Positions 1 to 64,000 of a DNA stretch of 64,000 nt are shown here, piece after piece. Positions within the stretch are counted from its first letter, which is position 1. Each line of letters opens with the position of its first letter. Origin of the DNA: a virus. Location of the stretch: positions 1-64,000 of the IMG/VR virus record IMGVR_UViG_3300036045_000002; one strand, given 5' to 3'. The notes under the pieces were generated by a model that worked only from the letters and a program-made list of their open reading frames with translations, did no database searches and was not told the DNA's origin. Made by a program: the position numbers and the translations under genes.

Positions 1-4
1 GAAC

Positions 5-565
5 GTGTTCTACCAGGACGGGTACGAGGCGGACGACATCATCGCGTCGGTGTGCGACAACACCCCGGCGAAGGACGAGGTGGTCGTCGTCTCGGGGGAC
101 AAGGACCTGCTCCAACTCCTGTCGGCCCGGGTGTTCGTCTGGCAGCCTACCCACCGGCAGGTCATGACCGTCAAGTCCTTCCAGGACCGGTACTACGGCC
201 TGCACCCCCAACACTGGGCGCGGGTCAAGGCCATCGCCGGGTGTTCGACGGATGACGTTCCAGGCGTCAAGGGCGTCGGCGACGCGACGGCCGCCAAGTT
301 CCTCATGGGCCTCAAGACCAACAAGGCGGACGAGATCGAGGCGTGGCTAGTGAGCAACCAGTATCGCAAAAACCTCGACCTCGTCCGCCTCCCGTACACC
401 GGGACGCCTGACTACCCGCCTGTCCAGGACATGGTGGACACCAGGCGCTGGCGGAAGCTGACCACCAGGCTCGGGATGAAGTCGCTGGCCGACCTGGCCC
501 CGCGGCCGGTCGAAGGGTTCGGCCTCCGAAAGGTCGCGATTAGGAAGGCAACCGATGACGAGTAA
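5..565 (+). CDS. 5'-3' exonuclease / flap endonuclease (Pol I N-terminal-like), probably 5'-truncated by the window
   Basis: Motifs GYEADDIIAS, VVSGDKDLLQL and G..TDDVPGVKGVG (helix-3-turn-helix). Confidence 0.9.
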   Translation: MFYQDGYEADDIIASVCDNTPAKDEVVVVSGDKDLLQLLSARVFVWQPTHRQVMTVKSFQDRYYGLHPQHWARVKAIAGCSTDDVPGVKGVGDATAAKFLMGLKTNKADEIEAWLVSNQYRKNLDLVRLPYTGTPDYPPVQDMVDTRRWRKLTTRLGMKSLADLAPRPVEGFGLRKVAIRKATDDE

Positions 566-1922
566 GGACTTAGGGAGATTCGTCGGCCTGGCCGCGTTCG
601 CCAAGAACATGGTGTTCGTCGGCATCGACTCCGGGTCTACCGGGGCCGTCGGATTCCTCTGCGGCCCGCACCACTGCGTCGTGGACATCCCGACCTTCAA
701 GGTGAGCCGCGGGAAGAAGAAGAAGACGGTGTTCGACAACCAGGCCATCGTTGACCTGTTTGACCAACTCGACCGGATCAGTTCCGACCGGGTCATCGCC
801 TGCCTGGAGGAGGCCCAGGTCGGAATCCCCGGCAAGGGGAACTCGGCCTACAACGGCTTCCGGGTCGGGTGCATCGCCGCCGGAACCCCCATCCTGACAA
901 AAAGGGGTTGGGTTAAAATCGAATGTGTGCTACAATCCGATCTACTCTGGGATGGGGTGGAGTGGGTACGCCATGATGGCCCCGTATACCAAGGAGAGAA
1001 AGCGTGCCTTCGAGTGGACGGGATCGACATGACCTCCGACCATCAGGTCCTGACAAGTCGAGGATGGCTGGATGCCAGGACTGTGGCGGGCCTGTTACAA
1101 GATGGAGTTCCGGCCGGTGCCTTGCTTGCAGCCGGAAACGAAACGGAAGGCGAACCGGCCGGGCAAACCGGAAATATGACCTCGGAGGATTGGACAGAAG
1201 ACTATTCCAACGCCTCCAGGAAATCGCTAGGAATGCCATCTACCGGTGTCACAACCCAAGGACGCGGAACTTCTCTGAATACGGAGGACGAGGTATCACG
1301 GTCTGGCTCCCGTGGAGGGAGGATATCGGACGGTTCGTCCGATACATCGCCAAACTTCCAGGCAGCAACAACCGACTTCTCTCGCTCGACCGGATCGAGA
1401 ACGATGAGGGGTACGAACCGGGAAATCTCCGGTTCAGTAACCGGTCTGAACAGCAGAAGAATTCAAGGAGAGCCCGAGTCGTGGTTTACGATGGCCGGCG
1501 AATGTCCTTTGCCGAGTTCGTGGCAAAGTTCTGTCCTCATCTCAAATACGAAACTGCCAGGAAGCGACACGCCGTTCACCATTGGATACTCGACCGAATT
1601 GTCCAAACCCCGTAAGGTCTATGACATCCTAAACTCAGGTCCTCGGTTTCGATTCCAAGCCGGCGACATGATCGTATCCAACTGTAATTGGGCCATGTGG
1701 CCGTTGTTCCTGATGTCCAAAAGGTACGTCCTGCTCGAACCCAGACCGAGCGTCTGGAAGAAGGAGATGAAGCTGGTGGGGACGGGGAAGGACACCAGCC
1801 TCGCGTTGGCCCAGAAACTCTTCCCCAAGGCCGACTTGCGCCTGAAGAAGCACCACGACCGGGCGGAGGCCCTCCTCCTCGCGTCGTGGGCCAGGCGGCA
1901 GTACAAGAAGGAGAACGTCTGA
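555..1922 (+). CDS. RuvC-like Holliday junction resolvase interrupted by an intein
   Basis: N-extein has FVGIDSGSTGA and CLEE; C-extein has PSVWKK and HHDRAEALLLA. Intein occupies aa 106-376. Confidence 0.85.
   Translation: MTSKDLGRFVGLAAFAKNMVFVGIDSGSTGAVGFLCGPHHCVVDIPTFKVSRGKKKKTVFDNQAIVDLFDQLDRISSDRVIACLEEAQVGIPGKGNSAYNGFRVGCIAAGTPILTKRGWVKIECVLQSDLLWDGVEWVRHDGPVYQGEKACLRVDGIDMTSDHQVLTSRGWLDARTVAGLLQDGVPAGALLAAGNETEGEPAGQTGNMTSEDWTEDYSNASRKSLGMPSTGVTTQGRGTSLNTEDEVSRSGSRGGRISDGSSDTSPNFQAATTDFSRSTGSRTMRGTNREISGSVTGLNSRRIQGEPESWFTMAGECPLPSSWQSSVLISNTKLPGSDTPFTIGYSTELSKPRKVYDILNSGPRFRFQAGDMIVSNCNWAMWPLFLMSKRYVLLEPRPSVWKKEMKLVGTGKDTSLALAQKLFPKADLRLKKHHDRAEALLLASWARRQYKKENV
870..1682 (+). mobile_element. 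Intein (Hint domain), 271 aa
   Basis: Block A CIAAGTPILTKRGWVKIE; block B MTSDHQVLT; block F/G KVYDILNSGPRFRFQAGDMIVSN followed by +1 Cys. Visibly more AT-rich than the flanks. Confidence 0.9.
1004..1615 (+). CDS. HNH-family homing endonuclease nested in an alternative frame inside the intein
   Basis: Phage HNH motifs RCHNPRTRNFSEYGGRGITV and LSLDRIENDEGYEPGNLRFS; N-terminal CQDC/CLAC Zn finger; AAGGAG at 991-996, 7 nt before GTG 1004; alternative ATG at 1064. Confidence 0.85.
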   Translation: MPSSGRDRHDLRPSGPDKSRMAGCQDCGGPVTRWSSGRCLACSRKRNGRRTGRANRKYDLGGLDRRLFQRLQEIARNAIYRCHNPRTRNFSEYGGRGITVWLPWREDIGRFVRYIAKLPGSNNRLLSLDRIENDEGYEPGNLRFSNRSEQQKNSRRARVVVYDGRRMSFAEFVAKFCPHLKYETARKRHAVHHWILDRIVQTP

Positions 1923-2245
1923 TGAGCGCCGTTTCGTTCCCCGACTCCGAACACACCACGGGCGTCCAGATCAGGTACGTCCTGGTAGACCCGCTGTTCG
2001 GCGTCTACCTGGGTAACACCGGCGGGACCGACCGCTGGTCCAAGAACCCGGTTGACGAGAAGGAGATCAAGTCGGCCCCCACGTTCACCCGGGACGAGGC
2101 CGAGGCCGTCGGCAAGGAGGTGTGTGACCGGACGGCGGTCGTCCTGGACCTGCAGGCGCACGAGTGCGTGGCCCCCGACATGCCGGACAAGCGGGCGTCG
2201 GTCTCGGCGTGCGCGGACGCCGGCCTGCCCCGGTGGGGCGAGTGA
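1922..2245 (+). CDS. Hypothetical protein
   Basis: ATG overlaps the upstream stop (TGATG); fills the operon gap. Confidence 0.65.
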   Translation: MSAVSFPDSEHTTGVQIRYVLVDPLFGVYLGNTGGTDRWSKNPVDEKEIKSAPTFTRDEAEAVGKEVCDRTAVVLDLQAHECVAPDMPDKRASVSACADAGLPRWGE

Positions 2246-2247
2246 CG

Positions 2248-3348
2248 ATGCTCAGGTCGCTGACCCTCAAAAGATTCCAGAAGCACCAGGATCTCACGGT
2301 CGAACTGGACCGGCGGGTCACGACCGTTGTGGGGGCCACGGACGCCGGCAAGTCGGCGGTGCTCCGGGCCCTCGCGTTCCTGTGCCTGAACAAGTGGTCT
2401 CCGGCCTACCTCAGGCACGGGGCCAAGACGACCGTCGTCCGGCTCACCGTCGGCGACCAGGTCGTCACCAGGACCAAAGGCCCCGGCGTCAACGCCTACA
2501 AGGTCGGAAGGAAGGTGTTCCGTGCCTTCGGGTCGCAAGTCCCGCCGGACGTCGAGGCCGTCCTCAACACCGGGCCGGAAAACTTCCAAAGACAACTCGA
2601 CCAGCACTTCTGGTTCTCCGACACCGCCGGGGCCGTGTCCAAGAAACTCAACGCCATCGTCAACCTGGGGGCCATTGACGACGCTATCGGAAACGTTGGT
2701 CGCCGGGTTCGCGAGTCTCGCTCCGCTGTTGAGGTCACGGCTCGACGCCTTGCCGAGGCTACTGAGAGACGCGACGCTCTGGCCTGGGTCCGCCGGGCCG
2801 ACGACGCCTACCAGGTCGTAGAAGACTCGGAACAGGAACTCACGGACGAGTCGCACAGAATCGCCCGTGTTCGCTCCCGAATCGAAGAAGCCCAGAGTCT
2901 CACGGAGACTGTTGACCGAGTCTCAGGAGCGATTCTAGACGCAAAGGCCGTGCTGGAAGCCGGGGAGGCGGCGCGTCGGGTGCGGGCGAAACTCACGTCC
3001 TTGAAGAAACTCACGTCCAAGATCGACCGGGCCGTCAGGTTGAAGGACACCGAGTTACCCGACCTGACGGAACTGACGGCGCTACGAAAGGCCGGGGACG
3101 ACCTGGCCGAACGCCGGAGGTCCCTGGAGGCCCTGGTCGAGGAGGCGTCAACCCTGGAGGCCGAACTGTGGCAAAGCACCAAGGCGCTGGAGACGTCTTC
3201 CGCAAGGCTGGGCAAGATGTCGAAGGGAAGGTGTCCGGCGTGCGGCAGACCTCTAAACCGATCGCCGTCCTCGTCTCCGACCTACACCTGCGTCACACGG
3301 CACCGGTTTCCCGGGCCGAGAAAGGCGACGCCTGGTACGCCGTTCTAG
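2248..3348 (+). CDS. SbcC/Rad50-like ATPase, N-terminal half
   Basis: Walker A GATDAGKS, Q-loop NFQRQ, coiled coil, zinc hook CPAC. Confidence 0.85.
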   Translation: MLRSLTLKRFQKHQDLTVELDRRVTTVVGATDAGKSAVLRALAFLCLNKWSPAYLRHGAKTTVVRLTVGDQVVTRTKGPGVNAYKVGRKVFRAFGSQVPPDVEAVLNTGPENFQRQLDQHFWFSDTAGAVSKKLNAIVNLGAIDDAIGNVGRRVRESRSAVEVTARRLAEATERRDALAWVRRADDAYQVVEDSEQELTDESHRIARVRSRIEEAQSLTETVDRVSGAILDAKAVLEAGEAARRVRAKLTSLKKLTSKIDRAVRLKDTELPDLTELTALRKAGDDLAERRRSLEALVEEASTLEAELWQSTKALETSSARLGKMSKGRCPACGRPLNRSPSSSPTYTCVTRHRFPGPRKATPGTPF

Positions 3349-4184
3349 GAGGGTACTGCGACCAGCTGAAACGGATCGCAGGTGACCTGCCGATCGTCTG
3401 CGCGGGGGACGTCTTCCACAAGTGGAACTCCCCGCCGGAACTCATCAACTGGGCGATCAAACACCTGCCGAAGATGTACGCCATCCCGGGGCAGCACGAC
3501 CTTCCCCTCCACAACATGCAGGACATCCACAAGTCGGCCTACTGGACACTGGTCGAGGCCGAGGTGATCGATCACCTCGGGTCCGGGAGCTACCGGCGGG
3601 CAGGCAAGGACCTGGTCGTCCACGGCTTCCCGTGGGGGGCGGACGTCCCGAAGAAGGTTAACACCGACTGGTGGCGGGAGGACGAGGTTCACCTGGCCGT
3701 CGTCCACGCCTACTGTTGGGACGACGGCCACTCGTTCCCGGGGGCCGAGCCTAAAAACCACGTCCAGGAGTGGTACAGGCGTCTGAAGACCTATGACGCG
3801 GCCGTCTTCGGGGACAACCACAAAGGATTCCACCAGACCTTCGGGATGCACAACGGGTCGAAAGACTCCTTCTTCGAGGTCATCAATTGCGGTGGGTTCT
3901 ACCGGGCCAAGTCCGACGAGGTCATGTACCAGCCTCAGGTCGGTGTCCTCGACTCCGACGGGTCGATCCGGAGAAAGTTTCTGGACGTCTCGAAGGACGA
4001 GTGGGAAGAGGACGTCCTCAAGGCCGCGCAGACGCCTGCCGTGTCGGTCGAGGAACTCATGGAGTTACTGGACGAGGCGGGGGACGCGGCCTACGACTTC
4101 GCCGAGGCCGTCGTCCGGCGGATGGAGAGGCTGAAGGTGAGCGAGTCGGTCAGGAAGATCGTCCTGAAGGCCCTGGAGGGGTAA
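3231..4184 (+). CDS. SbcD/Mre11-like metallophosphoesterase nuclease
   Basis: Motifs SDLH, AGDVFH, PGQHD, VVH, GDNH. Start taken at GTG 3231; the ORF is open from 3168. Confidence 0.88.
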   Translation: MSGVRQTSKPIAVLVSDLHLRHTAPVSRAEKGDAWYAVLGGYCDQLKRIAGDLPIVCAGDVFHKWNSPPELINWAIKHLPKMYAIPGQHDLPLHNMQDIHKSAYWTLVEAEVIDHLGSGSYRRAGKDLVVHGFPWGADVPKKVNTDWWREDEVHLAVVHAYCWDDGHSFPGAEPKNHVQEWYRRLKTYDAAVFGDNHKGFHQTFGMHNGSKDSFFEVINCGGFYRAKSDEVMYQPQVGVLDSDGSIRRKFLDVSKDEWEEDVLKAAQTPAVSVEELMELLDEAGDAAYDFAEAVVRRMERLKVSESVRKIVLKALEG

Positions 4185-4435
4185 TGATGGTCTTGGACGA
4201 CTTTGAACGGTTGAAGAGAAAGGTCGCCGCCCTCCAGGAGAGGAAGGCCCAGGCCGAGGGGGCGCTCGGCGAACTCCTCCGGCAACTCAAGAAGGAGTTC
4301 GGGTGCAAGACCCTCGCCCAGGCCAGGCGTCTCCTGGTCAAGCTCCAGGACGGGGAACGGCGGGCGGCCGTTAGGTACACCAAGGCCAAGACCGAGTTTG
4401 AACGGAAATGGAAGAAGGTGTTGGATGCCGTCTGA
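4184..4435 (+). CDS. Small coiled-coil protein in the SbcCD module
   Basis: TAATG coupling to the upstream gene; heptad-rich sequence. Confidence 0.7.
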   Translation: MMVLDDFERLKRKVAALQERKAQAEGALGELLRQLKKEFGCKTLAQARRLLVKLQDGERRAAVRYTKAKTEFERKWKKVLDAV

Positions 4436-4997
4436 CGTGCGGAAGAAGCTGGACAAGGCCCTGTCGGACTACCGGTACGCCGTCAGATCGGTCAAGGACG
4501 AGAAGGCCGCCCTCGCGAAGGCCACGCAGGAGGTCCACGACACGGAACAGGCCCAGACCATCATCCAGGTCGTCGCCCAGCAGGTCCAGCAACAGGCCCA
4601 CGACCGGATCTCGGCCATCGTGTCCAAGTGCCTGAAGGCGGTGTTCGACGACCCGTATGAGTTCCGGATCGAGTTCGACCGGAAGCGAGGCCGGACGGAG
4701 GCCAGACTTGTGTTCGTGCGGGACGGTCAGGAAGTGGACCCGCTGGACGGGGCCGGAGGAGGCGTGGTTGACGTGGCCGCGTTCGCCTTGCAGGTCGCGT
4801 GCATCGCGCTACGCCGGCCGAGACGCCGGAGGCTGTTCGTGGCCGACGAGCCGTTCAAGTTCGTGTCAGGCAGGAAGGGGTTCCGGGAGCGGGTCCGGAA
4901 CCTGATCGAGGTGTTGGCGGACGAACTAGGGTTTCAGTTCGTCCTGGTTTCCCACGACCGGTTTCTCGAGGTCGGGCGGGTCGTCGAGGTCGTGTGA
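4425..4997 (+). CDS. SbcC/Rad50-like ATPase, C-terminal half
   Basis: Signature-like GAGGG, Walker B LFVADEPF, H-loop LVSHD. Confidence 0.85.
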   Translation: MPSDVRKKLDKALSDYRYAVRSVKDEKAALAKATQEVHDTEQAQTIIQVVAQQVQQQAHDRISAIVSKCLKAVFDDPYEFRIEFDRKRGRTEARLVFVRDGQEVDPLDGAGGGVVDVAAFALQVACIALRRPRRRRLFVADEPFKFVSGRKGFRERVRNLIEVLADELGFQFVLVSHDRFLEVGRVVEVV

Positions 4998-5372
4998 GTC
5001 CTCCGACTTGTAGTCTGTGCATCGCCGGCAGTCCCGGATGGGCTGGACGAGACCGACGTTGCCGTGTCCCTGTCCGCAAACGTAGAAGTGCTTGGCCGGG
5101 CATACGCAGGACATCCGGTGGGCGATTGCCCCGAGATGGTCGCACGGGAACTGCCTGATCACCTCCAGCGTCCGGAGGTGATGTCTGGTGATTCCCGTCT
5201 CCGGCTTACCAACGGTCACCTCGGCTCTGGTCTGGTTGACCTGCCTTGCCGCCAGGCCACCGTTGACCTTTTTCCAGCACTCCTGGCACTGGTCGGGGGA
5301 GTAAGGACCCCCGACCACGACCAGCTTCTGGTGTTCGCACCTGAGTTCCGCGTGCTTCACTTTCACCTTCAT
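4926..5372 (-). CDS. Cys-rich hypothetical protein downstream of the tail fibre
   Basis: Motifs CQEC, CDHLG, CVC, CRRC; last gene of the - strand late block. Confidence 0.55.
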   Translation of the reverse strand: MKVKVKHAELRCEHQKLVVVGGPYSPDQCQECWKKVNGGLAARQVNQTRAEVTVGKPETGITRHHLRTLEVIRQFPCDHLGAIAHRMSCVCPAKHFYVCGQGHGNVGLVQPIRDCRRCTDYKSEDSHDLDDPPDLEKPVVGNQDELKP

Positions 5373-5386
5373 GGGAGGACCAGCCT

Positions 5387-5593
5387 GTGAGAAGGTTCGT
5401 CATGTTGGCCGTGGTGTTCGTGTTGGCAACTGTCGTGGTTTACCTGACCAAGCCGGCCAAGTTACCTCGGCCTAGGACCGGGGCTGAGAAGGGGTGGGAC
5501 CTGATCGAGGACGTCCCGTCGGCCGACGAGTCGCCGCTGATCCGGAAGTATCCGCCAGGCCATCCCTTCCGGAAGGGATGGCAGAAAGACTAA
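5387..5593 (+). CDS. Small membrane-anchored protein, opposite strand to the tail genes
   Basis: GGAGG upstream of the GTG; N-terminal hydrophobic helix. Confidence 0.45.
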   Translation: MRRFVMLAVVFVLATVVVYLTKPAKLPRPRTGAEKGWDLIEDVPSADESPLIRKYPPGHPFRKGWQKD

Positions 5594-7722
5594 GGGATGT
5601 CGGAAACGACCATACTCCCGGTCGTACCGGAGTCACAGGTCCCACCCGATGGGCTGAAACCCATCGTCATCGACAGGGGACCGAAACTCATATACCCCTG
5701 GAACGACCACCCGTTCGTGCCGCCGTCACTCATCGAGAAGTTCCACTCGCAGTCGTTGACCGTGAACAGGTCGTTGAGGGTCACGAACACCCCCGGACAT
5801 ACCTCGTAGGGTCCGGGGGCCGTGGGCTCCCACCGGTCCACTCCGTCGAACACGAACGTTATCGTACCGATGAAGGCGAAGTCACCGGTGAACGTCCCGT
5901 ACAAGGTCGAAGGCACATCGTTGGAGCAGCCTTCGACCGGGACGCCGCAGTTCGTGACCGTGACCGTCACGATGTCGTAGCTTTGGTTGCCGCAGGCGTC
6001 GGTGACGGTCACCTGCGCGTCGTAGGTCCCGGCAGTGGTGTAGGCGTGGGACGGGTTCTGGGATGTGGACGTTCCGCCGTCGCCAAATATCCACACCCAG
6101 GTGTACGGGGCCAGGCCGCCAAGAACCGAGGCCGAGAAGTTGACCGTGACCCCGGCGCAAACACTCGTATCGTCCGCCGAGGCGGACACGGCTGGCTCGC
6201 TATACCCGACGTCCTCGCACTCCGGCGGGGTCTCGTTACACACGTCACACACGTCCACCTCGGCGTACATGTCCGACGAGCCGGTCTGCTGCCGGTCGAT
6301 GTGGAGGCCGGCGATGTTGAAGTAGTTGGTGAACGTGTACCGCGTCCACGACAGCCGGAGCAACCCGCCGACGAACCCGAACCCGGTGATCTTGTCCAGT
6401 TGCTCCGTGGTTGTATGATCCGAGACCAGGTCAACGCCGACCGAACAACCTCCGGACGGAACCATCGCCGTCTCAGAGCGGTCGCCGGCCACCGCCACGT
6501 TATCGACCTGGATTACCTCACCGGGCCCGTACTCCAGCCCGCACCCGACCAGGACACCTAGGGCGCAGATGGAGTTGTCCCAGTACAGGCCGTCGAACAC
6601 CACGTCCGTCAGGTTGAGTCTGACCGCGTCCGCAAACACCTCCAGCCCGCACCCGACGTTGACCTTCAGGGCGCAGGCCCCCTCGACCCCCAGGCCCGTG
6701 CCGGCCACGGTAACGTTGTCGAACTTGACCACGTCCGACTCGATGAAGAGTCCGCAGCCGACGTTGACCCGGAGCCCACACGTCCCGTCCGTGACCAGCC
6801 CGGCCCCGGCTAGGTCCGACGCCTTGACCTCCAGTGCGTCACTGCTGATCTGGATGCCACACCCGACGTTCACCTTCAGCCCGCACGTCCCGTCCACACC
6901 AAGCCCCGGACCGGCCAGGGCCAGGGTGTCCACTATCAGTTCGTCGGCAACGATGTCGAGCCCGCAACCGTAGTTGATGTCAAGTTGGTCACACCCTTCC
7001 CCCCCTTCCGAGAAGGTCAACCCGTCTCCGGCCAACTGTTCGACATTGACCGCGTACTCGTCGAAGGCCGGATTGTGGTCGAACCCGCAGTTAAAGTTCG
7101 GGTGGCTGATGAACTCGTACCTGGCCGGCGTCGTCGGGTTGACGACGCTCCTTTTGGCCCAGACGAAGTCCCCCGCCTGCGGGTTGGGTGTGATCCCGTC
7201 CCGCCAGGCCTTCGCGTAGGCGTCGGTCTTCGGATCGCCTACGTTGACCCAGGCCCCGACGCCCCGGCCGATCTCCTGGATGGTCCACGGCCCCCCGCCA
7301 CTCCCGGACACCAGCTTGGCGTGAAACCCGTGCCAGCCGACGCCCACGACGACCAACGGCAGGCCGACGAACGCCCCGAACTCCAACTCGCCGGCCAGGT
7401 ACCCGACGTACTGCCGGTCTTGGGTGAGGTCTTCGTCGTTGATGTCCACGACCCGGCAAATCTGACCTTCGCCTTCCAGGTCGTCGGTAAACCAGGCGTG
7501 CGCCGACTCGGTGTTCCGAAGGACGAACTCCCCCTCCCGCGTCCCTTCGGTGACGGTGGACCCGGTCACCTTGACGGTGACCAAGGTAGCCCCGGAATTC
7601 ACCGCCCCCTGCATCGGGTCGGAAAACTCCGTGGAACACCGGATCCGCTCGACCCACCGGATGCCGTCGATGATCCGGCGGAGGGTCTCAGGCGAGTCGA
7701 GGACGACGTAAGGGCCGCTCAT
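5590..7722 (-). CDS. Tail fibre / receptor-binding protein with Cys-Gly shaft repeats and a PKD domain
   Basis: Start MSGPYV coupled to the upstream stop; repeats like LAGxGLxxxGxCGLKVNVGCG; PKD motif WIFGDGGTSTSQNPSHAYTTAGTY. Confidence 0.8.
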   Translation of the reverse strand: MSGPYVVLDSPETLRRIIDGIRWVERIRCSTEFSDPMQGAVNSGATLVTVKVTGSTVTEGTREGEFVLRNTESAHAWFTDDLEGEGQICRVVDINDEDLTQDRQYVGYLAGELEFGAFVGLPLVVVGVGWHGFHAKLVSGSGGGPWTIQEIGRGVGAWVNVGDPKTDAYAKAWRDGITPNPQAGDFVWAKRSVVNPTTPARYEFISHPNFNCGFDHNPAFDEYAVNVEQLAGDGLTFSEGGEGCDQLDINYGCGLDIVADELIVDTLALAGPGLGVDGTCGLKVNVGCGIQISSDALEVKASDLAGAGLVTDGTCGLRVNVGCGLFIESDVVKFDNVTVAGTGLGVEGACALKVNVGCGLEVFADAVRLNLTDVVFDGLYWDNSICALGVLVGCGLEYGPGEVIQVDNVAVAGDRSETAMVPSGGCSVGVDLVSDHTTTEQLDKITGFGFVGGLLRLSWTRYTFTNYFNIAGLHIDRQQTGSSDMYAEVDVCDVCNETPPECEDVGYSEPAVSASADDTSVCAGVTVNFSASVLGGLAPYTWVWIFGDGGTSTSQNPSHAYTTAGTYDAQVTVTDACGNQSYDIVTVTVTNCGVPVEGCSNDVPSTLYGTFTGDFAFIGTITFVFDGVDRWEPTAPGPYEVCPGVFVTLNDLFTVNDCEWNFSMSDGGTNGWSFQGYMSFGPLSMTMGFSPSGGTCDSGTTGSMVVSDIP

Positions 7723-8216
7723 CAGTTGGCCGCCTCGCTCGCCAGCATCTTGACGAACAACCCTTGGCCGATTGTCCCGCCACCGGCCGCGACCGTCACG
7801 TCCACCTCGAACACGTCGCCGGCGACGTAGGTTCCGACCGAAAAGGTTCCGACCACTGACGCGAAGGCCGAGTGGGAACTGGTAATCGTAATGGCACTGG
7901 AGAGGACGTTCGTGCCGTTCTTCTTGACGTTGACCGTGATCGTGGCCGCACCGGCGTTCGCGACCGTCACCCCGGCCAGGACGTCCGTCATCGTACCGGC
8001 CGCGTTCGCGACGTACACCGCCTTCCGTTGTGCCGCGACCGCCGTACCGTGGTTCTGGGCGTAGTCGATGGAATACTTGTGCCGGAGTTTGTCGTCCGAG
8101 ATCGCGGCGGCGTTGTTCACCATCGCGTCGGTGATGGTCTGGTTGGGGATCACCAACGACCCGACGACCAGCGTGTTGGCGACCACCAGGTCGTCCATCC
8201 GGACTGGGGAAGACAT
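7722..8216 (-). CDS. Putative minor tail protein
   Basis: Beta-rich, A/T/V/G-rich composition; position in the tail operon. Confidence 0.6.
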   Translation of the reverse strand: MSSPVRMDDLVVANTLVVGSLVIPNQTITDAMVNNAAAISDDKLRHKYSIDYAQNHGTAVAAQRKAVYVANAAGTMTDVLAGVTVANAGAATITVNVKKNGTNVLSSAITITSSHSAFASVVGTFSVGTYVAGDVFEVDVTVAAGGGTIGQGLFVKMLASEAAN

Positions 8217-8225
8217 ACGACCTCC

Positions 8226-9269
8226 TTACGGGATGCCGGCCAGGCTGCCGGCCAACAGCGGGTTGAACGGACGCCGGACGTGGTTCCGGAACTTGACGTA
8301 GGTCGGCTGGATGACCCCACCGACCGGCTTGGCCTGCTGGCCGTTCAGGTCGAGCAGGACCGGCTGGGTCACCGGACTGCCGTTCCTGGTGATCGGCACC
8401 GGCTGGCCGAAGAACGGGACGAGCGGGACGTTCTGCTTCCGCATCGTCCCTTGGTTCAGGTACTCCTCGTCCCACTCCTCCAGGTCTTCCAGCGGGACGG
8501 TGATCGGGAACGGGTACGGGATCGTCAGCGTCGTGGTCCTCGGAGCGCCGAAGACGAGCCGGTACGACACGTTCCAGAACGACAGACCCCCCCGCCATCG
8601 TTGCTCCGCGACGATCGGAGCGCACCTGACGCGCCCCGGAGGGACGCCCAGGAACGTGTCGGAATTCACCGCGAAGTTGTAGAGGGTGGCGACCAACCTG
8701 GAGAAGGACGCCTCGTTCCGGTTAATCACCAGTACCGACCGGGCCACCTCGACCGTCGGAGCCGGACTCAACGGCTGCCCGGCGGCGTTGACGTACGGCT
8801 TGTCGTCCAGGTCGCGGGCCCGGGCCCGCGTCACGGTCTCGGCGTCCCACTTGATGGTCGGAGGCATCAACCATGGCTGGTTCTGCGCCCCGGCCGGGTC
8901 CGCCCCGAACCCGATGAACGCCGGCGGGCCGCCGTCCGGCATGTTGGTCGAATACTCGGCCGTCACCAGCCAGCACTGCCAGTCGTCCCCGAACTCCTTC
9001 TTGGCCGTGTACCGGACGAGGAGGGCCAGCAGGTCGTTCTCGCCCGTCTCCGGCAGGAAGAAGGGGGCCATCGGGGCCGGCAGGCCCGGGCAGTTGTAGA
9101 TCCCGTTGGGACCGGCGAACGGGGTCTTGGCGTGCCTCTTTTCCAACCGGACCCGCCAGACCCGGGTGTACGACCGGCTCCCGTCCGAATTGAACCCGGA
9201 CCCGGACCTGCTCTCGATGAGTTCCTCGGCCTGACCGACGAACTGGAAGCCGTAGTTCGGCACGCTCAT
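8226..9269 (-). CDS. Putative distal tail / baseplate protein
   Basis: Immediately downstream of the tape measure gene. Confidence 0.6.
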   Translation of the reverse strand: MSVPNYGFQFVGQAEELIESRSGSGFNSDGSRSYTRVWRVRLEKRHAKTPFAGPNGIYNCPGLPAPMAPFFLPETGENDLLALLVRYTAKKEFGDDWQCWLVTAEYSTNMPDGGPPAFIGFGADPAGAQNQPWLMPPTIKWDAETVTRARARDLDDKPYVNAAGQPLSPAPTVEVARSVLVINRNEASFSRLVATLYNFAVNSDTFLGVPPGRVRCAPIVAEQRWRGGLSFWNVSYRLVFGAPRTTTLTIPYPFPITVPLEDLEEWDEEYLNQGTMRKQNVPLVPFFGQPVPITRNGSPVTQPVLLDLNGQQAKPVGGVIQPTYVKFRNHVRRPFNPLLAGSLAGIP

Positions 9270-9270
9270 C

Positions 9271-12012
9271 TCACCTCCCGATGGGGATGCCGAAGAATCC
9301 GCCGGCCGCCGCGCCCGGGTTCTCCTTCAGGTACTGCTGGAGGGCCTCCAGGAGGGCCTTCTGGTAGTCCCGCTGCTCCTTCTGGAGGAATTCGGCCCGC
9401 TGGAACGTGTTCCGGATGTCCTCCAGCAGATTGACCTGCTGGAACTGTGCCTTGTTGACCGCGTCCTGGGCCTCCGACGAGCCTCGCCTCAACGCCCGCA
9501 CGGTCGGGTCCTGCTGGTCGGTGCCGGCGAACTTCTTCAGGTTGGTGAAATTCCGGATCAACCCGAATTCGTACTCCTGCTGGGTGATGATCCCCGGCGA
9601 CCCCAACGCCCCGGCGACTCCCGTCATGGACATGAGGGCGTTAGTCGCCTGTCGCATCGGGCCGTACCGGGCCTCGTTGAGCAGGCCGAGTTCCTTGTAG
9701 AAGTAGTCCAGCTGACCGCCGGCCGTCCCGATCCCGCCTTCCTGCTGCTTGGCGAACTCCCGCCTCAGGTCGCCGGCCATGTCCCGGGCCGCGGCCGACA
9801 GTTCGATGTCCACCCGCATCCCGGTCTTCGGGTCCTTGAAGGCCCCGGTCTTGGGGTAGATGGAATCGAACGGCGCGTTCAGCATTTTCCCGGTCGGGTC
9901 GAGCCGCCTGATCTCCTGGATGATCTGGGCGGCCTTGGACCGGTCCACCTGCTCTCCGGTTGGAAATCCGGTCAACTCAAACCTCTGTCCCCTCCGGGAA
10001 GCAGGCATACCTGCAACAGTTTCGCCAGTGGTCCAACTCGGGATTGCCCACGGGTTCTGCCGGAGAAATTCAAACAAATTCCCTCCCGAACTCTCTAATC
10101 CTCCGGCTTTGTTCGCCGTCCAGAATCTTAGGGCGCGAAACGGACCTTCGACCTCGACGTCCTCGTTAAACTTCGCCCAGACCTCCTCCATCAACTGGTT
10201 GCGGAGCGTCTCGATTTGAGGCATGTTCGCCTCCCTGGTCTTCACCCGCTGGGCGTCGGCGGCCCGGTTCCTGACCTCCCCGACGAGCATGTCCAGTTGA
10301 GTCTTGGTCGGGTCGAGCCCTCTCCACAACTCCGCGATTTCGGCCTCCACCTTGACCTTGTTGGCCGCCTTGTAGGCGTTCGCCCGGTCTTCGATGGCCC
10401 GGTTAGCCGCGTCCCGTCCCTTGTTGATGTCCTCGTCCGACTCCTTCCAGAACGGCGAGTTCCTCTTGACCCAGGCCCGCATGTCGTTCATCCGCTTGTC
10501 GATGTCCGCCAGCAGGTCGGCCCCGATGTCGTCCAGGAGGTTGGACGAGAACCGCTTCCACTCGGCCCGGAGCGACACCAGGAGGACCTTGAAGGCGTAC
10601 TCCAGAGCCTTCATGACAATAGCCCACGCCCCCTCGATGTCCCCGGCCGCGATGGCGTCCCGAATCCCGCCGATCACCCCCGGCATCATCTCCTTGAGCC
10701 GGCCGAATCCTTCCATGAAACCTTGGCCGAACCCGCTGAACAACCGGCCGAAGAAGGACTCGACCTGTTGCATCTCCGGGCCGTACAGGACGCTCAAGGA
10801 CGCCACGAAGGCCGCGACCGCCGGGGCCGCCGCGATCAGGAGCGGCAGGAGGGCCGACACGATCCCGACCAGGGCCGTCAGGCCGCCAACGACGGCCGCC
10901 GCGGCCATGATCGCCCGCAGGACGGCGAACGCCGCGGACAAGACCGTGACCGCGATCCCCAGGCCGAACATGGCGACCTTGAACGTGGCGTAGGTCAGGA
11001 TCATCATCGAAATGACGGCCACGACCGCCTCGTTCTCCCGCGCCCACGACCTCAGGTCTTCGATGAACTGCCGGACGGCCGAGGCCCCCTCACCGACCGC
11101 AAACCCGAACATCCTGGAGACGCCTACGACCACGTCGAACCCGTCCTTCAGGTCCCGGAAGAAGTTCCGGACGCCTTCCCCTTGGCCGAAGTTCACCGAC
11201 CCGGCCCGCATGCTCTCCAGCATGTCCGCCAGTCCGAACTCCTCGAAGAACGCCAGGCCCATGTTCCGGAGGCCGAGTTCTACCGTTTCCGCGAATGCCG
11301 ACCACCGTCCTTGGACCGTCTGGCTCTGCCTGTCCATCATGTTGAAGAACAGACCACCTTCCTGGGTCATCAGGTTGAAGGCGCGGACGACGTCCGCGAA
11401 GCTCACCTGCCCTTCCTCGATCAACCTCTTGATGGCGTAGGTCGGCCTCCCCGTCGCCTTGCCGACGTATTCGTAAATCGGCACGCCGGCGTTGATGAAC
11501 TGCCGGGCCTCCGGACCCATCAGCCGGCCGGCGACCTTTACCTGGCCGAACGCCAGGACGATCCGGTCGAGTTGACTCCCGGTCCCGGACGACACGTCGC
11601 CGAGGGCCCGGAGGGTCGGCAGTATCTGGTCGGTGGCGACCCCGAACGCCTTGAGTTGCTTGGCGTTTTCGAGGAGTTCGGTAGACCTGAAGGGGGTCTC
11701 GATGGCGAGTTGCGTAATGTCCGCGATGGTGGACTTGGCCTGCTCGGCGCTGCCCGTCATCACCTCGAAGGCGACCTGGATCCGTTGGTAGTCGGCGGCC
11801 AGCTTGATGGCGATCAGCCCGGACGCGGCCATCGCCGTCCCCATCGCCGTGACCGCACCGGCGGCCGCGACGAAGGGGACGGACAACAACCCGCCAATCC
11901 CGGAGACGTTTTGGACGAAGCTGATGAGGCGGGCCTCGACCCCGGCCATCACCCGGTTGTAGGGGGCCGCGTCGCCCAGCAGCCTGACCACGACCCGTTC
12001 GACGTCCATCAC
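9271..12012 (-). CDS. Tape measure protein
   Basis: Tape-measure domain (FEVMTGSAEQA...ETPF...LGDVSSG), hydrophobic central segment, follows the chaperone genes. Confidence 0.92.
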   Translation of the reverse strand: MMDVERVVVRLLGDAAPYNRVMAGVEARLISFVQNVSGIGGLLSVPFVAAAGAVTAMGTAMAASGLIAIKLAADYQRIQVAFEVMTGSAEQAKSTIADITQLAIETPFRSTELLENAKQLKAFGVATDQILPTLRALGDVSSGTGSQLDRIVLAFGQVKVAGRLMGPEARQFINAGVPIYEYVGKATGRPTYAIKRLIEEGQVSFADVVRAFNLMTQEGGLFFNMMDRQSQTVQGRWSAFAETVELGLRNMGLAFFEEFGLADMLESMRAGSVNFGQGEGVRNFFRDLKDGFDVVVGVSRMFGFAVGEGASAVRQFIEDLRSWARENEAVVAVISMMILTYATFKVAMFGLGIAVTVLSAAFAVLRAIMAAAAVVGGLTALVGIVSALLPLLIAAAPAVAAFVASLSVLYGPEMQQVESFFGRLFSGFGQGFMEGFGRLKEMMPGVIGGIRDAIAAGDIEGAWAIVMKALEYAFKVLLVSLRAEWKRFSSNLLDDIGADLLADIDKRMNDMRAWVKRNSPFWKESDEDINKGRDAANRAIEDRANAYKAANKVKVEAEIAELWRGLDPTKTQLDMLVGEVRNRAADAQRVKTREANMPQIETLRNQLMEEVWAKFNEDVEVEGPFRALRFWTANKAGGLESSGGNLFEFLRQNPWAIPSWTTGETVAGMPASRRGQRFELTGFPTGEQVDRSKAAQIIQEIRRLDPTGKMLNAPFDSIYPKTGAFKDPKTGMRVDIELSAAARDMAGDLRREFAKQQEGGIGTAGGQLDYFYKELGLLNEARYGPMRQATNALMSMTGVAGALGSPGIITQQEYEFGLIRNFTNLKKFAGTDQQDPTVRALRRGSSEAQDAVNKAQFQQVNLLEDIRNTFQRAEFLQKEQRDYQKALLEALQQYLKENPGAAAGGFFGIPIGR

Positions 12013-12530
12013 GACTCCGGTTGTGTCGGCGGCTGGACCCGCTGGTTGTTACGCTCCACCGGGGCCGGCACCGTCGCCTTGGGGGCGTTGGCCGGAATGT
12101 CCGGCGGCTTCCTGGTGGCGTACTGCCGGCCAGGAACCGGCTTCCCGTCCTGGCCGAGACCGAGGGCCCGGAACATCGCCTGCTTGGAGGCGTTCATCCT
12201 GGCGATCTCGTCCTCCGTCATCTCCTGGAATTCCTGGTCGTCTTCCAGGCCGACGACCTCGTCCTCTCGGACCTTGAACTTCATGAAGAAGTCGCGGAAC
12301 TTTACCGACGGCTTGCCGCCGAATATCCGGTACGGGATGCAATGGACTTCCCAGGCGATGGCGGCGAGGTAATGGTCGAGTTTGGTCTCCTCGTTCCACT
12401 CCTCGTCGATCAGCTTCCGGTACTTGAAGAACTCGCGGGCGGACACGGACTGCCGGGCCTCGCCCGGGGACTTTCCGGTCCGCCGGGCGATCTCGAACCA
12501 TGTCCTGTCCGTCCCGCTCAGCCGTTTTTT
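12009..12530 (-). CDS. Tail assembly chaperone GT extension (-1 frame)
   Basis: Frame LKKRLSGTDRTWFEIARR opens at the slippery site and runs to the tape measure start. Confidence 0.75.
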   Translation of the reverse strand, partial: KKRLSGTDRTWFEIARRTGKSPGEARQSVSAREFFKYRKLIDEEWNEETKLDHYLAAIAWEVHCIPYRIFGGKPSVKFRDFFMKFKVREDEVVGLEDDQEFQEMTEDEIARMNASKQAMFRALGLGQDGKPVPGRQYATRKPPDIPANAPKATVPAPVERNNQRVQPPTQPES

Positions 12531-12916
12531 GAGTCGCCGTCCTCGTCGTCCAGGCCGTTCATCTTCCTGGCCTCGGCGAACAACCTGGTCTGGATGGACG
12601 ACGGCCACTTGTCGATGACGTCCTTCGACACCGGGGCGTTGGTCTGCTTGTCCCACAGGCACAAGGCCAGCAGGCTGGACATGAACTTGGTGAAGTCGGA
12701 CCTGGCCACGTCCGGCCGGCCCTTCTTGTCCCGCTTGGCCCGACCGGCCAGGATTTGCATCCACTTGGCCAGCCCCTCGCCGTTCATCTCCCGGAGTTCG
12801 TACTGCGCGACCCCGGACGTCCGGTTGATGGTCACCGGGACGACCTTCGGAAGGTCGTCGAACACCAGGCCTTCCGACTCGTCCGTCGTTTCGGCCACTT
12901 CGCTCTCGTCTGTCAC
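12518..12916 (-). CDS. Tail assembly chaperone (gpG-like)
   Basis: Between tail tube and tape measure; ends with a slippery heptamer. Confidence 0.8.
   Translation of the reverse strand: MTDESEVAETTDESEGLVFDDLPKVVPVTINRTSGVAQYELREMNGEGLAKWMQILAGRAKRDKKGRPDVARSDFTKFMSSLLALCLWDKQTNAPVSKDVIDKWPSSIQTRLFAEARKMNGLDDEDGDSKNG
12524..12530 (-). other. Programmed -1 frameshift site A AAA AAC
   Basis: Minus strand reads TCA AAA AAC GGC TGA, an X XXY YYZ heptamer. Confidence 0.8.
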
Positions 12917-13033
12917 GGCGCTTACTCCTTCGTCACGAAATCGAATAGCCGGCGGACAGTTCGACTCCCGCCACCGGATTCGGGAGTTTTCACACCCGCG
13001 TCGCGGGAGTCGGTCACACGCGAAAGGCGGCGT

Positions 13034-13468
13034 TTACGGGGTGTAGACCGGAAGGGCTTCCGCCCCGGTGAGGGAGTTGATGTTGGACGGAATAATGGTC
13101 ATCGCCGCGATCGGCTCCTCCCCCTCCTTGTGTTCCTGAGGCTTGAACGTGTCTAGCCAACCGTAGAACAGGATGGTGCTCGTGTCCGGGTATGCGATGG
13201 TGATCGGCTGGTTCAACTGGATCGGGACGACCATCGGGACGAACGACGCCGGGTCCCACTGGACGTTGACGGTCATTTCCGTCAACGTGACGAGGGACTT
13301 GGAGATGCGGGTCCTGACCAGGACGTTTCGCATGTTGGTGATGTCAATCATCCCGCCGCCGTCCCACCCGATCGGGGTGAGCGTTTTCTCCACCAGGGTC
13401 AGTGGAAACCCGGGGTCCAGGACGCCGAACAAGATGGTCGTGGAGTGCCCGTTCCTCAACAGTGCCAT
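13034..13468 (-). CDS. Major tail tube protein
   Basis: Size, position before the chaperone, pattern IDITNM...TIAYPD..FYGWL. Confidence 0.7.
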   Translation of the reverse strand: MALLRNGHSTTILFGVLDPGFPLTLVEKTLTPIGWDGGGMIDITNMRNVLVRTRISKSLVTLTEMTVNVQWDPASFVPMVVPIQLNQPITIAYPDTSTILFYGWLDTFKPQEHKEGEEPIAAMTIIPSNINSLTGAEALPVYTP

Positions 13469-13520
13469 ATGGATTCTCCGGTCAAGGGGTCGGAATCATC
13501 CGTGGGAAGGGCGGGCAGGG

Positions 13521-14180
13521 TCAGTTGTAGAACACGGCGGCGTACAAGGTTGCGACCGCGTCCACCTTGGACTGCGAGAACCCGACCTTGCCGAGGGTCG
13601 CGCCGGCGATCGGACTCGTCCCGTAGTTGCTGTCCCAGAAGTACGTCCAGTTGCTGGGGGTGCCGGCGTCTTTCTTCATCTGGAAGGTCGCGACGACCGT
13701 CGTACCGTCGGCCGCGAAGAACGTGATCCCGGAGTTAACCGGGGCCGACAGGACGATGTGCGTCACGTTGTTCCCGACGGCCGAGAAGTCCTCCTTGGCC
13801 GGCACCATCGCGGTCAACTCCGACGCGGCCACCGGCAGGTTGTCGCCGGTCCCGCCGCTGACCGGGACCGAGTTGCCCGAGACCGTCCCGACCGTCATGT
13901 TCAGCCTGGACCAGTTGAACGTCTTGAGCGTGGACCCGGTCCCGGTCGTCGTCGTCCAGAAGATGTCGAGCTTGTTACCGGTCGCGATCCCGTGACCGGA
14001 GGCCATCGTGAGCGTGCCGGTGCTGTTGTCCGTCCTGGTCGTCAGGGTGCCTGACTTGGCGGCCGGGACCTCAGGGTTGGCCGATAGCCGGTTGTCCACC
14101 AGCGTCTCGTCCTGCCTCTTGTACGTCCCGGTGTCCCCGACAATGGACAGACTGATCGTCTTCTTCACCGTGAACGGCAT
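13521..14180 (-). CDS. Putative virion structural protein
   Basis: T/S/G-rich beta protein in the head-tail region. Confidence 0.55.
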   Translation of the reverse strand: MPFTVKKTISLSIVGDTGTYKRQDETLVDNRLSANPEVPAAKSGTLTTRTDNSTGTLTMASGHGIATGNKLDIFWTTTTGTGSTLKTFNWSRLNMTVGTVSGNSVPVSGGTGDNLPVAASELTAMVPAKEDFSAVGNNVTHIVLSAPVNSGITFFAADGTTVVATFQMKKDAGTPSNWTYFWDSNYGTSPIAGATLGKVGFSQSKVDAVATLYAAVFYN

Positions 14181-14181
14181 G

Positions 14182-14604
14182 CTACAACTCCTCGATGGTG
14201 GCGGCGAAATTGGACGAGAAGAGGAATCGCCGGTTCTTCTCCTCCTGACCCAGCGGGAGGACGGACGACACGAGTTGGACCGAATGCACCAGGTAGTTCT
14301 TGGAATCGACGGCGACCGTTTTCCTGGTCGCCTGCTCCGTCAGGAACTTGGTGACGGCCAACAACTTCTGCGCCCCGGTCTCGGCGACCGGAGACCGGCT
14401 GGTGACCTGGACCCCGTAGTGTTGGGACGGCTCGCCGGTCCGTTGGTTGATCCCGTCCATCCGGTTCGGGCCGTCCCGGACGAACAACACCCGGTCACCT
14501 TCGTCCGTCACGTTATGGACGAACGTCCGCCAGTCCCCGGAGTTGGCCCCGACACCCTCCTGGATCAGGAGTTGCTGGACGACTTTCGCGGCCGTGTGCG
14601 TCAC
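14182..14604 (-). CDS. Putative tail terminator / minor capsid protein
   Basis: Position; C-terminal LPLGQEEKNRRFLFSSNF pattern. Confidence 0.65.
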   Translation of the reverse strand: MTHTAAKVVQQLLIQEGVGANSGDWRTFVHNVTDEGDRVLFVRDGPNRMDGINQRTGEPSQHYGVQVTSRSPVAETGAQKLLAVTKFLTEQATRKTVAVDSKNYLVHSVQLVSSVLPLGQEEKNRRFLFSSNFAATIEEL

Positions 14605-15017
14605 GAGGTAAACCCGCCTGTGCTGAGTTTAACGGTCGGGGTGCCTAGGCTGGCCTGGAGGCGACGCCTGATGAGGGCCGCCATGGTGCCCTTGAGTTCT
14701 CGGGTCGCTCGCTCCAGGTACTTGTAACACGTCGGCGGAGCGTGGACCACGTCCGGCATCTCGTGGACGATCATGGCGTAAGGGGCACCAGGCCCGCCGT
14801 ACACGACCCGATACCGGAACTGCGTCTTTGTCCGGTATTCCTTCTCCTTCCGGCCGGACTTCTTCAGCTTGGCGGTATCGACCGGGACGTAGGTCTGCGA
14901 TCTGACCAGGACCATGTCGGCGCACTGCCCCAAAGCCCCGTCGGCGGTGTCCACGTCCTTGTCGTAGATCCGCCGCATGGCCTCGATGGTCTTCCCCACC
15001 CCGTCAATCCGGATCAC
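14601..15017 (-). CDS. HK97 gp10-like tail completion protein
   Basis: Motifs YVPVDTAKLKKS, YAMIVHE, KYLERA. Confidence 0.75.
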   Translation of the reverse strand: MIRIDGVGKTIEAMRRIYDKDVDTADGALGQCADMVLVRSQTYVPVDTAKLKKSGRKEKEYRTKTQFRYRVVYGGPGAPYAMIVHEMPDVVHAPPTCYKYLERATRELKGTMAALIRRRLQASLGTPTVKLSTGGFTS

Positions 15018-15029
15018 GCCTTCGACTCC

Positions 15030-15404
15030 TCACAAGTATGCGATCCGGAGGAATTCGTCCCCGTCCAGGGTCGGGATCCGGTCGAATCTCCGGATTTCGT
15101 AGGCCTTCGGGTTGGCGAACGGGTCGGACTCGCTCACCAGTTCCGCCAACCCGGACCCGACGGAGTTGTCCGCCACGGCCGGGGATAGCCACAGGACGCC
15201 GAGTTCGGTCAAGTCCTCCCCGACATACACCTTGGACTTGCTGACCTGCTCGTTCCCCTGCCGGTCTAGAAACATCTCGGTCACTTCCTCCCACCGGACC
15301 AGGAGTTCGACCGGCTCTCCGAACGTCCGGGTCGCCTCGTCGCTCAACGGCCCAGGAGGCCAGTACACCGCCCACTGGACCCGCATGTCCTCCAGAATGT
15401 CCAT
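15030..15404 (-). CDS. Putative head closure / stopper protein
   Basis: Start MDILEDM coupled to the upstream stop; position. Confidence 0.6.
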   Translation of the reverse strand: MDILEDMRVQWAVYWPPGPLSDEATRTFGEPVELLVRWEEVTEMFLDRQGNEQVSKSKVYVGEDLTELGVLWLSPAVADNSVGSGLAELVSESDPFANPKAYEIRRFDRIPTLDGDEFLRIAYL

Positions 15405-15826
15405 CACGGAATCTCCGACGCCAAGGACGTGATACTGGTGGCGGACTCCGCCGACTGCGCCGCGTCCGCGGCCTTCAGCGTCCCGGACACGTCCAACACC
15501 TTGACCTGCTGGCCGTAACTCGTCATCCCGAGGCCGATGTCGTCCCGCTGCCGGTTCATGGCGTAGGTGACCGACACCTGCCCGGCCTTCTCCGAGGTCA
15601 CCCGCGGCTTGAAGACGCAGAAGAAGTGCGCCGCCAGGTACCGTTCGATCTGCTCCAGGATCAGGACGTCGGCCGCGACCGTCTCGTCGTACTTGCCGGA
15701 CGCCACGCACAGCCTGGAGACGAGGATGTTGGCGGTCTCGATGGCCTCCGTGAGCGCCGCCTCCTCGACGGCGTTAGGTTTGACCTTGAGAATCCGCCTG
15801 ACCCGAACCTCGGTCGTGCGTGGCAC
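15404..15826 (-). CDS. Head-tail connector / adaptor
   Basis: Motifs IERYLAAHF, SEKAGQVSVTY, TSYGQQ. Confidence 0.75.
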   Translation of the reverse strand: MPRTTEVRVRRILKVKPNAVEEAALTEAIETANILVSRLCVASGKYDETVAADVLILEQIERYLAAHFFCVFKPRVTSEKAGQVSVTYAMNRQRDDIGLGMTSYGQQVKVLDVSGTLKAADAAQSAESATSITSLASEIP

Positions 15827-15856
15827 GGCGTCCCCCGGTAGAAGCCTGAATCCTGG

Positions 15857-16423
15857 TCACTTCTTGATCTTGGCCTTCCGGATGGCAGCGGCAACGGACT
15901 TCTTGTCGGGGATCGGCTTTCCGACCTTCTTGCCGTCCTTGGCCAGGAGGTAGCCCTTCTCGCCTTTGAACACCGACAGGCCGGCGTCCGGGGCCGCGTG
16001 AAACTGGTCGGTGACGTCCGCCCCGAGGTCTTCGTCTTCCTCCGTCGGCGACGCCTCGTCCTCCTCTCCCTCGGCCTCCGTCTCGGCGTCGTCCACCTCC
16101 GGGTACTCGTCCTCGTCCTCCCCACGGGCGGCCGCCCCCTGTTTGGACGTGCTGGACTTGCCGGCCTTCGGGACGTCCGGGAGGCGGGTCTTGACGGCCT
16201 TCTTGACCTTCAGGTGTTCGGCGTCGTCCATGACCCGGCCGGACTGGTCGAGCGAGTCGTCGTGGTCGCGGCCCTTCTTGGTCCGACCTTCCAGGCGCTC
16301 GAATTTGCCGGGGAAGGCGACGTCCAACTCGTTATCGGAGTCGAACTCGTCCCCGGCGCGGTAGGTCTCGCCGTCCCCCTCCTGGTGGGGGGCCGCGTTC
16401 GGGAGTAAACGGAAGCGAGGCAT
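15857..16423 (-). CDS. Hypothetical charged protein downstream of the capsid gene
   Basis: Acidic middle, basic end; AAGGAG ribosome-binding site. Confidence 0.65.
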   Translation of the reverse strand: MPRFRLLPNAAPHQEGDGETYRAGDEFDSDNELDVAFPGKFERLEGRTKKGRDHDDSLDQSGRVMDDAEHLKVKKAVKTRLPDVPKAGKSSTSKQGAAARGEDEDEYPEVDDAETEAEGEEDEASPTEEDEDLGADVTDQFHAAPDAGLSVFKGEKGYLLAKDGKKVGKPIPDKKSVAAAIRKAKIKK

Positions 16424-16475
16424 ATGATCTCCTTCGTGAGGAATCCGGAAGCGGGCGACCTGGTCTGGTTGAACG

Positions 16476-17540
16476 TTACGGGGCCACGCCGTCCACGATC
16501 CCGGTGTTCCCGTCGCTGTTCGACCGGAGGCGGGGGACCATGATGCCCATGACCTTGAAGTTCTTCTGCATCCCGCCGTGGGAGTCCCACTGGAGGGTCC
16601 GGAGCCGCATGCCGGTGACGGCTTGGATCACGTCCGAGGTCATCTGGACGAGGAGGATCCGGTAGCCCGACAGGTAGTCGGCCTTCCGCCAGATCCGAAC
16701 GTCGTCGTTCCGCCGGAGCCGGTCCATCGTCGTCACGCCGGGGTAGGCGGCCGAGTAGTCGGCGTACAGGTATTTCGTCCAGGCCGGGCTGTACCAGACC
16801 ATGTACGGCCCGTTGAAGTACACGTCCTGGGCGGCCTGGATCATGTCCAGGACCTCGTTGTTCAGCGTCTCCGGCGTCCAGCCCACCGCCGTCGGGTTGG
16901 TCAGGGTCTTCGTCAGCCTGGCCGGGAAGTTCGTCAGCCCGTACACCGTCCCGCCGCCGTAGGTGTACGAACTGGTCGTGCCGAGGGTCAGCTTTTCGAT
17001 CTGCTCCACGCACTTCCTGGTCGTTTGCTCGACCATCGTCGTGTCGAGCGGCATCCCCTGACCCTGGCTGACCGCGATCTCCCGCAAGGAGAAGTGGAAG
17101 TCACCATGGACGATTGGTAGCGGCAGGTTGCCGATGTCGAACTGCGGCCGGTCGCGTTCGGCCTGCCGGAGGCCGTCCATGCTGAGCGTGGCGTTGCCGG
17201 CGTCGGTCATCGTCTGGTGCTGGAGGACGGTGACACTCATCCCGTTCGGGATGTTGTACGTCAGCCCGGCCCCCACGATGTCCCCCCACACCCGGAGCAT
17301 CGGCCGGGCGGCCCGGAGGACGGCCTCGTCCATCTGCATCCACTGGTCCTTCCGGAGGGTCGCCGGGGCGTTGGTGTACTGCACCTCCTCCTTCCCCATC
17401 GCCCGGTTGAAGACCTTGACGCAGTTCCGCCCCCGACCGTCCACGAACGGCCGGAGGACTCCGGTGTCCATGCCGGACGCCAACAGCCGGTCGGCCACGT
17501 CGCCCGACCCCTGCTGCTTGTAGATGAATTCGACTGCCAT
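16476..17540 (-). CDS. Major capsid protein (HK97 fold, encapsulin/linocin-like subfamily)
   Basis: LPLPIVHGDFHFSLREI...PLDTT, YGLTNFP; follows scaffold and decoration genes. Confidence 0.88.
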   Translation of the reverse strand: MAVEFIYKQQGSGDVADRLLASGMDTGVLRPFVDGRGRNCVKVFNRAMGKEEVQYTNAPATLRKDQWMQMDEAVLRAARPMLRVWGDIVGAGLTYNIPNGMSVTVLQHQTMTDAGNATLSMDGLRQAERDRPQFDIGNLPLPIVHGDFHFSLREIAVSQGQGMPLDTTMVEQTTRKCVEQIEKLTLGTTSSYTYGGGTVYGLTNFPARLTKTLTNPTAVGWTPETLNNEVLDMIQAAQDVYFNGPYMVWYSPAWTKYLYADYSAAYPGVTTMDRLRRNDDVRIWRKADYLSGYRILLVQMTSDVIQAVTGMRLRTLQWDSHGGMQKNFKVMGIMVPRLRSNSDGNTGIVDGVAP

Positions 17541-17604
17541 TTTGCCCTCTCAGGTGCGTTTGGTGAGTTTCTTGTTGGCGGGACGGGACGGCGATCAAGA
17601 TTGG

Positions 17605-18030
17605 TCACTTGATCCTGATCTTGACCCACCCGGTCGAACCGGACGTGGTCACGGCCTCCTCGGCGAACCCGAAGATGTCGTCGGACGTCGCCGTGACCAC
17701 CTTCTTCAAGTACCCGTCGCCGTTGGAGACCAGTTGGTCGTTGATGACGATGGTCTGGGAGGCGGCCAGGCGCATGTACAGGACCTCGCCCGGCGTGGCC
17801 TGGTGATACCGGACCAGGTCGCCGGAGGCGTAGGCGTCTACCGTGGTCTTGCCGATCAGGGCGTCCTCGATGGCCACCCCCCGGTTCCAGTTCCCGACCG
17901 CGGTGCCGTGCGGGATCAGCAACCCGCTGGTGTTCTTCGCCAGCGCCATCCCGGGCAGGATCGACGCGGCGGCCCGTCCCTCCTCGTAGAAGGAACCCAT
18001 GTCGCCCTTGAGCAGAATCGTGTTCGGCAT
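17605..18030 (-). CDS. Capsid decoration / cement protein
   Basis: Between protease and capsid; pattern AAASILPG...LVSNGDGYLK. Confidence 0.7.
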   Translation of the reverse strand: MPNTILLKGDMGSFYEEGRAAASILPGMALAKNTSGLLIPHGTAVGNWNRGVAIEDALIGKTTVDAYASGDLVRYHQATPGEVLYMRLAASQTIVINDQLVSNGDGYLKKVVTATSDDIFGFAEEAVTTSGSTGWVKIRIK

Positions 18031-18082
18031 CAGCCGTCTCCTGGAAGGTTAGTAATTTCTGGTAGCGGCGCTCGGTCCGGCG

Positions 18083-19561
18083 TCACTTCAGCGGGTTGTC
18101 GAACGTCATCTCCGGCACGTCCGGGAAGTCCTCGGGGGGCTCGGCGTAGGCGTTGGTCGTGAACCCGCCGGGGGCTCCGGCGAAGACGTTGGCCGCGAAC
18201 CCGTTCAGGAACCGGGGGTCCTCGGCCGGCGTCACCACCTGGCCGCGGGCCAGTTCCGCCATGGCCGCCAGGGTCACCAGGTCGAACCCGGCAAGCGCCG
18301 CGTCGGTGAACTTGTTCTGCGGGCTCGCCTTGATCTGGTTGACGTACTGCGTCCGCTGGGCGTTCAGGGCCATCTGGCCCTGGTTGACGACGGCCACGAC
18401 CTCAGGCGGGGCCTGGGTCTTGGTCAGCCACTCGGTCAGGTTGGCCGGCGGGGCGACGACCGGGACAGGAGCGGGCTGAGGCACGACCGTGGCCGTGTTA
18501 GCCAGCACCGTCTTCTGGACGACCTTCATGGCCTGGAGCGTGGCGTCCGGCAGGGCCTCGAACGCAGCCCGCTGACTCTCCTCGATCTGTCCGTTGGCGA
18601 TGAGGGCGTCGATGTGGACCTTTTTGTCGAACATCTTCTGGACCTCGTTGGTAATGACCGGAGAAACCTTTTCGGTCGTGCTGTTCGACACGGCCTTGTA
18701 CTCGACGGTACGCACGACCTGGACCGCCGACCCGACGAGCTTCACCTCGTCGGCCGCGGAGTAGTCAATCCGGTAGTGGTCGCCTTTCTCGTCCACGAAG
18801 ATCGCGTAGTCCTGGTAAACCTCCGAGACGTACCCGTTCCAGTACTTGCCCTTGGTCCCGTACCTCGACGACACCAGGTCGGACAGTGTCCGGATTACCT
18901 GGCCGAACGACAACTCGTTGGCGACCAGTTCGACCCCGACGGCCTTCAACGCCGTCCGGACGGAGCGGTCAAGGAGGAGTTGGGTGGACTCCGGTTCCTT
19001 GACCGCGTTCGCGTACAGCCCGGCCCCCATCGCGACGGAACACGCCCCGACCTTGTCCGGGAGCATGGCCAGGTGATCGGGCCGGAAGTTCCGGACGGTG
19101 CCGACGTATTTCTTGCCGTTGAACTCGCCGGGGGTCGGATCAAGGTCGGCGTCGAGCCCGGTGGACAGTTCCATCGGCTGGCCGTTCAGGACGGCGGAGT
19201 ACACCCGCTCGTCCAGTTCCCGCGTCCGGTCCTCGTCGAACCAGAGTTCCGGCTTGAGCTTCCTGTCCTGGTGTTCCGTGTTGAACACGGTGCCAATCTT
19301 CCTGGTGTCGAAAAAGGTCGGCCGCTTGGCCGACACGAAGACCCCTCCCTCCTCCGGATGGTACAGGACGATCGGCTGGCCGTTCCAGGCGTGCGGGTTC
19401 CGGCCGAGCTCCTCGTCCGGGTACATGACCGGGCCGCCTGACCCCTCGATGACGCCTTCGATCAGCATCACGGCCGGGGCCACCAGGTGAGGCCGCCCTT
19501 CCAACGTTTCCCGCCTCGGCCTCTGTCCGGCCGTGTTGAACACGACCCGTTGTAGGACCAT
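18083..19561 (-). CDS. Prohead protease / scaffold (DUF2213-like)
   Basis: WNGQPIVLYHP, ELSTG, PDHLAML..GACS; C-terminal scaffold-like region. Confidence 0.8.
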   Translation of the reverse strand: MVLQRVVFNTAGQRPRRETLEGRPHLVAPAVMLIEGVIEGSGGPVMYPDEELGRNPHAWNGQPIVLYHPEEGGVFVSAKRPTFFDTRKIGTVFNTEHQDRKLKPELWFDEDRTRELDERVYSAVLNGQPMELSTGLDADLDPTPGEFNGKKYVGTVRNFRPDHLAMLPDKVGACSVAMGAGLYANAVKEPESTQLLLDRSVRTALKAVGVELVANELSFGQVIRTLSDLVSSRYGTKGKYWNGYVSEVYQDYAIFVDEKGDHYRIDYSAADEVKLVGSAVQVVRTVEYKAVSNSTTEKVSPVITNEVQKMFDKKVHIDALIANGQIEESQRAAFEALPDATLQAMKVVQKTVLANTATVVPQPAPVPVVAPPANLTEWLTKTQAPPEVVAVVNQGQMALNAQRTQYVNQIKASPQNKFTDAALAGFDLVTLAAMAELARGQVVTPAEDPRFLNGFAANVFAGAPGGFTTNAYAEPPEDFPDVPEMTFDNPLK

Positions 19562-19659
19562 TGTTCCCTCGCGTGAGCGGTCGTGGGGGCCGGCTTTGCC
19601 TGCCGCGCCGGAGAAGCAGGCCCGGAACCGGCACCGGACCGGCCCCCACACCCGGTTTG

Positions 19660-20046
19660 TCAATCAGCCTCCTCGCCCTCCGAGACCGACTCGACCCGGT
19701 CGTGGACTTCGTCCATGCACGACGCCAGGCAGGCCGCGAGGGCCTTCTGGAGGGCGGCCGGCATGGCGTCGTCCCCGCCTTGCTTGGCGAGTTCCCGCGC
19801 CGGCTTGGCGGCGAACGCCCGGACCTCGTCCCGGAGGGACTCGAAGGCCGCGGCCGCCTTCGCGTCCTCCGGGCCGGCCTGGAAGGTGCCGTTACCCAGA
19901 TTCCGGAGCCACTCGGCCCCCTCCCGGACGCCTTCTTCCAGCTTGTGCAGGAAGTCGGCCGCCTTGTCGAGGGCGTCCGGGGCCTTGTCGGTGATGATCG
20001 CCCACGCGGCCTGGAACTTCGGGAGTAGTGAGGCAAGACCCAACAT
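19660..20046 (-). CDS. Hypothetical helical protein
   Basis: ORF from ATG 20046 with GAGG upstream. Confidence 0.6.
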   Translation of the reverse strand: MLGLASLLPKFQAAWAIITDKAPDALDKAADFLHKLEEGVREGAEWLRNLGNGTFQAGPEDAKAAAAFESLRDEVRAFAAKPARELAKQGGDDAMPAALQKALAACLASCMDEVHDRVESVSEGEEAD

Positions 20047-20161
20047 GCTTTGTCCTCGGCTGGGAAGGCTCTGTAAAAACGACCCGCCTGGGAAGAGTCG
20101 GTTTTCCCGAACCGACTCTTTTACCAGGTCGCCCACGCTGAACCAGGCGGGTCGCGTCACG

Positions 20162-20731
20162 TCAATCCTCGGTGCGCTTCTTCCGACCCTTGGCCAGTTG
20201 AGGCCGGGCGTCCTCCTGGGCCGGTTCTTCGGGCGCGGGTGCTTCCTCGACCGGCGGCCCCTCGGTCGAGACTTCGGTCTCGACCGGCTCCTCGTCCTCC
20301 ACCAGGGAAACCTGGGCCATGACCGGACCGGCGAACATGGCCAGGATGGAGATGATCGCCAGGACGACCTGAAGGATCTGGTCCTTGTTGTCCCGCAGCC
20401 ATTGCAGGAAGGACCCGTCCCCGAGCCCGGCCATCTTGAGCCTTTTCTTCTTGGCCAAGGCGTCGATCTCGGTCTCGGTCACCGTGTCCGCCAGGTCGCG
20501 GGCCGCCTCCCACGAGTAGCCGTGGGACTGGACCAGGCCCTCGGCCACCCGGTTGCGGATGAAGTTGTACTTGATCCGGTCGCGGACCGGCCCGGTCGCC
20601 AGTTGCGAGGCCCGCGACTCGACCTCCGTGTCGCCCGCGTCTTCGGACTGCTTGGTGATCGGCCTCAGACCGACCTTCCCGCCACCGTCGGAGGCCAGAC
20701 CACCTCCCCGGAACCTCGAATCGTTGCTCAT
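20162..20731 (-). CDS. Hypothetical membrane protein
   Basis: Single TM segment ILQVVLAIISILAMFAG; acidic tail. Confidence 0.65.
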   Translation of the reverse strand: MSNDSRFRGGGLASDGGGKVGLRPITKQSEDAGDTEVESRASQLATGPVRDRIKYNFIRNRVAEGLVQSHGYSWEAARDLADTVTETEIDALAKKKRLKMAGLGDGSFLQWLRDNKDQILQVVLAIISILAMFAGPVMAQVSLVEDEEPVETEVSTEGPPVEEAPAPEEPAQEDARPQLAKGRKKRTED

Positions 20732-20771
20732 CCGGCACCTCTGAGGTTAGTGGGCGAACTTCATGGCCTTA

Positions 20772-21257
20772 CTACCGACCGTTCAGCCACCTCCGGACCG
20801 GGCCTGACCTGGCCTGGTATCCGGCGGTCTGGCAGTTACCGCCGACACACCCGCCGCCGGCGTTAATGCCTCCAGACAGTCCCGCAGGAGGAGCACCGGT
20901 GAGAGTGCGTACCGTCCCCGTTGAACCCGAGGATACGGTACTGACTCCGGCCGCAGGCAGGACAGTCGTGCCCGGGATGGTGCGGCACCCCGCCGAGTCG
21001 CACACCGTATACCCCGGGCTGGACGCGAAAGGGTTGGCCGGCACCACCGTGGCCGGTTGGGGGGTTGGCCAGACCAGCCGGTCCGGGGCGTAGGTCAGGG
21101 AGTTGACCTTCTTCTCCAAGGCGTCCACCTTGGTCTCCAGGTCGGACAGACGCTTCTCGAAATTCCAGTCCACCTTCACGTCCTGGGCGACGCAAATCGC
21201 AGGCGTCGCGAGAAAGACGAACAGGAGCGGTGTGACCGCCGTTAGAACGCGAAGCAC
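20772..21257 (-). CDS. Secreted coiled-coil / Cys-motif protein
   Basis: GGAGG before GTG 21257; signal peptide; RLSDLETKVDALEKKV coil; CDSAGC and CVGGNC motifs. Confidence 0.65.
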   Translation of the reverse strand: MLRVLTAVTPLLFVFLATPAICVAQDVKVDWNFEKRLSDLETKVDALEKKVNSLTYAPDRLVWPTPQPATVVPANPFASSPGYTVCDSAGCRTIPGTTVLPAAGVSTVSSGSTGTVRTLTGAPPAGLSGGINAGGGCVGGNCQTAGYQARSGPVRRWLNGR

Positions 21258-21283
21258 AGGAGTCCTCCGGGCGAAAGGTGTCG

Positions 21284-22282
21284 TCAGAAGTTCCAGGTCA
21301 CGTTGATCTTGTCCTCCTCGATCTCGAAAGGCGGGAAGCCGAACACGGCGGCGTACTCCCCACTCCGGATGGTCTGGTCTTGGACGTTCCAGTCCACACC
21401 GAACACGTTGCCCGGGTAACCGGGCAGGCGAGGGCCGGAGGGGGTCGTCCGGCCCCAGGACTGGTAGTAGGCGAACACCTTCCGGCCGGAAGGCAGGACC
21501 TCGACACCGCACCGGACATGGTAGTGGTGCCACGTCCCGCGAGGCGAGCAGCACCCTTCCGCGTCCCGGGACATGGTAAACCCGCGGGAGTCGGAGCCGA
21601 CGATGATTCCTCCGGAAGCGATGGCGTCGGCGGCCTCGGCGGCGGAGGTCACCGGGGTCCACTCGGTGACGATGTTGTCCTTGGCCAGGTCGTCGATTTT
21701 CCTGGCCAGGTCGGTCATCTGCCCGGCCCCCAGCTTGCAGGCCAGATCGTCCGAACCCTCGCCGTAGTACCTGGTGTCGCCGACCTCCTCCCGGTGGACC
21801 AGGCCCATCTTGGCCATCGCCTCGGGGATCGACCCGGAGGCCACGCCGTCGTTGTTGTCGTTCGTCCACGACCCGTTCAGCATGTTGTACAACTTCCGGG
21901 CGTGGTAGTAGAGGCCGGCGTGGCTGACCCGCTTGAACTCGACCCGCTTCCCGGCAGCGATCAGGATGCACTGGACGAGGTCGCAGGTGGCCGAGCCGGA
22001 CCGGCCACCACAGGTCCCGCGAGGCTGGTACTGGATCAGGTCCTCGGCCTTGGCCCCCAACACCTTCTCGACCGCCTTCCAGTGGTTGACGCTCGTCTTG
22101 CCGTCCCACTTCCCCTGCATCTTGGGAAACCGCTGGTGGAACGTCGGCTTGGCCTGGATCATCTGGTCCACGTCGGCCGTCTTCGGGACGATGCCGAAGT
22201 TCCAGGCGACGGCGGCCGGGTCGTTCGGGTCGGCCCCGAAGTTGACCACCTTCCTGCCGCCGACCGCGGTGAAGTCGTCCAT
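21284..22282 (-). CDS. Papain-like (C1) cysteine peptidase
   Basis: Q..RGTCGG (catalytic Cys), WHHY (His), YYQSWG in place of NSWG. Confidence 0.7.
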   Translation of the reverse strand: MDDFTAVGGRKVVNFGADPNDPAAVAWNFGIVPKTADVDQMIQAKPTFHQRFPKMQGKWDGKTSVNHWKAVEKVLGAKAEDLIQYQPRGTCGGRSGSATCDLVQCILIAAGKRVEFKRVSHAGLYYHARKLYNMLNGSWTNDNNDGVASGSIPEAMAKMGLVHREEVGDTRYYGEGSDDLACKLGAGQMTDLARKIDDLAKDNIVTEWTPVTSAAEAADAIASGGIIVGSDSRGFTMSRDAEGCCSPRGTWHHYHVRCGVEVLPSGRKVFAYYQSWGRTTPSGPRLPGYPGNVFGVDWNVQDQTIRSGEYAAVFGFPPFEIEEDKINVTWNF

Positions 22283-22304
22283 CTCGAACCTCCGTTTGGC
22301 GCTT

Positions 22305-23102
22305 TTACTTCAACTTGGACAAGGCTTCCATCACCGTCTTGAAGGTCGCCTTGACCTTCACCTTCTCGGCCGCCGTCAGGGCGAGGGTCGGGCTGATCTG
22401 GCCGGTCGGGAAGGTCTTGGACAGTTCGGCCCCGATGGTCGCCTGCACCTTCGGATACTTACCACCGGTCCCCAAGTCCTGGGCGTGCCTGGTCATGGAC
22501 GTGAACAGGCCGACCCACGTGTCCGTCCCGTCCACCGACGCCAGGGACTTTTCGTAGAATTTGGTCAGGCCGGCGACCAGGTTGGCCTTGTCCGTCTCCT
22601 TGTCGTAGGCGACCTGCAGGTCCTTCTGGAACTGGGTCAGGACGTCCGGCGGCGGGACCGGAGGGTCAGGCGGGGACGGATTGCCTCCCATGACCTCCAG
22701 CCTTTTGCGCTGGACGGAGAAGTCCTTCTTGCTGACGACCAGGATCTCGACCGACCCTTTCTCGACCGGCATGACGACGAAGACGTTCTTCTCCTTGAAG
22801 TCGCGGAACTCGAACCGGCCGCTCCCGTCCACGAACTTGCCGGCGATGCTGAGAGGCCCGGCCTTGTGGACGATCTTGACCTTCCCTTCCGGACTGTCCA
22901 ACACGACCAGGTCTTCGTCCGAGGCGACGTAGTACAACTGGTCGGCCGGGAGGGTGTTGACCGGCAACACCGGGACCGGCATCGGCTGCGGGACGGCCAC
23001 CTCCGGCCATCTGACAGCCGACTTGTCGGTCGCGGCAGGTTGGATCCCGGCCGAGACGCCCCCGACGAGGAGCAGGAACAACGCTGGGAGGGCGTGACGC
23101 AT
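22305..23102 (-). CDS. Secreted protein with Pro-rich linker
   Basis: Signal peptide MRHALPALFLLLVGGVSA; linker PSPPDPPVPPPD. Confidence 0.7.
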   Translation of the reverse strand: MRHALPALFLLLVGGVSAGIQPAATDKSAVRWPEVAVPQPMPVPVLPVNTLPADQLYYVASDEDLVVLDSPEGKVKIVHKAGPLSIAGKFVDGSGRFEFRDFKEKNVFVVMPVEKGSVEILVVSKKDFSVQRKRLEVMGGNPSPPDPPVPPPDVLTQFQKDLQVAYDKETDKANLVAGLTKFYEKSLASVDGTDTWVGLFTSMTRHAQDLGTGGKYPKVQATIGAELSKTFPTGQISPTLALTAAEKVKVKATFKTVMEALSKLK

Positions 23103-23134
23103 CCGATCTCCTTCTTGGTTAGGGTTAGGAGTCC

Positions 23135-24688
23135 TCACTTCGCCTTACCCAGACCATTCCTTCGGCCCAGGGCACCGGTCCTCGAACCAGGCTTGGTGTC
23201 GGCCCGCATCTTGGCGATGGCGACCGGCTGGTCCGCCTTCTCCTTCAACGCGGCGACGATGGCGTCCTCGCCGCCCGACCCCTCCACGATGGCTTCCGCC
23301 TCCGCGATGGAGAAGTTCAGGACGTGAACCAGGAAGGTCTTCGGCCGCATGACCGCGTAGGACCCGCTGGTGACGTACTGGAGCAACGCCTGGGCCTTCT
23401 GGAGCGAGACCTTCGCCTTGTCCGTGTCGGTCAGGTTGTTCAGGTCCGGCCAGTAGCAGATGAACCTCGGGACGTCCGGGATCACCCCGAACCACTGGAG
23501 TCGCTTGACGAACGGCCGGATGACCCGCGGGAACACGAACCTGTCCTGCCGGCCCTTCAGCCGCCTGTTCCAGGTGATCTGGTCCATCTGGCTGGCCAGG
23601 TACCCGGCCTCCGTGCCCATGAATACCCGCAACGGCACCTTAATGGCCGCGCAGATGAGTTGGAGCAAGGACAGGACGTGGGCCGTCGGGTCGGCGACCT
23701 GGGGGGCCAGGCTCTTGGCCGTCATTCCGACCAGCCGCATGTACCTCTGAAGGCCGAGGGAGTACGCCTCGATCTCCGCCTTGAGCGAGTCGGTGTTCAA
23801 CTCCCCCGTGGCCGCGATCTCCGGGAACGCCTCGAAGCTGATGCCCGGGAACGCCCCCTTGTAGAACATTTCCGGGGCCGAGTAGCTGACCTTCCGGATG
23901 CCCAGGATGTCGTTCAACACCGGCCGCAACCGGGGGGTGCCGAACACGTCGCTGGACTTGCAGTTGTCGGCCAGGTGCAGGACCCGCGTCCAGTGGACCT
24001 TCAACTCGTCGGCCTCGGACTTACTGTCCAGGACGAAGTCAGTCCCGTCGTCCGGCCCGGCCACCCGGAACGTGTACTCGGACGGCTGCCCGTACCTCCG
24101 GCTCCTCTGGTTGGTGTTGACCCTCGTGACGGTGAACTGGTCCTCCGAGAACGGCCGCATGTACAGGAACTCTCGCGGCTTCTCCGGCTGCTTGCCGTCC
24201 CAGATGCCCTCCTCGCTCAACCCCTCGATTGACTGGTTGAGCGGCTTGCCGTCGTCGTGGACCATCAGCATGGCCCCGCACCGGCCGATCCCGGCGGCCT
24301 CGTCGAACCGGTGCAGGTAGTGGAACGGGTCGTGGTTGAACACGAACTCGTCCCACACCCGCTCGAACCTGGTCCGCTTCGGCTCCTCCGTTTCGTAAAC
24401 TTCTGGTTGGATCGACCACGACTCCTCCGGGTAGACCTGGACGACCCGCGTGGCCACCCCGATCCGTTCGTACATGTGCCGGTACAACTCGATGGTCGGC
24501 TCGGTCTCGGGGTACCCGCACTCCTTCTCGATGTTCCGCTTCGCCTGGTCGAGTTGGCCGCCGAGCAGCGCCGACGACCTGGACAGGAGCAGGTTGCAGA
24601 TGTAATCCGCCCGCCCCTCCTGGTTGGCGATCAACTCCAGCCGGCCGCGGGCCTGGTTGGCGGTCATCCTGGGGGCCCGGCCACTCAT
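23135..24688 (-). CDS. Portal protein (DUF1073-like)
   Basis: ECGYP, MYERIGVATRVV, VHWTRVLH, IKVPLRVFMG...LAS. Confidence 0.85.
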   Translation of the reverse strand: MSGRAPRMTANQARGRLELIANQEGRADYICNLLLSRSSALLGGQLDQAKRNIEKECGYPETEPTIELYRHMYERIGVATRVVQVYPEESWSIQPEVYETEEPKRTRFERVWDEFVFNHDPFHYLHRFDEAAGIGRCGAMLMVHDDGKPLNQSIEGLSEEGIWDGKQPEKPREFLYMRPFSEDQFTVTRVNTNQRSRRYGQPSEYTFRVAGPDDGTDFVLDSKSEADELKVHWTRVLHLADNCKSSDVFGTPRLRPVLNDILGIRKVSYSAPEMFYKGAFPGISFEAFPEIAATGELNTDSLKAEIEAYSLGLQRYMRLVGMTAKSLAPQVADPTAHVLSLLQLICAAIKVPLRVFMGTEAGYLASQMDQITWNRRLKGRQDRFVFPRVIRPFVKRLQWFGVIPDVPRFICYWPDLNNLTDTDKAKVSLQKAQALLQYVTSGSYAVMRPKTFLVHVLNFSIAEAEAIVEGSGGEDAIVAALKEKADQPVAIAKMRADTKPGSRTGALGRRNGLGKAK

Positions 24689-24996
24689 CGCCTCACCGCC
24701 TTCAGTTCGATAGTCTGGTCGTCGTCCCAGCCGTTGCAGGAGAAGACGACCCTCAGGAAGTAAAAGGCGTTCTCGACCAGTGTTGCCGTTACGGTCCGGT
24801 CGATGGTCTGCTTGTAGTTCCCGGCCGACCCGGTGATGTAGGGGACGGTCCCGGAGGTGACCACCGTCCCCCCGTCCTGTGCCGTCAGCGTGAAGTTGCA
24901 CGTCCCGTTGTTCAACGGTGCGCCTTCCTCGTCCTTGGCCTTCAAGTACCGGATTCTATGGTCACAGTTGATGTAAATCAACCCTTTCGCGGGCAT
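24685..24996 (-). CDS. Hypothetical beta-rich virion protein
   Basis: Coupled to the portal start. Confidence 0.6.
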   Translation of the reverse strand: MPAKGLIYINCDHRIRYLKAKDEEGAPLNNGTCNFTLTAQDGGTVVTSGTVPYITGSAGNYKQTIDRTVTATLVENAFYFLRVVFSCNGWDDDQTIELKAVRR

Positions 24997-25005
24997 GCCA
25001 ACACC

Positions 25006-28000
25006 TCACACCAGCGAGGAGGTTCCCGGGACGATGGAGAGCGACGCCTGGACGGCCGGGACGAAGGAGAACGACACCGAGACCGGCCCGCCGCTGTACC
25101 CGAACCCGCCTGACGCGGCCACGTTGACCGACAACACCGTCACGACCCCGACTCCGGGGACCGCCATGGCACCTCCAGTCGTCCAGGTCGGAGCGGAGGC
25201 CGAGACGCCGACGCCTGCCGACCCGGGGACCGCCACGTAGGTGACGTTCGCGGCCGGGTTTACCCCCGCCGCGACGACGAGGCACGTTCCCGGCGTGACG
25301 GTAACACCCCCCTGGACGGTGGCCGGGTTCGCCCCCGAAACGGTCACGACGGCGACGGAGGGGGTGCCTACCGCCGCACCGACACCTGCCGTCGGGTTGA
25401 CCCCCGAAACCGTTACCAGACCGGTTCCTGGCGTGGAAAATACCGGCCCCTGGACGGTAGCAGGATTAACCCCCAGCACGGACACGCTACCGAGGCCTGG
25501 GACGGCCGTAACCGGCCCCTGCAAGGTAACCGGATTAACCCCGGTGACCGTGACCAGTCCGACGGACGGTGCGCCGACGACCCCGCCTTGAATCGTGGCC
25601 GGGTTCACCCCGGAGACTGTGACCAAGGCTACGCCCGACGCGGTCGTGAAAGTCCCCGCCGTCGCCGGGTTGACGCCCGAAACCGCCACCACCGCCGTCC
25701 CAGGCGTCGAATACCCGGTCACGGAGGCCAACGGGTCGATCCCGGACACCACCACGGTGGCCAACCCGGGGGTGGAGACAACACCCCCTTGGATCGTGAC
25801 CGGGTTGACGCCGGCAACCTGGACCAGGCCGGTGCCTGGAGTCACCGTGATACCGCCTTGCAGCGTCGCGGGGTTGACTCCGGTCACGCTGACTAAGCCG
25901 ACCGACGGGACGGAAGTAATCCCTCCTTGGATGGTAACCGGATCGACTCCGGTTATGGCGACCGACCCTATCCCCGCGACCGCCACCGTCCCAGACCCGG
26001 ACGACGGGTTCACCCCGGTGACCGTGACCAGTCCGACGGACGGTGCGCCGACGACCCCGCCTTGAATCGTGGCCGGGTTCACCCCGGAGACCGAGACGGT
26101 CGCGACCGTCGGCGTCCCGGTCTGGCTCGGAGGCGGGACGTCGTTTGTGGCCGAGAACCCGCTGAAGTCCAGGACCGGGACCAGGACGTCGATCGGAGCG
26201 CCGGACAGCTCCGTCACGTGGAGCGTCGCGTCCCCGCCGGAGTAGTCGAGCGTCAGGACGTCGCCGAACGCAACCGGTCCACCGCTGACCGAAAACTCCC
26301 AGATGTTCGTCCCGCTGCCGGACGAGTAGCTGATGCTGACCCCGGCCCCGGACGAGTTCAGCGAAAACCCGGACCCGGACCCCTCGACCCCGGACGTAGA
26401 CCCGCCGGGCAGGTTCCACTGGACGGTCAGCGTGTCGCCGGCCGCGTTCACCGTCGCACTCGCCACGTCGGCCCTGGTCAGATTGCTGGGATTGTCCATC
26501 CCAACGTTCTGCGAGCCCATCGTGGTGCCCCAGACGTTCCTGACGGAACCTGGGGTGTACTGCAAATTGACCGTCTCGCCCGACAGGACCCACTTGGACG
26601 AGTCGTACCAGTCGAACGCGACCGACAGCAGGCCTGACCTGACCACAGAGTCGGGCGAGAAACTCCCGTGGTCGGTGACAATCGTCCAGGCGGACGTCGT
26701 GGACAGCCCGGTCGTCGCAATCTCGGTCGTCGGCGTCATCAGGATGCCGGTCGCCGACACGTCCACCACGCCGCTCGAAACGTCGATCCCGGGGGCACCC
26801 TGGGTGCTATTGTTGGTGACGGTAAAGTTGGAGATCGCGGCCACGTCGTACCCGGACGCGACCGACTCGACGGTCCCGGGGGTGTAACTGGCCCGGTAAA
26901 CGTCCGCCGAGTAGACCTTCGGCGTCCCGGTGGACGGCCGGGACAGGTTGTACACCAGCGTACTCGTCCCGCTGCCGGACGAGTACGACAAGGACGCCGC
27001 ACTCGCCCCGATCTGGCTGGACAGTTGGCCGAACCCGCTCGTCCCGGTCACCGCCTCGTCGAAGGTGAACGAGACCTGCGTCCCGGCCGAGTTGATCGTG
27101 ACCGAGGTCAGTGTCGGGGATTTGACCCGGGCCGGGTCAACGCCGGACACTGTGACCGACCCGACCCCGGCCGTCGCGGTGACACCTCCCTGGACTGTAA
27201 CCGGATTAACCCCGGTGACCGTGACCAGACCGACGGACGGGGTAGCGGTGACCCCGCCTTGAATCGTGGCCGGGTTGACGCCCGTAACGCCGACGGAGGC
27301 AACGGAAGGAGTCGCGGTCTGAGGACTGCCTCCGGTCGTGGCCCCGAACAACCACGTCTTTCTCGACCACCTCCTAATGAGGTCCGGGTGCCCGCGGAAG
27401 AAGCTGTCATTCAGGAACGAGATTTCGTCAAACTGCAAAGCCCGGTCGAAGACCCTGATGCCGCCGACGGTGATCGACCAGTATTGGTTCTGGCCGGGGT
27501 AGTCGTTGTAGGCGACCCGGCCGATAACCCCCGACGTGTCCCACACCTGAGGTGCGGCGATCAGCCCGTCAACGAACCTCCCGCCTAGACAGAGACTGGT
27601 GGCACTTCCGTTCCACGAGACCGAGACGGTCGTCCACTTCCCCGTGGTCAGGCCGTAGGGAACCGGGCTCCCGCTCGCGCCTCCGACCCGGGTGTCGGTC
27701 GAATTATTGTACCAGCCCACATACCAGTACGCGACGGTACTGGTACTGACCGAGATGTCGAACAGTTGCAGCGGCGAACTGTTCCGGAATCCAAAAATCT
27801 GACCACCGTTGACCGCGCTCGTCGCGTCCTCGTCCGGCCGGAACTCGACGACCACCGTCCCGGCCGCCGTCGGCATCGAAAAACCGGACAGGTCGGCCCG
27901 CTGACTACTCCCGCGGTCGTAGACCGCCGCCGCCAGCCCGCCGGGCGTGGCGGTCAGCGTCGGCCCGTTCGCCCGGGAAAGCTGCTTCCCTTTCCGGCCG

Positions 28001-28122
28001 ACCAGGTCGAAGATGGTGACTCCGGTGCCCTGTCCTTGCACCGGGCACCAAGCGGCCACCAGTCCACGGTTCAACGGATGGTCGGTCAGCGGATTCGCGA
28101 GGTCGATCTGCTGACCGATCAC
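25006..28122 (-). CDS. Large virion protein: LamG/ConA-like N-terminus followed by ~25-aa repeats
   Basis: GIRVFDRAL LamG-like end; many TP(S/G)VGLVTVTGVNPATIQGG repeats flanking Ig-like segments. Confidence 0.75.
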   Translation of the reverse strand: MIGQQIDLANPLTDHPLNRGLVAAWCPVQGQGTGVTIFDLVGRKGKQLSRANGPTLTATPGGLAAAVYDRGSSQRADLSGFSMPTAAGTVVVEFRPDEDATSAVNGGQIFGFRNSSPLQLFDISVSTSTVAYWYVGWYNNSTDTRVGGASGSPVPYGLTTGKWTTVSVSWNGSATSLCLGGRFVDGLIAAPQVWDTSGVIGRVAYNDYPGQNQYWSITVGGIRVFDRALQFDEISFLNDSFFRGHPDLIRRWSRKTWLFGATTGGSPQTATPSVASVGVTGVNPATIQGGVTATPSVGLVTVTGVNPVTVQGGVTATAGVGSVTVSGVDPARVKSPTLTSVTINSAGTQVSFTFDEAVTGTSGFGQLSSQIGASAASLSYSSGSGTSTLVYNLSRPSTGTPKVYSADVYRASYTPGTVESVASGYDVAAISNFTVTNNSTQGAPGIDVSSGVVDVSATGILMTPTTEIATTGLSTTSAWTIVTDHGSFSPDSVVRSGLLSVAFDWYDSSKWVLSGETVNLQYTPGSVRNVWGTTMGSQNVGMDNPSNLTRADVASATVNAAGDTLTVQWNLPGGSTSGVEGSGSGFSLNSSGAGVSISYSSGSGTNIWEFSVSGGPVAFGDVLTLDYSGGDATLHVTELSGAPIDVLVPVLDFSGFSATNDVPPPSQTGTPTVATVSVSGVNPATIQGGVVGAPSVGLVTVTGVNPSSGSGTVAVAGIGSVAITGVDPVTIQGGITSVPSVGLVSVTGVNPATLQGGITVTPGTGLVQVAGVNPVTIQGGVVSTPGLATVVVSGIDPLASVTGYSTPGTAVVAVSGVNPATAGTFTTASGVALVTVSGVNPATIQGGVVGAPSVGLVTVTGVNPVTLQGPVTAVPGLGSVSVLGVNPATVQGPVFSTPGTGLVTVSGVNPTAGVGAAVGTPSVAVVTVSGANPATVQGGVTVTPGTCLVVAAGVNPAANVTYVAVPGSAGVGVSASAPTWTTGGAMAVPGVGVVTVLSVNVAASGGFGYSGGPVSVSFSFVPAVQASLSIVPGTSSLV
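25538..26091. repeat. Exact 80-bp direct repeat (25538-25617 and 26012-26091), with a diverged third copy near 27200-27280
   Basis: Direct sequence comparison. Confidence 0.9.
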
Positions 28123-28134
28123 GGCGACTCCTTC

Positions 28135-36233: not shown

Positions 36234-37973
36234 TTAGACGAGAGGCGTCAGACACCCGATGCCTCCTATCTGGACTTTCCGTTTGCCACACACCGAGAAG
36301 GCGAGGGCGGCGGAGTCCACCTGGTCCTTGTACCTCCCGAACGGGAAATACTTGTGCTCCTCGACCCAGTTCTCCGCCCAGTCCTTCCAGGAGTTGGAAA
36401 TCACGTCCCACTGGTGCTCCGGGAGGTAGACGTTGCCGGCGTTCACCTGGACGCTCCAGGGGTCCGCCCGCTCCTCCTTGCCGCCCGTCGTCTTGTCCAC
36501 CTTGATGATGGTCACCCGGTAGCCTCTCAGCGTCCTGGTCGCCGTGTTCTCCGCGCTCTCCTTGCCGCCACTCCCAGGTTCTTGTTCCACGACCACGCGG
36601 ACCTTGTACCCGTCCAGTTCGGCCGTCCTCCGGATGAGTTGCTCCCGCTCGAAGCTGTCGTGCCGGAACCTGGTCACGTCCAACACCCAGAACCGGCCGT
36701 CCGTATCGAGTCCTAGAAGAGTCCCGACCGTGAAAGCGCCCCCGGCCGCCGTGCCGGCCTTGTCCCACGACCTCACAAGATTCTGCCACTTGTCCGGAGG
36801 GCTGCCGTGTTTCAGGCGGTTGACCTTGAACCGTTCGCCTTCCGCCGGGACCGGGTCCTGGAGGAACTGCGAGGCGTAGTATTGCCCCCCCTTCTGCTTC
36901 TCCTCCTTGAGGACTTCCGAGTCCAGGCGGTCGGCGTCCAGGAGGCCGGACTTGTACATCGCCCGGACTTCCGACGGCCGGACGTTCGGGCCGTCCTCCG
37001 CAGGAAGGCAGACGTGACGGACTTTACGCCTCTTGAGGAAGAGGGTCGTCGGGTCGTCCTGGTGGAGGCGTTGCATGACCAGGATCATCACCGACACCTT
37101 CTTGTCCACCTTCCGGTTGGAGAGCTGCCGGTCGATCCAGTAGTTCACCGTCTTCAGGTCGGCGTCCGACCGTGACTTCAGCGGGTCGAGGGGGTCGTCT
37201 ATCGCGATGACGTGGGCGTGCATCCCGGTGACCGTGCCGTTCACCCCGACCGCGTACCGGTACCCGCCGTGGGTGTTCTTGAAGTACGTCTTGGTGTTCT
37301 GGTCTTCCCGGAGTTTGATCTCCGGGAAGAGCTCCTGGAACCTCTCGGACTGGACGATGTCCCGGGACTTGAGCGACAGGTCGAGGGCCAGGGTCTCCGA
37401 GTAGGAAGCGCCGATGTACCGGCAACTCGGCATGTTCACCCAGCACCAGACCGGGAGCATGACCGAGATGATCGTGGACTTGGTCGTCCCGGGGGGGATG
37501 TTGACGACCAGGTCGTAGAGCTTACCTTTCCCCTCGAAAATCCTCTCGGCCACCAGCTGGAGTTGCTCGCACAGGTACCGGATGTGCCAGTTCCACACCG
37601 GTTTCTCCGCGATGACCACGTCCCAGAAGATCCGGACGAAGTCGTAGAACGAGTCCCGGGCCAGCGACCGTTCCAACTCCTGGCGGGTGAAGGAAGGCCC
37701 CCGGTGTTGGTTCGGTTCCGGTTTCTTCCCGAATAATCTAGACCGGATCTGGCCGGCCTTCCTGGCGCGGACGCGCTTGCGGACGAGGTGGAGGAGGCGA
37801 CGCACCTGGCGGATGTCGTGCTTCCGGCGTGTTTCCAACGCCTCAGGCAGTGCCTGTCCGATTCCTTTCAGGCGAGGCGGGATTTCTGTCAGGCGAGACT
37901 CGGAGTCGGACAGGAGCGATTTGTGACGCTTCCTGAGACTGGTGTACGGCAGGACCGACTTCATGGTGGTCAC
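36234..37973 (-). CDS. terL: Terminase large subunit
   Basis: Walker A NIPPGTTKS, Walker B IAIDDP, MQRLH coupling motif, nuclease SWDKA and DQVDS. Confidence 0.93.
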   Translation of the reverse strand: MTTMKSVLPYTSLRKRHKSLLSDSESRLTEIPPRLKGIGQALPEALETRRKHDIRQVRRLLHLVRKRVRARKAGQIRSRLFGKKPEPNQHRGPSFTRQELERSLARDSFYDFVRIFWDVVIAEKPVWNWHIRYLCEQLQLVAERIFEGKGKLYDLVVNIPPGTTKSTIISVMLPVWCWVNMPSCRYIGASYSETLALDLSLKSRDIVQSERFQELFPEIKLREDQNTKTYFKNTHGGYRYAVGVNGTVTGMHAHVIAIDDPLDPLKSRSDADLKTVNYWIDRQLSNRKVDKKVSVMILVMQRLHQDDPTTLFLKRRKVRHVCLPAEDGPNVRPSEVRAMYKSGLLDADRLDSEVLKEEKQKGGQYYASQFLQDPVPAEGERFKVNRLKHGSPPDKWQNLVRSWDKAGTAAGGAFTVGTLLGLDTDGRFWVLDVTRFRHDSFEREQLIRRTAELDGYKVRVVVEQEPGSGGKESAENTATRTLRGYRVTIIKVDKTTGGKEERADPWSVQVNAGNVYLPEHQWDVISNSWKDWAENWVEEHKYFPFGRYKDQVDSAALAFSVCGKRKVQIGGIGCLTPLV

Positions 37974-37974
37974 G

Positions 37975-38739
37975 TCACTCCTCCTTCGCGGGCAGTACCC
38001 GGTCGCCGTCCCGGTCCCGGATCTTCTGGAGGAGCTTGCGCCGCTCCTCCACCGGGAGGTCGAGGTCGTCCAACGTAACGACCGCGTGCCCGACTTGCCC
38101 CCGGACGTTCACGTCCACAGACTTCCGCACTTCCTTCTTCGTCCCGTACCCGCGGTCGGCGTTGTACGTCTGGTTGACGAACTTGACGAGGGCCGGGTCG
38201 CCGGCCTTGACCAGGGAGATGAGTTGGGCCTCGAAGAAGTTCTTCTTGTGCCAGTCCATCTCCCGGACGAGTTCCCCGAACCCCGGGTCGTCCGTGACCC
38301 ACCGGTCGAAGGTGATCTTCCGGATGTTGACGGCCCGGCAGGCCTCGGTCGCGTTCCAGTTGTAATGCACGAGGGCGTGGAGGAAGAGGTGTTGGCGGCC
38401 CCGCTTCCCGCAGTCCTTGAGCATCCGTTCCACGTAGGTAATCGGGTTGTTGGTCGGGTCCAGGATGGCCTCCCACACTGGCTTCAGGTGCTCCGGGAGT
38501 TGGTCGTAGACGTACTCCATGTACGTCTGCGCCCCGGCGTCGGCCCTGCGGGCCTCGTCTAAGGCGTACTTGACGGAGTCCCGCTCCCGCTTCCACTTCC
38601 TGAAGGTCGTTTCCGGCACCCCGAGAGCCTTAGCGACGTCCCGGTCGGACATCCCGGTCTTGGCCAGGCGGTAGACGATGAGGGGGGTCTTGTCCGTGAA
38701 GATCCGGTCAGGATGGTCTTTCTTGGTCTTGGCTTTCAC
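37975..38739 (-). CDS. terS: Terminase small subunit
   Basis: HTH (DRDVAKALGVPETTFRKWK); directly upstream of terL. Confidence 0.8.
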   Translation of the reverse strand: MKAKTKKDHPDRIFTDKTPLIVYRLAKTGMSDRDVAKALGVPETTFRKWKRERDSVKYALDEARRADAGAQTYMEYVYDQLPEHLKPVWEAILDPTNNPITYVERMLKDCGKRGRQHLFLHALVHYNWNATEACRAVNIRKITFDRWVTDDPGFGELVREMDWHKKNFFEAQLISLVKAGDPALVKFVNQTYNADRGYGTKKEVRKSVDVNVRGQVGHAVVTLDDLDLPVEERRKLLQKIRDRDGDRVLPAKEE

Positions 38740-38873
38740 CGGTTTTCTCCGGAGGGTGTGGTGGGACGCCGGAAGTGAGTCTAACCCGCGAGGCCGAAAG
38801 TGTCAACGTGGGGTCAGTAAGCCTGCCGGTCATTTCCCGTCAATTCCCAGCGAATTTAGCCTGAAGATTCCCG

Positions 38874-38902
38874 TTGTAGTGGTTCGCGTAATTGCGTATG
38901 CT
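38874..38902 (+). promoter_or_regulatory. Sigma70-like promoter TTGTAG-17-TATGCT
   Basis: At the strand divergence point; followed by hairpin ctgggcgcacggcgcgcccag. Confidence 0.55.
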
Positions 38903-38984
38903 CACGCACGCTGGGCGCACGGCGCGCCCAGACAAGGGCGCGAGACGCGCCAATCTAACCACAGAGTCCGTCGTGATTACGACC

Positions 38985-39242
38985 ATGTCCGAACACGAAA
39001 TCTACCAGAACATCCTGGGGCCCGTGTACGAGCGCACCAAGAGCATGGCGGTCGCGCCCGACGAGGTGGACGAGATGGAGTGGTTCTGCAAGTGCGCCGA
39101 CACGCCGGTCCAGCACGAGATGCACACGAGAGAGGCCGGGGGTCTCGTGGACGAGGTGATGTACGTCCTGGAGCACGGCTACCAGGCGTTGCTCGACATG
39201 GAGATGGAAGCCGCCTACGACCGATACTACAACTACAACTGA
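38985..39242 (+). CDS. Hypothetical acidic protein
   Basis: ORF directly after the promoter. Confidence 0.6.
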   Translation: MSEHEIYQNILGPVYERTKSMAVAPDEVDEMEWFCKCADTPVQHEMHTREAGGLVDEVMYVLEHGYQALLDMEMEAAYDRYYNYN

Positions 39243-39379
39243 GGAGAAGGTCATGGAAGACTGCCAGCGATGCGAAGCCCTCAAGAGCGCAGGCAAGGTC
39301 CTGAGGTGCCGGAAGTGCCTGTTCGACCCGTTCTTCGAGGACGCGCCCCGAGCGCCCCGCGACGACATCGCAAACCCCG

Positions 39380-39478
39380 CGCCAGATCGCGTAGCGTCGC
39401 GTCTGGCGCGTTTCCGCGACGCAGACGAGACGAGTCACACGTTCGCGTAGGTCGTCGATTCTACGCGATTCTAGAGCG
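39380..39478. repeat. Dispersed palindromic element, copy A
   Basis: Half-sites cgtcgc(gtctggcgcg) at 39395 and gcgattctagagcg at 39465. Confidence 0.7.
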
Positions 39479-39485
39479 TTCAGGA

Positions 39486-40502
39486 ATGAAACCGGTCGTC
39501 CTCTACTACCGTGGCCAGAAACTCACCATCAAAAGGAGTGACCTCGTGTCCAGGCGCAAGCAGACCACCCACCAGCAGGCCGTCGTCAAGACCATCAAGG
39601 CCATGTCCGGCGGGACGACCTTCGACAAGGTGCCGAAGGAGATGAAGCGCAACAACCTGCCAGGCCTCAGGTCCGAGGACAGCTTCTTCGGCGTGGTCAG
39701 GTCGTACTTCAAGTACCGCGACTACTCCGACCATACCGACCCGATGCCAGCACCGGAGGACACAAACGTCAGGTACACAGAGCCCGCACTCGACCAACCG
39801 GACGCGAAACCGATCACCCTGGCCCACCGCGAGTACCTGGACGAGAAGGACGACACCATCGTCCGGTGCACTGCGAACAAAATCGTGTCCAACTATGACG
39901 AACTGCCTCAGGACGTCCGCACACGGCTCAGGAACACCAAGGACGCGACGGCGATCAGACCTGAATTCCTAGACGGTGTGGTCGGGCCGTTATTCTACCG
40001 AACAATGGAACTCACCGCCGAGCACCTCTGGTCCGTCCGCCTCAACCCCAGCATCCCGCTGGGTATCGTCCTCGACTGGCTGGAGACCAAGGAACTGCAC
40101 TACGACCTGGAAGGGCACTTCGGGGCGACGGCAATGAGGGGCAAGAACGAGCAGGTAGTAAGGATTCACCTACTCCTGACCGTCCAGGTCCCGCCAGGAG
40201 GCGGCGGGAACGCACACCGGTTCCCGCCGAGGCTCACGGTGCAGGACGAGCAGGAACTCCTCGGCCTGATGAGGCACGTCTACCACGAGATTTACAACGA
40301 CGCGACCGAAATCAGCGAGGACGAAGAGTCCATTAAGTTCATGGTCCCGGACTACCTGGAAACGTACCACACCATCTACAACCATCACCGGTATGCCAAA
40401 CCCCAGGACAGGAAGGAGGCGTTCGACCGGAACCGCGAATTGACCGCGCTGTTCTTCAAACTTCCGCGTGACGTCCAAGACCGACTCCTCAGGAGCATCT
40501 GA
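39486..40502 (+). CDS. Hypothetical protein
   Basis: Long ORF, ATG 39486. Confidence 0.65.
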   Translation: MKPVVLYYRGQKLTIKRSDLVSRRKQTTHQQAVVKTIKAMSGGTTFDKVPKEMKRNNLPGLRSEDSFFGVVRSYFKYRDYSDHTDPMPAPEDTNVRYTEPALDQPDAKPITLAHREYLDEKDDTIVRCTANKIVSNYDELPQDVRTRLRNTKDATAIRPEFLDGVVGPLFYRTMELTAEHLWSVRLNPSIPLGIVLDWLETKELHYDLEGHFGATAMRGKNEQVVRIHLLLTVQVPPGGGGNAHRFPPRLTVQDEQELLGLMRHVYHEIYNDATEISEDEESIKFMVPDYLETYHTIYNHHRYAKPQDRKEAFDRNRELTALFFKLPRDVQDRLLRSI

Positions 40503-40699
40503 TGACCTGCGTCAACTGCAACCAGACCATTCTGAACCTGAAGACGCTGTACTGGCAACCAGGGATTTGCGGCCACTGGTTCATGGTCTGTCCGCACTGC
40601 CCGTTGACCGTACCGTGCCCGGTCTGCGCCGGAAAGCCTCTGGTGCAACTCGACCAGCCGACCGACGCCGACACCCCCACCATCGTCCAGGAGACCTGA
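40502..40699 (+). CDS. Small Zn-finger protein
   Basis: CVNC, CPHC, CPVC; TGATG coupling. Confidence 0.55.
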   Translation: MTCVNCNQTILNLKTLYWQPGICGHWFMVCPHCPLTVPCPVCAGKPLVQLDQPTDADTPTIVQET

Positions 40700-40701
40700 C
40701 C

Positions 40702-40971
40702 GTGTACAACGCGAAAAGACCGGCCGACATCGTCCACTGCCAGCTGTGCGGGAAGGTCGTGGAGACCGGAAACTGGACGGCAGTCCGATTCCACGAGTGC
40801 AAGCACCGGTTCTACTGCTGCTGGCAGTGCGCCGAGTCGCCGGACGGCGTGTGCCCGAAGTGCGTGCCGAAGGGCGAGCTGGACTCGGACGCGGACACGG
40901 TCGCCGAACCGACCCCGTTAGCGAAAGATTCCGCCGGGAACGCCTTGGGAAGCTCCGAGTCTGCCGAGTAG
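40702..40971 (+). CDS. RING-like Zn-finger protein
   Basis: CQLC...CKH...CCWQC...CPKC. Confidence 0.6.
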   Translation: MYNAKRPADIVHCQLCGKVVETGNWTAVRFHECKHRFYCCWQCAESPDGVCPKCVPKGELDSDADTVAEPTPLAKDSAGNALGSSESAE

Positions 40972-41024
40972 CGTCAACGTCGGGCGCTGTGCGCCCCGAG
41001 AGTCACACCGACCAGGAGTCCGTG

Positions 41025-41252
41025 ATGCCGAGAACGTCCGCCAGCCGCTACTGCCGCGTCTGCCGTAAGCCGATCCCCAAGGAGCGGATCGCGGCCCTCC
41101 CGCAAACCACGACGTGCGTGTTCTGCTCCGACGAGGAGCCGACGCAAGGGCTGATAGAGTTCGGCCACAAGACCGCGCCGAGCCTGGTGATCCTCCCGAA
41201 CGACCCGGAACAGCGACGCCGCGCCCGGAGGAGTTTCCGGCGGGCCCGCTGA
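41025..41252 (+). CDS. TraR/DksA-type C4 zinc-finger protein
   Basis: CRVCRKPIPKERIAALPQTTTCVFC. Confidence 0.8.
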   Translation: MPRTSASRYCRVCRKPIPKERIAALPQTTTCVFCSDEEPTQGLIEFGHKTAPSLVILPNDPEQRRRARRSFRRAR

Positions 41253-41271
41253 TTCGCAGCCGAGACCAACC

Positions 41272-41535
41272 GTGCCGAAGACCAGGAACAACGACGTTGA
41301 AGTCCTCGCCACCTGGCTGTGCGGGGCGAGCCTCCAGAAGCCGGACGGGTTCGACACCCTCCGGCAGATCGTCCGCCAGGCCGCGGTTGACGCGGCCGAG
41401 ATGTACGCGGACGAAGGCGAACTGAAAGGGGACGAGGACGAGCCGGCCGACCCGCTCGGGGTGCGGGACATCGTCGCGAGGTTCGCGACGGCCCTGGACG
41501 AGGACAAACGGCTCCGGGACGAGGAGGAGGAGTGA
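41272..41535 (+). CDS. Hypothetical protein
   Basis: Operon context. Confidence 0.55.
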   Translation: MPKTRNNDVEVLATWLCGASLQKPDGFDTLRQIVRQAAVDAAEMYADEGELKGDEDEPADPLGVRDIVARFATALDEDKRLRDEEEE

Positions 41536-42966
41536 GTGGGCTACTTCTCACCGCAAGACGTGGCGAACGTCGCGCTCGACCATCTCAAGGAGAACAAGTA
41601 CACCGACGACCAAAGGTACGGGCTGAACACCGGGCAACTCCACCGGGCCGTCGTCAACAAGGACCGGGACAAGTACCAGAACCTCGACCACGCCGAGTTC
41701 CGGGCCATAATGAACCGGCTGCACTCGGCGGGGGTCGTCAAGCGGAGTGGGACCGGGAAGTTCGTCTGGCAGATTAGGAAGGAGGCCCTCGACTGGAACC
41801 GGACGTGGCCGTTCAAGAAGCTACCGACCGCGCCGGGGAACGAGCCTCCGGCCTACACCAACCCGAAGACCCACACCCACGACCATCACGGACACCCGAA
41901 CTTCCAGGAGAATTTCGAGGACGAGAAGCCTCAGTCCCAGCCGCCTCCCGACCTGAGTCACGTCCACGACCTGCTCGGCAAGCTGGCCCTCAAGCTCGCG
42001 GAGCACGAGGCCGTCCTCCAGGGGATCGCGCCCGTCCTGGCGACGATCATGGCCGAGGTTCAGGGGTTGAAGGACAGGAAGGACTCCCACGTCAAGGTAC
42101 TCAAGGTCGAACTGCCCAACGGGAAGACGGTCAAGCTCAAGGACGTCGTCCTCCCGCGGGTGTTCGACCGGGTGTTCTCGCTCGCTAGGTGCCGGCGGAA
42201 CATCATGCTGTTCGGCCCGGCCGGGTGCGGGAAGACGTACCTGGCGAAACTGGTCGCGGACTCGCTCGGCCTGGACTTCGGGTCGGTGAGTTGCACGGCC
42301 GGGATGTCCGAGTCACACCTGCTCGGCCGCACCGTGCCAGACCTGACGAAGGGGGAGAACGTGTTCCAGGGGGCCGCGTTCCTGGACTGCTACGAAAAAG
42401 GAGGGGTCTACCTGTTCGACGAACTGGACGCGGCCGACCCGAACCTGCTCCTGTGCGTCAACACGGCCCTGGCGAACGGGTACTGTAACGTCCCGAACCG
42501 GCGGAAGAAGCCGCGGGCCGACCGGCACGAGGACTTCGTGTGCGTCGGCACGGCGAACACCGTCGGGCGGGGGGCGACCCGCATGTACCAGGGCCGGAAC
42601 CAGCTGGACGAGGCGACGCTCGACAGGTTCCGGATCGGCATGGTCGAGTGCGACTACGACCCGAGCGTAGAACTGGCCGTGTGTCCGGACATCGGCGGCG
42701 AGGAGGGCCGCGCCTGGAACCCGCCCCTCAGGCAGAACGGCCACGACAACACCGTAGGCAAGCTCGTGTCACTCGGGTACAACCTCCGGCAGACGTGCCA
42801 GTTCGTCCGGCACAAAATCGAGCAGACCGGGATGCGGCGGATCATGAGCACCCGGTTCCTGGAGGACGCCTACGTCATGATGTCGGCCGGAGGGTGGGAC
42901 CTGAAGACGGTGTTGGAGGCGTATTTCGAGGGCTGGACACCTGAAGAGAAGGCGAAGGTGACGTGA
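41536..42966 (+). CDS. MoxR/CbbQ/CobS-like AAA+ ATPase
   Basis: GPAGCGKT, YLFDELD, TANT.G.GA...Y.GRNQLDEATLDRF. Confidence 0.88.
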   Translation: MGYFSPQDVANVALDHLKENKYTDDQRYGLNTGQLHRAVVNKDRDKYQNLDHAEFRAIMNRLHSAGVVKRSGTGKFVWQIRKEALDWNRTWPFKKLPTAPGNEPPAYTNPKTHTHDHHGHPNFQENFEDEKPQSQPPPDLSHVHDLLGKLALKLAEHEAVLQGIAPVLATIMAEVQGLKDRKDSHVKVLKVELPNGKTVKLKDVVLPRVFDRVFSLARCRRNIMLFGPAGCGKTYLAKLVADSLGLDFGSVSCTAGMSESHLLGRTVPDLTKGENVFQGAAFLDCYEKGGVYLFDELDAADPNLLLCVNTALANGYCNVPNRRKKPRADRHEDFVCVGTANTVGRGATRMYQGRNQLDEATLDRFRIGMVECDYDPSVELAVCPDIGGEEGRAWNPPLRQNGHDNTVGKLVSLGYNLRQTCQFVRHKIEQTGMRRIMSTRFLEDAYVMMSAGGWDLKTVLEAYFEGWTPEEKAKVT

Positions 42967-43244
42967 TGCAAGGGCCGATCACCATGCACGAGATCAACCT
43001 GGACCCGCTTCCGACGCGGGAGGAAGTTCGCGCCTTCGTCAGGTCGCTGACCGACCAGGACCGGGACGACCTGAAGATGCGGGTCGAGTTCATGACGTAC
43101 CAGGAGGTCGAGGACTGGCGGGCGAAGGCGGCGCGCGAGAAGGACAGGCCGGCCTACCTGAAGTCGCTGTACGTTTGCACGGCGAAGATGATGAAGGACG
43201 GCGTCGTGGTCGCGGTCATCGGCCTGGTCGAGGGCGACAGGTGA
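42963..43244 (+). CDS. Hypothetical protein
   Basis: Coupled to both neighbours. Confidence 0.6.
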   Translation: MMQGPITMHEINLDPLPTREEVRAFVRSLTDQDRDDLKMRVEFMTYQEVEDWRAKAAREKDRPAYLKSLYVCTAKMMKDGVVVAVIGLVEGDR

Positions 43245-44140
43245 GGCACTTCATCGACCAGGAACTGAGGGGCCACGGGCTGATATTCGACGGCCCCCTC
43301 GACCTCGTTACCAACGCGAAGGCGGCCTACCACCGGAAGCCGCTCGTGAAGAACCTGTCGGTCAACTGGCCCGGCCGGCGGGGCGACGGGTGGGCGGACA
43401 TGGAACGGTTCCTGCACAGTCCGTGGCCGGAAGGCGTCAAGATGGTCGAGTACGTGGTCGAAAGGATCAAGAAGACCGACCTGCCGATGCCGAAGGACGT
43501 CCGGAGGAAGCCTCGCTGGAGCGAGGACGACGGCGACGTGGACGTTGACCGGGTGCTCCGGGGCGAGGCGGACTACATGCGGGACGTCCGGAGGCAGCGG
43601 GTGTCAGGCAGCTTCCAGGTCAGCCTGATATCGAACCTGGACTGCGGGCGAGGTCACCGGTGTAACCCGAGCGGCGTGTTCTTCCGGAGTGCCTGCTGCA
43701 TCGCCCTCGCCGACGTCCTGGAGTCGATCGGCTACTCGGTCGAAATCTGGACGTGGACGCGAGGCACGCACGTCTTCCCGAAACCCAACCATCACCAGTT
43801 CGTCGCGTGCCGGCCGAAGCGGATGGGCGACCCGGTGGACTACGACGCCTTGTGCGACACCATGAGTTCCTGGTTCACGTCCAAGGCGACGTTCGGGGCG
43901 TTCGCGGCGAACCCGGTCGCCGCGCCCCTCGACTTGGGGTACCTGTGCGAGGCCGACTCCGGCACACTCCTGCTGTCCGAGTGCGGCATGGGCGGGTGGG
44001 AGAAACACCTAGACCTGGAGCAAGGCACGCTCCCGGTGTGTATTCCGCTCATCACCGGCTGGAGCCGGGAGGACGGCCTGGAGTCGGCGACGGAGAAGGC
44101 CCGCCTGGTACTCGACCACATCGTCCGGTCGCAGTCCTAG
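43241..44140 (+). CDS. Putative vWA/CobT-like partner of the AAA ATPase
   Basis: DGDVDVDRVLRG; ALADVLESIGYSVEI; no canonical MIDAS seen. Confidence 0.6.
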   Translation: MRHFIDQELRGHGLIFDGPLDLVTNAKAAYHRKPLVKNLSVNWPGRRGDGWADMERFLHSPWPEGVKMVEYVVERIKKTDLPMPKDVRRKPRWSEDDGDVDVDRVLRGEADYMRDVRRQRVSGSFQVSLISNLDCGRGHRCNPSGVFFRSACCIALADVLESIGYSVEIWTWTRGTHVFPKPNHHQFVACRPKRMGDPVDYDALCDTMSSWFTSKATFGAFAANPVAAPLDLGYLCEADSGTLLLSECGMGGWEKHLDLEQGTLPVCIPLITGWSREDGLESATEKARLVLDHIVRSQS

Positions 44141-44158
44141 GAAAAGATCGGTCGTCGC

Positions 44159-44187
44159 TTGCTCAGGTCTAACTGCGTCTCTATACT
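44159..44187 (+). promoter_or_regulatory. Sigma70-like promoter TTGCTC-17-TATACT
   Basis: Followed by hairpin gttgtggggcgcacggcgcgccccacaac. Confidence 0.6.
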
Positions 44188-44245
44188 GACGTTGTGGGGC
44201 GCACGGCGCGCCCCACAACTCCGTCACCCGAACCGAGAGTCCGTC

Positions 44246-45442
44246 ATGCCCGCGACCGAGACGACCCCCGTCGAGCGCTGCGAGTCTTGCCTGCAGCCGA
44301 ACGCGACCTACCTGATGAAGTCGTTCCTGTCCGAGCGCCTCTGCCCGTTCTGCTTCAACCGCAAGAAGAACGGCGGCCCGCAGCCGCAGGTCGTCTACGT
44401 CCCGAGCAGCGAGGCGAACAAGGCCAGGTGCGAGGGGTGCCTGCTCGTCAAGCTCGTCCAGAACATGACGCTAGTGGACGGCCAGCACGTCTGCGCCGGC
44501 TGCGCCAAGGGGCTGTCGAAGAAGTGGTTCGCGGTCGCCGTCTCCGGCAGCGACAACAAGGTCAAGGCGAACATCCGCAAGCGGTTCCAGGCCCCCCACC
44601 TGGTCGGCAAGCTCGGCCGGGTCGTCATCCCGAAGCACAAGCAGGCCCGGACGACGAAGGACAGGTGGGAGGTGTACGCGGACGAGAGGCTGCTCGGCGT
44701 CGTGTCCGCGGCCGACCACGACCAGGCGATGTACGAGGCCCGGCTGAAATTCGAGCGGCCGAGGAAGAAGTCCGTGTACAAGCCCGAGGACGCGCAGGCC
44801 GGGGCCATGAGCGAGGTCAGGAAGGAGAAGCACGGCCGGCGGGTGTACTACGCGGCCTACGACGCCGACGGCAAGATGCTCGGCCGCGTCACGGGCCACA
44901 AGAACCAGGAGGTCGCGACCGTCGCCCTCACCGCGATGTACGGGCCGAAGGAGAAGGTCAACAAGAACCCGCGGGAGTCCGTGACCGAGTACCACGTCGT
45001 CACCGACGTGAAGCTGGCCGTACACGGGGGGAGGACCGTCGTCCAGAATCAGCGGGCCATGCCCGGGTACCTGCTGGTCGAGTGCGAGGCCGACGACTGC
45101 GTGTTCAAGGAGATCAAGGACGTGTCGGGCGTGTACTCGCTGCTCCCGTTCTGGGAGGACATGAAGTACGACGACCTGGAAGAAGGCGAAGTCGTCCAGG
45201 GGGCCACGTCCCTGTCGAAGGCCGAGGTGGACGGGTGGGTCAAGCGGCCGGAGGACAAGCCCGTGGCGCTGGCCTACGCCGTGGGCGACGAGGTCACGCT
45301 CGGGGACGGGCCGATGAAGGGGACGAAGGTCAAGGTCGTCGCGATCACCGGGCACGTCATGGCCCCCGAGGTCAAGGTCTCGGCCACGATCCTGGGCCGG
45401 GAGGTCGAGATCAAGGTCAAGCACACCGAGGTCCGCAAGTGA
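44246..45442 (+). CDS. NusG paralogue with N-terminal Zn fingers and a large insertion
   Basis: NGN: WFAVAVSG..., RVVIPK, MPGYLLVE; KOW: VGDEVTLGDGPMKG; C-terminal ILGREVEIKV. Confidence 0.85.
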   Translation: MPATETTPVERCESCLQPNATYLMKSFLSERLCPFCFNRKKNGGPQPQVVYVPSSEANKARCEGCLLVKLVQNMTLVDGQHVCAGCAKGLSKKWFAVAVSGSDNKVKANIRKRFQAPHLVGKLGRVVIPKHKQARTTKDRWEVYADERLLGVVSAADHDQAMYEARLKFERPRKKSVYKPEDAQAGAMSEVRKEKHGRRVYYAAYDADGKMLGRVTGHKNQEVATVALTAMYGPKEKVNKNPRESVTEYHVVTDVKLAVHGGRTVVQNQRAMPGYLLVECEADDCVFKEIKDVSGVYSLLPFWEDMKYDDLEEGEVVQGATSLSKAEVDGWVKRPEDKPVALAYAVGDEVTLGDGPMKGTKVKVVAITGHVMAPEVKVSATILGREVEIKVKHTEVRK

Positions 45443-45475
45443 CGCGGGGCGCTTCGTCGCGCCGTCTGTGACCCA

Positions 45476-45590
45476 GCGCCAGATCGCACAGAATCGCGTC
45501 TGGCGCGAGGTCGTGTCGAAAGTGAAGTGCGTCACACTTTCGATACGGTCGTTGAACTGACGCGACTCTAGAGCGAAAGGGACTGCCGTG
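45476..45590. repeat. Dispersed palindromic element, copy B
   Basis: aatcgc at 45492 and gcgactctagagcg at 45562; inner inverted repeat tcgaaagtg/cactttcga. Confidence 0.75.
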
Positions 45591-46325
45591 ATTACCCTGT
45601 TCCAGTGCGACGCGCCGACCAGCGTCGCAGACCTCGCCGGCGTCGAAATCCCGGTCCCCCCGCACGCCGACCCGAACGAGTGGACTGCCGGACTGCCTCA
45701 CGCCGACGCGGGCAGGCACATGAACAAGGCGTTCAAGGCCCGCGGCTGGCGGGTCCTGGCCAGGAACTACGCCGTCAGCCCGAACCAGGCCAACCTGGCC
45801 GCGTCCTTCACCGTCGTAGGTCCCGACCTCAGGTGTGCGCCCGGGTACCACGTCTCCGTCGGGTTCATGACCAACAACGAGCAACGCCGGGCCCTGACCT
45901 TCTTCTACGGACTGACCGAGGCGACGCCGGACGGCCACGGCCTCGTACTAGGTCGGGTGAAGGCGGACGACAAGGCGTACTTCCAGGTCGCCGATTTCGG
46001 TCAGATGACCGACCAGACCTTGAACGACCTCCAACAACTGGTGGACGGTGGCTGGCAAAGACTGAAGGCCGCCCGAACCGTCGTCCTGACCGAGCCCGAG
46101 AGGTGCGACCTGACGATGCGGCCCTGCCGGCTACACCCGTACCACGGAAGGTTCCCGTGGGGCAAACTCGGGTACGTGGACAAGGTCTGGACCGAGATGC
46201 GGGAAGGCGGGGCCAAGGCGACGGCGTGGACGCTGTACCGGGCGTTCGCGGCCGTCGTCGCCACGAACCCGCCGTACTCCCAGATGCTCCAGCTGGACGG
46301 CATCCGGACGGCGTTGACGGTTTGA
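45588..46325 (+). CDS. Hypothetical protein (DUF932-like)
   Basis: C-terminal TAWTLYRAF pattern; weak family call. Confidence 0.55.
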   Translation: MITLFQCDAPTSVADLAGVEIPVPPHADPNEWTAGLPHADAGRHMNKAFKARGWRVLARNYAVSPNQANLAASFTVVGPDLRCAPGYHVSVGFMTNNEQRRALTFFYGLTEATPDGHGLVLGRVKADDKAYFQVADFGQMTDQTLNDLQQLVDGGWQRLKAARTVVLTEPERCDLTMRPCRLHPYHGRFPWGKLGYVDKVWTEMREGGAKATAWTLYRAFAAVVATNPPYSQMLQLDGIRTALTV

Positions 46326-46358
46326 GGAAATCAGGTTGACGCGCGGGGGGCGTCCAGT

Positions 46359-46982
46359 ATGATGCGACACTCCCCACTAACCCAACGGACCCCAGGAGCC
46401 CGCGTCGTGACCAGGCGACAGCACACCCCCGCCGACCAGACGTTCGAGGAGACGAGGAACTTCGTCCACAAACTCCTGAACTCGTTCGCCCGGGCGTACC
46501 CGTACCTCGACCGGGACGACCTCACGTCGGCCGCCTACTACGGGTGGACGCAGGCGTACCAGACCTTCCGGCACGAACTCGGGTACGCCTTCCTGACGTG
46601 GGTCGGGGAGAAGGTGGACAAGAGGCTCAAGGACGTGCTCCGGCGGACCCTCCACGAGAGACGGAAGAACGCCCGGACCGTGAGGATCGAGACCGGGGAG
46701 GACTGGACGGGCGGTCACGACGGGAACACGGTCAACGTACCTGACCGGGAGCCGACGCCGCAGTTCCCCCGGGTCGAGTGGTTCGACTCCCTGTCCCCCG
46801 ACGCCCAGGTCGTCGCGACACTGGCCCTGGACAGCCCGATCGACGTCCGGCTCATCCTGTCCCAGTTCGGGGTCGAGGACGGCGGGGCCTGGCGGCAGGC
46901 CATCCGGGAGCACCTGGGCGAGGCCGGGTGGGGTGCCCGCCGGCTGAAAAGAACGTTCCTGGAAATAAGAGGTGCGTTGTGA
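46359..46982 (+). CDS. Sigma70-family (region 2-like) factor
   Basis: LDRDDLTSAAYYGWTQAYQTF...AFLTWV; later FDSLSPDAQ. Confidence 0.65.
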   Translation: MMRHSPLTQRTPGARVVTRRQHTPADQTFEETRNFVHKLLNSFARAYPYLDRDDLTSAAYYGWTQAYQTFRHELGYAFLTWVGEKVDKRLKDVLRRTLHERRKNARTVRIETGEDWTGGHDGNTVNVPDREPTPQFPRVEWFDSLSPDAQVVATLALDSPIDVRLILSQFGVEDGGAWRQAIREHLGEAGWGARRLKRTFLEIRGAL

Positions 46983-47224
46983 AGGACGGCAAGCCGAAGA
47001 CCAGGCGCGACGCGGCCATCGACCACGTCGTCGCCAGGAGGTACCGGGGCCAGGTGTTGTCCGCCGCCGAGTGGGCGGAGGTCAGGCGGGTGCTGGGGGA
47101 GGTGTACGACCTGTACTTCGACCCGGTGCAGGTCGAACTCGTCATGAACGACCCCGGGCCGGACGCCCGCGAGACGAAGGAAGTCCTGGTGGAGATCCAT
47201 AACTGGCTGGCAAGGTACAAGTAA
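46979..47224 (+). CDS. Hypothetical protein
   Basis: GTGA overlap with the upstream gene. Confidence 0.6.
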   Translation: MKDGKPKTRRDAAIDHVVARRYRGQVLSAAEWAEVRRVLGEVYDLYFDPVQVELVMNDPGPDARETKEVLVEIHNWLARYK

Positions 47225-47271
47225 CCGTCATCCCGGGACCCTCCCGGAAACGGAGATAAGGAGAACGACCA

Positions 47272-47976
47272 ATGTCCAAGTTCACGCCCAGGCTGGAGGC
47301 GCTCGACGGCAGGCAGGTCCCCGGGTCGCTGATCGTCAACGCCCTGACGGCCGGCCTGGAGAACCTGTTCGTGTACGTCGGCGACGGGCCGAAGCTGATG
47401 CTCCCGGGAGGCGTCGATCCGGCCATGCTGAACCAGCAACCGGCCGGGGCCGCCCCCGCGCCGGTGACCCCGCTGCCGCTGGCGACCTGGAACGTCAACG
47501 TGACGCCGGCCGCCCTCAACAGCGACGGCATCGGGACCTCGGACATCGCCTCGACGGCCGGGGTCGCCGACTCCGGGCTCTGGAACGTCCAGGTGACGTT
47601 CACCATCTACCAGTGTACGGCCAACCAGCCGGGGGCCATCACCTACAGCCCGACGACCGGCCTCCCGACGAACGGGACGTTCGAGTACACGGTCAACATC
47701 AACGGCGTGGCCGGTCCCACCGGTATCGACGTGAACTCCCTCGCGACCGACTTCGCCGCGGGCCTGACCACGGCCGGGTTCCCGTCGGGGGCCAGCGGGG
47801 CGATCGTCCACGTCAACGGCCCGTCGGCCGTGCCGGTGGTGATCGACGGCGTGACGCACACGGCCCACGGGATCGTGAAGTCCGTGTCCATCGTGTGCGT
47901 CAAGGCCACGGACTTCAACGGCAACAACCTGCCGGGCCTGGGTAACTACGCCCCGACCGTCCAGCAATCGCCGTGA
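47272..47976 (+). CDS. LEPR-XLL-like (planctomycete extracellular leader) protein
   Basis: N-terminus FTPRLEALDGRQVP; T/G/N-rich beta body; AAGGAG ribosome-binding site. Confidence 0.7.
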   Translation: MSKFTPRLEALDGRQVPGSLIVNALTAGLENLFVYVGDGPKLMLPGGVDPAMLNQQPAGAAPAPVTPLPLATWNVNVTPAALNSDGIGTSDIASTAGVADSGLWNVQVTFTIYQCTANQPGAITYSPTTGLPTNGTFEYTVNINGVAGPTGIDVNSLATDFAAGLTTAGFPSGASGAIVHVNGPSAVPVVIDGVTHTAHGIVKSVSIVCVKATDFNGNNLPGLGNYAPTVQQSP

Positions 47977-48040
47977 CCTCGCGTTAAGACTAGGGAACGG
48001 CCGGACACCAACGGCCGTTCCAGCCTTTCAAGGTACCGAC

Positions 48041-48181
48041 ATGATCGCGTTCATCCGGCAGTTCTGGCGATTCTGGACGTGCTGTTACTGGTCGGAGCAC
48101 TCGACCATCTACCACTGGAAGACCGGCGAGCACTGCTGGCGGTGTAAGCGGTGTAACACCATCTGGATGAAACTACCTTAA
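48041..48181 (+). CDS. Small Cys/His-rich protein (46 aa)
   Basis: MIAFIRQFWRFWTCC...CWRCKRC; below the ORF-track size cutoff. Confidence 0.45.
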   Translation: MIAFIRQFWRFWTCCYWSEHSTIYHWKTGEHCWRCKRCNTIWMKLP

Positions 48182-48191
48182 GGAGGCCATC

Positions 48192-48959
48192 GTGGGAGTC
48201 TTGTCAGATTGGCAGATCGCTCGGGACGTGAAGATCACGGACGCCCAGCCGAACCAGAAGCGGCACGGAAAGATCAGCTACGGATACACGTCGTACGGCT
48301 ACGACGCACGGGTCGGGTATAAGTTCAAGGTGTTCTCGCCGATCATGTGCCGGGAGGTCGATCCGAAGCAGTTCGACCAGAACGCCCTCGTGGACGTGGA
48401 CCTCACACCTTACGACCACGACCTGACTTACCAACCGGCCGAGAACATGCGGCAGGCCGGAGGCACCTGGTACTGCCGTCGGTGCTTCGACGCCTTCAAG
48501 GAGCGGGAGGCGGCCGGCCCCCGGTGCAAGGTCCAGCCGCCGGACCACATCCTCATCCCGCCGCACTCGTTCGTCCTGGGGGAGACGGTCGAGGAGTTCA
48601 CAATCCCGCGGGACTGCCTGTGCATCGTGGTCGGAAAATCCACCTACGCCAGGTGCGGACTCGTGGTCAACGTCACGCCCGGCGAGCCGGAGTGGACCGG
48701 AAAGTGGACGGTGGAGATCAGCAACACCACGCCACTCCCGGCCCGGGTGTACTGCGGCGAAGGGATAATGCAGTGCGTCTTCCTCCGGACGGACGGATAC
48801 GGCGAATTGGTCGTGAGAAAGGCCCTGGAGTCGATGACGGACGGTGAGGCCGACTCCTTCATCAAGATGGCGACCTGCAACGTGTCCTACGCCGACAAGA
48901 GAGGCCGATACCAAGGCCAAGAAGGAGTCACCACCCCGACGGTCGATAAAAAGGAGTGA
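48192..48959 (+). CDS. dcd: dCTP deaminase with insertions
   Basis: ISYGYTSYGYD, GKSTYARCG, TPGEPEWTG, SYADKRGRYQGQ. Confidence 0.92.
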   Translation: MGVLSDWQIARDVKITDAQPNQKRHGKISYGYTSYGYDARVGYKFKVFSPIMCREVDPKQFDQNALVDVDLTPYDHDLTYQPAENMRQAGGTWYCRRCFDAFKEREAAGPRCKVQPPDHILIPPHSFVLGETVEEFTIPRDCLCIVVGKSTYARCGLVVNVTPGEPEWTGKWTVEISNTTPLPARVYCGEGIMQCVFLRTDGYGELVVRKALESMTDGEADSFIKMATCNVSYADKRGRYQGQEGVTTPTVDKKE

Positions 48960-48966
48960 CCGGCCG

Positions 48967-50391
48967 ATGCCCCCCAGAAAGAAAGCCTACCCGTACCAGA
49001 AGCGCGGGATCTGGAAGATCCATGCGTTCAAAGGCCGGGCCCTCCTGGCCGACGACATGGGACTCGGGAAGACCTTCCAGGCCCTCCAGTACGCGAAGGT
49101 CTTCCTCGACTCCGGCCCCGTCGTCGTCGTCTGCCCGGCCAGCGTCAAGTGGAACTGGCAGCGGGAGGCCGAGCAGGTCGGGTTCCTGACGCACGTCCTC
49201 GAACGCCGCCGGCCGCCGACGATGACCGGCAACCTGCTCCGACACCAGTCCAACACCGTCTACGTGGTTAACTATGACATCCTGGGTGACGGGGCCGAAG
49301 GTTCCCGTCACCCGACCTGGAATCACTTCCTGAAGGCCCTCAGGCCGAAACTCGTCCTCCTGGACGAGTGCCACTACCTCAAGTCCAGGGGGGCCAAGCG
49401 GACGAGGTGGGTCCGGCAACTCGTCCAGGACGTCGGGCAGGTCGTCGGCATGTCCGGCACGCCGATGACGAGCCGGCCTGCCGAACTCTGGTCGGTGCTG
49501 AACATCCTGAGGCCGGACGAGTTCCCGGAGTTCGGCAAGTTCGCCAGGAGGTACTGCGCCCAGGAGTGGACGCCGTGGGGGATGAAGTACGGCGGGGCGA
49601 AGCGGCTGCCCGAACTCCACCGGCGGCTCAAAGGCGAACTGATGGTCAGACGCCGGAAGGCCGACGTCCTGGACGAGTTGCCGGCGAAGACCCGGGTCGT
49701 CGTCCCGGTAGACCTGCCGGACATGAGGCAGTATTTGGAGGCCGAGCGAGACCTGGTCCGGTGGCTCAGGAAGACGCACCCGGACAAGCGGAAGGGATTC
49801 CGGAACTCGCAACGGATGGTCAGGTTCGGATACCTGAAACGGCTGATCGGGGAACTCAAACTCCCGGCCGTGAAGCAGTGGGTCGAGGACTTCCTAGGCG
49901 GGTCGGACGGCAAGCTCATCGCGTTTGCCGTCCACAAGAAGGTCGTGGGGCCGCTGGTCGAGACGTTCAAGAGGTGCGCCGTCAAGGTGGACGGGTCCGT
50001 CACCGGGCGGGCCAGGCAGGCCACGTTCGACCGGTTCACGGCGAACGACGCCGTCCGGCTGCTCGTCGGCAATGTCCAGGCGGCCGGGGTCGGCTGGAAC
50101 GGCCAGGTGGCCAACTCGGTCGTGTTCGCCGAGTTCGGCCTGACGCCGGGGGAGCACACCCAGGCCGAGGACCGGGCCCACCGGATGGGCCAGAAGAAGC
50201 CGGTGACCATCTACTACCTGGTGGCCAGAGGCACCATCGAGGAAGACCTGGTCAGAAAGGTCCAGCGGAAGCAGCAAGTCCTGGACGAGGCCCTGGACGG
50301 CGACAAGGCCGTGGACGGATTCGACATCCTGGACGACCTGGAGGCGAAACTACTCAAGCGAGGAGGGAGACGTGGCCGTAAGAAACCCTGA
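48967..50391 (+). CDS. SNF2/SWI2-family (HARP-like) helicase
   Basis: LADDMGLGKT, LDECH, SGTP, QAEDRAHRMGQ. Confidence 0.92.
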   Translation: MPPRKKAYPYQKRGIWKIHAFKGRALLADDMGLGKTFQALQYAKVFLDSGPVVVVCPASVKWNWQREAEQVGFLTHVLERRRPPTMTGNLLRHQSNTVYVVNYDILGDGAEGSRHPTWNHFLKALRPKLVLLDECHYLKSRGAKRTRWVRQLVQDVGQVVGMSGTPMTSRPAELWSVLNILRPDEFPEFGKFARRYCAQEWTPWGMKYGGAKRLPELHRRLKGELMVRRRKADVLDELPAKTRVVVPVDLPDMRQYLEAERDLVRWLRKTHPDKRKGFRNSQRMVRFGYLKRLIGELKLPAVKQWVEDFLGGSDGKLIAFAVHKKVVGPLVETFKRCAVKVDGSVTGRARQATFDRFTANDAVRLLVGNVQAAGVGWNGQVANSVVFAEFGLTPGEHTQAEDRAHRMGQKKPVTIYYLVARGTIEEDLVRKVQRKQQVLDEALDGDKAVDGFDILDDLEAKLLKRGGRRGRKKP

Positions 50392-50587
50392 CCAGCAACA
50401 CACCCGCACGTTCGTCGGCGGGACGGGCACCCTGTACGTCAGGGGGCTCTCGAAACTCATCCGGGACAAGTTCCACGCGGCCTGCCTGATGCGGGGCCGG
50501 ACGATGAAAGGCGTCCTGGAGGAGTTCATGCGGGACTACGCCCGCCAGGCCGAGACCGTCCAACGGCACAAGAGGAAGAAGAAATGA
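50372..50587 (+). CDS. Ribbon-helix-helix DNA-binding protein
   Basis: LYVRGLSKLIRDKFHAAC...TMKGVLEEFMRDY. Confidence 0.65.
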   Translation: MAVRNPDQQHTRTFVGGTGTLYVRGLSKLIRDKFHAACLMRGRTMKGVLEEFMRDYARQAETVQRHKRKKK

Positions 50588-51462
50588 CGTTCGACCAGCT
50601 GATGCGCGACCTCGGCGTGGAGGTCAGGCGGCACGGCGAGCACCACCACACCACGTCCGGGTGGGTCAACATCGACTGCCCGTTCTGCTCGCCGAAGGAG
50701 AGGCGGTTCCGACTGGGGTACAACCCGCGGGGCGGGTACTGCTCGTGCTGGACGTGCGGGCCGAAGAACGTCCACGCCGTCGTCATGGAACTGACCGGCA
50801 AGCCTTACGGCCAAGTCCGGCTCGTGGTCGGCGACCTGGAGAGGACGGTCGTCAAGGACGACATCAGGCCGGAAGGCAAGCTCGTCGAGCCGAAAGGCGT
50901 CGGCCGGCTGCTCACCCCCCACCGGGAGTACCTGAGGCACCGGGGGTTCGACCCGGAGTCGGTGGAAAGGCTGTGGGACGTCCGGGGGACCGGGATGTTC
51001 TGCGACCTGCCGTGGCGGCTGTACATTCCGGTCAAGTACCAGGACGAGACGGTCTCGTGGACGACGCGGGCCTGCTCGGACAGCGCCAAGACGCGGTACC
51101 TGTCGGCCGCGCCAGACCAGGAGAAGGTGCCGTTGAAGTCCATGCTGTACGGCGAGGACTACGTGGTCAACGCGGTCGTCGTGGTCGAGGGTCCTCTGGA
51201 CGTGTGGCGGATCGGCCCGGGGGCGGTCGCGACGTGCGGGACGGCGTTCTCCAAGGCCCAGGTTCTCCGGCTGTCGAGATTCCCCGTCCGGGCCGTCTGT
51301 TTCGACTCCGACCGGGCCGCCCAGGCGCGGGCGAAGAAGCTGGCCGATCAACTGGACGTGTTCGACGGTAAGACGTGCGTCGTCCGCCTCCAGACCGGCA
51401 AGGACGCGGCCGAAGCGTCCTCGAAAGAAATCGCCAAACTTCGCCGTCGTTTTCTCGATTGA
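50584..51462 (+). CDS. DNA primase (Zn-binding plus TOPRIM)
   Basis: CPFC...CWTC; VVEGPLD; FDSD; KDAAE. Confidence 0.88.
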   Translation: MTFDQLMRDLGVEVRRHGEHHHTTSGWVNIDCPFCSPKERRFRLGYNPRGGYCSCWTCGPKNVHAVVMELTGKPYGQVRLVVGDLERTVVKDDIRPEGKLVEPKGVGRLLTPHREYLRHRGFDPESVERLWDVRGTGMFCDLPWRLYIPVKYQDETVSWTTRACSDSAKTRYLSAAPDQEKVPLKSMLYGEDYVVNAVVVVEGPLDVWRIGPGAVATCGTAFSKAQVLRLSRFPVRAVCFDSDRAAQARAKKLADQLDVFDGKTCVVRLQTGKDAAEASSKEIAKLRRRFLD

Positions 51463-51488
51463 ACAGGACGACATCGCGCCTGTATGCT
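51459..51488 (+). promoter_or_regulatory. Promoter TTGAAC-18-TATGCT
   Basis: Shares gattgaacaggacg with the 55607 site. Confidence 0.55.
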
Positions 51489-51540
51489 GACGCGATGTCG
51501 TCGCACGGCGCGACGACGCACACACACGAGAGATCGCGAC

Positions 51541-52035
51541 GTGAGCAGCACAGACACAGTACGCGCAAGCACAACGGACCCCAATCGTGACGCACTCGGC
51601 GCAGGACTCCGGACGAGACAGCATTTCGTCCACTGCGCCGTCAAATCACTCGGTCACGCAGCGCTCCAGGAGATTGCGAAGCGGGCGCAGGAGATCGCGA
51701 CGCAAGCCGGCTACGAATTCAACGACAAGACGTTCTCGCCTCAATCGACCAGGACAGCACTGGTCGAGATGCGAGGTAAGGAGTTCGTCCGGCAGTCTGA
51801 CGACGGGACCTGGACGTTGACTGATCTGGCGCAGGAAGTGATCGACTCGCCGGAGAAAGACGGACGACAATCGCTATCCAGTTACAGGAAGCCGGAGATC
51901 GGGTCGAAGCGGCTCATGACCATCGACGACAAGGGACGCGTCCTCATCTCCGGCTTCAACGGCGCATTGGTCGAGGTCGAGTACGTCTCGGAGAACGAAG
52001 TCCGGATCCGGAAGGTCAGAATCGTCCCGATCTGA
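51541..52035 (+). CDS. Winged-helix protein with AbrB-like C-terminus
   Basis: DDGTWTLT wing; TIDDKGRVLI; start uncertain. Confidence 0.55.
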   Translation: MSSTDTVRASTTDPNRDALGAGLRTRQHFVHCAVKSLGHAALQEIAKRAQEIATQAGYEFNDKTFSPQSTRTALVEMRGKEFVRQSDDGTWTLTDLAQEVIDSPEKDGRQSLSSYRKPEIGSKRLMTIDDKGRVLISGFNGALVEVEYVSENEVRIRKVRIVPI

Positions 52036-52059
52036 CACTCACTACCAAAGGAGTCCGTC

Positions 52060-52584
52060 GTGGCCAAAAGAGTCGTCACCACCCGGTCGAACTACCAGAA
52101 GTGGGTCCTGAAACAGTTCGACCTGCACTTCGGCCGGACGCCGGAGCAGAACGACTTCTGGCGAACGGTATACGACAAGTACGTCCCTCCGCACGACGTC
52201 CTCCGGCTGTCCAGGACGTCGGCCGCCTGCGACAAGAACACGAAAGGCGTTCTAGTCCTGCACTGGCACGCATTCTCGGTGATGTTCGACCCGAAACTGG
52301 AACTCGAATTACAGGTCTCCGGCGAGTATTTCCGGGAGGACGTTCGTGCCGTCGCGATAGTGGACAGAGGAGTCACGGTCGGTTACTACCGCGAGCCGGT
52401 CCTTGTCGCGAGCCGGGCCTACCATCCAGACTACCGACTGAAACACGTCAAGTTCGGCGTCATGCTGGACTGGTTTCAGGACCTGGATTGCGAAGTCCGG
52501 TTCGAGGAATACAAGGACGACAACTTCCACTTCGAGGCGACCGGCAACCATCACTTCTACGTCGAAGTACCTCGGAAAGACTGA
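52060..52584 (+). CDS. Hypothetical protein
   Basis: AAGGAG ribosome-binding site. Confidence 0.65.
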   Translation: MAKRVVTTRSNYQKWVLKQFDLHFGRTPEQNDFWRTVYDKYVPPHDVLRLSRTSAACDKNTKGVLVLHWHAFSVMFDPKLELELQVSGEYFREDVRAVAIVDRGVTVGYYREPVLVASRAYHPDYRLKHVKFGVMLDWFQDLDCEVRFEEYKDDNFHFEATGNHHFYVEVPRKD

Positions 52585-52628
52585 CTCGCATTCGCGGCGC
52601 TCGACGCGCCCCACACCTGTCTTCCTTT

Positions 52629-52723
52629 CGCACAGAATTGCGCCAGATCGACGACCGCCGTCAGAGACGAGACTTTTCTCAGACTGAGTACGGTCGTCGA
52701 TTGTACGCGATTCTAGAGCGAAA
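52629..52723. repeat. Dispersed palindromic element, copy C
   Basis: aattgc at 52636 and gcgattctagagcg at 52707; inner inverted repeat atcgacgaccg/cggtcgtcgat. Confidence 0.75.
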
Positions 52724-52883
52724 CGGACCTGCGTCCGACAAAACTTCCGGCGATAATCACGTCCGGCGCGCGTGGGATAGGCGGGGGTCATGTCCCGCCG
52801 ACAAGCGACTTTCACCAGGGTCGCTTCCCACGCACCTTTTTCCTTCCTGCCTCTGGTGACCACCGCGCCGGTGGAGTTTTACC

Positions 52884-54161
52884 ATGCCTGACGCTCGCTC
52901 GTCCGATCAATCCGTTCCGTCCTCCACCTCGATCCTCGACGCCTTCAACTGGCGTGGAGTCTGGACGCCTGGAGAGGTCATCGCCCTCCTCATCGACGGC
53001 GTCCTCAATCCTACCGAGGTCATGCTCCTCAGCCTGATCGAGTCGGCCGTCAAAGTCCGGGGGGAAGGGTGCTGGATCAGCAACAACACGTTCGCGAAGG
53101 CACTCGGCCTCGCCAACAAGGCGAACGTGAACCGGATGATCCGGAAACTGAAGAAGCTCGACCTCGTCTACGAAGTCGGCTACGTCATGAAGAACAACTT
53201 GCGGCTGCGGGTCCTCCGAACCCGCCTGCCGGAGTGTCGAGAAATCGGTAAGGGGGACAGCTTTAAAGCTCACCCCCGGACAGCTTTAAAGCTGGCCGAC
53301 TCTTCACTACGTTCAGAGATTAAAAAATACGTGGCTCCCTCCGGAGAGCCACGGATCGGGGAGAAACCTGCCTTGTCTGGTCAATTCATACCTGAACTGG
53401 AAAACACCGGTAAAGGTAAGGGGCCATCGGAAAAGTGGGACAACTGGTGTGCCATGAGGTTGCGCGACTGCGCCGCGAACGCGACCAAGATTTCGAGGAA
53501 ATACGTCCTTTCGGCCGAAGGGAAGCACTTCCGGATGTTGCGCAAGGACCTCGGTGACGACCGAAACCGGATCGAGCGCGTCCTCGACTTCTATTGCGTC
53601 CAGATAGGACGGCCTTTCGTCCCCGACGTCCAGAACGCGAAAACGTTCCGGAGGAAGTGGACCCAACTCGAAGCCGCGTACCAAAGGTACCTCAAGAACA
53701 ACCCCGACGTCCAGATTACCGACGAAGCGCACTCCGTTGTCAAGCACTACCTGTTCGGCCTGAACTGGCCGAAGGGAAGCGCGACCAAACTTCTGCCGGC
53801 CGTCCAGGTGATGCTGGACAGGTATCGTGACTTCCGGGCCAAGCTCCGGGCCTACAAGGAGACCCGCCCCGAGTGGATCAAGGTCGGCAAGAACACCGTC
53901 CAAAACGCCCCCAAGCACCACGCCCTCGCCCACTTCCTGAGCAAGGCGCTGTCGTCTGTTGACTTCTTCGTCGGTCGCTGGTTCGCCGACCTGTACCAGC
54001 GGGTCGTTAACTGGCCGAAGTGGCACGGCAACCTGATGTCGGACGTGTGGAACGGCGACCCCAAGGACCAGAAGTTCGGCAAGGCTGTTTTGTCCCACTG
54101 CCAGACTTGGGGCGACCGGGTGTCCGAGGCGTGGGGCGTCCTGTCCCAGGAGTTGTCATGA
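52884..54161 (+). CDS. Replication initiator-like HTH protein
   Basis: GCWISNNTFAKALG...VNRMIRKLKKLDLV; directly upstream of DnaB. Confidence 0.7.
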   Translation: MPDARSSDQSVPSSTSILDAFNWRGVWTPGEVIALLIDGVLNPTEVMLLSLIESAVKVRGEGCWISNNTFAKALGLANKANVNRMIRKLKKLDLVYEVGYVMKNNLRLRVLRTRLPECREIGKGDSFKAHPRTALKLADSSLRSEIKKYVAPSGEPRIGEKPALSGQFIPELENTGKGKGPSEKWDNWCAMRLRDCAANATKISRKYVLSAEGKHFRMLRKDLGDDRNRIERVLDFYCVQIGRPFVPDVQNAKTFRRKWTQLEAAYQRYLKNNPDVQITDEAHSVVKHYLFGLNWPKGSATKLLPAVQVMLDRYRDFRAKLRAYKETRPEWIKVGKNTVQNAPKHHALAHFLSKALSSVDFFVGRWFADLYQRVVNWPKWHGNLMSDVWNGDPKDQKFGKAVLSHCQTWGDRVSEAWGVLSQELS

Positions 54162-55567
54162 TCGTCCAGACCCGCGACAGCGTGACCGAGCGAACGGTAC
54201 TGACCGGCATGATCGTTAACACCGAGGTGCTCGGCAGGTTGAGCCCCAAGTGGACCAAGGACGGGCTGTTCTCGTCCGACTGGTCGAACGTCGTCGCCGG
54301 CTGGTGCGTCCGGTACTACGGGAAGTACGGCAAGGCCCCGGAGAAGGCGGTCGAGACCCTGTTCGCCAGTTGGGCCGACGGCCGGAACGACCGGGAAACG
54401 GTGAAACTGGTCGAACGGTACCTGTCGTCCTTGTCCGGCCAGTACCAGAGGACCAAGAAGAAGATCAACCCGGCCTACGTCCTCGACCTGGCCGGCGACC
54501 ATTTCAACGCCGTCCGGTTGAAAAGGCTCGCGGACGCACTCGCCGGGGACATCGACGCCGGGAAAGTCCAGGACGGCTGGAAGCGGATCGACAAGCTCGG
54601 CCGGGTCGAAGTCGGCGTCGGGGCGAGGATCGACGTCCTCCAGAACAAGGCCGCCATGAGGGCCGCGTTCGAGGACGCGAAGTCCGACGTCCTGGTGAAA
54701 TACCCCGGGGCCCTCGGCCGGTTCTTCGGCGGGGCGCTTGAGCGGGAAGGATTCGTGGCCTTCATGGGGCCGGAGAAGCGCGGGAAGACCTGGTGGCTCC
54801 TCGACCTGGCCTGGCGGGCCATGCTCCAGAGGAAGCGGGTGGCGTTCTTCGAGGTCGGCGACCTGTCGGAACGGCAGATCCTCAGGCGATTCGGCGTCCG
54901 GGCGGCCGGGAGGCCGATGAAGCCTACGCCCGCCGGGCGGGTGGTCAACTATCCGACCAAACTAGTCCGGAAGGACGACGCCGCGTTCGACGTGGTCCAC
55001 GACCCGCGGACGTACAAGGACTGGCTGACCTGGCCAGTCCTCGACAAGGCCATGAAGAAGGTCATGCTCGACCGGGTCAAGTCGAAGGAGTCCTATTTGG
55101 GTCTTTCCGTCCATGCCAACTCCAGTATTTCCGTAGGAGGCATCCGGACGACACTGCGGGAGTGGGAGACGACCGGATGGCGTCCCGAGGTCGTGGTCAT
55201 CGACTACGCGGACATCCTCGCCCCACCCGCGGGGTTTCAGGGGGAGTCGCGGGACGCGGTCAATGAAACGTGGAAGGCCCTCCGGCGGATGTCCCAGGAA
55301 CTCCACTGCCTGGTGGTCACGGCCACACAGGCGAACGCCATGAGCTACACGGCCGATTCCTTGTCCATGCAGAACTTCAGCGAAGACAAGCGGAAGTTCT
55401 CCCACGTCACCGGAATGGTCGGCATCAACCAGAGCAACCCGGAGAAGGAGAAGGGGGTACAGCGGTTGAACTGGCTCGTCCTGCGGGAGGACGAATTCCT
55501 GGTTCAAGATCACGTCCTGGTCGCCGGGTGCCTCGCGGTCGCCAACCCGGCGGTGTGCAGTGCCTGA
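54158..55567 (+). CDS. DnaB-like replicative helicase
   Basis: GPEKRGKT, VVIDYADIL, VTATQAN. Confidence 0.88.
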   Translation: MIVQTRDSVTERTVLTGMIVNTEVLGRLSPKWTKDGLFSSDWSNVVAGWCVRYYGKYGKAPEKAVETLFASWADGRNDRETVKLVERYLSSLSGQYQRTKKKINPAYVLDLAGDHFNAVRLKRLADALAGDIDAGKVQDGWKRIDKLGRVEVGVGARIDVLQNKAAMRAAFEDAKSDVLVKYPGALGRFFGGALEREGFVAFMGPEKRGKTWWLLDLAWRAMLQRKRVAFFEVGDLSERQILRRFGVRAAGRPMKPTPAGRVVNYPTKLVRKDDAAFDVVHDPRTYKDWLTWPVLDKAMKKVMLDRVKSKESYLGLSVHANSSISVGGIRTTLREWETTGWRPEVVVIDYADILAPPAGFQGESRDAVNETWKALRRMSQELHCLVVTATQANAMSYTADSLSMQNFSEDKRKFSHVTGMVGINQSNPEKEKGVQRLNWLVLREDEFLVQDHVLVAGCLAVANPAVCSA

Positions 55568-55606
55568 GTTCACCTGCCAATGCCTGTGAATTCCTGCCAA
55601 CCTAGA

Positions 55607-55636
55607 TTGAACAGGACGTCGCGGATCGCGTAGTCT
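55607..55636 (+). promoter_or_regulatory. Promoter TTGAAC-18-TAGTCT
   Basis: Paralogous to the 51459 site. Confidence 0.5.
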
Positions 55637-55695
55637 GACGCTGCGATCTCTCGCACGTCGCGAGACGACGCAGCAGACGACGAAAGGGGTCCGAG

Positions 55696-56034
55696 ATGTC
55701 CCGCAAGAAGACCCGCAAGCAGATCCTGACCGAGAGCATCCAGGTCGAACTCGACCACACGTTCTCGACCGGGATCAAGACCCGGCTGAGCAAGGGGATG
55801 ACGGCCGACAACCTGAGCGAACTGCTGAACGCGATCCGGGCGATGAAGGAGAAGGTCCAGGAGGAGGTCATGGACCAGCTGGCCGAGAAGGAGCCCGTCA
55901 AGGTGTCGCAGGACCTCGAGGACGAGGACGCCGAGGAGGCCCGCCGGATGGCCGAGGCCGAGGAGCGGCACGACGCCGACTACTGGAAGGGTGACGAGCG
56001 CCCCGACCCGCGGCTCGCCCGCGTCGCCGACTGA
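55696..56034 (+). CDS. Hypothetical protein
   Basis: ORF directly after the promoter. Confidence 0.65.
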   Translation: MSRKKTRKQILTESIQVELDHTFSTGIKTRLSKGMTADNLSELLNAIRAMKEKVQEEVMDQLAEKEPVKVSQDLEDEDAEEARRMAEAEERHDADYWKGDERPDPRLARVAD

Positions 56035-56084
56035 CCGTGTTCACCCGGGGCCTTCGGGCCCCTCTTTCCCCACAGGAGTCCGAC

Positions 56085-56264
56085 ATGCACTACCTCGTGA
56101 AGCACCCGAAGGACGACAGCTACCTGTACTGCCATCAGACCCCCGGCCGGCACGTCCTGTGGGTCACGGACAAGAGGCTGACCAGGAAGTTCGACACGGC
56201 GGCCGCCGCCAAACGGTTCGCCGTCCTGAACGAGGTCAAACACCGCATTGTCAAGGTCGTCTGA
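56085..56264 (+). CDS. Hypothetical protein
   Basis: AGGAG ribosome-binding site. Confidence 0.6.
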   Translation: MHYLVKHPKDDSYLYCHQTPGRHVLWVTDKRLTRKFDTAAAAKRFAVLNEVKHRIVKVV

Positions 56265-56292
56265 ACCATACCTACTTACCAAGGAGTCCGTC

Positions 56293-56520
56293 GTGCCTGA
56301 CAGCAAACCCAAAACGAAGCCGCCCAACGTCCCCCGGGAACTGTACGACCTCGCGAAGCGGATCATCGCCCAGACGATCATCCGCAACGCCAAGCATTCC
56401 GCCCAGGCCAAGGAACTCAAGGACACCACCGCGAACGTCCGGCTGGTGGCCAAGACCCTCAACGACTTCGTTGAGGTACTCCGGGCCGAGATCGACCGCC
56501 AACTCGGGTGGGAGGAGTGA
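56293..56520 (+). CDS. Hypothetical protein
   Basis: AAGGAG ribosome-binding site. Confidence 0.6.
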   Translation: MPDSKPKTKPPNVPRELYDLAKRIIAQTIIRNAKHSAQAKELKDTTANVRLVAKTLNDFVEVLRAEIDRQLGWEE

Positions 56521-57722
56521 CCGTGCTGACCTGGAAGAAGCGCAAGGACGGGTCGCTAATCGCGAGGGCCGGCAAGGAGGTCTATACCGTCCACCGGCTC
56601 CCGCCGAAAGGCGTCCGGGTCTACCCGATCTTCCGGCTCGGGAAGGACAACAAGCGGCTGTACGACGCGAAAGGCGACTCCGGCAAGGAGGTCTGCAAGC
56701 GGGTCGCCGGCAGGCTGCACTCCGGGGTCAAGTCGGCCTACGACACCGTCCGGACGAAGCTGTCGAAGGACCTGGTGGACGCCTTCGAGTACCACGTCGA
56801 GGTCTTTTACACCAAGTACGTCCCGCGGACTGGGAAAGACTACTGCCCGGACAAGGGGATGTTCCTGGCGGCCGCGAAGGCCGGGAAGAGTCCTTGGTTG
56901 TTGGTCAACACGACCGACGGCCTGTACGACAACTACAGGCCGGACTTCCTCGACGCCTTGTCACTGGAACTATTCCCGGTCTGGTACCGCGAAGAGGTCG
57001 AGTTGGCGAAGGCGAAGGCGGCCGCGAAGGCGAAGCAAGACGAGGAGGATAAGAAGGCGAACGCCGGTTACTTCGCCCAGACGGCTTCCGCCGCTAAAAG
57101 TCCTGTCAAAGTGGGAAAATACTCGGGCCCCGAACCCGAGTCGCGGGAGAGCAAAAGGCGGCCCCTTTCCGTGCCCACGGTCTACGCACCAGTCCCGTTC
57201 AAGCCCGAGGACGCGAAGTTCGCCACGCTCTACAAGTGGGCCGAGCGGGTCCGGGACTGGTGGGAGGTCAGGGGCCGGTTCGCGACGTATGAGTACCTGT
57301 CCTACGCGGCCCGGTATTGTTGCTTCCAGTCTTTCGACCGAGGGACGCTCGCCGCGGACAGGATGGCCCTCATCTACCGCCAGGAGGCCGGAAGGCGTCA
57401 GGCGGCAAACCAGGCCAGGATGGCCGTCGCCGGGCGGAAGGAGGCCCCAGGCGAGACGCCGGCGAAGAAGGCCCCGGGTAAGCTAGCACCCGAACGGAAG
57501 AAGGTCGAAAAGGACGGGTGGGGGTTCAAGAAGACGACCCGGGCCGCCGCCGTCAACGCCGTCTTGACCAAGGAGCCGAAAACGTTAAAACGGATCGAGC
57601 GGGAGTCCAAGGCGACGTCCGTGTCGAGCCACCTGGCCCGGCTCGTCCGGGACAAGAAACTCAAGCGGGTCGGGAAAGACCAGTACCGACTCCGCAAGGG
57701 CGTGAAGCCTGCCAATTCCTGA
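56517..57722 (+). CDS. Basic protein with C-terminal winged helix
   Basis: C-terminal EKDGWGF...SSHLARL domain shared with the next gene. Confidence 0.7.
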   Translation: MTVLTWKKRKDGSLIARAGKEVYTVHRLPPKGVRVYPIFRLGKDNKRLYDAKGDSGKEVCKRVAGRLHSGVKSAYDTVRTKLSKDLVDAFEYHVEVFYTKYVPRTGKDYCPDKGMFLAAAKAGKSPWLLVNTTDGLYDNYRPDFLDALSLELFPVWYREEVELAKAKAAAKAKQDEEDKKANAGYFAQTASAAKSPVKVGKYSGPEPESRESKRRPLSVPTVYAPVPFKPEDAKFATLYKWAERVRDWWEVRGRFATYEYLSYAARYCCFQSFDRGTLAADRMALIYRQEAGRRQAANQARMAVAGRKEAPGETPAKKAPGKLAPERKKVEKDGWGFKKTTRAAAVNAVLTKEPKTLKRIERESKATSVSSHLARLVRDKKLKRVGKDQYRLRKGVKPANS

Positions 57723-57834
57723 AAATACGCGCGGCCAACCAAAGTTCGGCCGCGAGTCTGAGAGCGAGAAGTCGAGTTGCGGGGCCCGACGTTCGGGCCT
57801 GCGATCCCAAGCGCCGTAGGTCGAGGAGACCGTC

Positions 57835-58752
57835 ATGCAGGTCAAGAAGTCCGACGCCCTCCAGGTGTTCCAGGCCCTCAAGTTCCAGAACTGCGCGGCC
57901 TGGAACGCCGAGAAGATGACCGAGAAGCTGAACGCCCTCGGCGAGGTCGTGGACGACGCGATGGTCAAGAAGCTCAAGGACCCGGTCGTGGTGAAGACCC
58001 TCAAGAACGTCCTCAAGGCCCTGGCCAAGGACGAGGAGGTCACCATCACGGATGACGCAAAGGCCAAGCCGGCCCCCGCCGCCAAGGCCACGCCGCCGAA
58101 GAAGGGCAGGACGCCGGAGCCGGAGGACGCGGACGAGGAGGAAGAAACGGACGACGAAGAGGACGAGGAAGAGCCCGAAGAAGAAGACGACCAGGACGAC
58201 GAACCCGAGGACGAATCAGACGACGAAGACGAGGACGAGGAGGAAGAGCCCTCCGAGGACGAGGAGGGCGACGACGACTCGGACGAGGAGGACTCGGACG
58301 AGGAGGACGACACCGACGAGTCGGACGACGACGAGGACAAGGAGTCGGACGACGAAGCCGAAGACGAGGAGGACGAGGAGATGGAAGCGCCGGCGAAGAA
58401 GAAGAAGACCGCGGCGGCCCCCGCCAAGAAGCAGGCCGCCAAGGCCCCCGAGAAGGGCAAGGTGGCGGCCGCGAAGAAGGGCATCCCGAAGGCCGGGCCC
58501 GGCGGGTCGCTGGAGAAGGACAAGTGGGGCTTCCGGACGCCGAGCCGGACGGCCCGCATCAACGCCGCCCTGTCGGACAAGCCGCAGTCGGTCAAGGAGT
58601 TGGAGCAGAAGGCCAAGGCCACCAGCATCCACTCGCACCTGGGCAAGCTGAAGCTGATGGGCCTCGTGGTCAAGGACGCCGAGGGTCGGTTCATGCTGTC
58701 CAAGAAGGGGGGCGGCAAGGGGCCGGCCCCGAAGGCCGCCGCGAAGAAGTGA
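57835..58752 (+). CDS. Protein with long D/E tract, K/A-rich linkers and C-terminal winged helix
   Basis: About 85-residue acidic run; EKDKWGF...HSHLGKL. Confidence 0.8.
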   Translation: MQVKKSDALQVFQALKFQNCAAWNAEKMTEKLNALGEVVDDAMVKKLKDPVVVKTLKNVLKALAKDEEVTITDDAKAKPAPAAKATPPKKGRTPEPEDADEEEETDDEEDEEEPEEEDDQDDEPEDESDDEDEDEEEEPSEDEEGDDDSDEEDSDEEDDTDESDDDEDKESDDEAEDEEDEEMEAPAKKKKTAAAPAKKQAAKAPEKGKVAAAKKGIPKAGPGGSLEKDKWGFRTPSRTARINAALSDKPQSVKELEQKAKATSIHSHLGKLKLMGLVVKDAEGRFMLSKKGGGKGPAPKAAAKK

Positions 58753-58807
58753 CCGAGGCCGACCAGGAGGGGGCTTGACGGTCCCCTCCTTTCCCAAGGA
58801 GTCTTCC

Positions 58808-59263
58808 ATGCACGCGATCACGGTCACAATCCCGTTCTGCGCCGGCCATCGGGTCCTCGGGCACCAAGGCAAGTGCCAGTACCTGCACGGCCACAACTAC
58901 CGGGCGGTCGTAACCTTCGAGTCGGACGGACTCGACCATATGGGGTTCGTGGCCGACTTCGGCGTGGTCAAGGACCGACTCAAGACGTGGATCGACTCGG
59001 CCTGGGACCACAACTTCATCGCCCACCCCCACGACCCGCTCGTCCAATTGTGGGGGCAAGTAGATGTGGTCGGGGGCCTCTTTGGCAACCCGGGCCACGC
59101 CAGGAAGCCTTACGTCATGAGGTGCCACGGAAACCCGACCGCCGAGAACATGGCGAAGGAATTGGCGACCTTTGCGGCCGAGGTCGCCAAGGAGAACGAG
59201 TGCGACCTGGCTGAGGTCGTGATTTACGAAACCGACACGTCGATGGGTCGGTATGTGCCGTAG
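58808..59263 (+). CDS. queD: 6-carboxytetrahydropterin synthase
   Basis: FCAGHR...CQYLHGHNY, DFG, WDH, NPTAEN, YET. Confidence 0.92.
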   Translation: MHAITVTIPFCAGHRVLGHQGKCQYLHGHNYRAVVTFESDGLDHMGFVADFGVVKDRLKTWIDSAWDHNFIAHPHDPLVQLWGQVDVVGGLFGNPGHARKPYVMRCHGNPTAENMAKELATFAAEVAKENECDLAEVVIYETDTSMGRYVP

Positions 59264-59312
59264 CCGATTGGCCCGCCCGCAAACCTCAACCGAGACCTAA
59301 CGGAGACCTCCG

Positions 59313-59561
59313 GTGCCGCACGTCGCTAACCCCCCGGCCTACCTGGCCCGCTCGTCCGTCAGCAAGTACGTCCACGAAGGCCGGGTCGCCAGGTTCGTCG
59401 GCGACGGCGCTCCTCTCCCGCCCAGGCCGGCGACCTGCTTCTCACTGGAGCAGGCCCTGACCAACATGAACTGGTCGCTCTCGTCCATCGACGAAGGCGT
59501 CCGGCGAGGCGTCCTGGAGTTCTTCCGCAAGGCCGGCAAGGCCTTCATCCGCATCCTGTGA
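59313..59561 (+). CDS. Hypothetical protein
   Basis: GGAG ribosome-binding site; coupled to queE. Confidence 0.55.
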   Translation: MPHVANPPAYLARSSVSKYVHEGRVARFVGDGAPLPPRPATCFSLEQALTNMNWSLSSIDEGVRRGVLEFFRKAGKAFIRIL

Positions 59562-60310
59562 GGCCGACAGTGAGTGACTCACCGATTAAATCGAAACTGG
59601 TCGAGCCGGGCCGTCAGAACCTCCAGACGGTCGAGAAGCAAGACCTCGACCCGGGCCGCCCATACGAGGTCTTCAAAGTCTGGAAGACGATCCAGGGCGA
59701 AGGCCCGTTCGCCGGCCGGCCGGCCGTGTTCGTCAGGCTGGCCGGGTGTAACCTCCAGTGCCCGGCGTGTGACACGGACTACACGTCCCGCCGGGACTTG
59801 ATGTCCACCCACACGCTGTTCGCGGAGGTCGTCAAACTGGCCACCCGCGGCCTGGTCGTCTTCACCGGGGGCGAGCCTTTCCGCCAGCGACTCGGGCCGA
59901 TCGTCCGGGAGTTGATTCACACGGGGGACTACTCCGTGCAGATCGAGACCAACGGCACCCTGTGGGACGAGGACATGCCGTGGTTCGGCGACCTGACCGT
60001 CGTGTGCTCGCCGAAGACGCCGAAGATCCACCCGCTCACGGAGGAGCGGGTCAACTACTACAAGTACGTGGTCGAAGACGGTCACATCGACCCGGTGGAC
60101 GGCCTGCCGACCCGCGTCCTGGGGGCCCCGTGCGCGGCCCACAAGCCGAGGCCGCACTTCCCCCGGCACAAGGTGTACATCCAGCCGATGGACAACGGGC
60201 CGTGGCTGGGAGGCATGACCGGGAACAACGTCCACGCCGCGGCCGAGGTGTGCATGCGGCACGGGTACACGCTGAGCCTCCAAATCCACAAGATACTCGG
60301 ACTCGAATAG
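59558..60310 (+). CDS. queE: 7-carboxy-7-deazaguanine synthase (radical SAM)
   Basis: TIQGEG, FVRLAGCNLQCPACDT, TGGEP, IETNG, SPK, LQIHK. Confidence 0.93.
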   Translation: MRPTVSDSPIKSKLVEPGRQNLQTVEKQDLDPGRPYEVFKVWKTIQGEGPFAGRPAVFVRLAGCNLQCPACDTDYTSRRDLMSTHTLFAEVVKLATRGLVVFTGGEPFRQRLGPIVRELIHTGDYSVQIETNGTLWDEDMPWFGDLTVVCSPKTPKIHPLTEERVNYYKYVVEDGHIDPVDGLPTRVLGAPCAAHKPRPHFPRHKVYIQPMDNGPWLGGMTGNNVHAAAEVCMRHGYTLSLQIHKILGLE

Positions 60311-60344
60311 CCTGCGCCCGCGACAGGCGAGACTGAAAACGCTG

Positions 60345-60385
60345 GCGACCCGGGCCTCCGGCGGTCGAGGCCCGGGTCGCTTTTT
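60345..60385 (+). terminator. Rho-independent terminator between queE and folE
   Basis: 14-bp stem gcgacccgggcctc/gaggcccgggtcgc followed by TTTTT. Confidence 0.8.
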
Positions 60386-60413
60386 CCTAGACCGACAGCC
60401 GGAGTTTTCCGCC

Positions 60414-60992
60414 ATGCTGGTGACACGCCCGCCTCGACCGACCCACCACGAGGCCGTCCAGGCCGTCAAGACGCTCCTCCGGTACGTCGGCGAGGACCCC
60501 GACCGGGAAGGACTGCTGGACACACCGGAGCGGGTGCTCCGGGCGTACTCCGAACTCCTGGCCGGGTACGACCGGCAGGCCGGGTTCCAACTCAAGACGT
60601 TCGCCGACGGCGTGTGCGACGAAATGGTCGTGGTCAAAGGGATCGAGTTCACCAGCTTCTGCGAACACCATTGGCTGCCGTTCTCCGGCGTCGCCCACGT
60701 CGGGTACCTGCCGGACACACGGATCGTGGGCCTGTCGAAGATCCCGCGACTCGTGGACGTGTTCGCCAAGCGGCTCCAGGTGCAGGAGAGGATGACCCAG
60801 CAGGTTGTGGACGCCTTGCAGGAGTACCTGGCCCCCAAGGGGTGCGGGTGCGTGGTCGTCGCGTCCCACTCGTGCATGTCGTGCCGGGGCGTCAGGAAGC
60901 AGAACGCCACCATGACCACGTCCGCCTTGCGGGGGGCGTTTAAAGCGGACGCTTCGACCCGGGCCGAATTCCTGTCCATCGTGAGAGGGTGA
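60414..60992 (+). CDS. folE: GTP cyclohydrolase I
   Basis: REGLLDTPERV, CEHH, GLSK, RLQVQER, HSCMSCRG. Confidence 0.95.
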   Translation: MLVTRPPRPTHHEAVQAVKTLLRYVGEDPDREGLLDTPERVLRAYSELLAGYDRQAGFQLKTFADGVCDEMVVVKGIEFTSFCEHHWLPFSGVAHVGYLPDTRIVGLSKIPRLVDVFAKRLQVQERMTQQVVDALQEYLAPKGCGCVVVASHSCMSCRGVRKQNATMTTSALRGAFKADASTRAEFLSIVRG

Positions 60993-60995
60993 GTC

Positions 60996-61337
60996 GTGCC
61001 TAACCGAAAGGCCGTCAAGAACCGGTACGCCGGAAGAAAATCAACGGCCGGCCCGACCAGGCCGAACACCTGGAGGTACGGTCGGGTGGAGCCTACGGCC
61101 AAGGCCGGCCTGTACCTGCTGAAACTCCGGAGCAGGGTAGACGTTTGCCAGGTCGTCTACCTGCCTCGGGAGGACAACCCGGACGCGACGTACCTGGCCG
61201 TGGTCTGCCGGGGCCTGACGCGGGAGTTCAAACACTGGTCGGACCTGCACGACCTGGTGCGGGACGAGGTCGTGATGTACTACGGCCCCGTCCAACCGTA
61301 CAACGACAACACCAACCCGAACCTCCCAGGAGGGTGA
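60996..61337 (+). CDS. Hypothetical protein
   Basis: Operon context. Confidence 0.55.
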   Translation: MPNRKAVKNRYAGRKSTAGPTRPNTWRYGRVEPTAKAGLYLLKLRSRVDVCQVVYLPREDNPDATYLAVVCRGLTREFKHWSDLHDLVRDEVVMYYGPVQPYNDNTNPNLPGG

Positions 61338-61338
61338 C

Positions 61339-61728
61339 GTGCTCAGCTTCAACACCGCGGTGTGGGTCAAGGCGCGGTTCACCGCGTTGCACCGGTGGAA
61401 GGACGCCCCCGACGAGGCCGCCTTCCTGCGGGACTACCACCGGCACGAGTTCCACGTGGAACTCGGCGTCAAAGTCAACCACGACGACCGGGACGTGGAA
61501 TTCTTGAAACTCAAGAACGACCTGCAGTGCCTGCTCCTGGCCGTCTACCACAACGAGACCTTCGACCACTCCTGCGAGCAGGTCGCCTCGCAGATCCTGA
61601 CCAGGTACCACGACGCCGGGTGGGACGTGGCCTACTGCAAGGTGAGCGAGGACGGCGAGAACGGGGCGACCGTCTACGCCGTCAAGCCCCTCCAAGTCGT
61701 CGTCCCCTTCCGGCCGGAGGAGAACTGA
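61339..61728 (+). CDS. Second QueD-like T-fold protein
   Basis: F.ALHRW...HRHEFH, DRDVEF, SCEQVA, VSEDGENGA. Confidence 0.75.
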   Translation: MLSFNTAVWVKARFTALHRWKDAPDEAAFLRDYHRHEFHVELGVKVNHDDRDVEFLKLKNDLQCLLLAVYHNETFDHSCEQVASQILTRYHDAGWDVAYCKVSEDGENGATVYAVKPLQVVVPFRPEEN

Positions 61729-62996
61729 TGCTCTACTACCTGCCACTCGAACCGTACAAGGAACGGTACACGATGCAACTCTCGGCGGCCGAGACCGGCT
61801 GGTTCGAGAGGAACTGGTTGGCGGCCAACGTCAACTACAAACGGATCCAGCCTCCGTTCTCGACGCCTACGACCCCGCCAAGGTCGATCAAGACCGGGCG
61901 GGTGCTGGACGCGGTGGGGAGGTCGCGGTGGGCGATGGGGCAGATCGACCAACTCCTGTCGCTGGCCGACCGGGACTACATCTCCAGCACCGACGTGATC
62001 TACCTGGACGACTTCTGGCACCCCGGCGTCCAGGCCCTCCCGTACCTGTTCCAGCAGAAGGGCATCAAGCCCCGGATGTACGCCTTCTGCTGGGCGCAGT
62101 CCGTTGACCAGTACGACTTCACCTACGCGATGCGGGACTGGATTCGGCACTTCGAGCGCGGCACGGCCGCGCTCCTGGACGGGGTGTTCGTCGCGTCCAC
62201 GGAACTCAAGACCCTGCTCGCCCGGGAGTGGGTTGCGCACGAAGGCAAGGTCGAGGTCGTCGGCCTGCCGTTCGACTCGGGTGAGGTCAAATCGAGAATG
62301 CCTGAGGACTACCAGGTGTACACGGACCGGGACCGGCTGTCCAAGCTGATCGACGTGTCCGGTTACCCGACCGAAATGCCCCGAAAGAACCAGGTCGTGT
62401 TCTCGTCCAGGTGGGACCGGGAGAAGGACCCGCAGTTCTTCTGCCGGGTGGCGGAAATCGTCCTCCGGGAGACCCAGGACGTCAAGTTCGTCGTCTGCTC
62501 CTCGGCCGACGTGATCCGGTCTAACTACCCCGGCCTGGTGAACAGCCTGGACGACATGGCGATCCGGCACCCGCACAACTTCCAGGTCGCGACCGGGCTG
62601 ACGAAGGAGGCCTACTACCGGATTCTGACCGAGTCCAAGGTCCAGTTCAACTGCGCCGACCAGGACTGGGTGTCGTTCACCCTCCTGGAGGCCGTCACGG
62701 CCGGCTGCTACCCGCTGTACCCGTACTTCCGGAGTTTTCCCGAGACGTTCGACCGGGACATGCGGTTCATGTACCCGAAGGACAACGAGCAGGAGGCCGC
62801 GAAGAAGCTCCTGGCCGTCCTCCGGACGCCGGACGACCTCTGGGCCGCCGACCAGATCGCCGAAAGGCAGCAGATCGTCCGGCGGCACGACATGACCTGG
62901 ATGCGAATTCTTGACAGGATGCAAGTCCACTTCGACTGTGACCCGGAGACCCGCAAGAAGGTGCGAAAGGAAGCGTACGCGCCGGGCGCTGTCTAG
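61728..62996 (+). CDS. GT-B (family 4-like) glycosyltransferase
   Basis: FSSRWDREKDP; FNCADQDWVSFTLLEA..AGC.PLYP..RSFPE. Confidence 0.8.
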   Translation: MLYYLPLEPYKERYTMQLSAAETGWFERNWLAANVNYKRIQPPFSTPTTPPRSIKTGRVLDAVGRSRWAMGQIDQLLSLADRDYISSTDVIYLDDFWHPGVQALPYLFQQKGIKPRMYAFCWAQSVDQYDFTYAMRDWIRHFERGTAALLDGVFVASTELKTLLAREWVAHEGKVEVVGLPFDSGEVKSRMPEDYQVYTDRDRLSKLIDVSGYPTEMPRKNQVVFSSRWDREKDPQFFCRVAEIVLRETQDVKFVVCSSADVIRSNYPGLVNSLDDMAIRHPHNFQVATGLTKEAYYRILTESKVQFNCADQDWVSFTLLEAVTAGCYPLYPYFRSFPETFDRDMRFMYPKDNEQEAAKKLLAVLRTPDDLWAADQIAERQQIVRRHDMTWMRILDRMQVHFDCDPETRKKVRKEAYAPGAV

Positions 62997-63020
62997 CGAA
63001 AACTCGCAGACCCCGCGCCA

Positions 63021-63116
63021 TTCGCTCTAGAATCGCGTCTGGCGCGTTTTCAACTCGAAAGTGACTCTCTTCTCAGTTTCGTCGGGACCTCGCGCCAGAC
63101 GCGATTCTAGAGCGAA
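63021..63116. repeat. Dispersed palindromic element, copy D: perfect 26-bp inverted repeat with 44-bp spacer
   Basis: ttcgctctagaatcgcgtctggcgcg ... cgcgccagacgcgattctagagcgaa. Confidence 0.9.
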
Positions 63117-63126
63117 AGGGACTGCC

Positions 63127-63864
63127 GTGACCGACAAGTACGACAACCGCAACCACCCTTTGTTTGAAGGACAGAACAACCAGAACTCGCTCAACCTGGG
63201 ACTCACGACGTTCTGCACCATGCGGTGCCCGAACTGCTCCATTTCCGTCCCGAAGCACAAGGCCGAGAAGACGGCTAAGGACGCGAGCGTGTCGGACATC
63301 ATCCGGGACTCCCGCTGGATGCGGGGCCTGCGTCGCGTCCATCTGACCGGAGGAGAGCCTCTTCTCCACCCCGACTTCAGGTACGTCGCCGAGCACGCCC
63401 GCGACTGGTTCCACTGCTCTTACCTGACCGTCGAGACGAACGGCCACCTGTACCACAAGTACAAGGACGTGTTCCGGACGTTTGACCTGGTGTTCGTGAC
63501 CCATTACGAACAAGACACGATCTACCCGGGCAACCCGGGCAACGGTCACATCGTGGACCTAGTCCAACAAGACCTAGGAGACCGGATGATCCGGGAGCCT
63601 CCGGTCAGGCACGAACACGGCCACGGAATCCGGGAACAACTCGTCCAGCTGAACGCGTCCAAAGGACAACTCCCGGAGGACGTGGCCTGCTCCAAGTACC
63701 GGAACCCGGGCCTCCCGGCCGGCTGGTACGACGGCAAGGTCTACGCCTGCTGCGTGTCGTTCGGCATCAGCTCGGAGCTGGGAATTCCGGTGACCGAGGA
63801 CTGGCGACAGCGAATTCAGAATCTGGCGAAAGGCTGCATCAAGTGCTGCTACCACGGGACGTGA
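63127..63864 (+). CDS. Radical SAM protein with SPASM/twitch-like C-terminal cysteines
   Basis: CTMRCPNC, TGGEPLLHP, VETNG, DGKVYACC, CIKC. Confidence 0.85.
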   Translation: MTDKYDNRNHPLFEGQNNQNSLNLGLTTFCTMRCPNCSISVPKHKAEKTAKDASVSDIIRDSRWMRGLRRVHLTGGEPLLHPDFRYVAEHARDWFHCSYLTVETNGHLYHKYKDVFRTFDLVFVTHYEQDTIYPGNPGNGHIVDLVQQDLGDRMIREPPVRHEHGHGIREQLVQLNASKGQLPEDVACSKYRNPGLPAGWYDGKVYACCVSFGISSELGIPVTEDWRQRIQNLAKGCIKCCYHGT

Positions 63865-63865
63865 C

Positions 63866-64000
63866 ATGGGTACCTCTGGACAAGGGCTGAAACGGCTGAA
63901 GCGGAACAAGTCGGTCGTGTCCCTCCAAGGCATGGACAGGCAGTGCCGGAGCCTCTGGCTGGACTCCGGAGCCCACAGCCTCTATCACCAACACTGCTTC
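63866..64000 (+). CDS. TGT/DpdA-like transglycosylase, N-terminal fragment cut by the window end
   Basis: Translates to MGTSGQG...SLWLDSGAHSLY; LDSGA is the catalytic-Asp motif of TGT-fold proteins. Only 45 aa visible. Confidence 0.55.
   Translation, partial: MGTSGQGLKRLKRNKSVVSLQGMDRQCRSLWLDSGAHSLYHQHCF

What the first reader, a model, noticed from the sequence alone, without database searches (positions are those of the whole stretch)
870..1682. HNH homing endonuclease encoded out-of-frame inside an intact intein
Seen: the RuvC-like gene carries a 271-aa intein with all splicing blocks (C1, TxxH, F block, terminal SN, +1 Cys). Where an endonuclease domain would normally sit in-frame, the intein frame reads as low-complexity S/T/G/R sequence with no stop codon. 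The same DNA in a shifted frame (1004 or 1064 to 1615) encodes a recognisable Zn-finger plus HNH endonuclease. Its stop lies immediately before intein block F, and AAGGAG sits 7 nt upstream of its GTG. Established: intein homing endonucleases are normally in-frame domains of the intein. Inference: this is a dual-coded selfish element. The HNH is made as a separate protein, while the intein splices the off-frame translation out of the resolvase. About 200 codons must stay open in both frames. I do not know this architecture as a described class.
Basis: partly seen in the sequence, partly recalled or inferred. Interest (0 to 1): 0.9.

Follow-up and report, generated by a model that had tools for sequence, protein, structure and literature searches.

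The report
Resolvase intein hiding an out-of-frame nuclease
A phage DNA-repair gene carries a self-splicing protein insert (intein). The same DNA, read one base out of step, encodes the nuclease that probably spreads the insert. The layout is real and under selection, but it was already described in 2025-26 preprints.

Summary
ORF 555..1922 of this 80-kb uncultured sediment phage is a MOC1/RuvC-like Holliday-junction resolvase. It is interrupted at 870..1682 by a class-1 intein. The -1 frame (1004 or 1064 to 1615) encodes an intact nuclease of a very large phage family.

- **Not an assembly error.** An independent contig reproduces 844-1715 with no differences.
- **Polymorphic in its own sample.** A second contig from the same sample joins 872 to 1686 and skips exactly 813 nt. 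This is the intein-less allele, at about one third of the depth.
- **Family-wide layout.** Of 94 nuclease-bearing relatives in IMG/VR, 91 keep the intein frame stop-free (59 with the nuclease at +1, 32 at +2). Three carry stops and look like fractured genes. None has the nuclease in frame.
- **Selection.** About 5.7 stops per locus are expected by chance. Substitution patterns show selection on the nuclease frame only. The intein-frame stretch is predicted to be a disordered linker.
- **Nuclease type.** It is a His-less, PacI-like member of the His-Me finger superfamily, not a canonical HNH.

The kind is already described (Gosselin et al. 2025, Phillips et al. 2026, and the nested P46 gene in the APSE-1 record), and this scan has noted it many times on other DNA. 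New here are the resolvase as host gene and the caught empty site.

The parts
555..1922 (+). Precursor ORF of the MOC1/RuvC-like Holliday-junction resolvase (455 aa plus stop), containing the intein
   Evidence: ORF list. phrog_1770 matched in two stretches split by the insert. A profile of the intein-less homologues P0002, P0003 and P0005 hits the MOC1 resolvase structures at E 1.4e-14.
555..869 (+). N-extein (105 aa), with the ..VGIDSGSTG.. and ..CLEEA.. motifs
   Evidence: Aligns to the intein-less homologues. phrog_1770 positions 3-62.
870..1682 (+). Class-1 intein, 271 aa (Cys1 to Asn271)
   Evidence: Homologous to phage DNA-polymerase inteins. The invariant residues C1, T55, H58, D252 and N271 are kept. 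The predicted fold matches solved inteins. An exactly 813-nt skip is seen in the intein-less allele.
870..1124 (+). N-terminal splicing domain (residues 1-85, blocks A and B with T55-x-x-H58)
   Evidence: pLDDT 93-97. Profile A1 hits the Neq Pol intein at 7e-5 and PI-MtuI at 0.01.
1137..1580 (+). Intein-frame linker (residues 90-237), the stop-free off-frame translation of the nuclease gene, predicted disordered
   Evidence: pLDDT about 40 with no secondary structure. No sequence conservation beyond that of a non-coding frame. Composition equals the synonymous-shuffle null.
1590..1682 (+). C-terminal splicing domain (residues 241-271, blocks F and G: ..VYDILNSGPRFRF.. and ..IVSN)
   Evidence: pLDDT 82-95. 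D252, I253, L254, G257, R259, R261, F262 and N271 are invariant in A4.
1683..1919 (+). C-extein (79 aa), starting with the +1 Cys codon TGT at 1683-1685
   Evidence: Aligns to the intein-less homologues (..AMWPLFL.. to the end). phrog_1770 positions 92-153.
1004..1615 (+). Nested nuclease ORF in the -1 frame (203 aa from GTG 1004, or 183 aa from ATG 1064; TAA at 1613-1615)
   Evidence: PHROG families labelled HNH endonuclease, 3.3e-27. 73,142 related cluster representatives. All ten family-invariant residues are present. AF2 mean pLDDT 85.5.
992..997 (+). Shine-Dalgarno-like AAGGAG, 6 nt upstream of GTG 1004
   Evidence: Read from the sequence. In relatives an SD-like motif precedes the first start codon in 29 of 87, against 10.8% of random positions.
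1073..1129 (+). Putative zinc ribbon of the nuclease (CxxC at residues 24 and 27, CxxC at 39 and 42)
   Evidence: Cys columns are invariant in A2. Metal binding is inferred, not tested.
1382..1468 (+). Predicted beta-beta-alpha (His-Me finger) core, residues 127-155, with D129, R130, Y137, N141 and N153
   Evidence: Secondary structure E127-130, E142-145, H147-155 at pLDDT above 90. Same register as the I-HmuI HNH motif. Best fold match is PacI, Z 5.3.
844..872 (+). Left half of the empty (intein-less) site, joined directly to 1686-1715 in a 59-nt contig
   Evidence: Joint 872->1686 skipping 813 nt, depth 7.5 (X1) and 2.9 (X2).
1686..1715 (+). Right half of the empty site
   Evidence: tables 5 and 8.

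Best explanation
This is a mobile intein of a widespread phage family, sitting in the resolvase gene of an uncultured sediment phage. Its homing nuclease is a separate gene written in the -1 frame over the middle of the intein.

Mechanism:
1. Ribosomes starting at ATG 555 make a 455-aa precursor. It consists of the N-extein, an 85-aa N-terminal splicing domain, a linker of about 150 aa that is simply the off-frame reading of the nuclease gene, a roughly 30-aa C-terminal splicing domain, and the C-extein.
2. Standard class-1 protein splicing (Cys1, Thr55/His58, Asn271, Cys+1) removes the 271 aa and ligates a 184-aa MOC1/RuvC-like resolvase. (Inferred.)
3. Ribosomes starting independently inside the gene, at GTG 1004 behind AAGGAG or at ATG 1064, make a 183-203-aa nuclease. 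It has a zinc ribbon, a His-less PacI-type beta-beta-alpha metal core and a helical tail. (Inferred.)
4. That nuclease cuts intein-less alleles near ..GTCGGG|TGCAAT.., and repair from an intein-bearing genome copies the element in. (Inferred.)

Shown here: selection keeps the intein frame free of stops and imposes no other visible constraint on the linker, while the nuclease frame is under ordinary purifying selection.

Likely origin: a free-standing nuclease gene invaded a mini-intein, as in the model of Dassa et al. 2009 and Gosselin et al. 2025.
For: **Both coding layers are real**
- The intein N and C parts are homologous to phage polymerase inteins.
- The predicted intein fold matches about 50 solved inteins or Hint domains, with a disordered middle.
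- The nested ORF belongs to a family of more than 73,000 cluster representatives, keeps every invariant residue, and folds at pLDDT 85.5.

**Not an artefact**
- A contig at depth 13.9 covers 844-1715 with no difference.

**Family-wide architecture**
- 91 of 94 relatives keep both frames open, 0 have the nuclease in frame, and they form 87 clusters at 90% identity.
- 498 stops are expected over 87 representatives. The 21 observed all lie in 3 loci.

**Which frame is selected**
- Amino-acid identity in the nuclease frame (0.30-0.56) is about twice that in the intein frame (0.14-0.33). The intein-frame value equals that of the closed third frame.
- In close pairs, 54-57% of differences fall on nuclease third codon positions.

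**Mobility**
- An intein-less allele with an exact 813-nt skip coexists in the same sample at 7.5x, against 13.9x for the intein allele. The shared downstream flank is at 21.4x, the sum of the two.
- The family sits in at least 10 insertion sites.
- Intein-less resolvase homologues exist.

**Independent start**
- AAGGAG lies 6 nt before GTG 1004.
- SD-like motifs are about 3-fold enriched before the first start codon in relatives.
Against: - No expression, splicing or cleavage data exist. No RNA run holds the stretch.
- The penultimate intein residue is Ser, not the usual His. Two relatives, P0004 and P0011, share this.
- The nuclease lacks the canonical general-base His. An Arg is invariant at that position.
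- Fold matches to solved His-Me nucleases are only middling: PacI Z 5.3, Foldseek E about 1.
- The start codon is ambiguous. Most relatives (58 of 87) have no SD-like motif before the first start codon. Some conserved 'start codons' are by-products of conserved Trp and Asp codons of the intein.
- The empty-site evidence rests on 59-nt contigs of one sample, not on raw reads. It could reflect precise loss rather than a not-yet-invaded target.
Confidence: 0.8

Rival explanations
1. Relic: the intein still splices, but the nested nuclease gene is no longer expressed or active. The element is then a mini-intein with a long tolerated linker, and the open nuclease frame is left over from a recent invasion.
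For: The canonical catalytic His is missing. No RNA evidence exists. Most relatives have no SD-like motif before the first start codon. 16 mini-inteins in the family show that the nuclease can be lost.
Against: The His-less state is invariant across the whole family of more than 73,000 clusters, and it matches the active PacI type, which uses a Tyr. The window keeps all ten invariant residues. The nuclease frame shows purifying selection across lineages that share only 30-50% identity. Intein-plus and intein-minus alleles coexist.
Confidence: 0.1
2. Frameshift fusion: ribosomes translating the precursor slip -1 between about 977 and 1064. They produce an N-extein / N-splicing-domain / nuclease fusion that ends at TAA 1613, instead of or alongside an independently initiated nuclease.
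For: The nuclease frame is already open from 977, upstream of any start codon. Many relatives lack an SD-like motif. An internal SD-like AAGGAG could in principle stimulate slippage (my inference from the dnaX precedent, from memory).
Against: I saw no slippery heptamer at 977-1064 on reading the sequence. Relatives use both +1 and -1 offsets, which would need two different recoding mechanisms. Residues 1-20 of the ORF are predicted unstructured. Fractured relatives, with stops right after the N-domain, still keep the nuclease ORF.
Confidence: 0.05
3. Artefact: two compensating indel errors in a metagenome assembly, so that the nuclease is really an in-frame intein domain.
For: The window is an uncultured IMG/VR contig.
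Against: Independent contigs of two runs agree base for base. Six isolate or curated phage records and 85 more viral contigs show the same out-of-frame layout, and none has the nuclease in frame. The stop-free second frame is itself non-random.
Confidence: 0.01
4. RNA-level element: the insert is a group I or II intron carrying a nuclease ORF, not an intein.
For: Nuclease ORFs of this superfamily are common in phage introns (general knowledge).
Against: No Rfam intron family matches 500-2000 at E up to 1. The borders carry intein catalytic residues in frame with the exteins, and the ends fold as a Hint domain. Selection keeps the host frame open across the insert, which an intron would not need.
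Confidence: 0.01

Closest known systems
Non-canonical actinobacteriophage inteins with a homing endonuclease in a separate reading frame (Gosselin, Arsenault and Gogarten, bioRxiv 10.1101/2025.01.02.630785)
   Same: A full intein whose endonuclease gene lies between the splicing blocks on the same strand in another frame. The in-frame reading gives no recognisable structure. The proposed origin is invasion of an intein by a free-standing endonuclease gene.
   Different: Their same-strand case is an endonuclease VII-like enzyme in 'frame 3'. Their hosts are DNA polymerase, minor capsid, terminase and thymidylate synthase, all in actinophages, and they call the layout rare. Here the enzyme is a PacI-like His-less nuclease, the host is a resolvase, and the intein family shows the layout in 91 of 94 nuclease-bearing members.
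APSE-1 DNA polymerase (P45) intein with the nested gene P46 (NC_000935.1; intein first reported by van der Wilk et al. 1999, cited in PMC549080)
   Same: Same intein family and same nuclease family: N part 51% identical, nuclease E 4e-15, out of frame. RefSeq annotates an 'HNH endonuclease' CDS nested in the polymerase CDS.
   Different: The host gene is a polymerase. The nuclease is in the +1 rather than the -1 frame and belongs to the other subfamily, which has a C-terminal helix-turn-helix-like tail. I could not read the 1999 paper to see whether it discusses the overlap.
[quoted passage not shown]
   Same: An intein with an overlapping, conserved endonuclease frame under purifying selection. 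Intein-free, mini-intein and full-intein alleles coexist in natural populations.
   Different: The host is cellular (cyanobacteria), and both the endonuclease type and the intein lineage differ.
ShiLan domain and Pacc40 insertion (Arsenault et al. 2025, PMC11855218)
   Same: A hidden out-of-frame HNH gene inside a phage gene that stays stop-free in the host frame. It has a GTG start and a stop at the very end of the insert.
   Different: Those inserts have no splicing domains and are thought to stay in the protein. Here complete Hint halves flank the overlap.
Fractured genes: split intein halves flanking a free-standing endonuclease gene (Dassa et al. 2009, PMC2677866)
   Same: Same gene order: N-intein, endonuclease ORF, C-intein. 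Three relatives in my survey (L014, L081, L106) have stops right after the N-domain and look like this form.
   Different: In the window the host frame reads through, so the intein is contiguous (cis-splicing) and the endonuclease gene is fully overlapped.
PacI restriction endonuclease, His-Me finger group 20 (PDB 3m7k/3ldy; PMC5714182)
   Same: Best structural match of the nested protein (Z 5.3, 84 residues, rmsd 3.1). No catalytic His. There is a Tyr in the loop between the two strands, where PacI has the Tyr that replaces the His. Zinc-binding Cys pairs are present.
   Different: The match is only middling and sequence identity is 19%. Membership in group 20 is not shown, and PacI is a restriction enzyme rather than a homing enzyme.

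Membership tests
Intein (class 1, Hint fold) | Cys/Ser at position 1 and block B T-x-x-H | tested here: met
   C1, T55 and H58 are invariant in alignments A1 and A4.
Intein (class 1, Hint fold) | C-terminal Asn followed by Cys/Ser/Thr at +1 | tested here: met
   ..IVSN|C at 1680-1685. N271 is invariant, and +1 is C (or S in some relatives).
Intein (class 1, Hint fold) | Penultimate His (common, not obligatory) | tested here: not met
   The residue is Ser270. The relatives P0004 and P0011 also have ..VSNC.
Intein (class 1, Hint fold) | Hint fold of the joined N and C parts | tested here: met
   The AF2 ends have pLDDT 82-97. The top ~50 Foldseek rows are almost all inteins or Hint domains, best E 1e-3, most with prob near 1.0. 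The N-part profile hits the Neq Pol intein at 7e-5.
Intein (class 1, Hint fold) | Clean in-frame insertion relative to intein-less homologues | tested here: met
   P0002, P0003 and P0005 lack it. An exact 813-nt skip is seen in the same sample.
Intein (class 1, Hint fold) | Protein splicing activity | not testable with these tools
   Needs expression of 555..1922.
Canonical HNH endonuclease (Pfam HNH / HNH_3 type) | General-base His at the end of strand 1 (the D-H motif) | tested here: not met
   D129-R130 is invariant in 33 family members. It aligns to V-D-H of I-HmuI. No Pfam HNH model matches.
His-Me finger superfamily, PacI-like (His-less, Tyr) type | Beta-beta-alpha metal fold | tested here: inconclusive
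   Predicted E127-130, E142-145, H147-155 at pLDDT above 90. PacI Z 5.3, CAD Z 3.0, GVE2 HNH Z 2.5. Foldseek best hit is the Gme HNH at E 1.1.
His-Me finger superfamily, PacI-like (His-less, Tyr) type | Metal-ligand Asp/Asn, and a Tyr in the loop that replaces the His | tested here: inconclusive
   D129, Y137, N141 and N153 are invariant. The role of Tyr in PacI comes from PMC5714182. I did not check the residue-by-residue structural equivalence.
Homing element (endonuclease-driven mobile insert) | Presence/absence polymorphism at one precise site among otherwise like genomes | tested here: met
   Intein-plus (13.9x) and intein-minus (7.5x) contigs share their flanks in run X1 and again in X2.
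Homing element (endonuclease-driven mobile insert) | The encoded nuclease cleaves the empty site | not testable with these tools
   Needs a cleavage assay.
Inteins with an out-of-frame, same-strand endonuclease gene (kind described in 2025-26 preprints) | The endonuclease ORF lies between the splicing blocks in another frame, the intein frame is stop-free across it, and the layout is conserved in relatives | tested here: met
RuvC-superfamily (MOC1-like) Holliday junction resolvase (host gene) | Sequence-profile match to solved resolvases, and the family motifs | tested here: met
   The intein-less homologue profile hits MOC1 at 1.4e-14. phrog_1770 at 7.8e-13. The G-I-D, L-E-E and H-H-D-R-A-E-A motifs align.
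Group I/II intron | Match to an intron RNA family | tested here: inconclusive
   No Rfam match at E up to 1 in 500-2000. Absence of a match does not exclude an undescribed RNA.

The most novel reading that the evidence does not exclude
The overlap may be a stable evolved strategy rather than a transitional accident.

If the nuclease gene lies out of frame under an essential host reading frame, every frameshifting indel and many nonsense changes in the nuclease gene also destroy the host protein. Such changes are then purged. The element would borrow the host's purifying selection to slow the usual decay of homing endonuclease genes.

This would explain three observations:
- None of the 94 relatives has drifted into frame.
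- Two different offsets are each stable across deep lineages.
- The family has spread to at least 10 insertion sites.
Probability: 0.2. Interest if true: 0.6.

Novelty: new member of a known kind. Interest (0 to 1): 0.4.

Why it matters
**Annotation.** Gene callers will report one long 'hypothetical or resolvase' protein with a low-complexity middle and will miss the nuclease. Neither layer has a Pfam or NCBIfam hit.

**Intein biology.** The survey made here suggests that this layout is the rule, not a rarity, in a large phage intein family. Ninety-one of 94 nuclease-bearing members keep both frames open, two offsets occur, and none is in frame. The 2025 preprint describes such architectures as rare.

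**An experimental system.** The window offers both the intein-bearing allele and the empty allele from one natural population. These are the two substrates needed to test homing, internal initiation, and splicing of an intein with a roughly 150-residue unstructured insert.

**Engineering.** The disordered, sequence-unconstrained linker shows how much arbitrary sequence this splicing domain tolerates.

Tried and rejected
**Searches that found nothing or too little**
- Megablast of 1-4200 against phage records: no match.
- The search for related loci with the whole precursor in viral contigs: none.
- The search for homologous proteins: no other resolvase with this intein. Only the window's own protein matched over its whole length.
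- Pfam and NCBIfam: nothing for the precursor, the intein or the nested ORF. Pfam on 33 family members gave only AP2 in 4.
- Sequence search of PDB with the single proteins: not significant. The nuclease profile against PDB gave I-HmuI at only E 0.65.
- Foldseek of the nuclease model against PDB: no match at E 0.001 or better.

**Tool and data limits**
- No RNA holder is listed for the stretch.
- Runs X3 and X4 cover only parts of the stretch.

**Ideas dropped**
- Selection on linker composition. Hydrophobic fraction is 0.259 against 0.255 in the null, and the disorder-promoting fraction is 0.619 in both, so there is no signal.
- A 'mosaic' origin, with splicing domains from the +1 clade and the nuclease from the +2 clade. 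The N-part scores barely differ between clades (median 68 against 64 bits), so I do not claim it.
- Conserved start codons at +92 and +194 as evidence for the start site. They arise from the conserved Asp-Gly and Trp codons of the intein (and reading the sequence).

Full report
**What is there**

The window is the first 64 kb of an 80,085-nt IMG/VR virus record, estimated 99% complete. The runs that hold it are sediment metagenomes.

ORF 555..1922 (+, 455 aa) lies between a 5'-3' exonuclease gene and an SbcC/Rad50-like ATPase gene. PHROGs matches it to Holliday junction resolvase phrog_1770 in two stretches, residues 18-90 and 391-452, so the match is split by an insert. Three intein-less homologues from metagenomes (P0002, P0003, P0005) align to both ends. 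Their profile hits the solved MOC1 resolvases at E 1.4e-14. The host gene is therefore a RuvC-superfamily resolvase.

**The insert is an intein**

The insert 870..1682 begins C-I-A-A-G-T and ends I-V-S-N, followed by Cys.

- Its first roughly 75 and last roughly 35 residues are homologous to inteins in phage DNA polymerases (APSE-1, Caulobacter, Shewanella, Pseudomonas and Vibrio phages, and EBPR siphovirus 2), at 44-51% identity for the N part.
- C1, T55, H58, D252 and N271 are invariant.
- A profile of the N part hits solved inteins: Neq Pol at 7e-5 and PI-MtuI at 0.01.
- AlphaFold2 gives pLDDT 93-97 for residues 1-85 and 82-95 for residues 241-272. Residues 90-237 score about 40 with no secondary structure.
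- Foldseek then returns a list made almost entirely of inteins and Hint domains.
- The only departure from the textbook is Ser rather than His before the terminal Asn. Two relatives share this.

**The nested ORF is a real gene**

In the -1 frame, 1004..1615 (203 aa) matches PHROG families labelled HNH endonuclease at 3.3e-27.

- It has 73,142 related cluster representatives at E 0.001 or better.
- It keeps all ten residues that are invariant in a 33-member alignment: R81, C82, G94, G97, W104, D129, R130, Y137, N141 and N153.
- It folds at mean pLDDT 85.5, with a beta-beta-alpha unit at residues 127-155.
- Some relatives carry an AP2 DNA-binding domain, as known HNH-AP2 homing enzymes do (the HNH-AP2 link is from my own knowledge).

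It is not a canonical HNH. The D-H of the motif is D-R in every member, and this position aligns to V-D-H of I-HmuI. The best structural match, though only middling, is PacI (Z 5.3, 84 residues). PacI is the documented His-Me finger enzyme that lacks the His and uses a loop Tyr instead (PMC5714182). The invariant Tyr137 sits in that loop. I therefore call the protein a PacI-like His-Me finger nuclease. Its activity is inferred.

**Not an error, and not chance**

Contigs assembled independently from two runs of one sediment sample cover 844-1715 with no difference and no gap.

In the window the intein frame has 0 stops over the 212 codons open in the nuclease frame. The third sense frame has 8, and the antisense frames have 3-5. 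P(0 stops) is 0.014 under synonymous permutation.

Six phage records show the same thing. The N and C intein parts share one frame, the nuclease homologue is in another, and the annotated polymerase CDS reads through. RefSeq even annotates the nested gene in APSE-1.

**Family survey**

A pattern for the conserved W-D-G-V-E-W-V codons pulled 118 IMG/VR stretches. HMMs for the N part, the C part and the nuclease core then classified them together with the window and the eight phage-record loci L001-L008.

| Class | Count |
|---|---|
| Nuclease in the +1 frame, intein frame open | 59 |
| Nuclease in the +2 frame, intein frame open | 32 |
| Nuclease present, stops in the intein frame (fractured-gene-like) | 3 |
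| Nuclease in frame with the intein | 0 |
| Mini-inteins without nuclease | 16 |

- The 94 nuclease-bearing inteins form 87 clusters at 90% identity and 21 at 50%. No cluster mixes offsets.
- Over the 87 representatives, 498 stops are expected in the intein frame. The 21 observed all lie in the three exceptions.

**Which frame is under selection**

- On the same aligned nucleotides, amino-acid identity is 0.30-0.56 in the nuclease frame. It is 0.14-0.33 in the intein frame and 0.12-0.30 in the closed third frame.
- In close ungapped pairs, 54-57% of differences fall on nuclease third positions. For the +1 group, the position that is the intein frame's wobble changes least (17%).
- Linker composition equals the shuffle null.

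The linker therefore has to be stop-free and nothing more.

**Mobility**

In runs X1 and X2, a 59-nt contig joins 872 directly to 1686. It skips exactly 813 nt, which is the intein length, and gives ..G-C-N-W...

| Contig (run X1) | Depth |
|---|---|
| Intein-less joint | 7.5 |
| Intein-bearing contig | 13.9 |
| Shared downstream flank | 21.4 (the sum of the two) |

About a third of this phage population therefore lacks the intein at precisely the predicted junction.

The intein family occupies at least 10 insertion sites. These are one polymerase site (88 cases), a helicase-like gene (11), several other polymerase sites, and this resolvase, which is the only such case. No other resolvase with this intein exists among 5.8 billion clustered proteins.

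**How the nuclease is made**

This is the weakest step. The window has AAGGAG 6 nt before GTG 1004. Residues 1-20 from that start are predicted unstructured, and ATG 1064 is also possible.

In relatives an SD-like motif precedes the first start codon in 29 of 87, against 10.8% of random positions. It precedes some candidate start in 55 of 87. This fits internal initiation but does not prove it. Frameshifting into the nuclease frame is a low-probability rival.

**Comparison with what is known**

| Source | What it describes |
|---|---|
| Gosselin et al. 2025 | Inteins with endonucleases in a separate frame: antisense LAGLIDADG and VSR-like, and a same-strand endonuclease VII-like enzyme. They propose invasion of inteins by free-standing endonuclease genes. 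|
| Phillips et al. 2026 | The cyanobacterial dnaX case. |
| Arsenault et al. 2025 | Out-of-frame HNH inserts without splicing domains. |
| Dassa et al. 2009 (PMC2677866; I saw only its abstract, so this description also draws and on memory) | The split ('fractured gene') version. |

This scan has also noted the same kind many times on other DNA, in polymerase, terminase and methyltransferase genes. I did not rely on those notes.

The window is therefore a new member of a known kind. What it adds is a new host gene, a His-less nuclease type, and an unusually clean natural pair of filled and empty sites.

Noticed in passing
window 600-873 (SNPs at 638, 731, 761, 824, 827, 833, 836, 842): The dominant upstream-flank contig in runs X1-X3 differs from the window at 8 positions, all third codon positions of the resolvase. 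Five of them cluster within 19 nt just 5' of the intein insertion site. This could be a co-conversion tract or simply strain variation. The contigs are too short to phase the SNPs with intein presence.
   Followed up: partly
L014:948-1957, L081 (- strand), L106 (- strand): Three relatives have stops in the intein frame, the first right after the N-terminal splicing domain (252 nt after Cys1 in L081 and L106). The nuclease ORF is intact in all three. They look like the 'fractured gene / split intein' form of the same element.
   Followed up: partly
L060, L065, L080, L083, L093: These viral contigs carry two inteins of this family within a few kb on one strand. Some pair a mini-intein with a nuclease-bearing one. 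L060 has one of each offset, +1 and +2.
   Followed up: no
window 1004-1615 and alignment A3: This nuclease family has more than 73,000 cluster representatives at 50% identity but no Pfam or NCBIfam model. Many members contain 2-3 tandem copies of the core.
   Followed up: partly
window 1064 and the +92 / +194 positions in relatives: Apparently conserved ATG/GTG/TTG 'starts' in the nuclease frame are by-products of the intein's conserved Asp-Gly and Trp codons (xxN TGG read one base early). Conservation of a start codon is therefore not evidence here.
   Followed up: yes
window 870-1100 versus 1004-1615: The window's nuclease groups clearly with the +2-offset clade (median 82 against 50 bits). 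Its best-scoring splicing-domain relatives are in the +1 clade, but only marginally. This is too weak to claim module exchange.
   Followed up: partly
window 2248-3348 and 3168-4184: The SbcC/Rad50-like ATPase ORF (AAA_23) and the next ORF overlap by about 180 nt as listed. The second ORF has no Pfam hit. By eye it has metallophosphoesterase-like motifs (D-L-H-L, G-D-V-F-H). Its true start is probably further downstream.
   Followed up: no
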